DNA of 64,000 nucleotides from an uncultured Alphaproteobacteria bacterium (GTDB taxonomy: Bacteria; Pseudomonadota; Alphaproteobacteria; HIMB59; GCA-002718135). Each line of letters begins with the position of its first letter. The first letter of the stretch is position 1. The stretch covers positions 47,006 through 111,005 of the forward strand of contig CACJPV010000004.1 in NCBI GenBank assembly GCA_902595425.1, read 5' to 3'. The notes beneath the pieces are model-generated. The model was not told the origin of the DNA, searched no databases, and worked only from the letters and a program-made list of their open reading frames with translations. The position numbers were made by a program, and so were the translations under genes. Positions 1 through 64,000 of this stretch are shown in pieces.

Positions 1-445
1 TATCTTTTGATTTTTTTACTCTCCATGTAACTTGTATTGAGCCAGTGTCAGAATAAATATCCATATCAATCAAGGATACTTTATTTTTTTCATCATAGTT
101 GGTATTTGTTAATTCGTAATTTTGATTTGAATATCCTTGCATCATAGAAGCGATATTTAAAGCCAAATGTCTTTTAAATAATTTAATATATTCAAGTTTT
201 GTATCTTTTGATGCTCCATTCCAACTTTTTCCTGCTACAAACTTTGCTATTCCCGACCCTGCAAAATTATTATTTATTGTTTGTTCTATCATTAAAAATC
301 TATTTTCACTGGGAAGGTCATTATTTTGATAAGCATAAAGGATTTTATCTATTTCTGTTTTAAGCCAATTCTTTGCCTCATCTGCAAATACATTTAATGG
401 GATGGAAAATATAAATATAATAATTAGAATTCTAAAAAATTGCAT
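1..445 (-). CDS. MlaC/Ttg2D-like periplasmic lipid-binding protein, N-terminal part (3' end runs off the window)
   Basis: Not in ORF track (truncated). Hand translation of the minus strand from ATG 445..443, which overlaps the mlaA stop as TAATG: MQFFRILIIIFIFSIPLNVFADEAKNWLKTEIDKILYAYQNN...FAGSGIAKFVAGKSWNGASKDTKLEYIKLFKRHLALNIASMMQGY. Signal peptide plus the general Ttg2D/MlaC pattern; directly downstream of mlaA. Confidence 0.5.
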   Translation of the reverse strand, partial: MQFFRILIIIFIFSIPLNVFADEAKNWLKTEIDKILYAYQNNDLPSENRFLMIEQTINNNFAGSGIAKFVAGKSWNGASKDTKLEYIKLFKRHLALNIASMMQGYSNQNYELTNTNYDEKNKVSLIDMDIYSDTGSIQVTWRVKKSKD

Positions 446-1230
446 TATTCGAACTCAATACTAATGAGAGGTAATGGGGTCAATACATCGTCATCTGTAT
501 TCGTTATTGCAGCTTTTCTATTTTGATAGTATGAACTTCTAACTGCAGCATAATAATCTACAGAGTTATCTCTAAGAGCATTGACCTCATCTATAATTTG
601 AGATCTTTGATCAACTGCATTTGCAGCAGTTCTTAGAGGAATAGCCCAAGAGTCTCCTTCCCTAGATGCATATAAGTTTACAGGATCTGTCATCATGGTC
701 ATAACCATACCTGTTGTATCTCTTAAATTTGAAGGACCAAAAAGAGGCAGAACGATATAAAAACCATCACCAATCCCCCAAGTTGCAAGAGTTTGACCAA
801 AATCTTCTTCTTTTTGTTCAAGTCCAAAATCATCAGCAATATCTATGAGTCCAAATATTCCAACAGTAGAATTTACTAAAAATCTTCCTGTAGATTCCGC
901 TGCATTTTTTCCTTGTCCTTGCAATAATTGATTCAAAGCAACCAGGGGTAATTTAAGATTACTTAAAAAGTTTCCAACTCCACTCTGTATTGGTGCTGGT
1001 AATTTTTTATAACCTTTTGCCGTGGGCTCCAAAATTAATTTATCAGCCACATTATTAAATCCAAATACTGCTCTATTAATTCCCTCTAAAGGATCATAAA
1101 TTTCGTCTTCAAAAATTGAAGTTTCAAAATCGTCTGAACTTGTCTTAACATCGTCAGCAGCACCTGCGTAAAGATTGAAACTAACAAAAATAATAACTAA
1201 AAAACCCAATATTTGTTTTAATCTATCCAT
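445..1230 (-). CDS. mlaA: MlaA/VacJ family outer-membrane lipid asymmetry protein
   Basis: 261 aa; hydrophobic signal sequence, then the VacJ hallmark region DPLEGINRAVFGFNNVADKLILEPTAKGYKKLPAPIQSGVGNFLSNLKLPLVALNQLLQG. The protein contains no Cys at all, so there is no classical lipobox. Confidence 0.8.
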   Translation of the reverse strand: MDRLKQILGFLVIIFVSFNLYAGAADDVKTSSDDFETSIFEDEIYDPLEGINRAVFGFNNVADKLILEPTAKGYKKLPAPIQSGVGNFLSNLKLPLVALNQLLQGQGKNAAESTGRFLVNSTVGIFGLIDIADDFGLEQKEEDFGQTLATWGIGDGFYIVLPLFGPSNLRDTTGMVMTMMTDPVNLYASREGDSWAIPLRTAANAVDQRSQIIDEVNALRDNSVDYYAAVRSSYYQNRKAAITNTDDDVLTPLPLISIEFE

Positions 1231-1302
1231 TATGAAGTAAATGTTTATTATCTATTTATATAGTTTAATTTTTTAATATTATATAACTTTTATAGCATAA
1301 AT

Positions 1303-6342
<5,040 letters not shown>

Positions 6343-6379
6343 ACAAAAATAGATATATATTGATTATAATAAAATTTGA

Positions 6380-7141
6380 ATGAAATTAATTCATAAATTT
6401 AAATCACCAAATTTTAATAATAGAAACTCAAAAATCATTGAATTTGTTATAATTCATTATACTGCTCTTAATTCTACTGTAGAGTCAATAAATTATCTAT
6501 GTTCAAAAAAAAATAAAGTTAGTTGTCACTACCTTATATCTTCTGATGGCAAAATTTACAATTTGGTGCATGAAAATAAAAGAGCTTGGCATGCTGGTAA
6601 ATCATTTTGGAGAGAAAATTCAGACATTAATTCATCATCAATAGGTATAGAGTTAGATTATTCACCGTATGGAAATAATAACAAATATACAATCCAGCTT
6701 ATCAATTCTCTTTTAAAACTATTAAAAAGAATAGTAAAAAACCACAATATATTACCAATTAATATCCTAGGCCATTCTGATGTTGCCCCTTATCGTAAAA
6801 TTGATCCAGGAAAAACATTTCCATGGCATATTCTAGAGCATAATAATTTAATTAATAAAATTTATATTAGTAAAAATACTAAGATATTGCATAATATTAT
6901 TGATAAATGGTTTTTAAAACACAGAATTAAAACCAAAAAAAGAAGAATTTTATTTATGTTGAGCTATATTGGCTATGATATCTCTTTAGCATTAAAAAAA
7001 GACTTTTTTTTTAATATGCTGCTTGCTGCTTATGCTAGTAGATATAAATATTACAGTAACTATAATTATAACAAAAAAAATGTTGATAAAATTATTAAAA
7101 TCCATTTTTTAGAGATAATATTGACGAAATTAAAAAAATAA
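6380..7141 (+). CDS. N-acetylmuramoyl-L-alanine amidase (Amidase_2 / AmpD-type) with C-terminal extension
   Basis: 253 aa; FVIIHYTA...AWHAGKSFW...SSSIGIEL...GHSDVAPYRKIDPGKTFPW matches the zinc amidase_2 fold pattern. About 80 C-terminal residues are of unclear function. Confidence 0.75.
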   Translation: MKLIHKFKSPNFNNRNSKIIEFVIIHYTALNSTVESINYLCSKKNKVSCHYLISSDGKIYNLVHENKRAWHAGKSFWRENSDINSSSIGIELDYSPYGNNNKYTIQLINSLLKLLKRIVKNHNILPINILGHSDVAPYRKIDPGKTFPWHILEHNNLINKIYISKNTKILHNIIDKWFLKHRIKTKKRRILFMLSYIGYDISLALKKDFFFNMLLAAYASRYKYYSNYNYNKKNVDKIIKIHFLEIILTKLKK

Positions 7142-7155
7142 ATATATTTATGTCT

Positions 7156-7492
7156 AGATGATGCGATGATCGCTTGAGTTATCAAGAGGAAAGTCCGGGC
7201 TCCTCTGGAAAAAAAACCAGGTAACACCTGGCAAGTGAGAGCTTAGGGAAAGTGCAACAGAAAAAATACCGCCCTTATGGGTAAGGTTGAAATGGTGGGG
7301 TAAGAGCCTACCGCTTTTTTGGTAACAAAAAAGGCATGGCAAACCCTTTTTGGAGCAAGGTCAAATAGGAATAGCAATCAGTTCCAGCTGAGCTATTCGG
7401 GTAGACTGCTTGAGATAAATGGCAACATTTATCCTAGATTGATGATCATCATTTTACTTAGTAATTTACAGAACCCGGCTTATGCATCATCT
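7156..7492 (+). ncRNA. rnpB: RNase P RNA, bacterial type A
   Basis: Universally conserved GAGGAAAGTCCGGGCTC at 7186..7202 and ACAGAACCCGGCTTA at 7468..7482. Terminal P1 pairing of AGATGATGC (7156..7164) with GCATCATCT (7484..7492). The 62-aa minus-strand ORF in the track lies inside it. Confidence 0.9.
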
Positions 7493-7541
7493 TAAAAAAT
7501 ATAAGAACAAAACAGAAACATATGCATTATTTAGAAGTTAT

Positions 7542-7576
7542 CCCATTGACGCCCATAATGTCCCATGATAACCCAT
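7542..7576 (+). promoter_or_regulatory. Four CCCAT direct repeats with exact 10-bp phasing; candidate MraZ operator / dcw promoter region
   Basis: CCCAT at 7542, 7552, 7562 and 7572 (tCCCATtgacgCCCATaatgtCCCATgataaCCCATatac), ending 6 nt before the preferred mraZ ATG. The complement is ATGGG, matching the TGGG-N6 type repeats reported for E. coli MraZ binding. Confidence 0.5.
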
Positions 7577-7582
7577 ATACAT

Positions 7583-8050
7583 ATGAATTTGTTTGTATCT
7601 ACATTTGTAAATAAAATTGATAAAAAAGGGCGAGTTTCTCTTCCCTCAATTTTTAGAAGTGCTTTACCTAACGATTATAAAAATGAGATAATTTTATCTA
7701 AATCTCTAAGAAACAATGTAATTGATGGTTTAAGTGTTCAAAGAGTGCACGAAATAGCAAAAAGAATAAATAATTTAGATTTTTTTTCAGAAGAACACGA
7801 AGATTTTTCAACTTCAATATTTTCAGAAATGATACCAACAAATTTAGATAGAGAGGGTAGATTTTTGCTACCTGAAAAATTTAAAAATTTTGCTGACATT
7901 AAGGATGAAGTTGCATTTATTGGTCAAGGTTATTATTTTCAAATTGTTAATCCCTTAGTAGCGATAGACCTTCAGAAAAAATCAAGAACACGTCTTAATT
8001 TGAGCAAAAAAACCTTAGGAAGAATTTTAGCAGGAGCACCTAATGATTAA
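7583..8050 (+). CDS. mraZ: Transcriptional regulator MraZ
   Basis: ATG 7583 gives MNLFVSTFVNKIDKKGRVSLPSIFR, the canonical MraZ N-terminus, with a second half-domain DREGRFLLPEKF. The ORF-track start at 7565 lies inside the repeat array and adds a non-conserved MITHIH. Confidence 0.9.
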   Translation: MNLFVSTFVNKIDKKGRVSLPSIFRSALPNDYKNEIILSKSLRNNVIDGLSVQRVHEIAKRINNLDFFSEEHEDFSTSIFSEMIPTNLDREGRFLLPEKFKNFADIKDEVAFIGQGYYFQIVNPLVAIDLQKKSRTRLNLSKKTLGRILAGAPND

Positions 8051-8978
8051 TTGTCATATTCCTGTTATGCTTGATGAAGTAAAATCTTTTATTCCTATAA
8101 GTAAAGATTTAAATCTCATTGATGCTACTTTTGGTGGTGGAGGATATTCAAAGGCTTTACTTGAAGAATTCAATATAAAGAATTTGCTAGCTATAGATAG
8201 AGATCCAACGGCAAAAATTTTTTTTAGTGAACTGAAAAAAAAATTTAAAAATATTGAACTATTTAATGAAAAATTTAGCAAAATTGATGAATTAATAAAA
8301 AAATCTAAACTTTCAAATGAGAGTTTTGATGTAATTATTTTTGATTTAGGTGTGAGCTCAAATCAAATTGATAACCCTTATAGAGGATTTTCATTTCAAA
8401 ATGAGGGTCCACTAGATATGAAAATGGGATCATCTACTTTGAACGCATATGAAATCATAAACTCTTTTGAAGAAAAAAAACTAGCAGATATTTTTTTTCA
8501 GTTTGGCGAAGAAAAACACTCTAGAAAAATTGCTAAAAATATTATTAAAAATAGAACTATAAAACCAATAGTTAATACTAAAGAATTATCAGATATAATA
8601 AGAAATTCTGTACCATTTAGTTATTCTAAAAATAAAATACATCCAGCTACTAAAACATTTCAGGCGCTTCGAATTTATGTAAATGATGAATTGAATGAAC
8701 TTAAAATAGCCCTAAAAAAATCTGAAAATTTACTCGCACCTAATGGTTTATTAATAATAGTTTCTTTCCAAAGTCTAGAAGATAGAATTGTGAAAGATTT
8801 TTTTAACCACAAAAGTGGTAAACGATGGCGTTCCTCCCGCCACCTCCCGGACTTAGGTGATCTTGGTCCAATAACCTTAAAGATAATCACCAAAAAACCT
8901 TTAAGACCAAAGGATTTTGAGATTGATAATAATCCAAGATCCAGATCAGCTAAGCTTCGGGTGGCTCAAAAGATTTAA
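8043..8978 (+). CDS. rsmH: 16S rRNA (cytosine1402-N4)-methyltransferase RsmH (MraW)
   Basis: 311 aa; HIPVML start, SAM-binding DATFGGGGYS, DLGVSS, C-terminal NPRSRSAKLRV. 8-nt overlap with mraZ. Confidence 0.95.
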   Translation: MINCHIPVMLDEVKSFIPISKDLNLIDATFGGGGYSKALLEEFNIKNLLAIDRDPTAKIFFSELKKKFKNIELFNEKFSKIDELIKKSKLSNESFDVIIFDLGVSSNQIDNPYRGFSFQNEGPLDMKMGSSTLNAYEIINSFEEKKLADIFFQFGEEKHSRKIAKNIIKNRTIKPIVNTKELSDIIRNSVPFSYSKNKIHPATKTFQALRIYVNDELNELKIALKKSENLLAPNGLLIIVSFQSLEDRIVKDFFNHKSGKRWRSSRHLPDLGDLGPITLKIITKKPLRPKDFEIDNNPRSRSAKLRVAQKI

Positions 8979-8980
8979 AT

Positions 8981-9301
8981 ATGAAATATGCCAAACATAT
9001 TGTTTTTTTTCTTTTTATAAATTTAATTATAGTATTTTTAACAATATTTTTGGGTAATATGACTAGAAAGCTTGAACTAAGTAATAATGTAAAGAAGGAA
9101 AATATACAAAAACTTGAGGAGCAATTAAAAATTAATAAAATAGAATTTTCATTTTATAATAATGCTAATTATATAAAAAAACTTCATAGAATTTATTTTT
9201 CATATGAAGAAAAATCCATAGAAAAAAAAATCGTAGATATTAAAAATATTTCAAATATTCAAGACAATGAAATAATTTTGATTAATTTGATTTCTGAATA
9301 A
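8981..9301 (+). CDS. ftsL: Cell division protein FtsL-like (small bitopic membrane protein)
   Basis: 106 aa with one N-terminal TM helix and a coiled-coil-like segment. Called only from size, topology and position between rsmH and ftsI. Confidence 0.55.
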   Translation: MKYAKHIVFFLFINLIIVFLTIFLGNMTRKLELSNNVKKENIQKLEEQLKINKIEFSFYNNANYIKKLHRIYFSYEEKSIEKKIVDIKNISNIQDNEIILINLISE

Positions 9302-10960
9302 ATGGGAAAAAGTATAAAATTTTTATTTGACTCTGATTCTTTAAAAAATTTTCATAAAAGAATTTTTTTTTCAGTTTTAGTTTTTTTGTTTTTCTTCTTA
9401 TCTGTTTTTTATAGAATTAGCTTTATAACTATATCAAGTTACTTTGATAATCCTACTGAAGTTCAATTAGAAAAAAAAGAAAATAGAGGGATTATTTATG
9501 ATAGAAATGGCATAGTACTGGCAGCATCAATAGAATCAAAATCATTGTCTGCTAGACCAAAATTTATAAATAATGCTAACCATTTGGCAAAAGAATTAAC
9601 AAAGATTATAGATATCGATGAAAATATACTAAAAGATAAACTATCAAGTGGAAAAAAATTTGTTTGGCTTAAAAGAAATATTACTCCCACTGAACATCAA
9701 AAAATAATTGATCTGGGAGAAATTAATTTAGAATTTCATAATGAAAGCAAAAGAATATATCCTTTTAAAAATAGTGCTTCTCATATTGTAGGATTTGTAA
9801 ATATTGATCAAATTGGTCAAAAAGGTATTGAAAGAAGCTTTAATCAAAACTTATCAAACGCAAAAAATGTAACCTTATCTATCGATATAAACCTTCAGCA
9901 ATCAATCAGGCATTATTTATTAGAAACTATAAGTCATTACAAAGCGGAGTCAGGTTTAGCAATAGTAATGGATATTTCAAATGGGCAAATTCTATCATCT
10001 GTAAGTTATCCAGACTTTGATCCAAATAATAATGACAGTTTTAGTAAAGACAACTTAATGAATAGGGTTATTCAAGCTAATTATGAAATGGGATCTACAT
10101 TCAAACCTTTAACAGCTGTTAATGGTTTTGATTATGGAATTATTGAACCAAATATGGTTTTTGATGTTAAAAAAAGTGTAAAAGGAGTAAAAGATCATGA
10201 CTCTTATAAAGGCGATGGTTTATACAACGTAGAAAAAATTGTTGTTGAGTCATCAAATATAGGTACTGCACAAATTGCCCTTAAAATTGGAAAAAAAAAT
10301 CAAAAAGAATTTCTTAAAAAATTAGGTTTTTTTGAAAAAATAGATACGGAACTTTTAGAAGTAGAAAAACCACTTGCAAACCCAAATAATTGGAGAGAGC
10401 ATGAAACAACAAGAATTGGTTTTGGTCATAGCTTTTCAATAACTCCACTTCATCTAGTTAAAGCTTATGCTTCACTTTCCAATAATGGTAATATTATAAA
10501 TCCTACTTTTGTTTTAAATTCTAAAAATAAAATATCTCAAAATATACTTTTAAGAGAAGATTCCTCCAAATATTTTTTAAATTTATTGAATGCAGTTATT
10601 ACTAAAACTAAGTTCACAGGCCCGAGGGTAAAAATTGAAGGGTATAATATAGGTGGTAAAACTGGAACATCAGAATTAATAGACTCGAGTGGTCGGTATT
10701 ATAAAGATAGAAATATGACTTCTTTTATAAGTGTATTTCCAATAAATAAACCTAAGTATGTAGTTTATACAGCAATAAGCTATCCCAAAAAACCCATAGA
10801 ATCTAATCAAAGGATGACAGGTGCTGTTGTAAATGCCCCTCTTGTAAAAAAAATAATATTTGAAATGATTAAAATTTTGAATTTGCCATCAATTAGACAT
10901 GATAATTTTATAAAAGCGGATATAAAACAAATTTATAAACCTGATTATGCTTTTCTCTGA
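9302..10960 (+). CDS. ftsI: Peptidoglycan D,D-transpeptidase FtsI (PBP3)
   Basis: 552 aa; N-terminal TM anchor; penicillin-binding motifs STFK, SSN and KTGT in the correct order; dcw position. Confidence 0.9.
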   Translation: MGKSIKFLFDSDSLKNFHKRIFFSVLVFLFFFLSVFYRISFITISSYFDNPTEVQLEKKENRGIIYDRNGIVLAASIESKSLSARPKFINNANHLAKELTKIIDIDENILKDKLSSGKKFVWLKRNITPTEHQKIIDLGEINLEFHNESKRIYPFKNSASHIVGFVNIDQIGQKGIERSFNQNLSNAKNVTLSIDINLQQSIRHYLLETISHYKAESGLAIVMDISNGQILSSVSYPDFDPNNNDSFSKDNLMNRVIQANYEMGSTFKPLTAVNGFDYGIIEPNMVFDVKKSVKGVKDHDSYKGDGLYNVEKIVVESSNIGTAQIALKIGKKNQKEFLKKLGFFEKIDTELLEVEKPLANPNNWREHETTRIGFGHSFSITPLHLVKAYASLSNNGNIINPTFVLNSKNKISQNILLREDSSKYFLNLLNAVITKTKFTGPRVKIEGYNIGGKTGTSELIDSSGRYYKDRNMTSFISVFPINKPKYVVYTAISYPKKPIESNQRMTGAVVNAPLVKKIIFEMIKILNLPSIRHDNFIKADIKQIYKPDYAFL

Positions 10961-12368
10961 TCTCAATAAAATTTTTGTTACTTCAAAGATCATAGGAAAA
11001 TTACCTAAAAAAAAAATAAAATTTATAAGTGATAATTCAAAAAATATAAGTGCTAATACACTTTTTGTTGTAAATAAAAATAAAAATTTTAAATTATCAT
11101 ATTTTCATGAGGCTATCTCAAAAAATTTAAATACTGTTCTAACTAATCGACATATTAAAAATTCAACGGTAAATCAAATTATTGTAAAAGACATTGATAA
11201 AGAAATTTTAAAGTTATTAAAAATTATAAAACCATTTCCACCTATATCTTCAGTTGCTATTACTGGTACTAATGGAAAAACTTCTTCCACCTGGTATCTT
11301 TCTCAAATTTGCAAAATAAATAAGTATCCTTCAAAATTAACAGGAACTCTTGGTTATTTTATTGATTTAAAAAAAATAAAAGAGTCGTCACTTACTACTC
11401 CAAGTAACTTAGATCTCTATCAATTCGCTTATTCAAGTAATAGAAAAAGTTATCATTATATATCAGAAGCTTCAAGTCACGGCCTTCATCAGGGACGCTT
11501 CAAAAATATAAAGATAGACATAGCTGCAATTACTAATATTTCTCACGATCACTTGGATTATCATGGAAATTTTAGTTCTTATGTAAATACTAAGCTCTCT
11601 CTATTTACAAAAATCTTAAATTCAAAAGGAGTAGCAGTGGTTAATTCAAATCTTAAAATTTATAAGATGATAAAAAAAAAATTAAAGAATAGAAAAATAA
11701 AAATGATTACTTATGGATCTGGAGATGTATACTTTTTTAAAAATAATTATTTATATTTATACATTTTTGGTAAAAAATTTAAGTTACAAAAATTTAATTT
11801 AGAAAACAATATCCAAAAAGAAAATTTAGAATGTGCAATAGCTTGTGCACTAGCTATGAAGATAAGTGCAAAAAAAATAATTCATTGTTTAAAAATGCTT
11901 AAATCTGCACCTGGTAGGTTTGAAACTATAAATTACAGGAAAAAAAACTCAAAAATAATAATAGATTATGCGCATACACCTGATGCTTTAGAAAATGTTT
12001 TGAAAAATTTTTCTGATGATAAATTTAAACCTTCTTTAGTTTTTGGATGTGGTGGAGATAGGGATAAACTTAAAAGAAGAAAAATGGGACTTGTTGCTGC
12101 AAGATATGCTAATAAAATTTATATAACTGATGATAATCCTAGAAATGAAAATCCAAAAAATATTAGAAAAACATTAAAAAAATATTGTCCAAACGGATTT
12201 GAAATTTCCAATAGAGAAAAAGCAATACTTTTAGCTATTTCTAATTTAGATATTAATGATACCCTTATAATTGCAGGAAAAGGTCATGAAAACTATCAAT
12301 TAATTAAGAATAAAAAAATTGATTTTAATGATTTTCAAATAGCAAAAAATATTATTTCACAATTATGA
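10947..12368 (+). CDS. murE: UDP-N-acetylmuramoyl-L-alanyl-D-glutamate--2,6-diaminopimelate ligase
   Basis: 473 aa; Mur ligase P-loop TGTNGKTS; TDDNPRNENP (DNPR motif typical of MurE); 14-nt overlap with ftsI. Confidence 0.9.
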   Translation: MLFSDLNKIFVTSKIIGKLPKKKIKFISDNSKNISANTLFVVNKNKNFKLSYFHEAISKNLNTVLTNRHIKNSTVNQIIVKDIDKEILKLLKIIKPFPPISSVAITGTNGKTSSTWYLSQICKINKYPSKLTGTLGYFIDLKKIKESSLTTPSNLDLYQFAYSSNRKSYHYISEASSHGLHQGRFKNIKIDIAAITNISHDHLDYHGNFSSYVNTKLSLFTKILNSKGVAVVNSNLKIYKMIKKKLKNRKIKMITYGSGDVYFFKNNYLYLYIFGKKFKLQKFNLENNIQKENLECAIACALAMKISAKKIIHCLKMLKSAPGRFETINYRKKNSKIIIDYAHTPDALENVLKNFSDDKFKPSLVFGCGGDRDKLKRRKMGLVAARYANKIYITDDNPRNENPKNIRKTLKKYCPNGFEISNREKAILLAISNLDINDTLIIAGKGHENYQLIKNKKIDFNDFQIAKNIISQL

Positions 12369-13738
12369 TACTTTTAAATAGAATTCAGAAATACATAATT
12401 AATTCATCAAATAAATTAAAAATAAGCAGCAAGGATATAAAAAAAAATGATGTTTTTTTAGCATTAGAGGGATCAAATAAACATGGGAATAAATATATAA
12501 ATGATGCCTTTAGAGCTGGGGCCAAATATTGTATTACAGATAAAAAACTGAAAAAATCAAATTCTTTTGAAAAAATACTTTTTGTTAAAAATGTTCAAAA
12601 ATATCTTTTAGATTTATCTGAAATAAAAAGATCTTCATATCAAGGTAAGGTTATTGGAATAACAGGAAGTGCTGGAAAAACTTCTCTTAAAGAGTATCTG
12701 AAATATTTTTTATCAAAAAAATTTAAAGTTTCTGCATCTATTAAAAGCTATAATAATAAATTAGGAGTGATGGTTTCAATTTTAAATTTAAATTTAAACT
12801 CAGATTACGCAATTTTTGAAATTGGAACAAATAATTTTTTTGAAATTAGAGATCTGACAAAATTAGTTAAGCCTTCTCAAATATTTATTACTAACATTTT
12901 ATCTGCCCATCTTGAAAACTTCATTAATAAAAAAAACATTGCGAAAGAAAAAGCTGATATATTTAAAAAACAATTTAACCCATTATCAGAAATTCTATAT
13001 TTGCAAAAAAAATCTAAAGAAGAAGAATTAATTTATTTAATTGCAAAAAAAGAAAAATTAAAAAAAATAATTAGTATAGGAAACAAAGAAGGTGAGAGTT
13101 ACTTAAAAAAAATAAAAAAATTAGACTCTAATTATGAAATAATTTTAAAAATTTTAAATAATAATTATAAAATTCTTTTACCTCATTGTGAGCAAAAGAT
13201 CATTTCAAATTTAATATTTGTTTTAACATTCTTTGATTTTAATAAGCTTGATACAAAAATAATAGTGCAAAATAAATTTAATATTCCAAAGATTGAAGGA
13301 AGAGGAAGCATACATAATTTTTTATTTAAAAAATTTAAAATAAAACTAATTGATCAGTCCTATAATGCTAATCCTGAGACAATGATTGAAAGTATAGAAA
13401 ATTTTTCATTTATTAAAAATAATAGTAGAGATAAATTTTTAATATTAGGCAATATGAATGAATTAGGTCTAAGTTCACTTGATTATCATATTAAAATTAT
13501 ACAAGTCATTGAAAAAAATTATTTTGATCAAGTTATTTTATCTGGCGACTCTTTTAAAAAAGCACTAAGTATATTTTCTAATTTAAAAAACAAATATGTT
13601 TATAAAAATAAAAGCAATAGTATTATGAGCTACTTAGAAAAAAATGTTCATAAAAATACCATTATAATGGCCAAGTGTTCTAATGCAACTGAAGTAAATA
13701 ATTTCGTAAAAAAACTAAAATTATTTAAGAAAGGATAA
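12365..13738 (+). CDS. murF: UDP-N-acetylmuramoyl-tripeptide--D-alanyl-D-alanine ligase
   Basis: 457 aa; P-loop GITGSAGKTS; Mur ligase architecture; ATGA overlap with murE; dcw position. Confidence 0.85.
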   Translation: MILLNRIQKYIINSSNKLKISSKDIKKNDVFLALEGSNKHGNKYINDAFRAGAKYCITDKKLKKSNSFEKILFVKNVQKYLLDLSEIKRSSYQGKVIGITGSAGKTSLKEYLKYFLSKKFKVSASIKSYNNKLGVMVSILNLNLNSDYAIFEIGTNNFFEIRDLTKLVKPSQIFITNILSAHLENFINKKNIAKEKADIFKKQFNPLSEILYLQKKSKEEELIYLIAKKEKLKKIISIGNKEGESYLKKIKKLDSNYEIILKILNNNYKILLPHCEQKIISNLIFVLTFFDFNKLDTKIIVQNKFNIPKIEGRGSIHNFLFKKFKIKLIDQSYNANPETMIESIENFSFIKNNSRDKFLILGNMNELGLSSLDYHIKIIQVIEKNYFDQVILSGDSFKKALSIFSNLKNKYVYKNKSNSIMSYLEKNVHKNTIIMAKCSNATEVNNFVKKLKLFKKG

Positions 13739-13739
13739 T

Positions 13740-14828
13740 TTGTTTAAAATAATAGCCCAGTATTTTGTTGAACAATATAGTTTTTTAAACTTATTCAATT
13801 TTATTACTTTTAGAGTCGGTGCTTCAATTTTAACAGCACTTTTTTTTTCTTTAATATTTGGACAATTTATTATTAATAAAATTTCTAAAATTCAGCCAAT
13901 TGGTCAACCTATAAGAAACGATGGTCCAGAAAATCATATAATCCAAAAAGCAGGAACTCCCACAATGGGTGGTCTGCTTATTATTTTAAGTGTTATAATT
14001 TCTTTAATTATGTGGTCAGACTTACAAAACACTTTTGTATGGATTGGATTTTTAAGTTTATTGGTTTTTGGTTTTATTGGCTTTATTGATGATTATAATA
14101 AGATTAAATCAAACTCAAGTAATGGATTAAAAGCAAGCACAAGATTAACATTGCAATTAGTTTTTGCTTTAATAATATCTATAATAGTCGTTAACAACCT
14201 TAATGATACAATTGATACAACAATATCTTTCCCGTTTTTTAAAAATCTAATTGTCAATTTTGGATATTATTATTTTATTATTTCCTTATTCATTATTGTT
14301 GGTTCAGCTAATGCTGTGAATTTAACAGATGGTCTTGATGGTCTAGCTATAGTCCCAGTTATGATAGTTGCAATGACTTTTGCTTTTATAGCTTACGTTT
14401 CGGGAAATATTGTTTTTTCTGATTATCTTTTAATTAATTATATTCCAGGAACTGGAGAATTATCAGTGCTATGCGGAGCATTAATAGGTGCAGCTTTGGG
14501 ATTTCTTTGGTTTAATGCTCCACCAGCAAAGGTATTTATGGGTGATACAGGTTCTTTGGCTTTAGGAGCAACAATAGGATCAATTGCAATAATGGTAAAA
14601 CATGAAATTGTTTTGGCAATTGCAGGAGGGTTATTTGTTTTAGAAACCTTATCAGTTATTATTCAAGTAATTAGTTTTAAATTAACTGGTAAAAGAGTGT
14701 TTATGATGGCTCCATTACACCACCACTTTGAAAAAAAAGGATGGGCAGAGTCAACAATTGTTATAAGATTTTGGATTATAACAATCGTTCTTGCATTATT
14801 AAGTTTAGCAACATTAAAAATTCGATAA
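13740..14828 (+). CDS. mraY: Phospho-N-acetylmuramoyl-pentapeptide transferase
   Basis: 362 aa polytopic membrane protein; NAVNLTDGLDGLA and MGDTGSLALG motifs. TTG start (no nearby in-frame ATG). Confidence 0.95.
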   Translation: MFKIIAQYFVEQYSFLNLFNFITFRVGASILTALFFSLIFGQFIINKISKIQPIGQPIRNDGPENHIIQKAGTPTMGGLLIILSVIISLIMWSDLQNTFVWIGFLSLLVFGFIGFIDDYNKIKSNSSNGLKASTRLTLQLVFALIISIIVVNNLNDTIDTTISFPFFKNLIVNFGYYYFIISLFIIVGSANAVNLTDGLDGLAIVPVMIVAMTFAFIAYVSGNIVFSDYLLINYIPGTGELSVLCGALIGAALGFLWFNAPPAKVFMGDTGSLALGATIGSIAIMVKHEIVLAIAGGLFVLETLSVIIQVISFKLTGKRVFMMAPLHHHFEKKGWAESTIVIRFWIITIVLALLSLATLKIR

Positions 14829-16157
14829 ATGAAAGATTATGTATACGGTATAAACAAAAGTGGACTATCAGTTATAAAATTATTAAAAACACAAAATAAG
14901 GACTTTGATTGTTGGGATGATAGTAAAAAAACTAGATTTTTATTAAAAAAAAAATTTACAAATTTAAATTTAATTCCAATAAAAAAAACAAACTTAGAAA
15001 AGTATAATAATATTTATCTTACTCCAGGTGTATCTATTAATGATAAAAAATTTTCAAAAGTTTTGAAGTCAAGAATAAAAAGAGATTTAAATTTGTATTA
15101 TGAGAATATCAAGAATGAAAAAATAATCGCAATTACTGGCACCAATGGAAAATCAACTACTACAAAGCTTATTGGAGATATTTTAAAAAATTACTCTAAA
15201 AAAACTTTTGTAGGAGGCAACATTGGTGATCCACTTTGCAATTCAATATTAAGAAAAAAATTATTTTCTTACCATGTTGTAGAGTTAAGCTCGTATCAAT
15301 TAGAAACAATAAAAAATTTTGAACCAAAAATTTCTATTATACTTAACCTTGCAAAGGATCACTTAGATAGATATAAAAATTTTAGCCAATATGTTAAAGC
15401 AAAAAAAAATATACTAAATTTTAAATCACAAAATATCAATTTGATTTCTATTGATGATGTATTTTCCAAAAAAATATTTAATGACATTAATATTAAAAAT
15501 AAAATATCTTTTTCTTTAAATAATAGTAAGGCAGATATTTATTTTGAAAAAGGATTTATAATTGATAAATATTTTAGTAAATATAAGAAAATCAAATTGT
15601 CTGATATTTCTTTAGATCTTTCACATAAATACAATATTCAGAATATATTAGCTTCTTATGCAGTGTGTAAATATTTAAATATTCCAATAAAATTCTTCAA
15701 AGAAAGTATTAAAAATTTCCAAGGCTTACCTTTTAGGTCTTCAATTACTTTAAATACTAAATCTAAAATGATAATCAATAATAGTAAAGCTACTAATGTA
15801 ACGTCAGCATTATTAACTCTAGAAGACAAAAAAAATATTTTTTTAATCTTGGGTGGAATTGCAAAAAAAGGAGATGATTTTAGATACTTTTATAGATTTA
15901 AAAATGATATTCAAAAAATATATATATATGGCAAATCAAGATTTTTAATTAAAAAACAAATAAGATTACCTGAAATTGTTGAAGTAAATATAAATTTAAA
16001 AAAAACTTTAGATAGTCTTTGGAAACACTTATCTGACTTTGATAGAAAAGCTACAATTATATTTGCTCCAGCGTGTGCATCTTTTGATCAGTTTGATAAC
16101 TTTGAAAAAAGAGGAAATTATTTTAATAAATTAGTTTTAAAAAAGATTAAGAAATGA
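14829..16157 (+). CDS. murD: UDP-N-acetylmuramoylalanine--D-glutamate ligase
   Basis: 442 aa; P-loop ITGTNGKSTT; position between mraY and ftsW. Confidence 0.9.
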   Translation: MKDYVYGINKSGLSVIKLLKTQNKDFDCWDDSKKTRFLLKKKFTNLNLIPIKKTNLEKYNNIYLTPGVSINDKKFSKVLKSRIKRDLNLYYENIKNEKIIAITGTNGKSTTTKLIGDILKNYSKKTFVGGNIGDPLCNSILRKKLFSYHVVELSSYQLETIKNFEPKISIILNLAKDHLDRYKNFSQYVKAKKNILNFKSQNINLISIDDVFSKKIFNDINIKNKISFSLNNSKADIYFEKGFIIDKYFSKYKKIKLSDISLDLSHKYNIQNILASYAVCKYLNIPIKFFKESIKNFQGLPFRSSITLNTKSKMIINNSKATNVTSALLTLEDKKNIFLILGGIAKKGDDFRYFYRFKNDIQKIYIYGKSRFLIKKQIRLPEIVEVNINLKKTLDSLWKHLSDFDRKATIIFAPACASFDQFDNFEKRGNYFNKLVLKKIKK

Positions 16158-17203
16158 ATTTAAGAAATTTTTGGTCTTCAATTGATAAAATTAACTTTAT
16201 ACTTATTCTAATATTAGGTTTACTCGGCGTATTATTATCTTATTCAGTAAATCAGAATTTTTTAATTATAAATAGGCATAGTATTTTTTATATATTTAGT
16301 TTGATAATCATTATTGTGTTGTCACAACAATCAGATAAAAATATCAGAAGATTTGCTTTATTTGGTTTTATTATATTAATAATATTACTAGGTTCGTTAT
16401 TTTTGTTTGATTATGAGGTGAAAGGTGCAAAAAGATGGTTAAAAGTAGATAGTTTTTCTTTTCAGCCATCTGAAGTTATTAAACCATTCTTTATAATATT
16501 ATCTTCTTGGGGAATTGCGCAATCTATTCAAGGAAGAAATTATTATTTAGTTACTACATTTATATTTTTTATAATATTAATTACTTTAGTGCTAATGCAA
16601 CCTGATTTAGGTATGACAATTTTGATCTCTGCAACTTTTTTTTGCCAACTTTTTATAGCAGGTTTACCAATTCTCTTAGTAATTTATGGTTTGATATTTA
16701 TTTTTTTGGTTTCTATTTTTGCATATTATTTTCTTGATCACGTTAAAAATAGAATAGACTCTTTTTTAGGAAATGCTGATTCATATCAAATAGATTTGAG
16801 TTTAATGGCATTTAAATCTGGAGGCATTTTAGGGAAAGGTCCTGGTCAGGGTGACCTAAAAGAAAAAATACCTGATGCAAATACTGATTTTATATTTGCT
16901 GTGGCAGGTGAGGAGTTAGGTTTAATTTTTTGTTTAATTATTCTAATAATAATTCTTTCAATAGTAATCAAAACATTATTAAAAGTTCTAAAGGTAAGTA
17001 ATCCTTATAAAATAATAGCTACATCAGGTTTAATTTGTTCATTTGGACTTCAAAGTTTAATTAATATTTTAAGTGCATTAGGCATGATACCAACTAAAGG
17101 TATGACCCTTCCTTTTGTAAGTTATGGGGGCTCATCTATGTTAGCAACAAGTATATTATTCGGTTTTTTATTATCAATTACAAATCTAAAAAATAATGAG
17201 TGA
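16154..17203 (+). CDS. ftsW: SEDS-family peptidoglycan glycosyltransferase FtsW
   Basis: 349 aa, about 9-10 TM; SEDS motifs FQPSEVIKP, MQPDLGM, TDFIFAV, LPFVSYGGSS; dcw position. Confidence 0.9.
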   Translation: MNLRNFWSSIDKINFILILILGLLGVLLSYSVNQNFLIINRHSIFYIFSLIIIIVLSQQSDKNIRRFALFGFIILIILLGSLFLFDYEVKGAKRWLKVDSFSFQPSEVIKPFFIILSSWGIAQSIQGRNYYLVTTFIFFIILITLVLMQPDLGMTILISATFFCQLFIAGLPILLVIYGLIFIFLVSIFAYYFLDHVKNRIDSFLGNADSYQIDLSLMAFKSGGILGKGPGQGDLKEKIPDANTDFIFAVAGEELGLIFCLIILIIILSIVIKTLLKVLKVSNPYKIIATSGLICSFGLQSLINILSALGMIPTKGMTLPFVSYGGSSMLATSILFGFLLSITNLKNNE

Positions 17204-18287
17204 TAATATATTAATAATTACAGGAGGTACTGGCGGGCATGTTTTGCCTGCAGTCAATTTTTTTAAATATTTATCACAACAAAAGAAAAAGGTTTTTATA
17301 TTGACAGATTATAGAGGAAATAAATATATTCATAATATAAATCAAAACAAAATATTTAAAATTTATTCCTCACATTATTCAGGTAGTTTATTTTTTAAAT
17401 TAATAGCTACAATTAAGTTGCTATTGGGTTTTATTCAATCAATAATAATATTTGTAAAATTAAAACCCAAAAATATTGTATCTTTTGGAAGTTATGCATC
17501 TTCAGCACCGTTATTATGTTTTTTATTATTTAATTATTTTTTTAAAACTTCTTTATATCTACATGAACAAAACTCTGTTGTAGGAAAAGTAAATAGAATA
17601 TTCCTTAAATTTTCTAGAAAAATTTTTATGAATTTTGATAAAGAGTATTTAAATATTAAAAATTATCAAGATAAAATATCAATTGTAGGTTTGCCTCAAA
17701 AAATAAAAGTTAATAATTCTATTAATATCAAAAATAAAAACTTTTCTGCAGTTAACTTTTTAATTTTTGCAGGTAGTCAAGGGTCATTAGATTTATTGGA
17801 TATTTTTATAAATATACTTAAAAATTTAAATCGAATTTCAATTTCAAAACAAATTTTTTTTACAATTCAGGCGCCATTATCAAAACATTTAGAAATTGAA
17901 GATATATTAAAGAAAAATAACTATAAATTTCAAATTAAAAATTTTTACAATGATTTTGACAATATATTGAAGCAAACTGATATTGCTCTTTGTAGATCAG
18001 GTGCGGGAACTATTAACGATCTAATTACTTATAAAATTCCTGCTGTTATATGCCCACTGCCTAGCGCAAAAGATAATCATCAATATGAAAATGCAAAAAT
18101 ACTTACCAATATTAAATGCGCTATTGTAGTAGATAAAAGTAAAATTAATGATGATGAAATGATTTTATTTATAGATAAATCATTAAATGATAAGAATTTT
18201 AAATATAATTTGAAACAAAATTTTGATGCAATCGAAATTAAAAATACAAATGAGCTAATGTGGAATTATATTAAAAATGCAAAATAA
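17196..18287 (+). CDS. murG: UDP-N-acetylglucosamine--N-acetylmuramyl-(pentapeptide) pyrophosphoryl-undecaprenol GlcNAc transferase
   Basis: 363 aa; N-terminal GGTGGHVLPA motif of glycosyltransferase family 28; C-terminal CRSGAGTINDL; dcw position. Confidence 0.9.
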   Translation: MSDNILIITGGTGGHVLPAVNFFKYLSQQKKKVFILTDYRGNKYIHNINQNKIFKIYSSHYSGSLFFKLIATIKLLLGFIQSIIIFVKLKPKNIVSFGSYASSAPLLCFLLFNYFFKTSLYLHEQNSVVGKVNRIFLKFSRKIFMNFDKEYLNIKNYQDKISIVGLPQKIKVNNSINIKNKNFSAVNFLIFAGSQGSLDLLDIFINILKNLNRISISKQIFFTIQAPLSKHLEIEDILKKNNYKFQIKNFYNDFDNILKQTDIALCRSGAGTINDLITYKIPAVICPLPSAKDNHQYENAKILTNIKCAIVVDKSKINDDEMILFIDKSLNDKNFKYNLKQNFDAIEIKNTNELMWNYIKNAK

Positions 18288-19662
18288 AAATCAAAAAATA
18301 AGAGTTCATTTTATTGGAATTGGCGGTATTGGTATGTCAGGCATTGCAGAACTAATGAAAAAAATTGGTTATACTGTGTCTGGAAGTGATATTAATGAAA
18401 GTGAAAATGTAAAAAGGTTGAAAGAAATTGGCATTATTGTAAATTTAGGACATCATAAAAAAAACATATCAAAAGTGAATGCAGTTGTATATTCGTCTGC
18501 TATAAAAAAAAATAACCCTGAAATAAAAGAAGCTAAAAAAAATAAAATTCCAATTGTAAGCAGGGCTGATATGCTTGCTGAGCTCATGAAAAATAAAAAA
18601 TGTATTGCTGTTGCTGGTTCTCATGGAAAAACAACAACAACAAGTTTAGTTGGAAATATTTTAGAAACTGGAAAGTTGGATCCAACAATTGTTAATGGTG
18701 GTATAATAAATTCTATATCTAAGAACAATAAATTTGGCAAAGGTGATTGGATGGTTGTCGAAGCTGATGAAAGTGATGGCTCATTTTTGAAATTGCCGCA
18801 TCAAATATCTATAATAACAAATTTAGATATTGAGCATCTTGATTATTACAATTCTTCCAAAAATTTAATTTTAGCATTTGAAAAATTTTTAATTAATCTT
18901 CCTTTTTATGGTGTTGCAATTATAAATGAAGATGACAAGAATCTTAAAAAAATAATTTTAAGAAATGACACAAGGAAAATAATTTCTTATTCAAGTAAAA
19001 ATAAAACTTCAGATGTTTTTATTAAAAAAGTTATCTTTAAAAAACAATACAGTAAATTTGAATTAAAATTTAACATTCCTATAAATAATTTTTTAGGTTT
19101 GCAGTCTTACACAGTAAAAGCAATAGGATTACATAATATTTATAATGCAACTGCTAGCATTATTGCAGGTTTGATAGCAGGTGTAAAAAACAATTATATT
19201 AATTCTGCATTAATTAATTATAATGGAGTAAAAAGAAGATTTACACATTTAGGAAAAGTAAACTTGTCAAATATTTATGATGATTATGCTCATCATCCAA
19301 CTGAAATTCTAGCGACTTTAAAAGGTGCAAAACAAATTAATAAAAATATTGTTGTAGTTTTTCAACCACATAGATACTCTAGAACTAAAATTTTATTTAA
19401 TGAGTTTTTAAAAGTATTATCGAAAATTAATAAATTATATTTACTTGATACTTATTCTGCAGGAGAAAAAATAATTAAAGGCTTTGAAACCAAGGATATT
19501 TTTAATAATTTAACAAAATCAAAAAAAAATATTTTTTACGTAAAAGAAAAAAATTTAAATAAAAGTATCTATAAAGAAACTAATAAAAAAAATATTATTA
19601 TATTTATGGGTGCTGGTTCTATAAGTAAAATTGCAAGTAACTTTTTGAAAATTAATGAATGA
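18277..19662 (+). CDS. murC: UDP-N-acetylmuramate--L-alanine ligase
   Basis: 461 aa; HFIGIGGIGMSGIAE N-terminus; P-loop VAGSHGKTTTT. Confidence 0.92.
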   Translation: MQNKNQKIRVHFIGIGGIGMSGIAELMKKIGYTVSGSDINESENVKRLKEIGIIVNLGHHKKNISKVNAVVYSSAIKKNNPEIKEAKKNKIPIVSRADMLAELMKNKKCIAVAGSHGKTTTTSLVGNILETGKLDPTIVNGGIINSISKNNKFGKGDWMVVEADESDGSFLKLPHQISIITNLDIEHLDYYNSSKNLILAFEKFLINLPFYGVAIINEDDKNLKKIILRNDTRKIISYSSKNKTSDVFIKKVIFKKQYSKFELKFNIPINNFLGLQSYTVKAIGLHNIYNATASIIAGLIAGVKNNYINSALINYNGVKRRFTHLGKVNLSNIYDDYAHHPTEILATLKGAKQINKNIVVVFQPHRYSRTKILFNEFLKVLSKINKLYLLDTYSAGEKIIKGFETKDIFNNLTKSKKNIFYVKEKNLNKSIYKETNKKNIIIFMGAGSISKIASNFLKINE

Positions 19663-20548
19663 TATTTTTGTAGAAATACAATCAAAAATCAAAGATAAAA
19701 TATTATTTGATTATGATATGGGAAATGCAACTTGGTTTCGGACTGGAGGAAAGGCAAAAGGATTTGCTGTAATAAATAATCTAGCAGATCTGAAAACTAT
19801 TGTTGGTTATTCAACTAAAATAAAATACTCAATAATTGGAGTGGGTTCTAATCTTTTAGTTCGAGATAAAGGGTATAATGGTTTAATAATTAAATTAGGA
19901 AAAAATTTTAATAAAATTAAGATTAATAAAAATATTCTAAGCGTTGGAGCAGGTGTTTTGGATTTAAACCTTGCAAAATTTGCACTTAAAAACTCAATAA
20001 AGGATTTTGAATTTTTCACCGGTATACCTGGCACAATTGGTGGGGCTGTTAAGATGAACGCAGGTTGTTATGGTTATCAAACATCAGATAATTTAAATAG
20101 AATTTTACTTTTAAATTCTAAAAGAGAAGTACAATATATTTATTTGAAAGATTTAAATTTAAAATATAGATCTTCAAGTATAGAAAAAAATTCTATAATT
20201 TTACAAGCAGATTTCAATTTTGAATATTCATCTTATGATGAAATTTTAAAAAAAAATATTTATATAAAATCAAAAAGAAAAGAAACACAGCCAATTAAGG
20301 AAAAGACATCAGGGAGTACATTTAAAAATCCTCCAGATAGTTATGCAGCAGAGCTAATTGAAAAAGCTGGGTGTAAGGGAATGCAAGTTGGGGATGCTAC
20401 AGTAAGTTATAAGCATTCAAATTTCATAATAAATAATGGAAATGCTAGTGCTAGTGATATTGAAAATTTAGGCAAGAAAGTCATCAATCGGGTAAAAGAA
20501 GTACATGGGATTGAGCTTGAATGGGAAATCAAAATCTTAGGTAAGTGA
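19655..20548 (+). CDS. murB: UDP-N-acetylenolpyruvoylglucosamine reductase
   Basis: 297 aa; FAD-binding PCMH-type region (TWFRTGG, GVGSNLLV); C-terminal GSTFKNP. Confidence 0.9.
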   Translation: MNDIFVEIQSKIKDKILFDYDMGNATWFRTGGKAKGFAVINNLADLKTIVGYSTKIKYSIIGVGSNLLVRDKGYNGLIIKLGKNFNKIKINKNILSVGAGVLDLNLAKFALKNSIKDFEFFTGIPGTIGGAVKMNAGCYGYQTSDNLNRILLLNSKREVQYIYLKDLNLKYRSSSIEKNSIILQADFNFEYSSYDEILKKNIYIKSKRKETQPIKEKTSGSTFKNPPDSYAAELIEKAGCKGMQVGDATVSYKHSNFIINNGNASASDIENLGKKVINRVKEVHGIELEWEIKILGK

Positions 20549-20552
20549 ATTG

Positions 20553-21494
20553 ATGAAAGTTTTGATATTACAGGGAGGTTATAATGAGGAGCATAGAGTT
20601 TCTTTAAACACTTCTAGGCAAATTGGTAGTGCTCTAAAAAAAATGAATATAAATTTTAAAAATCTCACAGTAAATCCCAAAACATTTGAAAATGATATTT
20701 TAAAATATTCAAATAAATACATATGCTTTAATGCTTTACATGGTCCATTTGGTGAAGATGGAGTAATTCAAAAAATATTAAAAAAAAATAAATTTCGATT
20801 TACTCACTCGAATCAAATTTCATCAGCTAATTGCTTCAACAAGGTAAAATCGAAAAAAATTGTTAAAAAATTAAATATAAAAACTCCAGCATTCGAAATT
20901 GTTAAATGTAAGGCTATCACTTCTAAGTTATTGTTATATATAAAAAAAAAATATTCAAAATTTGTTTTAAAACCAGTCTCAAGTGGGTCAAGTTATGGTT
21001 TAAAAATCATCAAGTCAAAAAAAGATTTAAATATTTTTCTTAATGAACTTGCAAAATATAAAAAAGGATTCAATTCCAATGAACAATTTTTGATAGAAAA
21101 ATTTATTGAGGGTAATGAATTGACCGTATCAGTACTCGAAAAAAATTCTATACCACAACCTTTGGCTGTAACAGAAATAGTTTCTTTGAATTCTACATAT
21201 GATTATCAGGCAAAGTACTCCAAAGGATATTCAAAGCATTTTATACCAGCAAGGATAAATAAAAAAAATTACAATAAATGTATGAACCTAGCTTTAAAAA
21301 TTCACAAAATTTTTAGATGTAATACACTTTCTAGAATTGATTTTATTATAAATAAAAAACAAGATCAAATCTATTTTTTGGAAATAAATTCTCAACCTGG
21401 AATGACAAAAATTTCATTGTTGCCAGAACAAGCAAAGTATCAAAAAATTAAGTTTGAAAGTATTATTCTAAATTTAATCAAAAACGCAAAATGA
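20553..21494 (+). CDS. ddl: D-alanine--D-alanine ligase
   Basis: ATP-grasp enzyme; ALHGPFGEDGVIQ motif; C-terminal RIDFI...YFLEINSQPGMT. ATG 20553 preferred over the track's TTG 20550. Confidence 0.9.
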   Translation: MKVLILQGGYNEEHRVSLNTSRQIGSALKKMNINFKNLTVNPKTFENDILKYSNKYICFNALHGPFGEDGVIQKILKKNKFRFTHSNQISSANCFNKVKSKKIVKKLNIKTPAFEIVKCKAITSKLLLYIKKKYSKFVLKPVSSGSSYGLKIIKSKKDLNIFLNELAKYKKGFNSNEQFLIEKFIEGNELTVSVLEKNSIPQPLAVTEIVSLNSTYDYQAKYSKGYSKHFIPARINKKNYNKCMNLALKIHKIFRCNTLSRIDFIINKKQDQIYFLEINSQPGMTKISLLPEQAKYQKIKFESIILNLIKNAK

Positions 21495-22255
21495 GAAACA
21501 ATTTTAACAAAAAAAAAATTTCTTTTATTTCGTTATCAAAAATAATTAAATATTTAATTGTAATCTTAATTTTTTTTGTATTATCATTTTTTCTTTATGA
21601 TGAATTTTTAAAACAAAAAAAATATAAAAAATTTCTTCAAGAATTTTCTGAAAAAACTAATTATCTTTTCACTTCTTATGAAATAAACGATCTAAGAAGA
21701 GTTGATCAATCTGAAATTATTAAAATCCTTGATAAATACTTAGGTAAATCTATTTTCTTAATTCCTTTAAAAAATATCTCGAATGAGATAACTGATCTTA
21801 ATTGGGTAAAAAGTGTAAATTTGTCTAAAGATTTAAAAAGTAAAATTACAGTTCAAATTTTAGAATACGAGCCTTTGGGTTTATATGTTTTCAACAATAA
21901 AATTTATTATTTCTCTAAAGAAGGCAGAATTATAGAGCAGTCCTTAAAAAATGATGAGGAATTTATAATGTTTTCAGGAAAAAATGTATTAAGTCATGCT
22001 GTTGAGTTTTTAAATATTATTAGAAGTATGCAGAGTTCTAAATTGAATAATATTGAGGAAGCCATATTTATAAATGACAGAAGATGGAATTTAAAGCTTA
22101 GTAATCAAATATTAGTATTATTATCTGAAAAAAATATTAAATTCTCACTTAAAAATTATATAAAATTGGTAAATCAATTAAAAGAAAGTGAAACTTTGTT
22201 AATTAAAAGTATAGATTTACGGAATCAGAAGAAAGCAATAATAAATTTTAAATAA
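21491..22255 (+). CDS. ftsQ: Cell division protein FtsQ
   Basis: 254 aa; N-terminal TM helix followed by a POTRA-like region; position between ddl and ftsA. Confidence 0.75.
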   Translation: MRNNFNKKKISFISLSKIIKYLIVILIFFVLSFFLYDEFLKQKKYKKFLQEFSEKTNYLFTSYEINDLRRVDQSEIIKILDKYLGKSIFLIPLKNISNEITDLNWVKSVNLSKDLKSKITVQILEYEPLGLYVFNNKIYYFSKEGRIIEQSLKNDEEFIMFSGKNVLSHAVEFLNIIRSMQSSKLNNIEEAIFINDRRWNLKLSNQILVLLSEKNIKFSLKNYIKLVNQLKESETLLIKSIDLRNQKKAIINFK

Positions 22256-23475
22256 TGATTAAAGTTGGTTTAAATATTGGTAATTCTAAAATTTCATGTG
22301 CTGTTTCTGAAATAAAAGGAAATAAAACAATTCAGTTGTTATCCTATAAAAATATTCCATCAAATTTGTTAAAAAAAAATATGATAACTAATTTTAGTGA
22401 TGTAACAAAAGAAATAAGAAATTTATTGAAAGAGTCAGAAAAAAACTCTCAAACTAAAATTAATTCAATTAATCTTAACATACCAACAATTGATAGCTTA
22501 TCAAAATATTATGATGGAGAAATTAAAAATTTAAATCAGAAAATTAATGAACTAGATATAAAGAAAATTATAAATAATTCTGAATATTTTAATATTGAAA
22601 ATGATTACCACCAGTTAATTAATTATATTAATTATTATTCATTAGATGGCAATTTACTTGTTGATTCACCAATAGGAAATTATGCAAATGAATTAAAAGT
22701 ATTTTTTTATAAGATACTGATTCCCAATAAAACTATTAAAGTATATAAAAATATTATTGAAAACTTTGGTATTTCAATTGAATCTTTCGTTCCGTCCCCT
22801 TTATCGTCAGCTTTGGCTACATTAAGTAATGATGAAAAAAGAATTGGTACTATTTGTATTGATTTAGGACACTCTAATACATCAATAGCAATATTCGAAA
22901 ATAATAAATTCATATATGGCGATAGTTTTTTAGTAGGTAGTAATAATATAACTATTGACTTAGCCAGAGGTATATCGACAACAATTGATAGTGCTGAAAG
23001 ATTAAAAACACTATATAGTTCTCTTATAAGCTCTCCAAGTGATGAGTTTGAGATAATTGAAATACCGATCATCTCAGGTGAGAAGGGAAAATTTAATCAA
23101 ATTAATAAATTAAAAATAAATTCAATTATTAAACCGCGCGTTGAGGAAACATTGGAGATTGTTTGGCAAAAAATAAAACAAAATAATTTACACAACAAGC
23201 AAATAAAAAATGTAGTTTTAACAGGTGGCGGTTCACAATTGGAGGGTATATCTCAATATGCTGAATTAATTTTCTCAAGCAATGTTAGAGTAGGTTATCC
23301 AAAAGAAGAAATTATTTCATCAGTTGATATTCAAAATCCAAGCTATGTTGATGCCTTAGGGTGTAGTCTATTTGATAATATTGATTTTTCTGATAAAATT
23401 ATTGAAAAACTGCAAAAAAGAGAAAAAAAAGAAGGTTTTAAAGGATTTTTTAGTTGGCTAGACCAATATATTTGA
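22255..23475 (+). CDS. ftsA: Cell division protein FtsA
   Basis: 406 aa actin-fold ATPase; DLGHSNTSIAIF and VLTGGGSQLEGI phosphate/adenosine motifs; ATG overlaps the ftsQ stop. Confidence 0.85.
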   Translation: MIKVGLNIGNSKISCAVSEIKGNKTIQLLSYKNIPSNLLKKNMITNFSDVTKEIRNLLKESEKNSQTKINSINLNIPTIDSLSKYYDGEIKNLNQKINELDIKKIINNSEYFNIENDYHQLINYINYYSLDGNLLVDSPIGNYANELKVFFYKILIPNKTIKVYKNIIENFGISIESFVPSPLSSALATLSNDEKRIGTICIDLGHSNTSIAIFENNKFIYGDSFLVGSNNITIDLARGISTTIDSAERLKTLYSSLISSPSDEFEIIEIPIISGEKGKFNQINKLKINSIIKPRVEETLEIVWQKIKQNNLHNKQIKNVVLTGGGSQLEGISQYAELIFSSNVRVGYPKEEIISSVDIQNPSYVDALGCSLFDNIDFSDKIIEKLQKREKKEGFKGFFSWLDQYI

Positions 23476-23560
23476 TATACATACAATATATAGATAATAA
23501 TAATTGACGATTGCGGCAACGAATCGTTAAAAATTAATAAAAAACGGCGGAGATTAATAA

Positions 23561-25210
23561 ATGACAATAAATATATCACTACAAGATGTAGGAGAAAATT
23601 TACATCCTAAAATAACAGTTTTAGGTGTTGGCGGATCTGGAGGAAATGCCGTTAACAATATGATAAATGCAAATTTAGAGGGAGTTGATTTTTTAATAGC
23701 TAATACTGATGCACAAGCTCTACAAATTTCTAAATGTCCAAATAAAATTCAATTAGGCTTAAATAGTACCAAGGGTCTTGGCGCAGGTATGAGGCCAGAT
23801 ATTGGTAAACAAGCAGCTGAAGAGAATATTCAGGAAATAACTGAAAAATTAGATGGAAGTCATATGCTGTTCGTTGCTGCTGGTATGGGAGGAGGAACTG
23901 GTACTGGAGCTGCCCCTGTAATAGCTAAAATTGCACGAGAAAGAGGTATACTAACTGTAGGAGTTGTAACTAAACCATTTCATTTTGAAGGTTCTCAAAG
24001 AATGAAGTTAGCAGAAAAGGGTATTGAAGAATTACAGCAATATGTTGATACTCTCTTAACAATTCCAAATCAAAATTTGTTTAGAATAGCAAATGAAAAA
24101 ACAACTTTTTCCGATGCATTTAAAATGGCAGATGACGTTTTATATGCTGGAGTTAGGGGTGTTACAGACCTTATGGTTCAGCCAGGTATGATTAACTTAG
24201 ATTTTTCAGATATCAAAACAGTTATGTCTGAAATGGGTAAAGCAATGATGGGCACTGGTGAGGCTTCAGGTGAGGGAAGAGCTGTAGCAGCTGCTGAAGC
24301 AGCAATAGCAAATCCATTAATTGATGATGTTTCTTTGAAAGGTGCTAAAGGATTAATAATTAATATTACTGGTGGAAAAGATATTACCCTTTATGAAGTA
24401 GATGAAGCTGCTAATAGGATTAAAAATGAAGTAGATGAAGAGGCAAATATAATTTATGGCACAACCTGTGATGATAGACTAGACGGCCTAGTAAGAGTTA
24501 GTATTGTTGCTACAGGTATTGATTCTAACTTAGGAACAAGTGCTAAACCATTAGAAAGTTTTGCTCCTATAAACATAAATAATGATATCTATAAATCAGA
24601 GTTAAAATCTGAAGAAAATATTGAAACTTCAACTTTTGATAATGTATTAAATGATAGTGAAAAAAATACTGAGATTGAAACTGAACATAACCAAGAAAGT
24701 GATATTCCTGAACAACAATATCAATCGGAAAATTATCCTGAGATAACTGATAATAAAGAACAAGAAAGTGTCTTGGATAACTATGATATAGAAGAGTCTA
24801 ATGGTGTTAAGGAGATTATTGAGAATGAAAATTATGCTCAACATGAAAATTTAGAAAATCAACCTGTTGATCAAACTATAGTCTCAGACAAAATTGAAAA
24901 TAATCATGAAGATGAGAAGGATGGGGATAATTCAAATGAAACTTCAGTTAGAAGATTGAGCTTATTTGACAATATTGCTTCTGAAAAACCATCTACAATA
25001 TATAATCAAGATCAAAAATCAGAACCCGTGATTTCAGAAAGTATTAAAGAATCAGCTGATGGTGATGATAAAGAAAGTTCAATAGAAATTGAAGAAAAAT
25101 TGGAGCCAGAATTTAGTGTAACTAGTGATGAAGCAGATGAGGATTTTAATCAAGAAACAGAAGAAGAATTACTAGACATTCCAACTTTCTTAAGGAGGCA
25201 GGCAAACTAA
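23561..25210 (+). CDS. ftsZ: Cell division GTPase FtsZ with long acidic C-terminal linker
   Basis: 549 aa; tubulin signature [20 protein letters not shown]; conserved C-terminal peptide [11 protein letters not shown]; GGAG 8 nt upstream of the ATG. Confidence 0.97.
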
Positions 25211-25270
25211 AATCCTGTAATATTTTGTAATATTCAGTTAGTTGAGGAATCTAAAAAAAAATATAAAAAA

Positions 25271-25293
25271 GTGCTGTAAACAGCACTTTTTTT
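25271..25293 (+). terminator. Rho-independent terminator after ftsZ
   Basis: GTGCTG-TAAA-CAGCAC hairpin (25271..25286) followed by seven T (25287..25293), ending at the lpxC start. Confidence 0.6.
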
Positions 25294-25294
25294 G

Positions 25295-26170
25295 ATGATA
25301 GCTACAAATAAAAAAAACAACAATCAGCAAACGATAGCAAAATCTATCTTCATAAGTGGTATTGGTCTACATACGGGTAAAGATGTAGAGTTACATTTGC
25401 AACCAGCATCTGTTGATAATGGTATAAAATTTATTCGAATAGATAAAAAACTTGATAACATAATTGAAGCAACCTGGTCTAATGTTTCAGAGACGTTACT
25501 TAGTACAACAATTTCAAATTCTTATGGCTTAAAAATATCAACAATTGAACATTTAATGAGTGCTCTTTCAGGCTTGCACATTGATAACTTAAATATTTAT
25601 ATAAATTCAATTGAAGTTCCAATTATGGATGGAAGTTCAAGGCCATTTGTAGAAATGATAGAAAAAGTTGGTATTAAAAAACAAAATAAAAGAAGAAAAC
25701 TGTTAAGTGTAAAAAAACCAATTGAAGTTCATAAAAATAATACATCTGCTAAGATTTTACCAAATCATCAATTTTCAATAGATTTTGAAATTGACTTTCC
25801 AAGTAAATTAGTTTCAAAGCAATCTTGTCAACTTCAATTAATTAATGGAAACTATAAAGCTGACATAGCAGCAGCAAGAACTTTTGGATTTGAAAAAGAT
25901 GTTGAGAATTTAAGATCTAACGGTTTGGCTCTTGGTGGATCTCTTGATAATGCTGTAGTTATTGGAGAGGAAAAGATTTTAAATAAGGATGGTTTGCGAT
26001 ATTCAGATGAATTTGTCAGACACAAAATTTTAGACTCAATTGGTGATCTATACCTAGCAGGTTCACCAATAATAGGATATTTCTATGGCAACAAATCTGG
26101 TCATTACCTTAATAACCAACTTTTGAGAAAATTATTTTCAGACACATCGAACTATGAATATATAGTTTAA
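25295..26170 (+). CDS. lpxC: UDP-3-O-acyl-N-acetylglucosamine deacetylase
   Basis: GIGLHTGKDV, TIEHLMSAL, FVRHKILDSIGDL motifs. ATG 25295 preferred over the track's TTG 25292. Confidence 0.93.
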   Translation: MIATNKKNNNQQTIAKSIFISGIGLHTGKDVELHLQPASVDNGIKFIRIDKKLDNIIEATWSNVSETLLSTTISNSYGLKISTIEHLMSALSGLHIDNLNIYINSIEVPIMDGSSRPFVEMIEKVGIKKQNKRRKLLSVKKPIEVHKNNTSAKILPNHQFSIDFEIDFPSKLVSKQSCQLQLINGNYKADIAAARTFGFEKDVENLRSNGLALGGSLDNAVVIGEEKILNKDGLRYSDEFVRHKILDSIGDLYLAGSPIIGYFYGNKSGHYLNNQLLRKLFSDTSNYEYIV

Positions 26171-27552
26171 ATCATTTTTTTTGGATTAACAATCTTATCA
26201 AAGTCTGATTCGCTTATTAGTTTTAATTTTAAAGCAGCTTCCTTTAGTGTTATTTTTTTACTGAATGCTGTTTTGGCAATTTTTGCAGCACTGTCATAAC
26301 CAATATACTTGTTTAAAGCAGTGACTAACATTAGTGAATTATTTAAATGTTTTTCAATGTTTTCTTTATTAATTGATAGATCTTTTAAACAATTTTTATT
26401 GAAACTATTTATTCCATCGGAAAGTAAGTTTATTGAATTAATTACATTGAAAATTATGATTGGTTTATAAGCATTTAATTCAAAGTGGCCTTGAGTGCCT
26501 GCTTGAGTAACAGCTAGATTGTTTCCCATAACCTGGCAACAGACCATACTCAGAGCCTCAATTTGAGTGGGATTTACTTTTCCTGGCATTATTGATGAAC
26601 CTGGTTCATTGGCAGGAATGTTAATTTCTCCTAGCCCAGATCGAGGTCCAGAAGATAAAAATCTTAAATCATTAACTATTTTAAATAGTGAAACAGCTAA
26701 ACTATTAATTGAATTTGAAAAATTAACCAACGAGTCATGATTAGCAATTGCCTCAAATTTATTTTTAGCTGGATTATATTTATTTTTTGTTAGTTTATTA
26801 AGATGTTTACAAAAAATCTTATCAAAATTATTTGGTGCATTTATACCTGTTCCTACTGCTGTGCCTCCCTGTGCTAAATAATTTAGTTCTTTTTTTGCTA
26901 AAATTATTCTTTCATAATTATTTTGAATTTGATGCAAGTAGCCAGAAAATTCATCTCCCATCGTAAGTGGCGTTGCATCCTGTGTATGTGTTCGACCAAT
27001 TTTAATTATTTTTGAATATAATTTAGTTTTGATCTTTAATTCTTTTATTAAATTCTTTATTGCTGGAAGAAGTTTTTTTTTAGCTAATTCGTTAGCTGCA
27101 ATGTGCATTACAGTTGGAAAAGTATCATTAGAAGATTGGGATAAGTTTACATGATCATTTGGGTGTATGGGTGATTTAGTTCCAATTTTTCCTTTTAAAA
27201 TCTTAATAGCAAAGTTACTTATAACTTCGTTAGCATTCATATTTGTTTGGGTGCCAGACCCAGTTTGCCAAACTGATAGAGGAAACTCATCTATTAAACT
27301 TAAGTTAATGACTTGATCGCAAGCTTTTATTATCGCAATTGATAAATTTTTATTTATCAATCCAAATTCATGATTTGCCATTACCGCTGCTTTTTTTTGC
27401 ATACCTAATGCAATGATAATTTCCTCAGGCATTTTATCATTTGAAATTCTAAAATTCTCTAATGAACGTTGGGTTTGCGCTCCCCATAATCTTTTTGAGT
27501 CTATTTTTTTAGTTCCTAAACTATCAGATTCTGTTCTTTTTTTATTTGGCAT
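26167..27552 (-). CDS. fumC: Fumarate hydratase class II
   Basis: 461 aa; fumarate lyase signature GSSIMPGKVNP. Stop codon overlaps the lpxC stop (convergent 4-nt overlap). Confidence 0.95.
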   Translation of the reverse strand: MPNKKRTESDSLGTKKIDSKRLWGAQTQRSLENFRISNDKMPEEIIIALGMQKKAAVMANHEFGLINKNLSIAIIKACDQVINLSLIDEFPLSVWQTGSGTQTNMNANEVISNFAIKILKGKIGTKSPIHPNDHVNLSQSSNDTFPTVMHIAANELAKKKLLPAIKNLIKELKIKTKLYSKIIKIGRTHTQDATPLTMGDEFSGYLHQIQNNYERIILAKKELNYLAQGGTAVGTGINAPNNFDKIFCKHLNKLTKNKYNPAKNKFEAIANHDSLVNFSNSINSLAVSLFKIVNDLRFLSSGPRSGLGEINIPANEPGSSIMPGKVNPTQIEALSMVCCQVMGNNLAVTQAGTQGHFELNAYKPIIIFNVINSINLLSDGINSFNKNCLKDLSINKENIEKHLNNSLMLVTALNKYIGYDSAAKIAKTAFSKKITLKEAALKLKLISESDFDKIVNPKKMI

Positions 27553-27609
27553 ATTTTGCTAATATGAATTTTATCTATAACATAAACTTATTATTAGAAT
27601 AAATATATT

Positions 27610-28239
27610 ATGAATAAACTAATTTTGCTAAGACATGGCCAAAGTCAATGGAATTTAGAAAACAAATTCACAGGTTGGAAAAATGTTCCTTTGACTGTAA
27701 ATGGTGAAATGGAGGCCAAAAAAGCAGGAGAATTATTTAAAAAAAACAAAATACACATTGATTATATCTTTAGTAGTGTTTTAGAGAGAGCTAATAAAAC
27801 GGCTGAAATTGCTATAAAAGAAGCTAATCTAACAAATCTCTTAGAAAATGATAAATTAATCATGAAACTCAGTGAAAAATTAAATGAGAGAGATTATGGG
27901 GACTTAGTAGGTTTAAATAAGAAGGAAACAGCCGAAAGATTTGGCAAAGAACAAGTTCATATTTGGAGACGATCTTTCGATACTCCTCCACCTAATGGTG
28001 AAAGTTTAAAAAATGTTGTTGAAAGAGTCTCTCCATATTTTCAAGATAATATAAAACCACTACTCGATCAAAATAAAAATATTTTGATTGTAGCTCATGG
28101 AAATTCTCTCAGAGCAATGATGATTGAGCTTGGAATGTACAAACCTGAAGAAATTTCTTCTATAGAACTTCCAACAGGTTCACCTTTATGCATTAATTTA
28201 AAAGAAGGTAAATTAGTTGATTTTTATTATTTAAACTAA
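27610..28239 (+). CDS. gpmA: 2,3-bisphosphoglycerate-dependent phosphoglycerate mutase
   Basis: 209 aa; phosphohistidine motif LLRHGQSQWN and second His motif VAHGNSLRA. Confidence 0.9.
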   Translation: MNKLILLRHGQSQWNLENKFTGWKNVPLTVNGEMEAKKAGELFKKNKIHIDYIFSSVLERANKTAEIAIKEANLTNLLENDKLIMKLSEKLNERDYGDLVGLNKKETAERFGKEQVHIWRRSFDTPPPNGESLKNVVERVSPYFQDNIKPLLDQNKNILIVAHGNSLRAMMIELGMYKPEEISSIELPTGSPLCINLKEGKLVDFYYLN

Positions 28240-28685
28240 TTTTTTTTGAAATTAGAAAACTTTATTACATTTGAATTATTATCTTTGTTTTTATTTTTTT
28301 TCAAAATTTCTTTTTTCTTTTTTTCTATTTTTTTATTAGAGTTGTTAAACTGGTAATTTAATCCAAAATTAGATGAAGGATCAACAAAAGAAATAATAGA
28401 GTCGTAAGAAATTTTTAAATCAGTTTTTTTATTGTTAAAGGAAAGTCCAATATTAAAAAAACTTTTATTTACGGATAGGTGATAATATTCATGCTGTATA
28501 ACAATAGTCATTTCATTGGGATATTTAAGTAAAAGCCAGTTTGGGACTTTGTTTTTAGAATTACTCGTTTTAAATGTTATGTATAAATGGTTTTTTCCAT
28601 CCAATCCATTTCTTTCAATTTTTTTCAATACATCTATAAAAACATTTAACAAATTTTTGTTTAAAATCTTTTGGTAATTAATCAT
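28236..28685 (-). CDS. sspB: SspB-like ClpXP adaptor (alphaproteobacterial stringent starvation protein B type)
   Basis: 149 aa; HLYITFKTSNSKNKVPNWLLLKYPNEMTIVIQHEYYHLSVNKSFFNIGLSFNNKKTDLKISYDSIISFVDPSSNFGLNY matches, from memory, the conserved core of alphaproteobacterial SspB (H.YITF.T...V.P..L...YP.EMTIV.QH......V....F...LSF......L.I......F.DPS..F.L). Lys-rich C-terminal tail. Not verified by alignment. Confidence 0.6.
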   Translation of the reverse strand: MINYQKILNKNLLNVFIDVLKKIERNGLDGKNHLYITFKTSNSKNKVPNWLLLKYPNEMTIVIQHEYYHLSVNKSFFNIGLSFNNKKTDLKISYDSIISFVDPSSNFGLNYQFNNSNKKIEKKKKEILKKNKNKDNNSNVIKFSNFKKN

Positions 28686-28797
28686 TTTAATAATTTATAA
28701 TACAAAAAAAATTTTCGTTACTAGTAAATATTTATTCAATATGTATATACATATTTATTATTTAATATTATTAATTAATTTAATATAAAGATATCTA

Positions 28798-31242
28798 ATG
28801 ACAAAAAACTTACCTAGTTCATGTAAAGTAGTAGTAATTGGTGGAGGTGTTGCAGGCTGTTCCACTGCATACCATTTGGCTAAGTTTGGCTGGAAAGATA
28901 CAGTTTTACTTGAAAGAGATGTGCTTACTTCAGGTACTACATGGCATGCAGCAGGATTAATAGGTCAACTTGGTTCAAGTGCAACAATTACAAAACTTAG
29001 AAACTATTCATTGAATTTATATAAACAATTAGAAGAAGAGACGGGATTATCAACAGGATTAAAACAAAACGGTTCTCTTACAGTAGCTACAACAACAGAT
29101 AGACTTGAAGAACTAAAAAGACAGGTTACTTTTGCTCAACGATTTAAAATTGAAGCTAAAGAAGTCAATAAAGATGAAATAAAAGAAATTTATCCTCTAA
29201 TAAATGTTGACGATCTTGTTGGAGGTGTTTTTATTCCAAGAGATGGACAAGCAGATCCTGTAGGCGTAGCAAACGTAATGGCAAAAGCAGCAAAACAAAA
29301 TGGTGCTACAATAATTGAAAAATGCCCAGTAAAAAAAATAATAATAAAAAATAATAAAATTGCAGGAGTTGAAACTAATTTTGGAAAGATAGAATGTGAA
29401 TATGTTGTTTTAGCTACAGGTATGTGGTCTAGGCAGATTGCCAAAGATATAGATGTTAGTATACCTCTTTATCCAGATGAACATTTTTACATATTAAGTG
29501 AGCCTATTGCAGATATAGATAGATCACTCCCTGTTTTGAGAGATTATAACAATTGCCTTTATTTAAAGGAAGATGCAGGAAAGTTACTAGTAGGTGTTTT
29601 CGAACCAAATGCAAAACCTGCCTTTACAAATAATCATAAAGTTCCTGATGATTTTTCATTTGGCGAATTGCCAGAGGATTTTGATCATTTTGAGCCATAC
29701 TTGATTAATGCAATGAACCGTGTCCCAGGTTTAGAAAAATCTGGTATAAGAAAATTTTTTAATGGTCCTGAGTCATTTACCCCTGACACAAACTATTTAT
29801 TAGGTGAAACTCCAGAGGTTAGAAATCTGTTCATGTGCGGTGGTTTTAATAGTATTGGAATTGTTAGTTCAGGCGGGGCAGGTAAGATTACAGCTGAATG
29901 GATGATGAATGGTGAAATTCATGAAGATATTTTTTCACTTGATATTTCAAGATTTGAAAAATTTCACTCAGATTTAGATTTTATAACTGAGAGGGTTACT
30001 GAAACACTTGGTAATTTGTATGCAATGCATTGGCCTTTTAAACAACACACAACTTCAAGAAACCAAAAACTTATGCCTTATCATGAATATTTGATAAAAA
30101 AAGGAGCTTGTTTTGGACAAGCAGCTGCTTATGAAAGACCAATGTGGTATGCAATAAATGGTAAAGAGCCAAAATATAAGTATAGTTATGGATACCAAAA
30201 TTGGTTTGACTCTGCTGAACACGAAACTCTTAATGCAAGAAAAAATGTAGCCCTGTTTGAGTTATCACCTTTTGCTAAGTTCGAATTATCAGGAGTGAAT
30301 AGTCATGAGTCCCTTCAATACTTATGTGCAAATGATATTAAACATAATGTTGGTGCCGTTACATACACACAAATGCTTAACTCCAAAGCTGGAATTGTGT
30401 CAGATTTAACAGTTACATGCATTGAAGAAAACAAATTTAGGATTGTTACAGGATCTGGTGTTCGGACACATGATAAAAAACATATTTTAAAATATTTAGA
30501 ATCAACAGTTAATTTTAAAGATATAACCCATGATTTTGCATGTTTTGGTATTTTTGGACCTAAGAGTAGAGATTTATTGACTGAAATATTTGGTGGGTAT
30601 TTTTCAAATGATGATTTCAAATTTGGTACAGGTAAAAAAATTATTAAAAATAATATTGAATTATGGTTTCAAAGAATATCTTATGTTGGGGAACTTGGTT
30701 GGGAAATTTATATACCGACTCAAAAATCAAAAGAGATATATGAATTAATAATTAATTTAGAAAAAAAATTCGGATTAGTTCATGCAGGTGCACATGCAAT
30801 GGATATCATGAGAATGGAAAAAGGTTATTTACATTGGGGACATGATATTTCTCCTGCTGAAAATCCTTATGAGGCAGGACTGGGATTTGCAATTAAACTT
30901 AATAAAAAAGAAAATTTTATTGGTAAGGAATTTTTAATTAAGAATAAACACATACGAAAAAAGAAATTGTTGATGTTTGTTTTAAATGACACAACGCCAG
31001 GGAATCCATTGTTACTTCATGATGAACCAATTTATTATAATGGAAAAATAGTTGGTGAAACAACTTCAGGAAACTATTCTTTTATATATAAAAAAAATTT
31101 AGCTTATGGTTATGTTAAAAGTAACCTAGACTATGAAACATCTGATTCATTTTTTGAGATAGAGATTGCTAAGAAAAAATACAGGGCTTCAGTAATAAAA
31201 AAATCACTACATGATCCAGAAAATAATTTTATTAGAAATTAA
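28798..31242 (+). CDS. FAD-dependent dimethylglycine/sarcosine dehydrogenase-type enzyme (DAO domain fused to GcvT-like folate-binding aminomethyltransferase domain)
   Basis: 814 aa; N-terminal VVVIGGGVAGCSTAYHLA dinucleotide-binding motif and DAO region. The C-terminal half has GcvT-like architecture (...ISYVGELGWEIY...). Exact substrate not assignable from sequence. Confidence 0.85.
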   Translation: MTKNLPSSCKVVVIGGGVAGCSTAYHLAKFGWKDTVLLERDVLTSGTTWHAAGLIGQLGSSATITKLRNYSLNLYKQLEEETGLSTGLKQNGSLTVATTTDRLEELKRQVTFAQRFKIEAKEVNKDEIKEIYPLINVDDLVGGVFIPRDGQADPVGVANVMAKAAKQNGATIIEKCPVKKIIIKNNKIAGVETNFGKIECEYVVLATGMWSRQIAKDIDVSIPLYPDEHFYILSEPIADIDRSLPVLRDYNNCLYLKEDAGKLLVGVFEPNAKPAFTNNHKVPDDFSFGELPEDFDHFEPYLINAMNRVPGLEKSGIRKFFNGPESFTPDTNYLLGETPEVRNLFMCGGFNSIGIVSSGGAGKITAEWMMNGEIHEDIFSLDISRFEKFHSDLDFITERVTETLGNLYAMHWPFKQHTTSRNQKLMPYHEYLIKKGACFGQAAAYERPMWYAINGKEPKYKYSYGYQNWFDSAEHETLNARKNVALFELSPFAKFELSGVNSHESLQYLCANDIKHNVGAVTYTQMLNSKAGIVSDLTVTCIEENKFRIVTGSGVRTHDKKHILKYLESTVNFKDITHDFACFGIFGPKSRDLLTEIFGGYFSNDDFKFGTGKKIIKNNIELWFQRISYVGELGWEIYIPTQKSKEIYELIINLEKKFGLVHAGAHAMDIMRMEKGYLHWGHDISPAENPYEAGLGFAIKLNKKENFIGKEFLIKNKHIRKKKLLMFVLNDTTPGNPLLLHDEPIYYNGKIVGETTSGNYSFIYKKNLAYGYVKSNLDYETSDSFFEIEIAKKKYRASVIKKSLHDPENNFIRN

Positions 31243-31340
31243 ATTAATTAATTTTATTTTTTGTTTGTGAATTATTTATTTGAGATTAATGGATTAAGAT
31301 GATTATCAGTAATTTTAATTTGGTTTTTTCAGATAATAAA

Positions 31341-31389
31341 TGGGGACAACTGGTACCTTTATAGTTGGGGAGGGTCAGTTGCCTTGTTC
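31341..31389 (-). repeat. ssrA-3'-end-like repeat, copies F1/F2 (most degenerate)
   Basis: TGGGGACAACTGGTACC (31341..31357) and TTGGGGAGGGTCAGTTGCCTTGTTC (31365..31389). F2 resembles copy E (shared GGGG..TTGCCTTGT). Lies just downstream of the last cassette gene. Confidence 0.4.
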
Positions 31390-31397
31390 TTTAAAAT

Positions 31398-31805
31398 TTA
31401 TTTTAGACTTTCTAGGTAGGATAACAAATTATTAATTTTTACAAATTCGCAAAGACCAATTGGAAATATTTCTCTAGTTGTAAATCCTCCTCCAGTCATT
31501 GTCCAAACGTCAACTCTCAAAGAATTAAGTTCAATAGAATAAACTCTATCTCTTATGTTATCTTCATTTGAGAATATATTGATGTAAGAGAGTTTTAAAT
31601 CTACATCATAGTAATATTCATTAATTGTAGTTATTTTATTAATATCTGTATTAATGACTTTCACTCTATTAGAGGAAATAAATTCAAATCCTGATAGTAA
31701 TGTAGGACAAAATAATTGATTATCTGAAAAATCTTTTTTTGTAAAAGCTGTAGATGATGAGGAATAAAAAATTATAAATATAAAAATTAATATTTTTTCT
31801 TTCAT
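31398..31805 (-). CDS. Hypothetical small secreted protein (cassette gene)
   Basis: 135 aa; N-terminal signal peptide MKEKILIFIFIIFYSSSSTAF; no recognisable family. ATG lies 7 nt from repeat copy E. Confidence 0.6.
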   Translation of the reverse strand: MKEKILIFIFIIFYSSSSTAFTKKDFSDNQLFCPTLLSGFEFISSNRVKVINTDINKITTINEYYYDVDLKLSYINIFSNEDNIRDRVYSIELNSLRVDVWTMTGGGFTTREIFPIGLCEFVKINNLLSYLESLK

Positions 31806-31812
31806 ATCAAAA

Positions 31813-31840
31813 TGGGGCGGCTTACTGTTGCCTTGTGTGC
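31813..31840 (-). repeat. ssrA-3'-end-like repeat, copy E
   Basis: TGGGGCGGCTTACTGTTGCCTTGTGTGC. Aligns to the ssrA-end 23-mer with small insertions. Occupies most of the 58-nt gap between two cassette genes. Confidence 0.55.
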
Positions 31841-31863
31841 TAAAATTGTGAATTTAAAATTAA

Positions 31864-32226
31864 TTATTTAATCTTTTCCCACTCAGCAATTCCCCCAGTA
31901 ATATTTTTAACATTTTTAATACCCATATCTTGCATTGTTTTAGTTGCCAAAGTACCTTGTCCGCCTACACCACAAAAAACAACATATTCTTTTTCTGGGT
32001 TTTTTTTGAAAAAATCATTTTCTAAAGGACTACCTTCAGCCAAATAAAACTCAAGAAACGCTTTATCTAAATGCATTGCATTTCCAATAGTTCCCTTAGA
32101 AAAACTTTCTTTATCTCTTACGTCAATAAATTGAACATTTGGATCATTTAATTTATCTTTTGCTTCTGAAGCGCTTATATTTTCAATTTCATTTTTCACA
32201 CTCATCAAATCTTCAAATTTTTTCAT
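31864..32226 (-). CDS. Single-domain rhodanese-like sulfurtransferase (cassette gene)
   Basis: 120 aa; rhodanese fold pattern (FIDVRDKESFSKGTIGNAMHL ... VVFCGVGGQGTLATKTM ... GGIAEW) with active-site Cys loop CGVGGQG. AGGAG lies upstream of the ATG. Confidence 0.85.
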   Translation of the reverse strand: MKKFEDLMSVKNEIENISASEAKDKLNDPNVQFIDVRDKESFSKGTIGNAMHLDKAFLEFYLAEGSPLENDFFKKNPEKEYVVFCGVGGQGTLATKTMQDMGIKNVKNITGGIAEWEKIK

Positions 32227-32238
32227 ATTACTCCTATT

Positions 32239-32292
32239 AGTTTAGTATTGGGCGTTCTGCGCCCAATGCATGAACTAAACTATCAGAAACTT
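32239..32292 (-). repeat. ssrA-3'-end-like repeat, copy D (long form, palindromic)
   Basis: Core TTGGGCGTTCTGCGCCCAATGC (32248..32269), about 18/23 to the ssrA end. AGTTTAGT+ATTGGGCG (32239..32254) pairs with CGCCCAAT (32260..32267) and ACTAAACT (32274..32281). The extension ATGAACTAAACTATCAGAAACTT parallels copy B. Confidence 0.7.
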
Positions 32293-32373
32293 AAAAATTT
32301 ATAAGCAAAAAATAAAAAAAATTTCTCTCAGTGAGACTATAATGCGACCAGAATATTTATGTTAAAGAAATTT

Positions 32374-32943
32374 TTATGAAAAGAACGAACGCTTCTTTTT
32401 TTTGTCTTTTTCAATATTTGTAGTTTCCTCTTTTTGATTCTCTTTTTTTTCATTAGTCATCAAAGAAATAGTATTTAACTTTTGGGTGTTTATTGTTTTT
32501 TTTAGATGTGAGATTTTGTCAACTAATTTTTGATCAGCTTTTGTGCAATGTAAATCTGAATAAACACTAGCCCCCTCTTCAATAGAGATTACATCATATC
32601 TAAGGGTGCCAACTACAGTAGCAGTTTTTTTTATTGTTGCTTTTCCATTAACTTGGATACCTCCACTCACTGATCCATGTATTTCAATATGATCACATGT
32701 AATTGGTCCAATAATTTCTGCAACAGAGCCAACGTAAATAATTTTTGAGTGAATACTTGTCTCAACTTTTCCGTATATTTCAATATAGTCAGTATTAATA
32801 TCAGAACCTTTAAAAGATGTTCCACTCCCAATAACCATTTTATTAGGATTATCTCCAACACGATCATTTTTACTTAAAAAAACTTGTTTACCTTCATCAA
32901 CAATGTTGTCAGTTAAAGTTTCTAATTTTGTTTTTTTATCCAT
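32374..32943 (-). CDS. Bactofilin-family cytoskeletal protein (cassette gene)
   Basis: 189 aa; central beta-helical bactofilin (DUF583) repeat pattern VIGSGTSFKGSDINTDYIEIYGKVETSIHSKIIYVGSVAEIIGPITCDHIEIHGSVSGGIQVNGKATIKKTATVVGTLRYDVISIEEGASV; disordered Lys/Glu-rich tail. Confidence 0.85.
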   Translation of the reverse strand: MDKKTKLETLTDNIVDEGKQVFLSKNDRVGDNPNKMVIGSGTSFKGSDINTDYIEIYGKVETSIHSKIIYVGSVAEIIGPITCDHIEIHGSVSGGIQVNGKATIKKTATVVGTLRYDVISIEEGASVYSDLHCTKADQKLVDKISHLKKTINTQKLNTISLMTNEKKENQKEETTNIEKDKKKKRSFFS

Positions 32944-33043
32944 ATATCGATAAGGCTCGTACTACCAAATAACGTCAATTGCAATACCTCAATTAGGATT
33001 TTGTTACTTTAGAGTTTATGTAAAATTGTATACAACTTTTGAA

Positions 33044-33066
33044 TAGGGTATTCTGTTGCTCGGTGC
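33044..33066 (-). repeat. ssrA-3'-end-like repeat, copy C
   Basis: TAGGGTATTCTGTTGCTCGGTGC, 19/23 identical to the ssrA end, same orientation, in the gap between the methyltransferase and bactofilin genes. Confidence 0.7.
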
Positions 33067-33079
33067 TTTAACATAGGCA

Positions 33080-33715
33080 CTATAATTTTTTACGAAATAT
33101 ACAAGCAAATATCTCAACTTCGTTATATATTTTATTAATATTTTTAGCATGTGCACTAAATTTTTCAAATAAAGGGGTAGATATCAAATTATTAATTTTA
33201 ATAAATTTTTCTTTAAAGCCAGCTTTAACAAAAAATTTTGAATTAATAGATAAAACAAATAAACCTCCAGGTTTTACAATTCGTAAAAGTTCATCTAATG
33301 CATCTGGACCAACATGACCGTGAGTAAAAGTTCCAGCACTTACTACTGCTCCAATTGAATTATCTTCCAAAGGAATTTTTTTAGTAATATCTGCTTCTAT
33401 TAGAGATGAATAACATTTTTTTAATTTTGCCTGATGCAACATATCAGAAGATATATCTATTCCGATAATTTCTTTTTTATTATTAATTTTAAGGAATTTT
33501 CCAACTAAACCAGTTCCTGCGCCAACATCAAGTATTGGAGTATCAGTATTTTTTGAATTTTTTAAAAAAAAATTGCTAATTTTTTGTGGTGAAAGATAAT
33601 TAGAGCTTTTAGCAAAATCCTCATCGTAACTTTTTGCCCATTTCTTATATAATTTTACAGAGTCATCAGGTGTTTGTAATGAATATGCCTCATCAAGTTT
33701 TATTTTATTTACCAT
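33080..33715 (-). CDS. Class I SAM-dependent methyltransferase (cassette gene)
   Basis: 211 aa; motif I ILDVGAGTGLVG, post-I IGIDISSDML, motif IV-like AVVSAGTF. ATG lies 8 nt from repeat copy B. Confidence 0.85.
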   Translation of the reverse strand: MVNKIKLDEAYSLQTPDDSVKLYKKWAKSYDEDFAKSSNYLSPQKISNFFLKNSKNTDTPILDVGAGTGLVGKFLKINNKKEIIGIDISSDMLHQAKLKKCYSSLIEADITKKIPLEDNSIGAVVSAGTFTHGHVGPDALDELLRIVKPGGLFVLSINSKFFVKAGFKEKFIKINNLISTPLFEKFSAHAKNINKIYNEVEIFACIFRKKL

Positions 33716-33723
33716 ACTTTTAG

Positions 33724-33770
33724 TGGGGCGTTCTGTTGCCCGGTGCGTGAACCAAACTAACAGAAAACTT
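33724..33770 (-). repeat. ssrA-3'-end-like repeat, copy B (long form)
   Basis: TGGGGCGTTCTGTTGCCCGGTGC at 33724..33746 is 23/23 identical to 35018..35040. The following GTGAACCAAACTAACAGAAAACTT parallels copy D and partly (CCAAAC) the ssrA sequence. Confidence 0.9.
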
Positions 33771-33800
33771 GACTTTTTTATATCATAAATTTGAATTTTT

Positions 33801-33834
33801 TTAAATTTACTCCGGCGAGATTACGGCGAGTATT
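33801..33834 (+). repeat. GC-rich direct repeat R2, left copy
   Basis: TTAAATTTACTCCGGCGAGATTACGGCGAGTATT shares the blocks TTAAA, ACTCCGGC and ACGGCGA with 34932..34968. Internal CGGCGAG-N5-CGGCGAG. Confidence 0.7.
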
Positions 33835-34029
33835 TTGGTTAGAATTAAGATATGTTAGTAATAACTTATGAAACAAAAGGATTTAGAATTAAAATTTAAT
33901 CTAAAGTTAACTAGGGAAGAATTTTATTCTGTCAGAGATTTAAATCATAACGAAATTCCATTTAAGATTTAGGAGATAAAAAAAAGCCATATAAATCCAA
34001 GTGAAAATTTAAAGAGAGAAATTTATAGA

Positions 34030-34482
34030 TTGCATAAAGAAGTTGTTAATAGCAAAGTATTATCAGATAATAAAAAAGAAAAGACTTTAAATATTTTATT
34101 GGCATACGAACCATGGAGTTGGAGAGTGGTGGGTATTTCAAAAAAAGCAATCAAAATGTTTAAAGCAAATAAATTTAGAAAACTTAAAAAGGACGGCCCC
34201 CAAAGAGATCATTATTTTCAAGAAAGAAATGTAACTATTAGAAAAATGATGGAGAAAGTCATGCCATTTGAAACTTGGTGGGATTGGTTTTGGGAAAATG
34301 ATAGAACTTTAATTATTACCAAAGAAGAACATGCAAAAAAAAGTCTAGATTATAAAAATGACATAATCAAAATTGATAATAATTTAGGTCTTTTTAGGAC
34401 TATGAAAACAGTAGGTTATTCTTTTTATCCAGATTATGAAGCTAAGCTCGTAGAGAAATTATCAAAAGAATATAATTTGTGA
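34030..34482 (+). CDS. Hypothetical protein (start uncertain; possibly a 5'-disrupted gene beginning at 33868)
   Basis: 150 aa from TTG 34030; Trp-rich and basic (EPWSWRVVGISKKAIKMF...PQRDHYFQERN...WWDWFWENDRTLIITKEEHAKK). No in-frame ATG for about 40 codons. The frame is open back to a TAG at 33970, and upstream of that TAG an ATG-initiated 34-codon ORF (33868..33972) is in the same frame. Confidence 0.5.
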   Translation: MHKEVVNSKVLSDNKKEKTLNILLAYEPWSWRVVGISKKAIKMFKANKFRKLKKDGPQRDHYFQERNVTIRKMMEKVMPFETWWDWFWENDRTLIITKEEHAKKSLDYKNDIIKIDNNLGLFRTMKTVGYSFYPDYEAKLVEKLSKEYNL

Positions 34483-34500
34483 ATATGATATAATATACGA

Positions 34501-34890
34501 ATGGATCAGATAGGAATATGGAGATTATTTATAAAAGAAAAAGATGAAAACGATGCTTTCAAATTAATTAAATTAATCGACTTTTCAAATTTTCAGATAG
34601 CTAATGAGGATTTAACATTAAAAGAAGTGCCAAATTTAGAAAATTGTCATGAATTACATATTAGTCAATTTGCTTTAACTTACAACGCAAACAATGATAA
34701 AGAATTATATGATAAGTATCACAAAATATATGATGAGTATTTTGAAGAAGGAAAACATAAAAATTCCTTACAACATTTAAGAGCATTATTGTTTTTTTTA
34801 CAAAGACAAGAACATTTTTCTGGTCCTTCAGAAAGCTATATTCCTTTTAGTAAAAAAATTATTTCTGATATCATTAAAATACTAAAATGA
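34501..34890 (+). CDS. Hypothetical protein (second gene of the two-gene module)
   Basis: 129 aa; ATG start 18 nt after the previous stop; no family recognised (C-terminal LRALLFFLQRQEHFSGPSESYIPF). Confidence 0.6.
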   Translation: MDQIGIWRLFIKEKDENDAFKLIKLIDFSNFQIANEDLTLKEVPNLENCHELHISQFALTYNANNDKELYDKYHKIYDEYFEEGKHKNSLQHLRALLFFLQRQEHFSGPSESYIPFSKKIISDIIKILK

Positions 34891-34931
34891 GTTCGTTTAA
34901 TATTATTTTTGCAATTATATTCTATTTAAGC

Positions 34932-34968
34932 TTAAACTTCACTCCGGCATAGCTACGGCGAAAATAAT
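34932..34968 (+). repeat. GC-rich direct repeat R2, right copy
   Basis: TTAAACTTCACTCCGGCATAGCTACGGCGAAAATAAT; direct repeat of 33801..33834. Lies between the two-gene module and the ssrA 3' end. Confidence 0.7.
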
Positions 34969-35017
34969 CCAAATATAAAAAATACCTATATTAATAAAGA
35001 TATTTTAAGATTTATAA

Positions 35018-35265
35018 TGGGGCGTTCTGTTGCCCGGTGCCCCAAACCGCGCTAGCCTAGAATCTAGGCAGCGATAGCTAATCTATTATCGTTAGCGTTT
35101 ATAAAAATAACCCGATAACGGTGGTATAATGCCGAGCAAAGTCTTTATCTTTTAGTCAACGTCAAACCTATTTCGCCCCCATAGTTTTTATGGTGGAGGC
35201 GCCGGGTACCGCCCCCGGGTCCGCATAACCTATTACATAAAGCATTTATTGCTATAGTTGATAAA
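35018..35265 (-). ncRNA. ssrA: Two-piece (circularly permuted) tmRNA gene; both outer ends approximate
   Basis: Read on the minus strand. The acceptor piece ends ...CCGGG-GGCGGTA-CCCGG-CGCCTCC-ACCA (3' end at 35191). A 10-nt spacer TAAAAACTAT follows (35190..35181). The coding piece starts GGGGGCGAAATAGGTTTGACG (5' end at 35180), and GGGGGCG pairs with CGCCTCC including a G3-U pair. Tag frame 35096..35064 is GCT AAC GAT AAT AGA TTA GCT ATC GCT GCC TAG = ANDNRLAIAA*. The stop codon lies in the hairpin GCCTAG-ATT-CTAGGC (35069..35055). Confidence 0.85.
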
Positions 35266-35381
35266 TCAACATTTCTTTTATAAACCAAAGTTAACTATCA
35301 AGAAAGTTTTGAATTATTTAATATAATATTTTCTAAAAATCTGTTGTTTACATTAGGTTTTAGTGAAATAAGATTTTTCTG

Positions 35382-35870
35382 ATGATTAAAGCAATAATGG
35401 CAATAGATGATATAGGAGGGATAAGCAAAGGTAGTAGTATGCCATGGCCTAAGAATTCAAAAGATCTTCAATGGTTTAAAAAAAATACTTTAAATCAAGT
35501 TGTTGTAATGGGTAGTAAAACCTGGGAAGATCCATTTATGCCAACTCCTTTAAAAAATAGAGAGAACATTCTTATTACGACTAAAGATAATTCAAATTAT
35601 CCAGGAGCAAATAAATATATAAAAGGTGATATTGTGAATGCAATTTTAGATTTAGAAAAAAAATATTTAGAAAGAGATATTTTTATAATTGGAGGTTCAG
35701 AAATCATAGTTCAGACATTTGATTTATTTAAAGAGTTTTATTTAACGAGAATCTACGGTAATTTTAAATGTGATAAATTTATTGATATTAACAAGATTGT
35801 TAATTCGATGAATTTAATTGAAAAAATTGATTGTGATGACACTTGTCATTTTGAAATTTGGAGAAAATGA
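35382..35870 (+). CDS. folA: Dihydrofolate reductase
   Basis: 162 aa; MAIDDIGGISKGSSMPWP..SKDLQWFKKNT...VVMGSKTWE...IIGGSEI DHFR pattern. Confidence 0.9.
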   Translation: MIKAIMAIDDIGGISKGSSMPWPKNSKDLQWFKKNTLNQVVVMGSKTWEDPFMPTPLKNRENILITTKDNSNYPGANKYIKGDIVNAILDLEKKYLERDIFIIGGSEIIVQTFDLFKEFYLTRIYGNFKCDKFIDINKIVNSMNLIEKIDCDDTCHFEIWRK

Positions 35871-36697
35871 AAAATTATTTAAATGCATTAAAATATTGTT
35901 ATGACAATGGAGATTTTGTTAAAAGTCGTGCAGGAAATGTTAAAAAATCATTTGGTTATCAAATGCGTTTCAATTTACAAGAAGGGTTTCCCGCAGTAAC
36001 AACTAAAAAATTAGCATGGAAAGCAACGGTTTCTGAATTATTGTGGTTTTTAGAGGGGTCAAATGATGAAAGAAGGCTAGCTGAAATATTATATGAAGAC
36101 AAGAAAAACAATTTAAAAGAAAAAAAAACTATTTGGACCCAAAATGCTAATGCTGAATATTGGAAAGCGAAGTCAAAATTTGATGGTGACGTAGGCAGAA
36201 TATACGGAGTACAATGGAGAAACTTTGGTGGAGTTGATCAAATAGAAAAAATAATTGAAGGTTTAAAAAAAAATCCTGATAGCAGAAGACATATATTAAC
36301 AGCTTGGAATCCTGTTGAGTTAGATGAAATGTCACTTCCCCCTTGTCATGCTTTTTCTCAGTTTTACGTTTCTAAAAACAAACTAAGTTGTCAATTATAT
36401 CAGCGTTCATGTGACATGTTTTTAGGTGTCCCATTTAACATAGCAAGTTATAGCATTTTAATTCATATTCTTGCTAAAGAATGCGGTTACGAAGTTGGGG
36501 AATTTGTTCATTCTTTAGGAGATTTTCATATTTACGAAGAACACTTTGAGCAAGTAAAAATACAATTAACTAGAGAGCCAAAAAAATTGCCAACTTTAAA
36601 ATTTAAACAAAAAAAAATTAATGAGTATAAAACTTCAGATTTTCAATTAATTAATTATGAACATCACCCTAAAATTGTGGCTTCTATGAATGTTTAG
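35867..36697 (+). CDS. thyA: Thymidylate synthase (ThyA, T4 td / B. subtilis ThyA-like subtype)
   Basis: ATG 35867 overlaps the folA TGA as ATGA, with GGAG upstream. GFPAVTTKKLAWKA, YGVQWRNFGGVDQI, active-site LPPCHAF, RSCDMFLGVPFNIASY. The track's TTG 35858 is less likely. Confidence 0.95.
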   Translation: MKNYLNALKYCYDNGDFVKSRAGNVKKSFGYQMRFNLQEGFPAVTTKKLAWKATVSELLWFLEGSNDERRLAEILYEDKKNNLKEKKTIWTQNANAEYWKAKSKFDGDVGRIYGVQWRNFGGVDQIEKIIEGLKKNPDSRRHILTAWNPVELDEMSLPPCHAFSQFYVSKNKLSCQLYQRSCDMFLGVPFNIASYSILIHILAKECGYEVGEFVHSLGDFHIYEEHFEQVKIQLTREPKKLPTLKFKQKKINEYKTSDFQLINYEHHPKIVASMNV

Positions 36698-36699
36698 TT

Positions 36700-37725
36700 T
36701 TAAATATTTTTAGCTATTTCTAAATATTTTTTAGAAATTTCTCCTTCTGGATAATCAATGCAGGCAGGTCTTCCTTCATCTGATTGAATCCTCAAACCTT
36801 TACTTATTGGAAGTGATCCAAGAAATGGTATTTGAAATTTTTCAGCTTCTTTTTTTGCACCATCATTAGAAAAAATAAAATGCTTTTCACTACATTTATC
36901 ACAAATAAAATAGCTCATATTTTCGACTAATCCTAAAATTGGTACATTAACTCTTTTGAACATATTGATACCTTTACGAGCATCAGCCAGTGCAACATCT
37001 TGAGGAGTTGAGACAATTATTGAGCCAGATAATTTTGAGCTTTGAGCAAGAGTTAGTTGAGCATCTCCAGTACCAGGAGGTAAATCTATTATTAGATAAT
37101 CTAATGTCCCCCATTCAACCCCATTAAACATTTGCTCTAGTGCTTTCATCACCATCGGCCCTCTCCAAATTGTTGGTGTGTCAACACTCACTAAAAAACC
37201 TATCGACATACATTTAATTCCATAACTTTCTAGAGGAATTAATTTTTTATTATTGCTTGCTTCTGGTCTACCAGAAATTCCCATCATTCTTGGAACACTT
37301 GGGCCATAAATATCTGCATCTAAAATACCTACTTTTTTTCCTAATTGTTTAAGTGCAACAGCTAAATTAACAGCAAAAGTTGATTTGCCAACACCTCCTT
37401 TGCCACTAGCTATTGCAATAATGTTTGTTGCTTTAATTTTGAACCTAGTTTCATTTTCATTCGATCTATTTAATTGACTCTCTGAAGTGAGAGCCACATT
37501 AACTGATAATATCCCTTCAAGTTTATTGATATCTTCTTTGAATGACTCTGCAATTTTATTATATTGTCCTAAGTATTTCTCGTTAATTGATAGGCTAATA
37601 TTAACGTTCCCATTTTTTTCTATTATTTGGATTTTTGGATTGTTTTGATCAAAAGGTAAATTGTTCTCTGGATCCTTATAATTTTTGGTTAAATTTAAAA
37701 TAGATTGTAAAATTTTGTCAGCCAT
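36700..37725 (-). CDS. apbC: Fe-S cluster carrier ATPase ApbC/Mrp (NBP35 family)
   Basis: 341 aa; N-terminal MIP18/DUF59-like domain, deviant Walker A ASGKGGVGKST, CxxC (CDKCSEKH). Confidence 0.9.
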   Translation of the reverse strand: MADKILQSILNLTKNYKDPENNLPFDQNNPKIQIIEKNGNVNISLSINEKYLGQYNKIAESFKEDINKLEGILSVNVALTSESQLNRSNENETRFKIKATNIIAIASGKGGVGKSTFAVNLAVALKQLGKKVGILDADIYGPSVPRMMGISGRPEASNNKKLIPLESYGIKCMSIGFLVSVDTPTIWRGPMVMKALEQMFNGVEWGTLDYLIIDLPPGTGDAQLTLAQSSKLSGSIIVSTPQDVALADARKGINMFKRVNVPILGLVENMSYFICDKCSEKHFIFSNDGAKKEAEKFQIPFLGSLPISKGLRIQSDEGRPACIDYPEGEISKKYLEIAKNI

Positions 37726-37812
37726 ACTTGATTTTTTAGAATTTACTCAAATATAAGTTAGTAATTAGTTTAAATAATGATACTAGCGTAATTCAATTTT
37801 ATCAAATTATAT

Positions 37813-38910
37813 ATGAATTGGAATAAAAATAACAATGATAATAATCCCTGGGGCTCAGGTGGCAACAGTAACAACCCTTGGGGAACTGGTGGTTCGAATA
37901 ACAATATGGACTTTGAGGAGTCCATTAAAAAAGCTAGAGATAGGTTTGGTAAATTTAAAATTGGTGGACCAAAAAATATTTCAATACTAATTATAATAGG
38001 CATTCTAATATGGCTTGCTTCAGGCTTTTATAGAGTTGAACCAGATGAGCAGGGTGTTGAGTTACTTTTTGGTAAGTGGAATAATAAAACTACAGAGCCA
38101 GGCCTTCATTATTTTTTCCCATCTCCTATAGGTCAAACTATTACTCCAAAGGTTGAAGTAATAAGAAAAATAAATGTAGGTTTTAGAAGCGCTTCTGATC
38201 TAGGCTTTTCATCTAACACAAACGCTGAAAGAAAAGTTATTGAAGAAAGCTTAATGTTAACAGGTGATCAAAATATAGCTGATGTTGCCTTTACTGTTCT
38301 TTATAGAATTAAAGACGCTGGAAATTTTTTATTTAAACTCAGGAATCCTGAACTCACAGTTAAAGACATGGCTGAAAGTGTTGTGAGAGAAGTTGTTGGC
38401 CAGAGAGATTTACAGTTTTTATTAACTGAAGGTAGACAAGAAGTTGAGCAAGTTGTTAGAAATGGTCTTCAGGAAGTTCTTGATGGTTACGAAAGCGGTG
38501 TATTAATTCAATCTGTACAATTACAGAGTGTTGATCCACCATCTCAAGTTATAGATGCCTTTGATGAAGTTCAAAGAGCTCGTCAAGATAAAGAAAGATT
38601 AGTTAACGAAGCTAATACTTACTTGAATAGAATCGTTCCAAACGCTCGAGGTGAAGCTGCAAAATTAATTGAAAGTGCAAGAGCTTACAAAGAACAAGCA
38701 GTTAAACAAGCAGAAGGTGTGGCTCAAAATTTTATAGACGTATATAATAGTTATAAAGATGCTAAAGAAGTAACTAGAAGAAGGATTTATTTAGAAACTC
38801 TTAGAGAAGTGCTTGAAGGAAAGAATAAAATTATATTGGATGACGCAGGTGGTCAAGGAGTTGTCCCTTATTTACCTTTGAACGAAATAAAGAAAGGCAG
38901 TAACAATTGA
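37813..38910 (+). CDS. hflK: FtsH protease modulator HflK
   Basis: 365 aa; low-complexity N-terminus with NPWG repeats, TM helix, SPFH/band-7 domain; followed by hflC. Confidence 0.9.
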   Translation: MNWNKNNNDNNPWGSGGNSNNPWGTGGSNNNMDFEESIKKARDRFGKFKIGGPKNISILIIIGILIWLASGFYRVEPDEQGVELLFGKWNNKTTEPGLHYFFPSPIGQTITPKVEVIRKINVGFRSASDLGFSSNTNAERKVIEESLMLTGDQNIADVAFTVLYRIKDAGNFLFKLRNPELTVKDMAESVVREVVGQRDLQFLLTEGRQEVEQVVRNGLQEVLDGYESGVLIQSVQLQSVDPPSQVIDAFDEVQRARQDKERLVNEANTYLNRIVPNARGEAAKLIESARAYKEQAVKQAEGVAQNFIDVYNSYKDAKEVTRRRIYLETLREVLEGKNKIILDDAGGQGVVPYLPLNEIKKGSNN

Positions 38911-39785
38911 TGAAATTTACTCCTAGAAATATCATTATAGTTCTTCTTTTGTTTATTGGTTTTCTAACATTTACAGGCGCATTTTTTATTGTAAATGAAA
39001 CAAAGCAAGCAATTGTTTTGCAGTTTGGGGATCCAAGAAAAGTTATTACAAAACCAGGCTTACAGTTTAAAATACCTTTTATTCAGGATGCTATTTTTTT
39101 AGACTCAAGATTATTAAATTTAGATCCTCAACCAGAAGAAATGATTTTATCAGATCAAAAAAGAATAATTGTAGACTCATTTGCAAGGTATAGAATTATA
39201 AATCCTTTAAAATTCTTCCAAACAGTTAGAAACGAAGCTACATTTTCAGATAGGTTTGGAAGAATTATTAATGCTTCAGTCAGGGGGGTTATAGCACAGT
39301 ATTCTCTAACATCATTACTTAGCAATGAAAGAATAGAAATTATGCAGGAAATTCAAGATCAAATTTTAACAAACCAAGATTCTTTTGGTGTAGAAATAAT
39401 AGATATACGAATTGGAAGAACAGATCTTACTGAACAAGTTTCTAATAACGTTTATCAGAGAATGCGTTCTGAAAGAGAAAAAGAGGCTAATTTGTTAAGG
39501 GCCGAAGGTGAAGAGTTGTCTAAAGAAATTGTTGCGTCAGCAGATAGGCAACAAACTGTAATAATTGCAGAAGCAGAAAGGACCTCGTCAATTCTAAGAG
39601 GTGAAGGTGATGCGCAAAAAAATAAAATTCTTGCTGATGCATATAGTTTAGATGAAGAATTTTTTGATTTTTTGAGAACTATGCAAGCTTGTAGAGATAC
39701 TTTTGGAGATACTGAAATGTCTATGGTGATTGCCCCGGGTCAAGTTTGTGAAAAGTTTTTTGGAGAAATTGAAATAGAAAACTAA
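38907..39785 (+). CDS. hflC: FtsH protease modulator HflC
   Basis: 292 aa; N-terminal TM helix, SPFH/band-7 domain; 4-nt overlap with hflK. Confidence 0.9.
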   Translation: MMKFTPRNIIIVLLLFIGFLTFTGAFFIVNETKQAIVLQFGDPRKVITKPGLQFKIPFIQDAIFLDSRLLNLDPQPEEMILSDQKRIIVDSFARYRIINPLKFFQTVRNEATFSDRFGRIINASVRGVIAQYSLTSLLSNERIEIMQEIQDQILTNQDSFGVEIIDIRIGRTDLTEQVSNNVYQRMRSEREKEANLLRAEGEELSKEIVASADRQQTVIIAEAERTSSILRGEGDAQKNKILADAYSLDEEFFDFLRTMQACRDTFGDTEMSMVIAPGQVCEKFFGEIEIEN

Positions 39786-39988
39786 TGCTTAAGCTACTCC
39801 TACTGGGTATCGGCTTATTACTTTTCTTTGAAGGTTTATTATATTTTTTCTTGGCAGGTAACCTTAAAAAATTATTGGATCAGCTAGCCACTGTTGATCC
39901 TCAAAAAATAAAGACTATATCTTTAGTTATGACAATAATTGGAGCTTGCCTTATTTATTTCACTTTCAATAATTATGGAGAATTTTAA
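39785..39988 (+). CDS. DUF2065-family small membrane protein (YjeT-like)
   Basis: 67 aa with two TM segments, immediately after hflC as with E. coli yjeT. ATG overlaps the hflC stop. Confidence 0.7.
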   Translation: MLKLLLLGIGLLLFFEGLLYFFLAGNLKKLLDQLATVDPQKIKTISLVMTIIGACLIYFTFNNYGEF

Positions 39989-41382
39989 TGATTAGAATCT
40001 TATCAGTTCTTCTTTTTTTAGCTTTGATTGCTCTCTCTAACTCATTAAAAGCTTATACTGATAGTTTTGCTGACTTAGTTGAAAATTTATCTCCAGCAGT
40101 GGTAAGCATTGCTTCAACAACAATTATTACAAATAATAATTCACAAAACCAAATGCCTCAATTTCCTGAAGGGTCACCATTTGATGAGTTTTTTAAAGAT
40201 TATTTTGATAATGAGAGAAGAAATTCACCTTCTCAGAGACCTATGACAGGTCTTGGATCTGGTTTCATAATTGATAAAGAAGGTATCATTGTTACTAATA
40301 ATCATGTCATTGAGGGCGCTGATGAGATTACTGTTATAATGTCTGATCAAACTGAATTTTCTGCAGAATTATTGGGAAGAGATCCTAAAGCAGATTTAGC
40401 AGTTTTAAAAATAGAGCCAGGTCAAACTGAGCTTACAGCAGTGGAGTGGGGAAACTCCGATTTAATGAGAGTTGGTGATTGGTCAATTGCAATTGGTAAT
40501 CCACTTGGACTTGGAGGTACGGTTACAGCAGGGATCATTTCAGCAATTTCAAGAGACTTAAGAGGAAGCAGCCCTTATGTGAAATTTTTACAGACTGATG
40601 CTTCAATAAATAGAGGTAATTCTGGTGGACCTCTTTTTAATGTTGAGGGTAAAGTAATTGGAATTAATACAGCAATAATCTCACAGACTGGAGGAAGTAT
40701 TGGTCTTGGATTTGCAATTCCTTCAAACAGTGCTAAAAAAATAGTTCAACAGCTAAAAGATTTTGGACGTACAAAAAGAGGATGGTTGGGAGTTCAAATC
40801 CAACCAGTTTCAAAAGATTTTGCAGAAAGTTTAGGACTTGAAAATGAAAAAGGTGCTTTTGTTTCTAACGTAAATCCCAAAGGTCCATCCAAAAAAGCAG
40901 GAATTGAGGATGGCGATGTTATACTTAAGTTTAATGATATTGAAATTGTCAAAATGACTGATTTACCAAGAGTAGTAGCAGAAGCTGATGTAGGCTCTAT
41001 TGCTAAAGTAGAGATTTGGCGCAAAAACAAAAAAATTATTATTGAAGTTGAGCTAGGTGAACTACCTGAACAAACTTATGTAAATAAAAAACCGCAAAAA
41101 AAAGAAAGTCAATCTCAAGGACAAATAATTAAATCATTGGGTATCACAATTAAGGATGGAACAGATTCATTTGGCGTTATTGTAACAAAAATAGATGCTG
41201 ATGAAATAAATTTACAAAAGGATGATATTATATTGGAAGTGAATAGAGAACCAGTTGAGTCACTAACTTCTTTTGTAAGGCTTGTTGAAAAATATGAAAA
41301 AACTGGAAGATCATCTTTGTTACTCAAGATTAAAAGAGATGTAGAGACAAGTTGGGTGACAATCAAATTTATCTCTAATTGA
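39988..41382 (+). CDS. degP: Periplasmic serine endoprotease DegP/HtrA family
   Basis: 464 aa; signal peptide; catalytic His (TNNHVI), Asp (DLAVLK), Ser (GNSGGPL); two PDZ domains. Confidence 0.9.
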   Translation: MIRILSVLLFLALIALSNSLKAYTDSFADLVENLSPAVVSIASTTIITNNNSQNQMPQFPEGSPFDEFFKDYFDNERRNSPSQRPMTGLGSGFIIDKEGIIVTNNHVIEGADEITVIMSDQTEFSAELLGRDPKADLAVLKIEPGQTELTAVEWGNSDLMRVGDWSIAIGNPLGLGGTVTAGIISAISRDLRGSSPYVKFLQTDASINRGNSGGPLFNVEGKVIGINTAIISQTGGSIGLGFAIPSNSAKKIVQQLKDFGRTKRGWLGVQIQPVSKDFAESLGLENEKGAFVSNVNPKGPSKKAGIEDGDVILKFNDIEIVKMTDLPRVVAEADVGSIAKVEIWRKNKKIIIEVELGELPEQTYVNKKPQKKESQSQGQIIKSLGITIKDGTDSFGVIVTKIDADEINLQKDDIILEVNREPVESLTSFVRLVEKYEKTGRSSLLLKIKRDVETSWVTIKFISN

Positions 41383-42296
41383 AAAAAACCATTTATGTAA
41401 TTGCAGGTCCTACTGCTTCAGGAAAATCAGAATTTTCTATAAAATTAGCAAAAAAAATAAATGGTGTTGTTATCAATTCTGATAGTATGCAAGTCTATAA
41501 AAACTTAAAAATTCTTACAGCTCGTCCTTCAGGTTTAGAAACGGAAAGCATCCCTCATTATCTTTATGGTTACATTGATGGTAAAGAACGTTATAATGTT
41601 GAAAAATGGTGTAATGATGCAGCAGAAATTATTCATCAGACCTTTAAAAATAATTTAATACCAATATTAGTTGGTGGAACTGGTTTATATATTGATGCAT
41701 TAATTAATGGTTTAATTGATATTCCATCAATTCCAGAGAGTATTAAAAAAGAATCTGACAAAATAATAAGAGAATTTGGAAAAGATTTTTTAATTAATCA
41801 AATTAAAAATTTTGACCCTAATTCACTTAAAGAAGTAAATTTTAATGATACAGTGCGAATAAGAAGGATTTGGGAAATATACGAGTCAACTGGTAAAAAA
41901 CTTAGCGATTGGAAATTAAATAAAAATAAAAAATTTATTGAAAATTTTAATTTTAAAATTTTTCTATTTTTACCAGATAGAAAAAAAAATTATGAAATTG
42001 TGAATTTTAGATTTGTTAATATGATTAAAAAAGGTGCAGTTGAGGAAGTAAAAAAATTATTAGCACTTAAACTTAATACATCACTTCCTGTAATGAGAGC
42101 GCACGGTGTTCCTGAAATTTCAAAATATCTAGCTAATGAAATTAATTTAGATGAATGTATCAATAAAGGACAACAAGTTACAAGGAATTATGTTAAAAGA
42201 CAGCATACATGGTGGAACTCCTCAAAATTAGAGATTTACAAGAAATTTGATAAATTTCCTTCTGAAATTGATATAAAATCTATTAAATTTGACTGA
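41379..42296 (+). CDS. miaA: tRNA dimethylallyltransferase
   Basis: 305 aa; P-loop GPTASGKS close to the N-terminus; TTG start overlapping the degP stop. Confidence 0.9.
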   Translation: MKKTIYVIAGPTASGKSEFSIKLAKKINGVVINSDSMQVYKNLKILTARPSGLETESIPHYLYGYIDGKERYNVEKWCNDAAEIIHQTFKNNLIPILVGGTGLYIDALINGLIDIPSIPESIKKESDKIIREFGKDFLINQIKNFDPNSLKEVNFNDTVRIRRIWEIYESTGKKLSDWKLNKNKKFIENFNFKIFLFLPDRKKNYEIVNFRFVNMIKKGAVEEVKKLLALKLNTSLPVMRAHGVPEISKYLANEINLDECINKGQQVTRNYVKRQHTWWNSSKLEIYKKFDKFPSEIDIKSIKFD

Positions 42297-42349
42297 TTTT
42301 GAAGTAATTTATTGATTTTATTTTATCCACAGCCTAAGAGACCTTGGCA

Positions 42350-44115
42350 ATGAAACAAGAAATGACAGGTGCAGAAGTTGTATTGCAATCTCTTGTAGAT
42401 CAAGGGGTTGAGGTGGTTTTTGGATACCCGGGTGGTGCAGTATTACCAATTTATGATACTTTATTCAAACAAAACTCCATAAAACATGTTTTAGTTCGTC
42501 AAGAGGGTGGTGCAATACATGCTGCTGAAGGTTATGCGCGCTCAACAGGTAAAGTTGGTGTAGTATTAGTTACTTCAGGCCCTGGTGCAACAAATGTTGT
42601 CACAGGTCTTACAGATGCAATGATGGATAGTATTCCAATTGTTTGTATTACTGGTCAAGTACCTCAACATTTAATTGGTAGCGATGCATTTCAAGAATGT
42701 GATACAACTGGAATTACAAGACCTTGCACAAAACACAATTATCTAGTTAAAGATCCAAATAAATTATCACCTGTGTTTCATGAGGCATTTACTATTGCTC
42801 AAGACGGTAGACCGGGTCCTGTTTTAATTGATATTCCTAAAGATGTTCAATTTGCAAAAGGTAATTATGTAGAAAAAGAAAAAATAATAATTCCGTCGCA
42901 TAGATTATTTGAGCCGGAAATTTTTAAAAATGATGATAAAATCAATGAAGTTGTTGATTTAATTTCAAAAGCAAAGAAACCAATATTTTATATTGGTGGA
43001 GGATGTATTAATTCTGGGCCAAAAGCATCTAAGTTAGTATCTCAGTTTGTTGAAATAACAGGTGCTCCAGCAACTATGACGTTAATGGGTCTTGGAGTAA
43101 TTGGTTCATCACACCCAAATTCTCTTGGTATGCTTGGGATGCATGGAATGTATGAAGCAAACATGGCAATGCATGAATGTGATGTAATGATTAATATTGG
43201 AGCACGCTTTGATGACAGGGTAACAGGAAGATTAGATGCCTTTTCACCAAATTCTAAAAAAATCCATATCGACATTGATGAAAGTAATATTAATAAGACA
43301 ATTAAAGTTGATGTTCCAGTAGTTGGAGATGTAACTAATGTATTAAATAAATTGATCCAAACTTGGCAAGAAAGAAAATTAACAACTAATTCATCTGATT
43401 TAAAATTATGGTGGAATAAAATCAATACATGGAAAAAAATTGATTGTTTAAATTTTTCTAATGATGAAAAAGAAATTAAACCTCAATATGCAATACAAAG
43501 ATTGTATGAGTTAACAAAAGATAAAAAAACTTTCATTACTACTGAAGTTGGTCAACATCAAATGTGGGCTGCTCAATTTTATAAATTTGAAAAACCTAAC
43601 AGATGGTTAACATCTGGTGGCTTAGGCACTATGGGATATGGTTTTCCTGCAGCTATTGGAGCACAGGTAGCAAATCCTAATGCATTAGTAATAGATATCG
43701 CTGGTGATGCGTCGATATTAATGAATATTCAAGAGATGAGCACAGCTGTACAATATAGGTTGCCAGTAAAAATATTCATTCTGAATAATGAGTATATGGG
43801 AATGGTAAGGCAGTGGCAGGAACTTTTACATGGAGGTCGGTACTCTGAGAGTTATACTGATAGTTTGCCCGATTTTGTAAAGTTAGCTGAGAGTTATAAA
43901 GCAGTTGGTCTAAGGGCAAAAAAACCAGAAGAATTAGACGACGTGATTAATGAAATGATTAACACTGATAAAACTGTAATTGCAGATATCTGGGTTAGTA
44001 AGGAAGAAAACTGCTTTCCTATGATCCAAAGTGGGTCAGCTCATAATGAAATGGTCTTAAGCAAGGATCAAAAACAAGATGAAAGTTCAGCAGAGAAAGG
44101 CAAAATTTTAGTTTA

Positions 44116-44116
<1 letters not shown>
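42350..44116 (+). CDS. ilvB: Acetolactate synthase large subunit
   Basis: ThDP enzyme; GYPGGAVLPIYD, GLGTMGYGFPAAIGAQ. ATG 42350 preferred over the track's TTG 42344. Followed by the small subunit. Confidence 0.93.
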
Positions 44117-45677
<1,561 letters not shown>

Positions 45678-45750
45678 AAATTACATATAATCTTTGATTA
45701 ACTAGTCATTAATTTAAAAAAATGAAGTAATAGTGTATAGGCTATAAAAT

Positions 45751-47307
45751 ATGAGTGATAGAGTATATATTTTTGATACAACATTAAGAGATGGAGAGCA
45801 ATCTCCAGGAGCAACAATGAATCTTGATGAAAAGATGCAAATTGCTCAACTCTTGGAAGAGATGCAAGTTGATATAATTGAAGCAGGTTTTCCAATTGCT
45901 TCAAATGGAGATTTCGAAGCAGTATCAGAAATAAGTAAAAATATTAAAAACTCAACTATAGCGGGGTTAGCTAGAGCAAAACTTGCTGACATAGATCGTG
46001 CATGGGAGGCCGTTAAATACGCAAAGTCTCCAAGAATACATACATTCATTGCCACTAGTCCAATTCATATGAAATATAAATTGATGAAAACTGAGGAAGA
46101 GGTTTTAGATTCAATTAAACAAACAGTAACGCATGCAAGAAACTTATGTGATAATATTGAGTGGAGTTGTGAAGATGGAGGAAGATCTAATTTAGAATTT
46201 TTATATAAATGTATTGAACTTGCTATTTCGTCGGGTGCATCAACTATCAATATTCCTGATACTGTTGGTTTTACTTTGCCATCTGAATTTGGATCTATCT
46301 TTAAATCTGTGAAAAATAATGTGCCAAATATTGATAAAGCTATTTTATCAACCCATACTCATAATGATTTGGGATTAGCAGTAGCAAATAGTATTGCCGC
46401 AATACAAGAAGGCGCTCGTCAAGTTGAGTGTACTATAAATGGATTAGGTGAGAGAGCTGGGAATGCTGCTCTTGAAGAAGTAGTCATGACATTAAAAGTA
46501 AAAAAAGATTTAGTGCCATTTCATACAAATGTTAAATCTGAATATATTACTAAAGCCTCAAGACTTGTTTCATCAATTACTGGATTTAGTGTTCAACCAA
46601 ATAAAGCTATTGTTGGAGCTAATGCTTTTGCACATGAAGCAGGTATTCATCAAGATGGTATGTTAAAAAATGCTGAAACGTATGAAATAATGACCCCTGA
46701 GTCTGTAGGTTTAAACAAATCTTCTTTAGTTTTAGGAAAACACTCAGGAAAACATGCTTTCTCAGAAAAGCTAAAAGAGTTAGGTTATGATTTTGGTGAC
46801 AATACTCTTATGGAACTTTTTGGAAGATTTAAAGATTTGGCAGACAAGAAAAAAGAAATATTTGAAGAAGATTTAATCGCTTTAGCGGGGGAAAGATCTT
46901 TGATATATGATGAACACATTAAATTTGTATCACTAGAAGTTAATGCAGGATCCTTATCTAAACATAAAGCCAGCTTAAATCTAATTATGAATAATGATAA
47001 GTTATCAAATATAAGTGAAGGCAATGGACCGGTTGATGCTACTTTTAATGCTATAAAAGAAATCACTAAAACAGATTTTCGTTTAAAGCTGTATCAAGTA
47101 CATGCAATTACTGCTGGCACAGATGCGCAAGGTGAAGTCACTGTTCGTCTTGAAGATGATGATTTGTCGTCACAGGCAAAAGGTAGCGATCCTGATATTA
47201 TAGTGGCTTCAGCTAAGGCATACATAAGTGCTTTAAACAGATTGTTATTTAAAAAAACTAAGTCTATTGTAAAAAAATCTGCCGAAATCAAAATAGAAGG
47301 GGTATAA
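45751..47307 (+). CDS. leuA: 2-isopropylmalate synthase
   Basis: 518 aa; IFDTTLRDGEQSPG and HTHNDLGLAVANS motifs; C-terminal LeuA dimerisation/regulatory domain. Confidence 0.95.
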   Translation: MSDRVYIFDTTLRDGEQSPGATMNLDEKMQIAQLLEEMQVDIIEAGFPIASNGDFEAVSEISKNIKNSTIAGLARAKLADIDRAWEAVKYAKSPRIHTFIATSPIHMKYKLMKTEEEVLDSIKQTVTHARNLCDNIEWSCEDGGRSNLEFLYKCIELAISSGASTINIPDTVGFTLPSEFGSIFKSVKNNVPNIDKAILSTHTHNDLGLAVANSIAAIQEGARQVECTINGLGERAGNAALEEVVMTLKVKKDLVPFHTNVKSEYITKASRLVSSITGFSVQPNKAIVGANAFAHEAGIHQDGMLKNAETYEIMTPESVGLNKSSLVLGKHSGKHAFSEKLKELGYDFGDNTLMELFGRFKDLADKKKEIFEEDLIALAGERSLIYDEHIKFVSLEVNAGSLSKHKASLNLIMNNDKLSNISEGNGPVDATFNAIKEITKTDFRLKLYQVHAITAGTDAQGEVTVRLEDDDLSSQAKGSDPDIIVASAKAYISALNRLLFKKTKSIVKKSAEIKIEGV

Positions 47308-48351
<1,044 letters not shown>

Positions 48352-48356
48352 TTTTT

Positions 48357-49178
48357 ATGGCTCTATCCTTTAAAGTAAAAGCGTTATCTAGATCTAAAGT
48401 TTTAAAAAATATATTTTTATCATCTATTTTTCTATTATCTTTTTTATTAATTTTATTTTCAAAATCTGATTATTTTATTGTTAATAAAATTAAAACTATT
48501 TCTAATACTTTTTTTCATCCTATTACATCTTTTATAGTTGCTCCTGTTAAGTTAGCAAATAATTTACAAAATCAATTTTATCAGTTTAGAAATTTAAAAT
48601 TTGAAAATAACATTCTTAAAGAAGAAATAATGCGATTAAAAAAATGGCAAGCTTTGGCAGTTCATAATACTTCTGAAAATAGAGTATTAAAAAGACTTCT
48701 TAATGCTACTGATAATAGCATCTCATTAGTTAAAACTGCATCTCTAGTTAGTAGAAATGATTTCATGTATAATAAAATGATTAACATTAATGCTGGAATT
48801 AAAGATGGTGTTATAAATAATATGGCAGTTGTGAACCACAGAGGTCTTGTTGGTAGAACTGTTGATACATCAATAACAAATTCAAGAGTATTATTATTAA
48901 CTGATCCAAACTCATCGATTGCTGTAAAAACAATATCCAATGATAATAACTCTCTTCTTCAAGGTGCTGATGACGGTGTTCATTTAATTAGTTCTTTTAG
49001 TAAAACTGAAATTAAACCTAAAGTCGGAGACTTAGTTGTTACAAGTGGAAATGCACAAGTATTTCCTACAAATATTTTGGTAGGTAAGATTGTTAAACTA
49101 ACAAAAAATAATTTTTATGTATTACCTTTTGTTGATTTTAAAAACATTGACTATGTGCAAGTTATCGAAACTAAATAA
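48357..49178 (+). CDS. mreC: Rod shape-determining protein MreC
   Basis: 273 aa; N-terminal TM, coiled-coil segment, C-terminal beta-rich domain (GLVGRTV...); position after mreB. Confidence 0.8.
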   Translation: MALSFKVKALSRSKVLKNIFLSSIFLLSFLLILFSKSDYFIVNKIKTISNTFFHPITSFIVAPVKLANNLQNQFYQFRNLKFENNILKEEIMRLKKWQALAVHNTSENRVLKRLLNATDNSISLVKTASLVSRNDFMYNKMININAGIKDGVINNMAVVNHRGLVGRTVDTSITNSRVLLLTDPNSSIAVKTISNDNNSLLQGADDGVHLISSFSKTEIKPKVGDLVVTSGNAQVFPTNILVGKIVKLTKNNFYVLPFVDFKNIDYVQVIETK

Positions 49179-49666
49179 TGCTTTCCAAGCTACTTAGTAG
49201 TCAAATCTTAATTTACAATTGTATTTTATTTTTTTCATTCTCATTAAGTGTTAATTATTTTGTTGACTTTGATATATTAAATTACATAGCATATGTTTTA
49301 TTCCATTTAACTTTAGTCTATTTAATATTTTATTATTTTAATTTTTATCTTATTTTTTTATCTTTTTTATATGGTATATTTTTTGATGTTTTTTTAATTA
49401 ATAATATTTCACCACATTTAATTTCTTTTTTATTCTTTGTAGTTTTATTTTATTTTACAAAAAAATATTTATTAAATTTATCATCAAATAAAGTTTTTTT
49501 TCTTATGATTGTTATAACATTAATCATGTTTTTTTCTGAGGCAATTTTTGCGAACTTACAATTTAACTATCCTATCAATTTTGAAAACTTATTCAGGTTA
49601 TTTGTTACTACTATTATTCTGTTCTTTCCATCTTTATTAATTTTTTCTAAAATAGATAAATTATAA
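49178..49666 (+). CDS. mreD: Rod shape-determining protein MreD
   Basis: 162 aa polytopic membrane protein directly after mreC. Called by topology and position. Confidence 0.65.
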   Translation: MLSKLLSSQILIYNCILFFSFSLSVNYFVDFDILNYIAYVLFHLTLVYLIFYYFNFYLIFLSFLYGIFFDVFLINNISPHLISFLFFVVLFYFTKKYLLNLSSNKVFFLMIVITLIMFFSEAIFANLQFNYPINFENLFRLFVTTIILFFPSLLIFSKIDKL

Positions 49667-51465
49667 TGTTTTATTCTGAACAAAAAAAGCAGATAAGTAC
49701 ATATAACAGGCGAACATTTTTTTTATTTTTTCTTAAACTTTCTTTATTTACTGCTGTTGGTTGGAGATTATATAATATTCAAATATTAGATTCTTCAAAA
49801 TACAAAACTTTATCAAAAAAAAATCAAATAGATCTTGAAATACTTTTTCCTGTTAGAGGTAAGATATTTGATAGAAATAAAATACTAATAGCAAATAATG
49901 AAAAAGTTTATGATCTTTACTTAATTCCTGAAAATACCAAATCTATAAACAATACACTAAACGATTTATCAAAATTTATAGATATTGATTTTGCTAAAAG
50001 AAGAAAAATTATTGAATTAAGTAATAAGGTAAAAAAATTTGAAAAAATAAAAATATTTGAAAATATTTCATGGACAACATTGGAAAAAATTGAGACAAAT
50101 AAGTATAAGCTTGAGGGAATTTTTATTTCTGAAGATTATTTAAGAATTTATCCATATAAAGAAGTTTTTTCTCATTTATTAGGCTACATCAACAAACCTA
50201 ATGAAAAGGAACTAGCTTTGCCCTTTATTTCAAAAATGCCTAATTTGGATATTGGAAAACAGGGATTAGAAAAGTCTTTTAATCCAGTTTTGATAGGTAA
50301 GGCTGGACAAAGAGAAATTGAGGTAAACTCAAATGGACGAATTATCAGAGAAATATCAAAAATAGACAGTGTAAAAGGCCAGCAGGTATTTCTCTCAATT
50401 GACGCAAGAATACAAGAATATGCCATAAATTTACTTCAATCACACAGAGCGGGTTCTATAAATGTAATTAATATTAAAACTGGAGAAATTTTATGTATGG
50501 CTTCAACACCTACATATGACCCAAACAAAATAATTAAAAAACCAAATACAGAGTATTGGGAAAGTATCTTATCAAATACTTTGTCTCCATTAACTAATAG
50601 AAGTATTCAAGGTCTATATGCTCCAGGGTCTACCTTTAAAATGATTGTTGCAATTGCTGCTCTCAAATATGGAATAATTAATGATGCTTCCACCCATTCT
50701 TGTACTGGAAAAATAGAATTTGGGGACAGAATTTATCATTGCTGGAAAACAAATGGTCATGGGAAAATGGATGTTACAAATGCAATAAAAGAGTCATGTG
50801 ATGTATTTTTTTATGAAATTTCAAAAAAGTTAGGAATAGATAAAATTGCTGAAGTTGCAGAAGATTTTGGGTTAGGAAAAATATTTGATATTTCGATGTC
50901 TAATCAAAAAAAAGGGATAGTACCTACAAAAAAATGGAAAAAAACTACACTAGGTGAAAGTTGGTATGCTGGAGAAACATTAATATCAGGTATTGGGCAA
51001 GGTTTTGTTTTAACAAATCCCTTTCAACTTGCTGTGATGACATCTATCATAGCATCAAATGGAAAAATCATTGAACCATCAATACTAAAAAGAGACAAAA
51101 TAAATTTTAAAACGAATGAAAAGTATTCAAAAGAAATAAATATAATTAAAAAAGCGATGTTCAAAGTTGTCAATGAAAATAAAGGGACTGCTTTTAAATC
51201 ACGAATAGACGATATTAAGTTTGCTGGTAAGACTGGCACATCGCAGGTTAGAAGAATCTCTATATCTGAGAGAGAAAGTGATGATTTTAGAAAGAAAGAA
51301 CAGGAATGGAAAAATAGAGATCATGCTCTATTTGTGGGTTATATTCCATATGATGATCCTCAATATGCTATTTCTGTCATAATTGAGCATGGTGGATCAG
51401 GAGCCTCAACAGCAGCACCAATTGCAAAACAAATTTTTAATTACATAAATAAATTAGATATATGA
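49666..51465 (+). CDS. mrdA: Peptidoglycan D,D-transpeptidase MrdA (PBP2)
   Basis: 599 aa; TM anchor; motifs STFK, SCD, KTGT; located between mreD and rodA. Confidence 0.9.
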   Translation: MFYSEQKKQISTYNRRTFFLFFLKLSLFTAVGWRLYNIQILDSSKYKTLSKKNQIDLEILFPVRGKIFDRNKILIANNEKVYDLYLIPENTKSINNTLNDLSKFIDIDFAKRRKIIELSNKVKKFEKIKIFENISWTTLEKIETNKYKLEGIFISEDYLRIYPYKEVFSHLLGYINKPNEKELALPFISKMPNLDIGKQGLEKSFNPVLIGKAGQREIEVNSNGRIIREISKIDSVKGQQVFLSIDARIQEYAINLLQSHRAGSINVINIKTGEILCMASTPTYDPNKIIKKPNTEYWESILSNTLSPLTNRSIQGLYAPGSTFKMIVAIAALKYGIINDASTHSCTGKIEFGDRIYHCWKTNGHGKMDVTNAIKESCDVFFYEISKKLGIDKIAEVAEDFGLGKIFDISMSNQKKGIVPTKKWKKTTLGESWYAGETLISGIGQGFVLTNPFQLAVMTSIIASNGKIIEPSILKRDKINFKTNEKYSKEINIIKKAMFKVVNENKGTAFKSRIDDIKFAGKTGTSQVRRISISERESDDFRKKEQEWKNRDHALFVGYIPYDDPQYAISVIIEHGGSGASTAAPIAKQIFNYINKLDI

Positions 51466-52562
51466 TTTTTAGTAAAATTAGAAATTTAAATTATTTATTA
51501 ATTTTCTTACTTATACTTTTATCATTTATTGGTGCTGCAGGCTTGTACTCAGCAGCGGATGGCTCTTATAATCCTTGGGCGTCAAAACATTTAATAAGGT
51601 TTTATTTCTTTCTTATTATGTCAATAATTATCAGTTTAATTGATATTAAGCTTATCTATAAATATTCCTATTTCCTATTTATTTTAAGTGTGTTATTGTT
51701 GTTTTCAGTTGAGATAATTGGGGTTCTCGGAAAAGGAGCTACTAGGTGGATTAAAATATTAGGTTTTAGTATTCAGCCATCTGAGTTAGTAAAAATTACA
51801 ATAATATTAGCCTTAGCTAAATTTTATCATGATATAAAGTTCGAAAATATTAAAAAAATTAGTTTTTTATTTTTTCCATTTTTAATTTTAATAATCCCAT
51901 TTGTATTTGTAGTTATTCAACCTGATTTAGGTACTTCACTTAGCATAATTATACTTGGTGTTTTTATTCTTTTTTTAGCAGGAGTAAGAATATGGAAATT
52001 TCTATTTGGTTTAATTGCAACAGTTATCTCTATACCTATTTTTTTACAATATATTAAACCATATCAAAGAGATCGCATAGTTTCATTTCTTAATCCTGAA
52101 TCAGACCCTTTAGGACAAGGATACCAGTTGATTCAATCAAAAATTGCTTTAGGTTCAGGTGGAGCTACTGGAAAAGGTTTTCTAGAGGGAACTCAGTCTT
52201 ATCTTGAATATCTTCCAGAAAAGCAAACTGATTTTATTTTCACTCTTATTGGAGAGGAGTTTGGATTTCTTGGTACGATGTTTATTATTTTTATATTTAT
52301 TTTGTTAATAGCTGTTTGTTACTTTATTAGCATCAAATGTTTTCATACTTTCGGCCGTATCTTAGCTTTAGGAATTGCTTCAAATGTTTTTATTTATGTT
52401 TTTATGAATATTGCAATGGTATCAGGCTTAATGCCTGTTGTAGGAATTCCCTTGCCTCTTATTTCTTATGGAGGATCAGTTATGTTATCAATCATGATAT
52501 CCATGGGATTAGTGTTGAATGTTGAATTAAATTATAATTTGAAAAAATTAAATAATGCTTAA
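51462..52562 (+). CDS. rodA: SEDS-family peptidoglycan glycosyltransferase RodA
   Basis: 366 aa; IQPSELVKI, IQPDLGT, TDFIFTL, LPLISYGGS motifs. Confidence 0.9.
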   Translation: MIFSKIRNLNYLLIFLLILLSFIGAAGLYSAADGSYNPWASKHLIRFYFFLIMSIIISLIDIKLIYKYSYFLFILSVLLLFSVEIIGVLGKGATRWIKILGFSIQPSELVKITIILALAKFYHDIKFENIKKISFLFFPFLILIIPFVFVVIQPDLGTSLSIIILGVFILFLAGVRIWKFLFGLIATVISIPIFLQYIKPYQRDRIVSFLNPESDPLGQGYQLIQSKIALGSGGATGKGFLEGTQSYLEYLPEKQTDFIFTLIGEEFGFLGTMFIIFIFILLIAVCYFISIKCFHTFGRILALGIASNVFIYVFMNIAMVSGLMPVVGIPLPLISYGGSVMLSIMISMGLVLNVELNYNLKKLNNA

Positions 52563-53325
52563 AATTACAAATCTAAATAAAAGTTTCGGTGGGTTAAAGG
52601 CAGTTAATAACGTAAAGCTTGAAGTTAAAAAGGGTTCTATTACAGGATTGATAGGTCCAAATGGGGCAGGAAAAACAACTCTTTTTAATACAATAGCAGG
52701 TTTGTATGCGCCTGAAAATGGTGAAATTTATCTTGAAGAAAAAAATATAACAGGATTAAAACCTCATGAATTATTTAAGATGGGTGTTTTGAGAACTTTT
52801 CAAATTGCTCATGAGTTTTCGTCTCTTACAGTTTTAGAAAACTTAATGATGGTTCCTGGAAATCAACAAGGCGAACAACTATTTTATGCATTGTTTTCGG
52901 ATCATGAAGTAAAAAAACAAGAAGAAGAAATTAGAGAAAAAGCAATTGAAGTTATTGAATTTTTAAACCTAAAACATTTAACACAAGAAATTGCTGGAAA
53001 TCTATCTGGTGGTCAAAAAAAATTATTGGAATTAGGAAGAACAATGATGGTGGAAGCAAATTTAGTTTTATTAGATGAAGTTGGCGCGGGGGTAAATAGA
53101 ACATTATTAAATGAAATTTCTGATGCAATTTTAAGACTTAATAAAGAGAGAAATTATACATTTTTTGTCATTGAGCATGATATGGATTTAATAGAAAAAA
53201 TTTGTGATCCTGTAATAGTTATGGCAGAAGGAGGCGTTTTATTTGAAGGTAAGTTTTCTAAAGTAAAGTCAAATGAAGAAGTTATTGAAGCCTATCTTGG
53301 TAGAGGAATAAAAAATAAAAAATGA
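52555..53325 (+). CDS. livG: Branched-chain amino acid ABC transporter ATP-binding protein (LivG type)
   Basis: 256 aa; Walker A GPNGAGKTT, signature LSGGQKKLLELG, Walker B LVLLDEVGAG, C-terminal EAYLG. Confidence 0.85.
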   Translation: MLKITNLNKSFGGLKAVNNVKLEVKKGSITGLIGPNGAGKTTLFNTIAGLYAPENGEIYLEEKNITGLKPHELFKMGVLRTFQIAHEFSSLTVLENLMMVPGNQQGEQLFYALFSDHEVKKQEEEIREKAIEVIEFLNLKHLTQEIAGNLSGGQKKLLELGRTMMVEANLVLLDEVGAGVNRTLLNEISDAILRLNKERNYTFFVIEHDMDLIEKICDPVIVMAEGGVLFEGKFSKVKSNEEVIEAYLGRGIKNKK

Positions 53326-54026
53326 TTAGTCTTGTTGGTAAAAATTTAACAGCTGGATATGGCGGGGTTGATATTATTAAAAATATTAATTTGGAGATAA
53401 AACAGGGTGAAATTGCTGTTATTGTTGGACCCAATGGAGCTGGTAAATCAACTGCAATGAAAGCATTGTTAGGAATGTTAAAATTAACTGATGGTGATGT
53501 GACTTTTGCTCAAGATGATATCACTTCCATGCTCCCTCAAGATAGAGTTAATTTAGGTATAGCATTTGTTCCTCAGACTCAAAATGTTTTTACAGGAATG
53601 AGCGTTGAAGAAAATTTAGAGATGGGAGGATTTATTAGATCTGATAATATACGTTTAACTATCGAGGATATTTATAATCTTTTTCCAATTTTGAAAGAAA
53701 AGAGAAATCAAAATGCTGGGGAGTTGTCAGGTGGTCAACGACAGCAAGTTGCCTTTGGTAGAGCTTTAATGACAAAACCTAAAATTTTGATGTTGGATGA
53801 ACCAACAGCTGGTGTCTCTCCTATTGTTATGGATGAATTATTTTCTAGAATTATTGAAGTTGGTAAAACTGGCGTTGGCATTCTTATGGTTGAGCAAAAC
53901 GCTAAACAAGCCCTCAATATCGCTGATAGAGGTTACGTTTTAGTTAATGGAAAAAATAGTAGAGAAGGCAGTGGGCAAGATTTACTAAATAATCCTGAAG
54001 TACGAAAATCATTTTTGGGAGGATAA
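53322..54026 (+). CDS. livF: Branched-chain amino acid ABC transporter ATP-binding protein (LivF type)
   Basis: 234 aa; GPNGAGKST, LSGGQRQQVAFG, MLDEPTAG. Confidence 0.85.
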   Translation: MISLVGKNLTAGYGGVDIIKNINLEIKQGEIAVIVGPNGAGKSTAMKALLGMLKLTDGDVTFAQDDITSMLPQDRVNLGIAFVPQTQNVFTGMSVEENLEMGGFIRSDNIRLTIEDIYNLFPILKEKRNQNAGELSGGQRQQVAFGRALMTKPKILMLDEPTAGVSPIVMDELFSRIIEVGKTGVGILMVEQNAKQALNIADRGYVLVNGKNSREGSGQDLLNNPEVRKSFLGG

Positions 54027-54027
54027 A

Positions 54028-55041
54028 GTGATTGATATAATTAACGCCATAGTAGTTCTTTTAAATTTTGTAATTATTCCGGGTTTATCTTATGGGTCTC
54101 AATTAGCATTAGGGGCTTTAGGTGTTACTTTCGTATATGCAGTGTTAAGATTTGCTAACTTTGCGCACGGTGAACTTATGTCGTTTGGAGCTATGATTAC
54201 GATTTTATTTACTTGGTTTTTTCAATCTCAAAATATTGGATTAGGTATACTTCCCACAGCATTAATAGCATTGCCATTTGGTATCTTAGCGACAATTATA
54301 TTAGGTTTGCTCTCTGATAAATTTGTGTTTAAATATTATAGATCACAAAAGAGTGTTCCAGTTGTATTAGCCATGGTTTCTATTGGAGTCATGTTTGTAG
54401 TTAATGCTATTATTAGGATTATTGTTGGTACAGAAACTATTAAGTTTTCAGATGGACAAAAATTCATCATGAAAGCAAAACAATTTAAAGCAATGACAGG
54501 TTTAAATGAAGGACTAGCTCTCAAATCTTCACAGGTGATTACAATACTTATTACAATTTTACTTTTAACTTTTACGTTCTGGTTTTTACAAAAAACGAAA
54601 ACGGGAAAATCCATGAGAGCTTTTTCTGATAATGAAGACTTAGCACTACTATCTGGGATTAACCCTGATCGTGTTGTTTTTATTACTTGGTTAATTGTTG
54701 GTACATTAGCGTGTGTAGCAGGAACATTATATGGTTTGGACAAAAGTTATAAGCCCATCATTTATTTAAATCTGGTGTTGCCCGTTTTTGCCTCAGCTAT
54801 TGTAGGAGGGATAGGCAGTCCTTTTGGAGCAGTAGTGGGTGGATATGTGATTGCTTTTTCAGAAATTATGGTTACCTATGCATATAAAAAATTCTTAAAG
54901 TATTTATTGCCAGAAAACCTAGAACCATCAAGCCTAGTACAATTACTCTCTACTGATTATAAATTTGCTGTCTCCTTTACTATTTTAGTAATTGTTCTTT
55001 TGATTAGACCATCAGGTATCTTTAGAGGAAAGGTTCTATAA
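54028..55041 (+). CDS. livH: Branched-chain amino acid ABC transporter permease (LivH type)
   Basis: 337 aa polytopic; GTG start 5 nt after GGAGG. Confidence 0.85.
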   Translation: MIDIINAIVVLLNFVIIPGLSYGSQLALGALGVTFVYAVLRFANFAHGELMSFGAMITILFTWFFQSQNIGLGILPTALIALPFGILATIILGLLSDKFVFKYYRSQKSVPVVLAMVSIGVMFVVNAIIRIIVGTETIKFSDGQKFIMKAKQFKAMTGLNEGLALKSSQVITILITILLLTFTFWFLQKTKTGKSMRAFSDNEDLALLSGINPDRVVFITWLIVGTLACVAGTLYGLDKSYKPIIYLNLVLPVFASAIVGGIGSPFGAVVGGYVIAFSEIMVTYAYKKFLKYLLPENLEPSSLVQLLSTDYKFAVSFTILVIVLLIRPSGIFRGKVL

Positions 55042-56411
55042 TGAAGTTTGATAAGTACGAATGGACGGCAATATCTATTATGATTTCCTTATTTATTTTA
55101 GTTGGTTTTATTCAAGGCTGGTCAGTTAGTTTAGTAATTCTCAATATGTGTATTATTTCTGCTATCATGACCATGGGGGTTAATATTTCGTGGGGATATG
55201 CAGGTGTTATTAATTTTGGTGTTATGGGTTTTTTAGCAATGGGTGGTTTAGCAGCAGTGCTAGTATCTTATCCTCCAATCAAAGAAGCATGGCAAGTTGG
55301 AGGATCAGGGCTTGGAATTAGCTTTATTTTATTAATTGCACTTGTAACGGCAGTCTATTTCATAAGTAAAGTAGTTCAAAAAAAACCTCATAAATATTGG
55401 TTAAATGGAATAGTTATATTTTTTGGAATAATTATCATTAGGTACTTCTTCCTAAATGCAACTAATAGAATTGAAGAAATAGATCCTGCTTTAGCTGGTT
55501 TTTTAGGTGGAGCTAATTTACCGATCATATTTTCTTGGGTTGTAGGCGGGTTCTTTGCCGGTGGTGTTGCCTTTGTTATTGGAAAAGTAGCTCTTGGTTT
55601 ACGCTCAGATTATTTAGCAATCGTTACTCTTGGTATATCTGAAATTGTTGTTAGTGTTCTTAAACATGAAGAATGGTTATCAAGAGGAGTTAAAAATGTC
55701 ATTGGTCTTAAAAGACCTGTTCCTTATGAAATTAATCTCCAAACTTCTGATTGGTTTATTAATATGGTGGCTTGGTTTAATTCATCTAAATTAAATAACA
55801 TTACTAATATTGATCAAAGGCAAGAAGTTCTTAACAATTTAATAATTGATGGTTCTGGTTTATTTGTGAAGTTGAATTATGCCGTGTTGTTTTTTATGGT
55901 TATGATTGTTATTTATTATTTTGCCAATAAAGCACAAATATCTCCTTGGGGTCGTATGATGCGAGCTATTCGTGATAACGAAACCTCCGCAAATGCAATG
56001 GGCAAAGATATTGTTAAACAACACTTAATTATTTTTGTAATAGGAGCGGCAATTGTAGGCGTTGCAGGGGCGATGCTTGTTACATTAGATGGTTTATTCA
56101 CTCCATCTGGCTATCGTCCACTTCGTTTTACATTTATTATTTGGATTATGGTTATTGTTGGAGGTAGTGGTAATAATCTTGGTGCTATATTTGGTGGATT
56201 TGTTATTTGGTTTGCATGGATTGAAGTTGCACCTTTAACTACTTTTTTGATTGAAGTATTTACATCAAACATGGATCCTCAGAATGCTATTCGTTTGCAT
56301 TTATTAGATAGTGTTCCCTATTTTAGATATTTATTAATGGGGATGGTACTATTGCTTATTTTGCGATACCGTCCAAAAGGCATCATTCCAGAAAAAGTTA
56401 GGCATTCTTGA
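55041..56411 (+). CDS. livM: Branched-chain amino acid ABC transporter permease (LivM type)
   Basis: 456 aa polytopic; ATG overlaps the livH stop (TAATG). Confidence 0.8.
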   Translation: MKFDKYEWTAISIMISLFILVGFIQGWSVSLVILNMCIISAIMTMGVNISWGYAGVINFGVMGFLAMGGLAAVLVSYPPIKEAWQVGGSGLGISFILLIALVTAVYFISKVVQKKPHKYWLNGIVIFFGIIIIRYFFLNATNRIEEIDPALAGFLGGANLPIIFSWVVGGFFAGGVAFVIGKVALGLRSDYLAIVTLGISEIVVSVLKHEEWLSRGVKNVIGLKRPVPYEINLQTSDWFINMVAWFNSSKLNNITNIDQRQEVLNNLIIDGSGLFVKLNYAVLFFMVMIVIYYFANKAQISPWGRMMRAIRDNETSANAMGKDIVKQHLIIFVIGAAIVGVAGAMLVTLDGLFTPSGYRPLRFTFIIWIMVIVGGSGNNLGAIFGGFVIWFAWIEVAPLTTFLIEVFTSNMDPQNAIRLHLLDSVPYFRYLLMGMVLLLILRYRPKGIIPEKVRHS

Positions 56412-56650
56412 GCAAATTAATTTTTAACGAATACTTCCGTCTCCATCTATTGGGAAAGTTATTACCGTTATAAAAGGTGATTTTTTAAAGTATTGTAATT
56501 TAGTTGATTAAAAATTATTCTTAAATAAACATCACTGTTACAATCATGGCTATTATTTTATTCATTCATTTATAGAACAGCATATAAAATTCCATAACTC
56601 TTATCTAAGGAATATTTGATTTATTACATAAAATAAAGTTTTTTAATCAT

Positions 56651-56683
56651 AAAAAAACCCAGCTTAATAAGCTGGGTTTCTTA
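56651..56683. terminator. Bidirectional rho-independent terminator
   Basis: A-run, CCCAGC-TTAATAA-GCTGGG hairpin (56658..56676), then a T-run. Lies 25-30 nt downstream of the minus-strand binding-protein gene. Confidence 0.7.
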
Positions 56684-56708
56684 AAATTATATTTTTAAGC
56701 TAATAATA

Positions 56709-57890
56709 TTATAGCGCACCAACTGTTACAAAAGCACCACCGGAAACTTCAAGTTCCTTAAAGGCACCAGCTGCATCACCAAATGCGTTAAATTCAACAT
56801 CAGTTGCACCTTGATAGTCAATATCTTTGCCAGCTGCTAACATTTGCAGACCATAAGATAATTGACCTGGATTGATAACAATACCAGGAGCATTTGATAC
56901 TTTACTAATATTATTTAATATAGATTGTCTATCAGCAGATCCACCAGCTTGAATTGCAAGTGCAATAATAGCAGCAGCATCATAAGACTCTCCAACGTAT
57001 GGAGCACTTCCATCCATACCGTTAGCAGAGGCTAGATCAGCAAATTTAGCTGAACCTTTTGAGATAGCACCTGGCATAGAACCAAAAGATCCTTCAAGAT
57101 CAGAACCAATATTATCAACTATTGATTGACCAATCATGCCATCAGATAGAACAAAAAGGTCAAAAGCACCAGAGTCAAGAGATGCTTCGATCATTCCTTT
57201 TCCACCATCATCAATATAACCAATAACTAGCAAAGCATCACCACCTGCAGATGCTAGAACACCTACTTCTGAAGAGTAGTCAGCTTTTCCATCTTCATGA
57301 GAAGCAGAAGCAGTAATTGTTCCACCACCTGAAGCAAAAGCAGCTTCAAATACTTCAGCCAGACCTTTACCGTAGTCATTATTTGTGTAAGTTACAGCAA
57401 TACTTTCAACACCTCTACTTAGAGCTAACTTAGCTAAAACTTTTCCTCCCATTGCATCAGAAGGAGCAGTTCTCCAAAAAGTTCCGTTATCTGGAACTTT
57501 ACTTAAACCAGGTGAGGTTGCAGACGGAGATACCATTAGTATTCCATTAGGAACAGCTACGTTAGCATTGATTGCTCCAGTTACACCAGAACAGTCAGCA
57601 CCCATAATAGCTGATACACCATCAGCAACTAGTTGTTCAGCAGCAGCTGTCGCAGCAGCAGAGTCAACACAAGTTGAGTCAGCTTCAAGAACTGTAATTG
57701 TTTCACCTCCAAGAAGATTGCCAGAATTTGACGCTTCGTCAAACGCCATTTTAGCACCATCTCTCATTGCAGGAGTCAGAGATTCAATTGGTCCAGTAAA
57801 ACCAAGTATAATCCCTACTTTAACCTCAGCTAAAGCAGCAGTCGATACTGACGACAAACTGATAATAGCTGCAACAAGTAATTTTTTCAT
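56709..57890 (-). CDS. Periplasmic amino acid (Leu/Ile/Val-type, Peripla_BP_6) ABC substrate-binding protein
   Basis: 393 aa; signal peptide MKKLLVAAIISLSSVSTAALA. Visibly GC-richer and codon-biased relative to its neighbours. Strong GGAGGA upstream. Adjacent to livGFHM. Confidence 0.85.
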   Translation of the reverse strand: MKKLLVAAIISLSSVSTAALAEVKVGIILGFTGPIESLTPAMRDGAKMAFDEASNSGNLLGGETITVLEADSTCVDSAAATAAAEQLVADGVSAIMGADCSGVTGAINANVAVPNGILMVSPSATSPGLSKVPDNGTFWRTAPSDAMGGKVLAKLALSRGVESIAVTYTNNDYGKGLAEVFEAAFASGGGTITASASHEDGKADYSSEVGVLASAGGDALLVIGYIDDGGKGMIEASLDSGAFDLFVLSDGMIGQSIVDNIGSDLEGSFGSMPGAISKGSAKFADLASANGMDGSAPYVGESYDAAAIIALAIQAGGSADRQSILNNISKVSNAPGIVINPGQLSYGLQMLAAGKDIDYQGATDVEFNAFGDAAGAFKELEVSGGAFVTVGAL

Positions 57891-57994
57891 ATTTCCTCCG
57901 AGAAATTATAATTTTTTGTATATAGATCAAATCAATTCCAAGGTACAGAAATCAATGATAATGATAGATCAAATTAACTAAAAATAACGAAAAA

Positions 57995-59107
57995 ATGGAC
58001 AAATTTTATACAAATACAGTGATTATTGGGGCTGGAGTTGTTGGTTTAGCAATAGCAAAAGAGATGAGTTATAAAAATAATGAAGTCATAATTTTAGAAA
58101 AAGAGGGAAAAATTGGTCAAATTACAAGCTCACGAAACTCGGGTGTAATTCATGCAGGTATATATTATCACTCACATACATTAAAAGCAAAATTTTGTGT
58201 TGAGGGCAATCAGTTACTCTATGAGTATGCAAAAAAATTTAATGTACCTTTTGTAAATACCAAAAAAATTATTGTAGCCAATAATGAAGAGCAAATTGCT
58301 CAGGTTCAAGCAATAAAAGAACAAGCGGAATTGAATGGTGTTCAACATTTGGAAATACTAAATGAAAAACAAGTTAATCAATTAGAACCTCTTATTAAAT
58401 CTGCAGGAGGTTTGCTTGTACCTTCTACTGGTGTAATTGATCAACATAGCTTGATGCAATCTTATCTTGGTGAGTTTGAAAATAATGGAGGCATGGTCTC
58501 ATATAATTCCAACGTTAAAAAGATCAATGTCATGAATAATAGATTTAAAATTACAGTTGTTGATAAAGAAAATAATACAACAATTATAGAATGTGATAAT
58601 CTAATTAATGCCGCAGGAATATTTGCATCTGATATCGCTAATACTATTGATGGTCTTGATAAAAAATATGTACCTTATACGTATTTAGCAAAAGGTAATT
58701 ATTTTTCATTAAATAAAAAATTACCTATTTATCATTTAATTTATCCAGTTCCTGAAAAAATTAGTCTTGGAATTCACCTAACCTTAGAAGTTGATAATTC
58801 AATAAAATTTGGTCCTGATGCTGAGTGGGTTGAAGATCCACATGATTATTCGGTAAATGAAAATTTAAAATCAAAATTTATTAAATCTATAAATAAATAT
58901 TTACCAGATATAAGTGAGGATATGCTTTCCCCGTCATATGCTGGCCTTCGACCTATAACCAGTAAGGAAGATAGAGTGAAACGTGATTTTACTATTAGTA
59001 CATTTGAAAATCATCAAATAGAAAATCTAATAAATTTATACGGTATCGAGTCTCCTGGACTAACTTCATCTTTAGCGATAGCTAGATATGTGGCAGAAAG
59101 ATTCTAA
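57995..59107 (+). CDS. FAD-dependent oxidoreductase (DAO family; L-2-hydroxyglutarate oxidase-like group)
   Basis: 370 aa; N-terminal IIGAGVVGLAIA dinucleotide-binding motif, GVIHAGIYY. Substrate not assignable. Confidence 0.7.
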   Translation: MDKFYTNTVIIGAGVVGLAIAKEMSYKNNEVIILEKEGKIGQITSSRNSGVIHAGIYYHSHTLKAKFCVEGNQLLYEYAKKFNVPFVNTKKIIVANNEEQIAQVQAIKEQAELNGVQHLEILNEKQVNQLEPLIKSAGGLLVPSTGVIDQHSLMQSYLGEFENNGGMVSYNSNVKKINVMNNRFKITVVDKENNTTIIECDNLINAAGIFASDIANTIDGLDKKYVPYTYLAKGNYFSLNKKLPIYHLIYPVPEKISLGIHLTLEVDNSIKFGPDAEWVEDPHDYSVNENLKSKFIKSINKYLPDISEDMLSPSYAGLRPITSKEDRVKRDFTISTFENHQIENLINLYGIESPGLTSSLAIARYVAERF

Positions 59108-60091
59108 ATGGCTATTGGTATTTTAGGTGGTGGTGTTTGGGGAAGTGCATTAGCAAAGCTTTTTAGTGATCAAGAAGTTTTAATTTATACTAGAGATAAA
59201 AAAGTGATTTATTCTATTAATGAGCATCATTTTAATCCTAAATTAAAATATGCTGTTTTTAATGATAATGTTAGGGCTACTAATGATTTGGAAGAAATTA
59301 TAAATAAACAATTGATCTTTATTGCGCTCCCTAGTCAGACTATTCGCGAGGTTTTATCAAAATCTTATTTTCAAAAATTAAAATCTGATATTGTTATTGC
59401 CTCGAAAGGTATTGAAATTTCTTCATCAATGTTTTTATCAGATTTAGTAAACGATTTGATAAAACCTAAATCTCTTAGTGTTTTATCAGGCCCATGCTTT
59501 TCCGATGAGGTAGCGCAAGATTTACCAACTGCTGCAACATTTGCTTCATCGAGTACTTCTATTTTTGATAATATCTCATCAATGATTAAAAATAAAAAAT
59601 TTCGTATTTACTATTCGGATGACCTCATTGGTTGTCAAATTGGAGGTGCATTAAAAAATATTTATGCAATTGCTGCTGGAATTTCAGATGGTTTAAACTT
59701 AGGAGAAAATGCAAGAAGTGCTCTTATTACAAGATCTTTTGTTGAAATATCAAGATTTGCTATGTTTTTTAAATCGAAAAAAGAAACTATCTTTGGTTTA
59801 TCTGGCTTAGGTGATTTGATGTTAACATGTAACTCTTCAAAATCTCGAAATACTAATTTTGGTATCAAAATAGCAAATATTAAACATAAAAATCTTGAAA
59901 AAGAACTTGATAAAAATGCTGTCACTGAGGGATACTATACCGCAAAAGCTGCCATAAAAATTGCTTCTGAAAATAGTATTGAAATGCCTATTTTAGAGTC
60001 TGTTTTTAATATTTTATATAAAGGATTTGATATAGAAGATGAAATTAATAAATTAATGTCGAGACCATTAACAATAGAAACTATTAACTAA
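59108..60091 (+). CDS. gpsA: NAD(P)H-dependent glycerol-3-phosphate dehydrogenase
   Basis: 327 aa; GGGVWGSALA, GALKNIYAIAAG, GLGDLMLTC motifs. Confidence 0.9.
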   Translation: MAIGILGGGVWGSALAKLFSDQEVLIYTRDKKVIYSINEHHFNPKLKYAVFNDNVRATNDLEEIINKQLIFIALPSQTIREVLSKSYFQKLKSDIVIASKGIEISSSMFLSDLVNDLIKPKSLSVLSGPCFSDEVAQDLPTAATFASSSTSIFDNISSMIKNKKFRIYYSDDLIGCQIGGALKNIYAIAAGISDGLNLGENARSALITRSFVEISRFAMFFKSKKETIFGLSGLGDLMLTCNSSKSRNTNFGIKIANIKHKNLEKELDKNAVTEGYYTAKAAIKIASENSIEMPILESVFNILYKGFDIEDEINKLMSRPLTIETIN

Positions 60092-60095
60092 AGTC

Positions 60096-61022
60096 ATGAA
60101 TTTAGACACTGATTTAGTAAGTAATATTCGTATAAATCTAAGTGCTATTGAGAGAAGAACATCTACGTTAACAAAAAGACGTTCTGTTAAAAAAGAATAT
60201 CAGGCAGCATGGTTATTAAAAGCTATTTCATTAATTGATTTAACAACGTTAAGCGGTGATGATACAGCTGGTAAGGTTGAAAGGTTATGTGAAAAAGCAA
60301 AGTTGCCGATCTCCATCGATTTGCATAATCACTTAGGATTGAAACAAGGAGATATTCAGGTTGGTGCTGTTTGCGTTTATCACCATCTAATTAAAGAGGC
60401 AAAAAAAAATTTACCAAAAAACATTCCTGTAGCAGCAGTCTCAACTGGTTTTCCTGCTGGACTCTCATCTTTTAAAACAAGAAAATTGGAAATTACAGAG
60501 TCAATTAAAAATGGAGCTGATGAAATAGATATAGTTATTAATAGAGGTTTTGTTTTGCAGAATAATTGGAAAAAATTATATGAAGAAGTAAGAGATTTTA
60601 AAAAAGCAGCAAAAGAAAAACATATTAAAGCAATACTAGGTGTTGGTGATTTAGAAACACTGAGAAATGTTGCAAAAGCATCGATGGTTTGCATGATGGC
60701 AGGAGCTGATTTTATCAAAACATCTACAGGTAAAGAGTCAATCAATGCAAATCTAAATAACAGTCTTGTAATGCTTCGTATGATCAGACAATTTAATCAA
60801 ATGACAGGTAAAAAAATTGGCTTTAAGCCTGCGGGTGGAATTTCTACAGCCAAAACCGTCATTGAATTTTTAATTTTAGTTATGGAAGAACTTGGTCATG
60901 ATTGGATAAATCCTAAATATCTTCGTATCGGGGCATCGAGTCTTCTTATTGATATTGAGAGACAACTCTATCATTTTGCATTAGGTAGATATGCAAATAA
61001 AGAAAAGTTAGCAATTGGATAA
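60096..61022 (+). CDS. deoC: Deoxyribose-phosphate aldolase (long form)
   Basis: 308 aa; IDLTTLSGDDT and the Schiff-base lysine context ADFIKTSTGK; second GFKPAGGI motif. Confidence 0.9.
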   Translation: MNLDTDLVSNIRINLSAIERRTSTLTKRRSVKKEYQAAWLLKAISLIDLTTLSGDDTAGKVERLCEKAKLPISIDLHNHLGLKQGDIQVGAVCVYHHLIKEAKKNLPKNIPVAAVSTGFPAGLSSFKTRKLEITESIKNGADEIDIVINRGFVLQNNWKKLYEEVRDFKKAAKEKHIKAILGVGDLETLRNVAKASMVCMMAGADFIKTSTGKESINANLNNSLVMLRMIRQFNQMTGKKIGFKPAGGISTAKTVIEFLILVMEELGHDWINPKYLRIGASSLLIDIERQLYHFALGRYANKEKLAIG

Positions 61023-63382
61023 TGAGTAAAGTTATACAAAATTTTAAAAATATATCTTATGGTCCTGCGCCAGAAGATTGTAAGGATGTTATGTCTTGGA
61101 TTAATTCACTTAATAATCCAAATCATTTATTTATTAATGGATCATGGATAAAATCAAAATCATCAAAGAAAATTCATGTGATCAATCCAGCTACGAATAA
61201 AAAATTAACATCATTATCTGTAGCTAATAAAACTGATGTTAATGCAGCTGTCAGTGCTGCTAAAAAAGCATATACTGCTTGGTCAAAAACTTCATCAGAT
61301 ACACGTGCAAAATATTTATATGCATTAGCAAGATTAATTCAAAAACATTCTCGTTTTTTATCTGTTTTAGAGACTATTGATAACGGAAAACCAATTAGGG
61401 AGACTCGTGACATAGATATTCCATTAGTAGCTAGACATTTTTATTATCATGCCGGTTGGGCAAAAAAAATTGATACAAAAATTTATAAACCAATCGGTGT
61501 TATTGGTCAGATTATTCCTTGGAATTTTCCTTTATTAATGATGGCTTGGAAAATTGCTCCAGCAATTGCTGCTGGTAACACTGTTGTCTTAAAACCTGCA
61601 GAATTCACTTCGTTAACTGCCTTATATTTTGCTGAATTATGCCAAAAAGCTAGAATACCTAAAGGTGTTATCAATATTATTACAGGAGATAGTAGTACAG
61701 GAGAACTAATAACTTCTCATATAGATACAAAAAAAATTGCTTTTACAGGATCAACAGAAGTAGGAAAAAAAATAATTCAATCGACTGCAACACAAGAAAA
61801 AAAATTAACAATGGAGCTAGGTGGTAAATCGCCATTTATTGTTTTTGAAGATGCTGATCTTGACAGTGCTGTTGAGGGAGTGGTCGACGCAATTTGGTTC
61901 AATCAGGGTCAGGTATGTTGTGCAGGTTCCCGCTTATTAGTTCAAGAAAGTGTAGAAAAAATATTTATTAAAAAATTAAAAGCTCGCATGGAAAAATTAC
62001 GTGTAGGCAATCCACTTGATAAATCAATTGATATTGGCGCTATTGTTGCTCCGGTTCAGTTAAAAAAAATACAATCAATTGTAAAAAAAGGAGAGAAGGA
62101 AGGGTCCAAATTATGGCAGCCAAGCTGGGCATGTCCAACTGATGGATTATTTTATCCACCTTCTATTTTTACTAATGTTTCTCCGTCTTCGTTCATTGCT
62201 CAAGTTGAGATTTTTGGACCTGTGTTATCTGTTCTTAGTTTTAGAACGCCTAGTGAAGCAGTGACTATTGCTAATAATACTCCGTATGGGTTAGCAGCGA
62301 GTATTTGGTCAGAAAACATTAATCTTGCTCTTGATATTGCTCCTAAAATAAAAGCAGGGGTTATATGGATTAATTCAACTAATTTATTTGACGCTGCATG
62401 TGGATTTGGTGGATACAAAGAAAGTGGTTTTGGCAGAGAAGGTGGTATTGAGGGCATAAGAGCATATCAAGATAACACGCTCCCTGAAGTTTCAACTGTC
62501 TCCAAAAAAGTTTTTAAAAATAAAGTTGAACTTCCATCTATAGATACAACCCCAAAGTTATATGTTGGAGGTAAACAAAAAAGACCTGATAGTGGATACT
62601 CTTTCAATCAGCTTTCAGCGCAAAAAGAATTTATTTGTGATATTGCAAGAGCGAACAGAAAAGATGTTAGAGATACGGTTGAAGCAGCATCAAGGTCAAA
62701 TATAGCTAGTTTAAATTATTTTAATCGTTCGCAGATTTTGTTTTATTTAGCAGAAAATTTATCACAAAGAAAAGAAACGTTTGTTAATTTATTAATGAGT
62801 ATTACTGGGATAAATAATAATCAAGCGCTTAAAGAATTTGAACAGTCTTGTGAAAGAATTTTTTATTATGCTTCGATGGCTGATAAGTTTGAAGGAAATA
62901 TTCATAATCCTCCAATGCGTGGATTAACTTTAGCCGTCAAGGAGTCAATTGGTGTTGTGGCAAGCATCATGAATGATCATCAACCACTTCTTAGTTTATC
63001 AACAATTATTTCTTCTCTTTTTGCAAACGGCAATGCGAGTATTATTGTTCCTTCAGAAAAAACATCATTAATTGCAACATCCTTGTATCAAGTTTTTGAA
63101 ACCTCTGACATTCCAGCTGGTTCAATAAATATTTTAACAACAAAAACTAATGAACTTAATGACACTTTAACTCAGCATGAAAATGTTCATGGAATATGGG
63201 CTTTTTCTGGAGATCCGAAAGTTCGATCATCTATTATTCATGGTACTGTCTTCAATCTAAAGAGATATTGGTGTCCAAAAAATAACTTCATTGACTGGTC
63301 AAATACCTCTGAAGATTTTCTTAATGAATTTCTTTACGAAGGATCTCAAGTAAAAAATATTTGGATCCCATACGGAGAATAA
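61022..63382 (+). CDS. Aldehyde dehydrogenase with an additional truncated ALDH-like C-terminal domain
   Basis: 786 aa. Residues about 1-490 form a complete ALDH (WNFPLLM, GSTEVGKK, catalytic Glu in MELGGKSP, catalytic Cys in FNQGQVCCAGSR). From about 62552 a second ALDH N-terminal/NAD-domain-like region follows (KLYVGGKQ...KDVRDTVEAA...GVVASI...NGNASIIVPSEKT...PAGSINILT) with no catalytic domain. Confidence 0.85.
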   Translation: MSKVIQNFKNISYGPAPEDCKDVMSWINSLNNPNHLFINGSWIKSKSSKKIHVINPATNKKLTSLSVANKTDVNAAVSAAKKAYTAWSKTSSDTRAKYLYALARLIQKHSRFLSVLETIDNGKPIRETRDIDIPLVARHFYYHAGWAKKIDTKIYKPIGVIGQIIPWNFPLLMMAWKIAPAIAAGNTVVLKPAEFTSLTALYFAELCQKARIPKGVINIITGDSSTGELITSHIDTKKIAFTGSTEVGKKIIQSTATQEKKLTMELGGKSPFIVFEDADLDSAVEGVVDAIWFNQGQVCCAGSRLLVQESVEKIFIKKLKARMEKLRVGNPLDKSIDIGAIVAPVQLKKIQSIVKKGEKEGSKLWQPSWACPTDGLFYPPSIFTNVSPSSFIAQVEIFGPVLSVLSFRTPSEAVTIANNTPYGLAASIWSENINLALDIAPKIKAGVIWINSTNLFDAACGFGGYKESGFGREGGIEGIRAYQDNTLPEVSTVSKKVFKNKVELPSIDTTPKLYVGGKQKRPDSGYSFNQLSAQKEFICDIARANRKDVRDTVEAASRSNIASLNYFNRSQILFYLAENLSQRKETFVNLLMSITGINNNQALKEFEQSCERIFYYASMADKFEGNIHNPPMRGLTLAVKESIGVVASIMNDHQPLLSLSTIISSLFANGNASIIVPSEKTSLIATSLYQVFETSDIPAGSINILTTKTNELNDTLTQHENVHGIWAFSGDPKVRSSIIHGTVFNLKRYWCPKNNFIDWSNTSEDFLNEFLYEGSQVKNIWIPYGE

Positions 63383-63396
63383 GTTATAAAATTATT

Positions 63397-63855
63397 ATGT
63401 TAATCAATATAGATCCAATTTTAAGTCCAGAAATTTTAAAAACCATGCGTGAAATGGGTCATGGTGACCGCTTAGTTATCTCTGATATTAATTTTCCTGC
63501 CCATTCGAATCACAACCGGGTCCACCGACTTGATGGTTTAGATATGGCAACAGTGATGCGTGCTGTTCTCTCTGCTTTTCCTTTAGATAGTTTTGTTCCT
63601 GCAGCAGTTCACCGTATGGAAATAGATGGTAGTCCCGATGAAATTAATGAAGCTAACCAGGAAGTATTTGATGTTATCAAAGAGGTTTCAGGAGATCATT
63701 GGACTATTGGTTCCTTTGAGCGCCAGCAATTCTATGAAGAGTCAAAAAACACTTATGCGTTCATTACGACTAGTGAACGTCGACCTTTTTGTAATTTTAT
63801 TTTAACAAAAGGTGTAATTAAACCTGATGGAACAGTTTGGATTTTAGATAAATAA
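63397..63855 (+). CDS. RbsD/FucU-family sugar mutarotase/pyranase
   Basis: ATG 63397 gives MLINIDPILSPEILKTMREMGHGDRLVISDINFPA (GHGD motif of the RbsD/FucU family). The track's TTG 63361 would overlap the ALDH gene by 22 nt. Confidence 0.8.
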   Translation: MLINIDPILSPEILKTMREMGHGDRLVISDINFPAHSNHNRVHRLDGLDMATVMRAVLSAFPLDSFVPAAVHRMEIDGSPDEINEANQEVFDVIKEVSGDHWTIGSFERQQFYEESKNTYAFITTSERRPFCNFILTKGVIKPDGTVWILDK

Positions 63856-64000
63856 TGAGCATTAGTGTTCTAGGTATTTATGTTGCCGATCTTGTTTTTT
63901 TTGGAAAAAAAATTCCTGTCGAAGGGGAAACAATCTTAGGAAATAATTTTGTGATTGGTCCTGGAGGAAAAGGATCTAACCAAGCAGTCGCCGCCTCTAA
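63855..64000 (+). CDS. rbsK: Ribokinase/PfkB-family sugar kinase, N-terminal fragment (runs off the window)
   Basis: Hand translation MSISVLGIYVADLVFFGKKIPVEGETILGNNFVIGPGGKGSNQAVAAS; PfkB N-terminal GG motif (GGKGSNQAVAA). ATG overlaps the preceding stop (TAATG). Confidence 0.7.
   Translation, partial: MSISVLGIYVADLVFFGKKIPVEGETILGNNFVIGPGGKGSNQAVAAS

Follow-up and report, generated by a model that had tools for sequence, protein, structure and literature searches.

The 3' end of the tmRNA gene ssrA in a streamlined marine bacterium is a landing site at which small segments of foreign DNA, most of them single genes, were inserted serially, and the locus is an additive, tycheposon-like tmRNA island of integrase-less, CIME-like cassettes. 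The DNA analysed (the window) is a stretch of 64,000 nt from contig CACJPV010000004.1 (GCA_902595425.1; positions 47,006-111,005, forward strand) of an uncultured Alphaproteobacteria bacterium of the HIMB59 lineage (GCA-002718135), which was compared with at least 13 HIMB59/AEGEAN-169-like relatives (24 genome loci) and 49 marine metagenome contigs. This kind of island is already known; the present example has unusually small units and lacks an integrase. We consider it highly probable that the ssrA end serves as attB for a phage-type tyrosine integrase, that the array grew through serial Campbell insertions, and that its cassettes use an integrase supplied in trans.

The ssrA gene (35016..35309, minus strand) encodes a permuted, two-piece alphaproteobacterial tmRNA that matches the full Rfam model RF01849 alpha_tmRNA (positions 1-355) with 234.8 bits; ARAGORN also predicts a permuted tmRNA here, with the tag ANDNRLAIAA. 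Downstream, the gene closes with the 3' end of its coding piece rather than with the tRNA-like CCA end. A sequence-only reading of this DNA had assigned a 23-nt string to this downstream end, and the Rfam alignment agrees, with the 23-mer at 35018-35040 matching the conserved last positions of the model. The exact 23-mer is present twice in the 64 kb (33724 and 35018) compared with zero expected occurrences. Degenerate copies were sought by scanning the entire window on both strands with gaps allowed (maximum score 46); five matches scored at least 25 compared with none in 12 Markov shuffles. All degenerate copies lie on the plus strand, and the core recurs in the orientation of the ssrA copy, four times clearly and once in degraded form. 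Every copy in the window is intergenic and the scan found no other convincing copy on either strand of the 64 kb, both as previously supposed.

Copy A (35018..35040, plus strand, as are all the copies that follow) is the exact 23-mer inside ssrA and is read as a functional att site, either attB or the attR of the newest cassette. Copy B (33724..33746) matches it at 23/23 positions and copy C (33044..33066; repeat family D1) at 19/23 with a score of 30, while copies D (32247..32269; score 25) and E (31813..31840; score 27) are degraded, the former with one gap and the latter with indels. Copy D contains a perfect 8-bp palindrome and folds at -19.3 kcal/mol (z -4.3). The strongly degraded copy F (31365..31389; score 19) is the distal border of the array, and by score alone it is at noise level, two unrelated matches in the window reaching 21-22. 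This copy is the left boundary of a cassette for a 135-aa protein that is core-flanked in relatives (perfect in L008, good in L010 and L003), and we accept it because it aligns to the cores bounding the same cassette there. Of the five further copies originally proposed, four stand as clear sites and the fifth is carried by homology, not by score. A possible additional att relic at 31341..31357 (plus strand; TGGGGACAACTGGTACC) is putative and lies below every threshold applied; no homologous boundary for this fragment was found in the relatives.

Cassette 1, the newest (33747..35017, plus strand; 1271 bp), lies between the two perfect cores and holds two ORFs opposite to ssrA (34030-34482, 150 aa; 34501-34890, 129 aa), neither of which has a match in Pfam, NCBIfam or PHROG. 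Its alpha-type right arm (33747-33835) is common to L007, L013 and ~35 metagenome contigs, where it accompanies different cargo. The distal arm contains a tandem 11-nt motif, ACTCCGGCGAGATTACGGCGAG (33809..33830, plus strand; direct repeat family D8), of which a related copy lies in the proximal arm at 34941-34962, and these are candidate arm-type integrase-binding sites; 9 other cassettes have the same TTACGRCGAGATTACGRCGAG motif at a distance of 60-85 nt from the core. The remaining cassettes are on the minus strand. Cassette 2 (33067..33723) carries a SAM-dependent methyltransferase gene (33080-33715; Pfam Methyltransf_11, 9e-18) whose ATG is 8 nt from copy B, and cassette 3 (32270..33043), which has an alpha-type arm at 32270-32295, carries a bactofilin gene (32374-32943; Pfam Bactofilin, 2e-17). 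Cassette 4 (31841..32246) encodes a single-domain rhodanese (31864-32226; Pfam Rhodanese, 1e-20). Cassette 5 (31390..31812) encodes the 135-aa protein (31398-31805), which has an N-terminal hydrophobic signal-like segment, was assigned no family in family searches, and has its ATG 7 nt from copy E. The Pfam matches confirm the rhodanese, bactofilin and methyltransferase calls made beforehand. The rhodanese cassette has probably been resident longest or was an ancestral neighbor of ssrA; its start codon lies ~20 nt from a core copy in 11/11 relatives that have the gene, this core being ssrA itself in L011, L021 and L023, and the gene is missing from L008-L010.

Across the 24 genome loci and 49 metagenome contigs, extra core copies occur only on the 3' side of ssrA and are always co-oriented, with no contig carrying both orientations. 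Inter-copy intervals have a median of 1084 bp (n = 55), and the units measure 0.4-1.5 kb with up to 6-7 per array. Genomes differ in which cassettes they carry, in how many and in what order, and content varies even among close relatives, most strongly beside ssrA; thyA DNA of L001 and L007 is 92.5% identical, yet L007 has an extra proximal cassette. Decay of the core with distance is not strictly monotonic in every relative. The search of relatives therefore found what the sequence-only reading had anticipated for a serial site-specific insertion hotspot at the ssrA 3' end, namely copies confined to the ssrA-proximal locus with differing gene content between the flanks, and its description of the units as small and, in the source genome, devoid of an integrase is borne out.

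Several cassettes (those for the secreted 135-aa protein, the bactofilin, the methyltransferase and a 194-aa ORF, fam22) recur at different array positions. The ~420-bp 135-aa unit, with both boundaries kept, adjoins ssrA in L008 and L010, is proximal to the rhodanese in L003, and is distal in L001, L007 and L009. The order of the 135-aa ORF and the bactofilin is reversed between the window and L008, in which the bactofilin cassette is inverted. Cassettes have also spread horizontally, their DNA being far closer between hosts than housekeeping DNA. The methyltransferase cassette, core-flanked in L016, has 81.8% DNA identity to that of the window compared with 74.3% for thyA and 72.8% for folA; the whole bactofilin cassette is 90.9% identical to L016 and 89.4% to L009 (thyA 79.3% between the window and L009); and the fam22 cassette reaches 90.3% against 74.0% for housekeeping DNA.

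No integrase of the relevant family is encoded within the 64-kb window (tblastn) and none was found in any array-bearing locus examined. In L002 and L025-L037 the ssrA core is followed 100 nt downstream by a tyrosine integrase (PF00589, 1.8e-25; phrog_1, 9e-45), with thyA-folA-ssrA-int synteny throughout, and no displaced core was found within 6-10 kb in these integrase-bearing loci. Horizontal movement of this integrase is shown by L025 and L026, between which 1.2 kb of DNA, an integrase-only unit, is 100% identical, compared with protein identities of 80% for thyA, 73% for folA and 70% for mrp. At the far end of this unit no att copy can be recognised, and therefore its movement is not a textbook Campbell insertion. 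The previously suggested search for the core beside a tyrosine-integrase gene led to a 9.7-kb element, circular or tandem (L038, L039 and L040; assembled period 9700, 1 mismatch), that carries int, a DUF5906 primase and copper-related genes. Its attP includes a block of 44 nt that matches the 3' end of ssrA perfectly and lies 100 nt upstream of int, and the copy A 23-mer equals the first 23 nt of this block in L038. An integrase-less fam22 cassette (L001) has a ~90-nt arm that is ~93% identical to the int-side arm of the 9.7-kb element. Junctions of int, core and a non-ssrA flank in L034, L041, L052, L083 and L085 would fit integrase units that newer insertions have displaced, or may instead represent attP. 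A search for an integrase partner of the alpha-type arms in the window's newest cassette found none, and integrase-less mini-cassettes were never seen in circular form.

In the mechanism that we propose, the terminal ~15-44 nt of ssrA would act as the chromosomal attB for a family of elements using phage-type tyrosine integrases in HIMB59/AEGEAN-169-like marine alphaproteobacteria. Each integration would be a Campbell-type crossover, most likely inside GGGGC|GTTCTGTT, where we place it because this is the sole block common to every cassette class. The incoming element would give ssrA a new 3' end, and the older core copy would be displaced outward along with all earlier insertions. The window would then record at least five insertion events, the newest beside ssrA between perfect copies and the oldest beside the dehydrogenase gene, where the copies have decayed. 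The integrase-less one- or two-gene cassettes of the window retain att sequences at both ends, as CIMEs do, and their excision, reinsertion and exchange between lineages would most likely be driven by an integrase supplied in trans from transient relatives, that is, the 1.2-kb integrase-only unit and the 9.7-kb int/primase episome. Read-through from ssrA, which had been put forward as a general route of expression, does not serve as one because 37/57 cassettes across the population face away from ssrA; judged by gene placement, it is possible for co-oriented genes with an ATG abutting an att copy (135-aa ORF, methyltransferase, rhodanese).

It is possible, though we doubt it, that the cassettes are dead remnants of full-size integrase-bearing elements that kept one cargo gene and att scars, with no trans-mobilisation and with the apparent reshuffling due to independent acquisitions and deletions. 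The tycheposon model predicts degenerate leftovers piling up at the tRNA (bioRxiv 10.1101/2020.12.28.424599), the fam22 cassette has the int-side arm of the 9.7-kb element where int would be expected, arrays and integrase were never found together on one contig, and mini-circles are absent from our observations. However, the 135-aa, bactofilin, methyltransferase and fam22 units share their ends across 20-26% diverged lineages at different ranks, which argues against remnants because independent decay would not produce identical ends. Noncoding arms are ~90% conserved between hosts that are 74% identical, and ~35 cassettes with unrelated cargo have one common ~90-nt alpha arm with a conserved tandem motif, an arm more suggestive of a maintained recombination site than of a scar.

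Maintenance and reshuffling mainly by homologous recombination, as in a replacement-type flexible island anchored by its flanks (ssrA and the dehydrogenase gene) and the short cores with a purely historical site-specific step, is improbable. The lack of an integrase in array-bearing genomes is in keeping with it, as are the very high recombination rates reported for SAR11-like bacteria and the homologous recombination proposed for other HIMB59 islands (PMC10734472), but every junction falls on the same nucleotides within a core of 13-23 nt, a length insufficient for efficient RecA exchange. The existence, precisely at the ssrA site, of a dedicated integrase that is horizontally mobile and has a matching attP also speaks against it, and the right halves of the cores co-vary with the cassette, as an attP-derived half-site predicts: the right half-core of the 135-aa cassette is GCCTTG in copy F, L003 and L010, GCCCGG in L008, and degraded variants in L001, L007 and L009. 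We find it very hard to credit that the repeats are functional RNA or DNA structures (terminators, processing sites, REP-like elements) copied from the hairpin at the tmRNA 3' end. Of the copies in the window, the two of the alpha class form stable hairpins (z -2.6 and -4.3), but the remaining copies fold no better than shuffles, and the 25 alpha sites compared show no covariation (paired cells 84.5% versus 83.7% shuffled; 2 pairs change on both sides, which 154/500 shuffles equal or exceed). A terminator scan of the region gave one match (plus strand, 33062-33081), overlapping copy C by a few bases, and no terminator-like match on the minus strand after the cassette genes. The sequence-only reading had itself named a dispersed REP-like element and a structured RNA with conserved gene order as alternatives; the motif is limited to one locus, downstream of ssrA, and gene content between copies is hypervariable with changing order.

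Like integron arrays, which the sequence-only reading took the locus to resemble, the insertions attributed here to serial use of the ssrA end form linear stacks of tiny, mostly single-gene units at one site, with some promoterless genes abutting the recombination site and an order shuffled among strains. Integron identity was nevertheless rejected: the associated integrase is phage-type, scoring 37 bits against the integron-integrase model (cutoff 265), the repeats are copies of the target-gene end and not attC, the locus has no IntI, attI or attC and no resident integrase, and gene orientation is mixed, the majority opposing ssrA. CIMEs, known from ICESt-type accretion in Streptococcus, are non-autonomous, with att at both ends and no integrase, and sit in tandem with related integrase-bearing elements on the same att, for which trans- or cis-mobilisation has been proposed. 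The HIMB59 cassettes likewise have att at both ends, lack an integrase and are related to integrase-bearing elements. CIMEs typically span several kb, are few per site and are tied to conjugative elements, whereas the HIMB59 units are far smaller, stack in longer arrays and have no conjugation functions.

The claim that no system of this form had been described was too strong, since comparable islands, including tycheposon islands at the tmRNA gene and additive islands with recurring tRNA-3'-end repeats and some units of only 330 bp, appear in published accounts (PMC10872708, PMC11796062, bioRxiv 10.1101/2020.12.28.424599). Prochlorococcus tycheposons and the islands built from them (Hackl et al., bioRxiv 10.1101/2020.12.28.424599) share a tyrosine integrase at the tRNA/tmRNA-proximal end, an optional primase-type replication module, cargo modules, partial-tRNA repeats from successive integrations, outward displacement of older elements by newer ones, heterogeneity peaking at the tRNA, and elements that are rare and transient relative to islands. 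They differ in host clade, and in place of full elements or shapeless debris the window has single-gene cassettes that lack an integrase and have maintained arms. Among the additive islands of PMC10872708 and PMC11796062, fGI-2 of 'Ca. Methylopumilus' repeats the final 20 nt of tRNA-Lys, and partial tRNA repeats mark SAR11 islands at tRNA/tmRNA genes. As described there, these additive islands resemble the HIMB59 locus in their streamlined planktonic hosts, fixed tRNA-type gene, ~20-nt gene-end direct repeats parting variable units (some of a few hundred bp), mostly function-unknown genes and usual lack of an integrase in the island. The HIMB59 target is unlike theirs in being the 3' end of a permuted tmRNA coding piece, and the cognate integrase, attP episome, conserved arms and reshuffling traced here are not reported for additive islands in the passages of those papers covered by the comparison.

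The tmRNA gene ssrA occupies positions 35309..35016 on the minus strand of the window, where the alphaproteobacterial tmRNA model of Rfam (RF01849, 234.8 bits) matches at full length and where ARAGORN also calls a permuted tmRNA. In a permuted tmRNA gene the CCA end of the tRNA-like part is internal, so that ssrA terminates downstream with the 3′ end of its coding piece; the 23-mer at 35018-35040, the core, matches the conserved last positions of the RF01849 model (...ACCuGGCAACAGAAacCucCA). This exact 23-mer occurs twice in the 64 kb (29% GC) against an expected zero, and a gapped scan of both strands returned degenerate plus-strand copies ending at 33066 (score 30/46), 32269 (25/46) and 31840 (27/46), together with one at 31365-31389 (19/46). 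At a score of at least 25 there were five matches in the window and none in 12 Markov shuffles. The copy at 31365-31389 scores no higher than two unrelated matches elsewhere in the window; it was accepted because it forms the left border of the cassette encoding a 135-aa protein, whose homologous border carries a perfect core in L008 and a good one in L010 and L003 (L001-L089 are loci fetched from relatives and metagenomes). A fragment at 31341-31357 is a possible further core relic. Every core copy in the window lies on the plus strand between genes, and the exact and gapped scans, the shuffles and this homology together confirm the observation of the sequence-only reading that co-oriented copies recur between genes at ssrA. 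Pfam supports the rhodanese, bactofilin and SAM-methyltransferase genes of the array as well as the flanking DAO/GCV_T dehydrogenase, folA and thyA genes; an exact-sequence look-up of the 129-aa ORF in the newest cassette, which adjoins ssrA, found no record. The closest relatives of the window come from MAGs and single-cell genomes that carry the label HIMB59 or uncultured Alphaproteobacteria. Elsewhere in the window, a class A bacterial RNase P RNA is encoded at 7154-7498 on the plus strand (RF00010, 304 bits).

With thyA as a handle, 24 loci were retrieved from species-representative genomes, and all 24 keep the right flank ssrA-folA-thyA-mrp in synteny. The island on the 3′ side of ssrA ranges from ~0.4 kb to more than 8 kb, with ORF families that are mostly singletons. 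Extra ssrA 3′ cores were present in at least 10 of the 24 loci, all of them co-oriented and between ssrA and the left flank, and none was found to the right of ssrA across the 24. A metagenome scan that used one junction type yielded 49 marine contigs, on which the recognizable genes are rhodanese, the 135-aa ORF, methyltransferase, bactofilin, dehydrogenase, ssrA or an integrase. None of 80 non-redundant contigs carried the core in both orientations, and neighboring copies are separated by a median of 1084 bp (range 371-9791 bp, n = 55 intervals). The single orientation, restricted placement and interval sizes imply that the motif is locus-specific and that small units are usual in the HIMB59-like clade. 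As in Islander-type islands, an intact target gene is accompanied by co-oriented displaced 3′-end fragments at the unit borders, in the window and in relatives, and site occupancy differs among related genomes. With copies confined to one locus and variable content in relatives, the claim of serial att-site accretion at ssrA proved right.

About half of the 49 contigs (L041-L089) end within ~100 nt of a core copy, suggesting that short-read assemblies routinely break at the repeat and that MAGs probably contain too few such arrays. Three loci of a more distant subclade (L019, L020 and L023) are without the DAO/GCV_T dehydrogenase (28798-31242 in the window) and their island adjoins a homologue of the window gene at 28236-28685, so the left border of the variable region is not fixed. 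In L006, a 316-aa ORF with no Pfam match (5882-6832, minus strand) lies between the 5′ side of ssrA and folA, the side not expected from an att mechanism, and a homologue of it lies inside the island of L018 (8170-9042).

Wherever the ~420-bp unit carrying the 135-aa ORF lies on the ssrA strand, its two boundaries are identical (core|TTTGAAATTTATTTTAGAC...CATATyAAA|core). It is distal in the array in the window, L001, L007 and L009, adjoins ssrA directly in L008 and L010, and in L003 is closer to ssrA than the rhodanese gene is. Relative to this unit the bactofilin cassette is on the ssrA side in the window and L009, and on the far side and inverted in L008. The rhodanese gene is not present in L008-L010; where it occurs, ~20 nt always separate its start codon from a core copy, which in L011, L021 and L023 is that of ssrA itself, and rhodanese may thus be the ancestral neighbor past which all other units were inserted. 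For whole-cassette DNA, including noncoding ends, we compared identities with those of housekeeping genes from the same genome pairs. The bactofilin cassettes of the window and L016 are 90.9% identical, compared with 74.3% for thyA and 72.8% for folA, and the fam22 cassettes (a family of 194-aa ORFs) of L001 and L016 are 90.3% identical, compared with 74.0% for thyA; the methyltransferase cassette reaches 81.8% against 74.3% for thyA. Identities so far above those of the flanking housekeeping genes indicate, as judged by sequence comparison, that cassettes have been exchanged horizontally between lineages. Differences between close relatives lie mainly beside ssrA; L001 and L007, whose thyA genes are 92.5% identical in DNA, differ by one extra proximal cassette in L007.

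Only (A/T)TGGGGCGTTCTGTT is common to all junction classes, and the sequence that follows this block is set by the cassette on its right. The alpha class of cassette arm reads GCCCGGTGC GTGAACCAAACTAACAGAAAAC, a diverged copy of the ssrA interior; the class of the 135-aa cassette reads GCCTTGTGC TTTGA..., the gamma class reads GCyCGGTGC GTGAAnnnGTGCTCAT..., and in a short form divergence begins immediately after GTT. The right half of the core likewise tracks the cassette. For the 135-aa cassette, the left border has GCCTTG in the most distal window copy (31365-31389), L003 and L010, GCCCGG in L008, and degraded variants in L001, L007 and L009. This pattern fits a Campbell crossover, in which the displaced copy would combine the chromosomal left half with an attP-derived right half from the element. 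Because the right half travels with the cassette, we infer that strand exchange takes place within or just left of GTTCTGTT.

Alpha arms are ~90 nt long and common to ~35 cassettes with unrelated cargo; at a distance of 60-85 nt from the core they contain a tandem motif, TTACGRCGAGATTACGRCGAG. A GC-rich 11-nt motif, ATTACGRCGAG, is conserved as two tandem copies in the arms of cassettes with unrelated cargo and is found in the window, L007 (8071), L009 (9084), L059, L061, L071, L072, L078, L079 and L087; in the newest window cassette the tandem motif occurs near both ends (33809-33830 and 34941-34962). By analogy, this layout matches the arm-type binding sites of lambda-like integrases, making the repeats candidate sites of this kind. 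Other arm classes have short repeats of their own (GTGTGCACAGAGCGTGCAC, AACTTCGTGC in two copies, and TACGCGTGA). The alpha-class copies of the window (33724-33768 and 32247-32292) are imperfect palindromes in which TTCTGTT of the core pairs with AACAGAA of the arm, and their hairpins are stable (z of -2.6 and -4.3).

A tyrosine recombinase of 336 aa (PF00589, 1.8e-25) is encoded in L002, 100 nt downstream of the ssrA core and co-directional with ssrA; the same 100-nt distance separates int from the core in L025-L037. Its best match is phrog_1 (9e-45), identifying it as a phage-type integrase, and its scores as XerC, XerD or integron integrase all fall far below the respective NCBIfam cutoffs. 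There are 764 homologues at E<=1e-10, the best 120 of which are 64-91% identical, and the contexts examined take two forms, thyA-folA-ssrA-int or int beside a core copy followed by non-ssrA sequence. L025 and L026 share 1.2 kb of DNA that is 100% identical, consists of int with ~100 nt of flank before and after it, and extends to the ssrA core. Between these two hosts, identity is only 80% for ThyA, 73% for FolA and 70% for Mrp at the protein level; the integrase is thus horizontally mobile. L002, a further background in which thyA is 74% identical, has an integrase that is 91% identical. This integrase-only unit (L025 reverse-complement 9905-11111; L026; L002 950-2143) has no copy of the ssrA core at its int-distal end (...CCTATAAAG / ...CCTATAAAGATATT), which we read as the stop of a possible 26-codon hydrophobic ORF after int. 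In L029, ~150 nt of the int-distal end recur as a direct repeat 2.1 kb apart (reverse-complement 3330-3480 and 5530-5680) that brackets a 151-aa ORF and a TauD-family gene, and this duplication may mark another type of recombination site next to int.

The same integrase family occurs on a 9.7-kb element. Two contigs, L038 (1-17024) and L039, from TARA and JGI samples, are concatemers with a 9700-bp period and one mismatch between copies, which points to a circular or tandem element, and L040, an 8.6-kb contig from another JGI sample, holds a single copy. The element encodes an integrase 70% identical to that of L002, a DUF5906/primase protein (phrog_1156) and a copper-type cargo (cytochrome c, CsoR-like repressor, cupredoxin, DUF4396 and DsbA-like thioredoxin), and 100 nt upstream of int it matches the ssrA 3′ end without a difference over 44 nt. 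An attP with the same core beside a tyrosine-integrase gene, as anticipated by the sequence-only reading, was thereby found, and a cognate integrase and an attP sharing an identity block with the target gene, as in Islander-type islands, are present together on a mobile element. The integrase-less fam22 cassette beside ssrA in L001 has a ~90-nt arm, including the GTGCACACAGCGTGCAC motif, that matches the int-side arm of the 9.7-kb element at ~93% identity, which links the mini-cassettes to autonomous elements.

The cognate integrase was not found by tblastn in the 64-kb window or the array-bearing loci, nor were displaced cores found within 6-10 kb of int in the integrase-bearing loci, even with up to two mismatches to the 13-nt block. 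We found no circular form of a mini-cassette and, among all fetched loci, no integrase-bearing partner of the alpha arms. Scans of viral contigs (IMG/VR) for the core and for the integrase were empty, and the alpha-arm tandem motif gave only two chance matches there, on contigs of 52-53% GC; these scans thus provide no evidence that known phages carry the attP.

Four of the five window cassettes are co-oriented with ssrA. Three ATGs in the window lie 7-21 nt from an att copy, leaving no space for a promoter, and in L008, L010 and L011 such genes directly follow ssrA. A consensus scan found no intrinsic terminator after ssrA. Putative read-through from ssrA fits these three window genes and the arrangement in L008, L010 and L011. 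Population-wide, however, 37 of 57 cassettes are directed away from ssrA, with 100-300 nt of arm preceding the start codon.

Several other origins for the array were weighed. Homologous recombination alone does not explain it, since the junctions are fixed at the same nucleotides of a 13-23-nt core, the half-sites are linked to the cassette, and a matching integrase and attP exist. A role of the repeats as a structured RNA or REP-like element is contradicted by the data: the motif is found at a single locus, and a dispersed repeat of the REP/BIME type was rejected because there is neither spread over unrelated intergenic regions nor mixed orientation. Good folding is limited to the alpha-class copies, and among 25 alpha sites the paired cells amount to 84.5% versus 83.7% when shuffled, with two pairs changed on both sides; folding, covariation and the terminator scan thus led us to reject a terminator or structured RNA. 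Xer-dependent (IMEX-like) integration was considered because the window has no integrase, and was set aside given a dedicated integrase with a matching attP at the site and a core that on inspection is without a dif-like layout.

We lean, if by a modest degree, towards trans-mobilization of the integrase-less cassettes of the window, the best-supported reading of these data. That they are inert remnants seems to us rather unlikely. It is possible, though less likely than not, that the integrase-less units form a true cassette system, not debris, with a pool of maintained att sites, a roaming integrase and ssrA read-through. In such a system, a population-wide pool of 0.4-1.5-kb single-gene modules, each with a maintained two-armed att, would be excised, exchanged and re-inserted at the tmRNA gene by the 1.2-kb int-only unit or the 9.7-kb episome, and those members that are promoterless and co-oriented would depend for expression on read-through from ssrA, which is strongly transcribed. 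If true, a tmRNA gene and a phage-type integrase would together make up a functional integron analogue in a streamlined clade.

HIMB59/AEGEAN-169 and SAR11-type bacteria rank among the most abundant cells in the ocean. The locus points to an active, site-specific route of gene gain in the HIMB59 clade, with a defined attB within ssrA, an integrase that moves horizontally, and tiny cassettes that form a common pool and pass between lineages 20-30% diverged. The core and arm sequences, the integrase sequences and the candidate episome are reagents for testing trans-mobilization of integrase-less cassettes.

Likening the array to an integron went too far, as both the integrase and the site are of the wrong type. 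Integrons have an IntI-type integrase beside the site, whereas the window has none and the integrase of its relatives reaches 37.5 bits on TIGR02249, for which the cutoff is 265. Integron attC sites are cassette-specific imperfect palindromes recombined as folded single strands; the window repeats, unlike these, are direct copies of the ssrA end in which a hairpin is possible in the alpha class only and without covariation. Integron cassettes are promoterless, co-oriented with a platform promoter and read from it; here 4 of 5 cassettes are co-oriented in the window and 37 of 57 in the population face the opposite direction. The integron reading was thus rejected on a phage integrase (phrog_1) and sites that are ssrA-end copies.

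The claim of novelty was also too broad, since similar additive islands at tRNA and tmRNA genes are published (bioRxiv 10.1101/2020.12.28.424599, PMC10872708 and PMC11796062). An additive island of 'Ca. Methylopumilus' has units of 330 bp-42 kb set apart by repeats of the last 20 nt of tRNA-Lys (PMC10872708); the islands of SAR11 lie at a tmRNA gene and at seven tRNA genes, some with partial tRNA repeats that were interpreted as cassette insertion, and one integrase only was found (PMC11796062). Prochlorococcus tycheposons target six tRNA genes and the tmRNA gene and displace older elements outward, leaving degenerate remnants, and tycheposon-like elements are reported in Alphaproteobacteria too (bioRxiv 10.1101/2020.12.28.424599). 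The tRNA/tmRNA-proximal end of a tycheposon carries an inward-facing, site-specific recombinase of the tyrosine or large serine type, which the window does not have; relatives of the window resemble tycheposons in having int immediately downstream of ssrA and co-directional with it, and the optional replication module and cargo are present in the L038 element but not in the cassettes of the window. In the Islander survey, the tmRNA gene is the most enriched target, arrays of three or more units number 4 in 2168 genomes, and an integrase is needed per unit (PMC4383910); the window units and array-bearing loci have none by tblastn, so Islander would not call the window units, and integrase-requiring island finders would miss such arrays (PMC4383910). 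For HIMB59 itself, an island study reports borders that lack IS elements and tRNA genes and hence invoked homologous recombination, and mentions neither tmRNA nor integrases (PMC10734472); Grote et al. 2012 likewise mention neither. The two-piece-tmRNA target, the tiny integrase-less cassettes with maintained arms and the minimal roaming integrase seem undescribed for a HIMB59-type clade. As in a CIME, all five window units have att at both ends and no recombinase or transfer genes. A CIME also has att arms in common with an autonomous element at the same site; for the alpha arms of the window cassettes no integrase-bearing partner was found among the fetched loci, and the fam22 cassette of L001 matches L038 at ~93% over ~90 nt.
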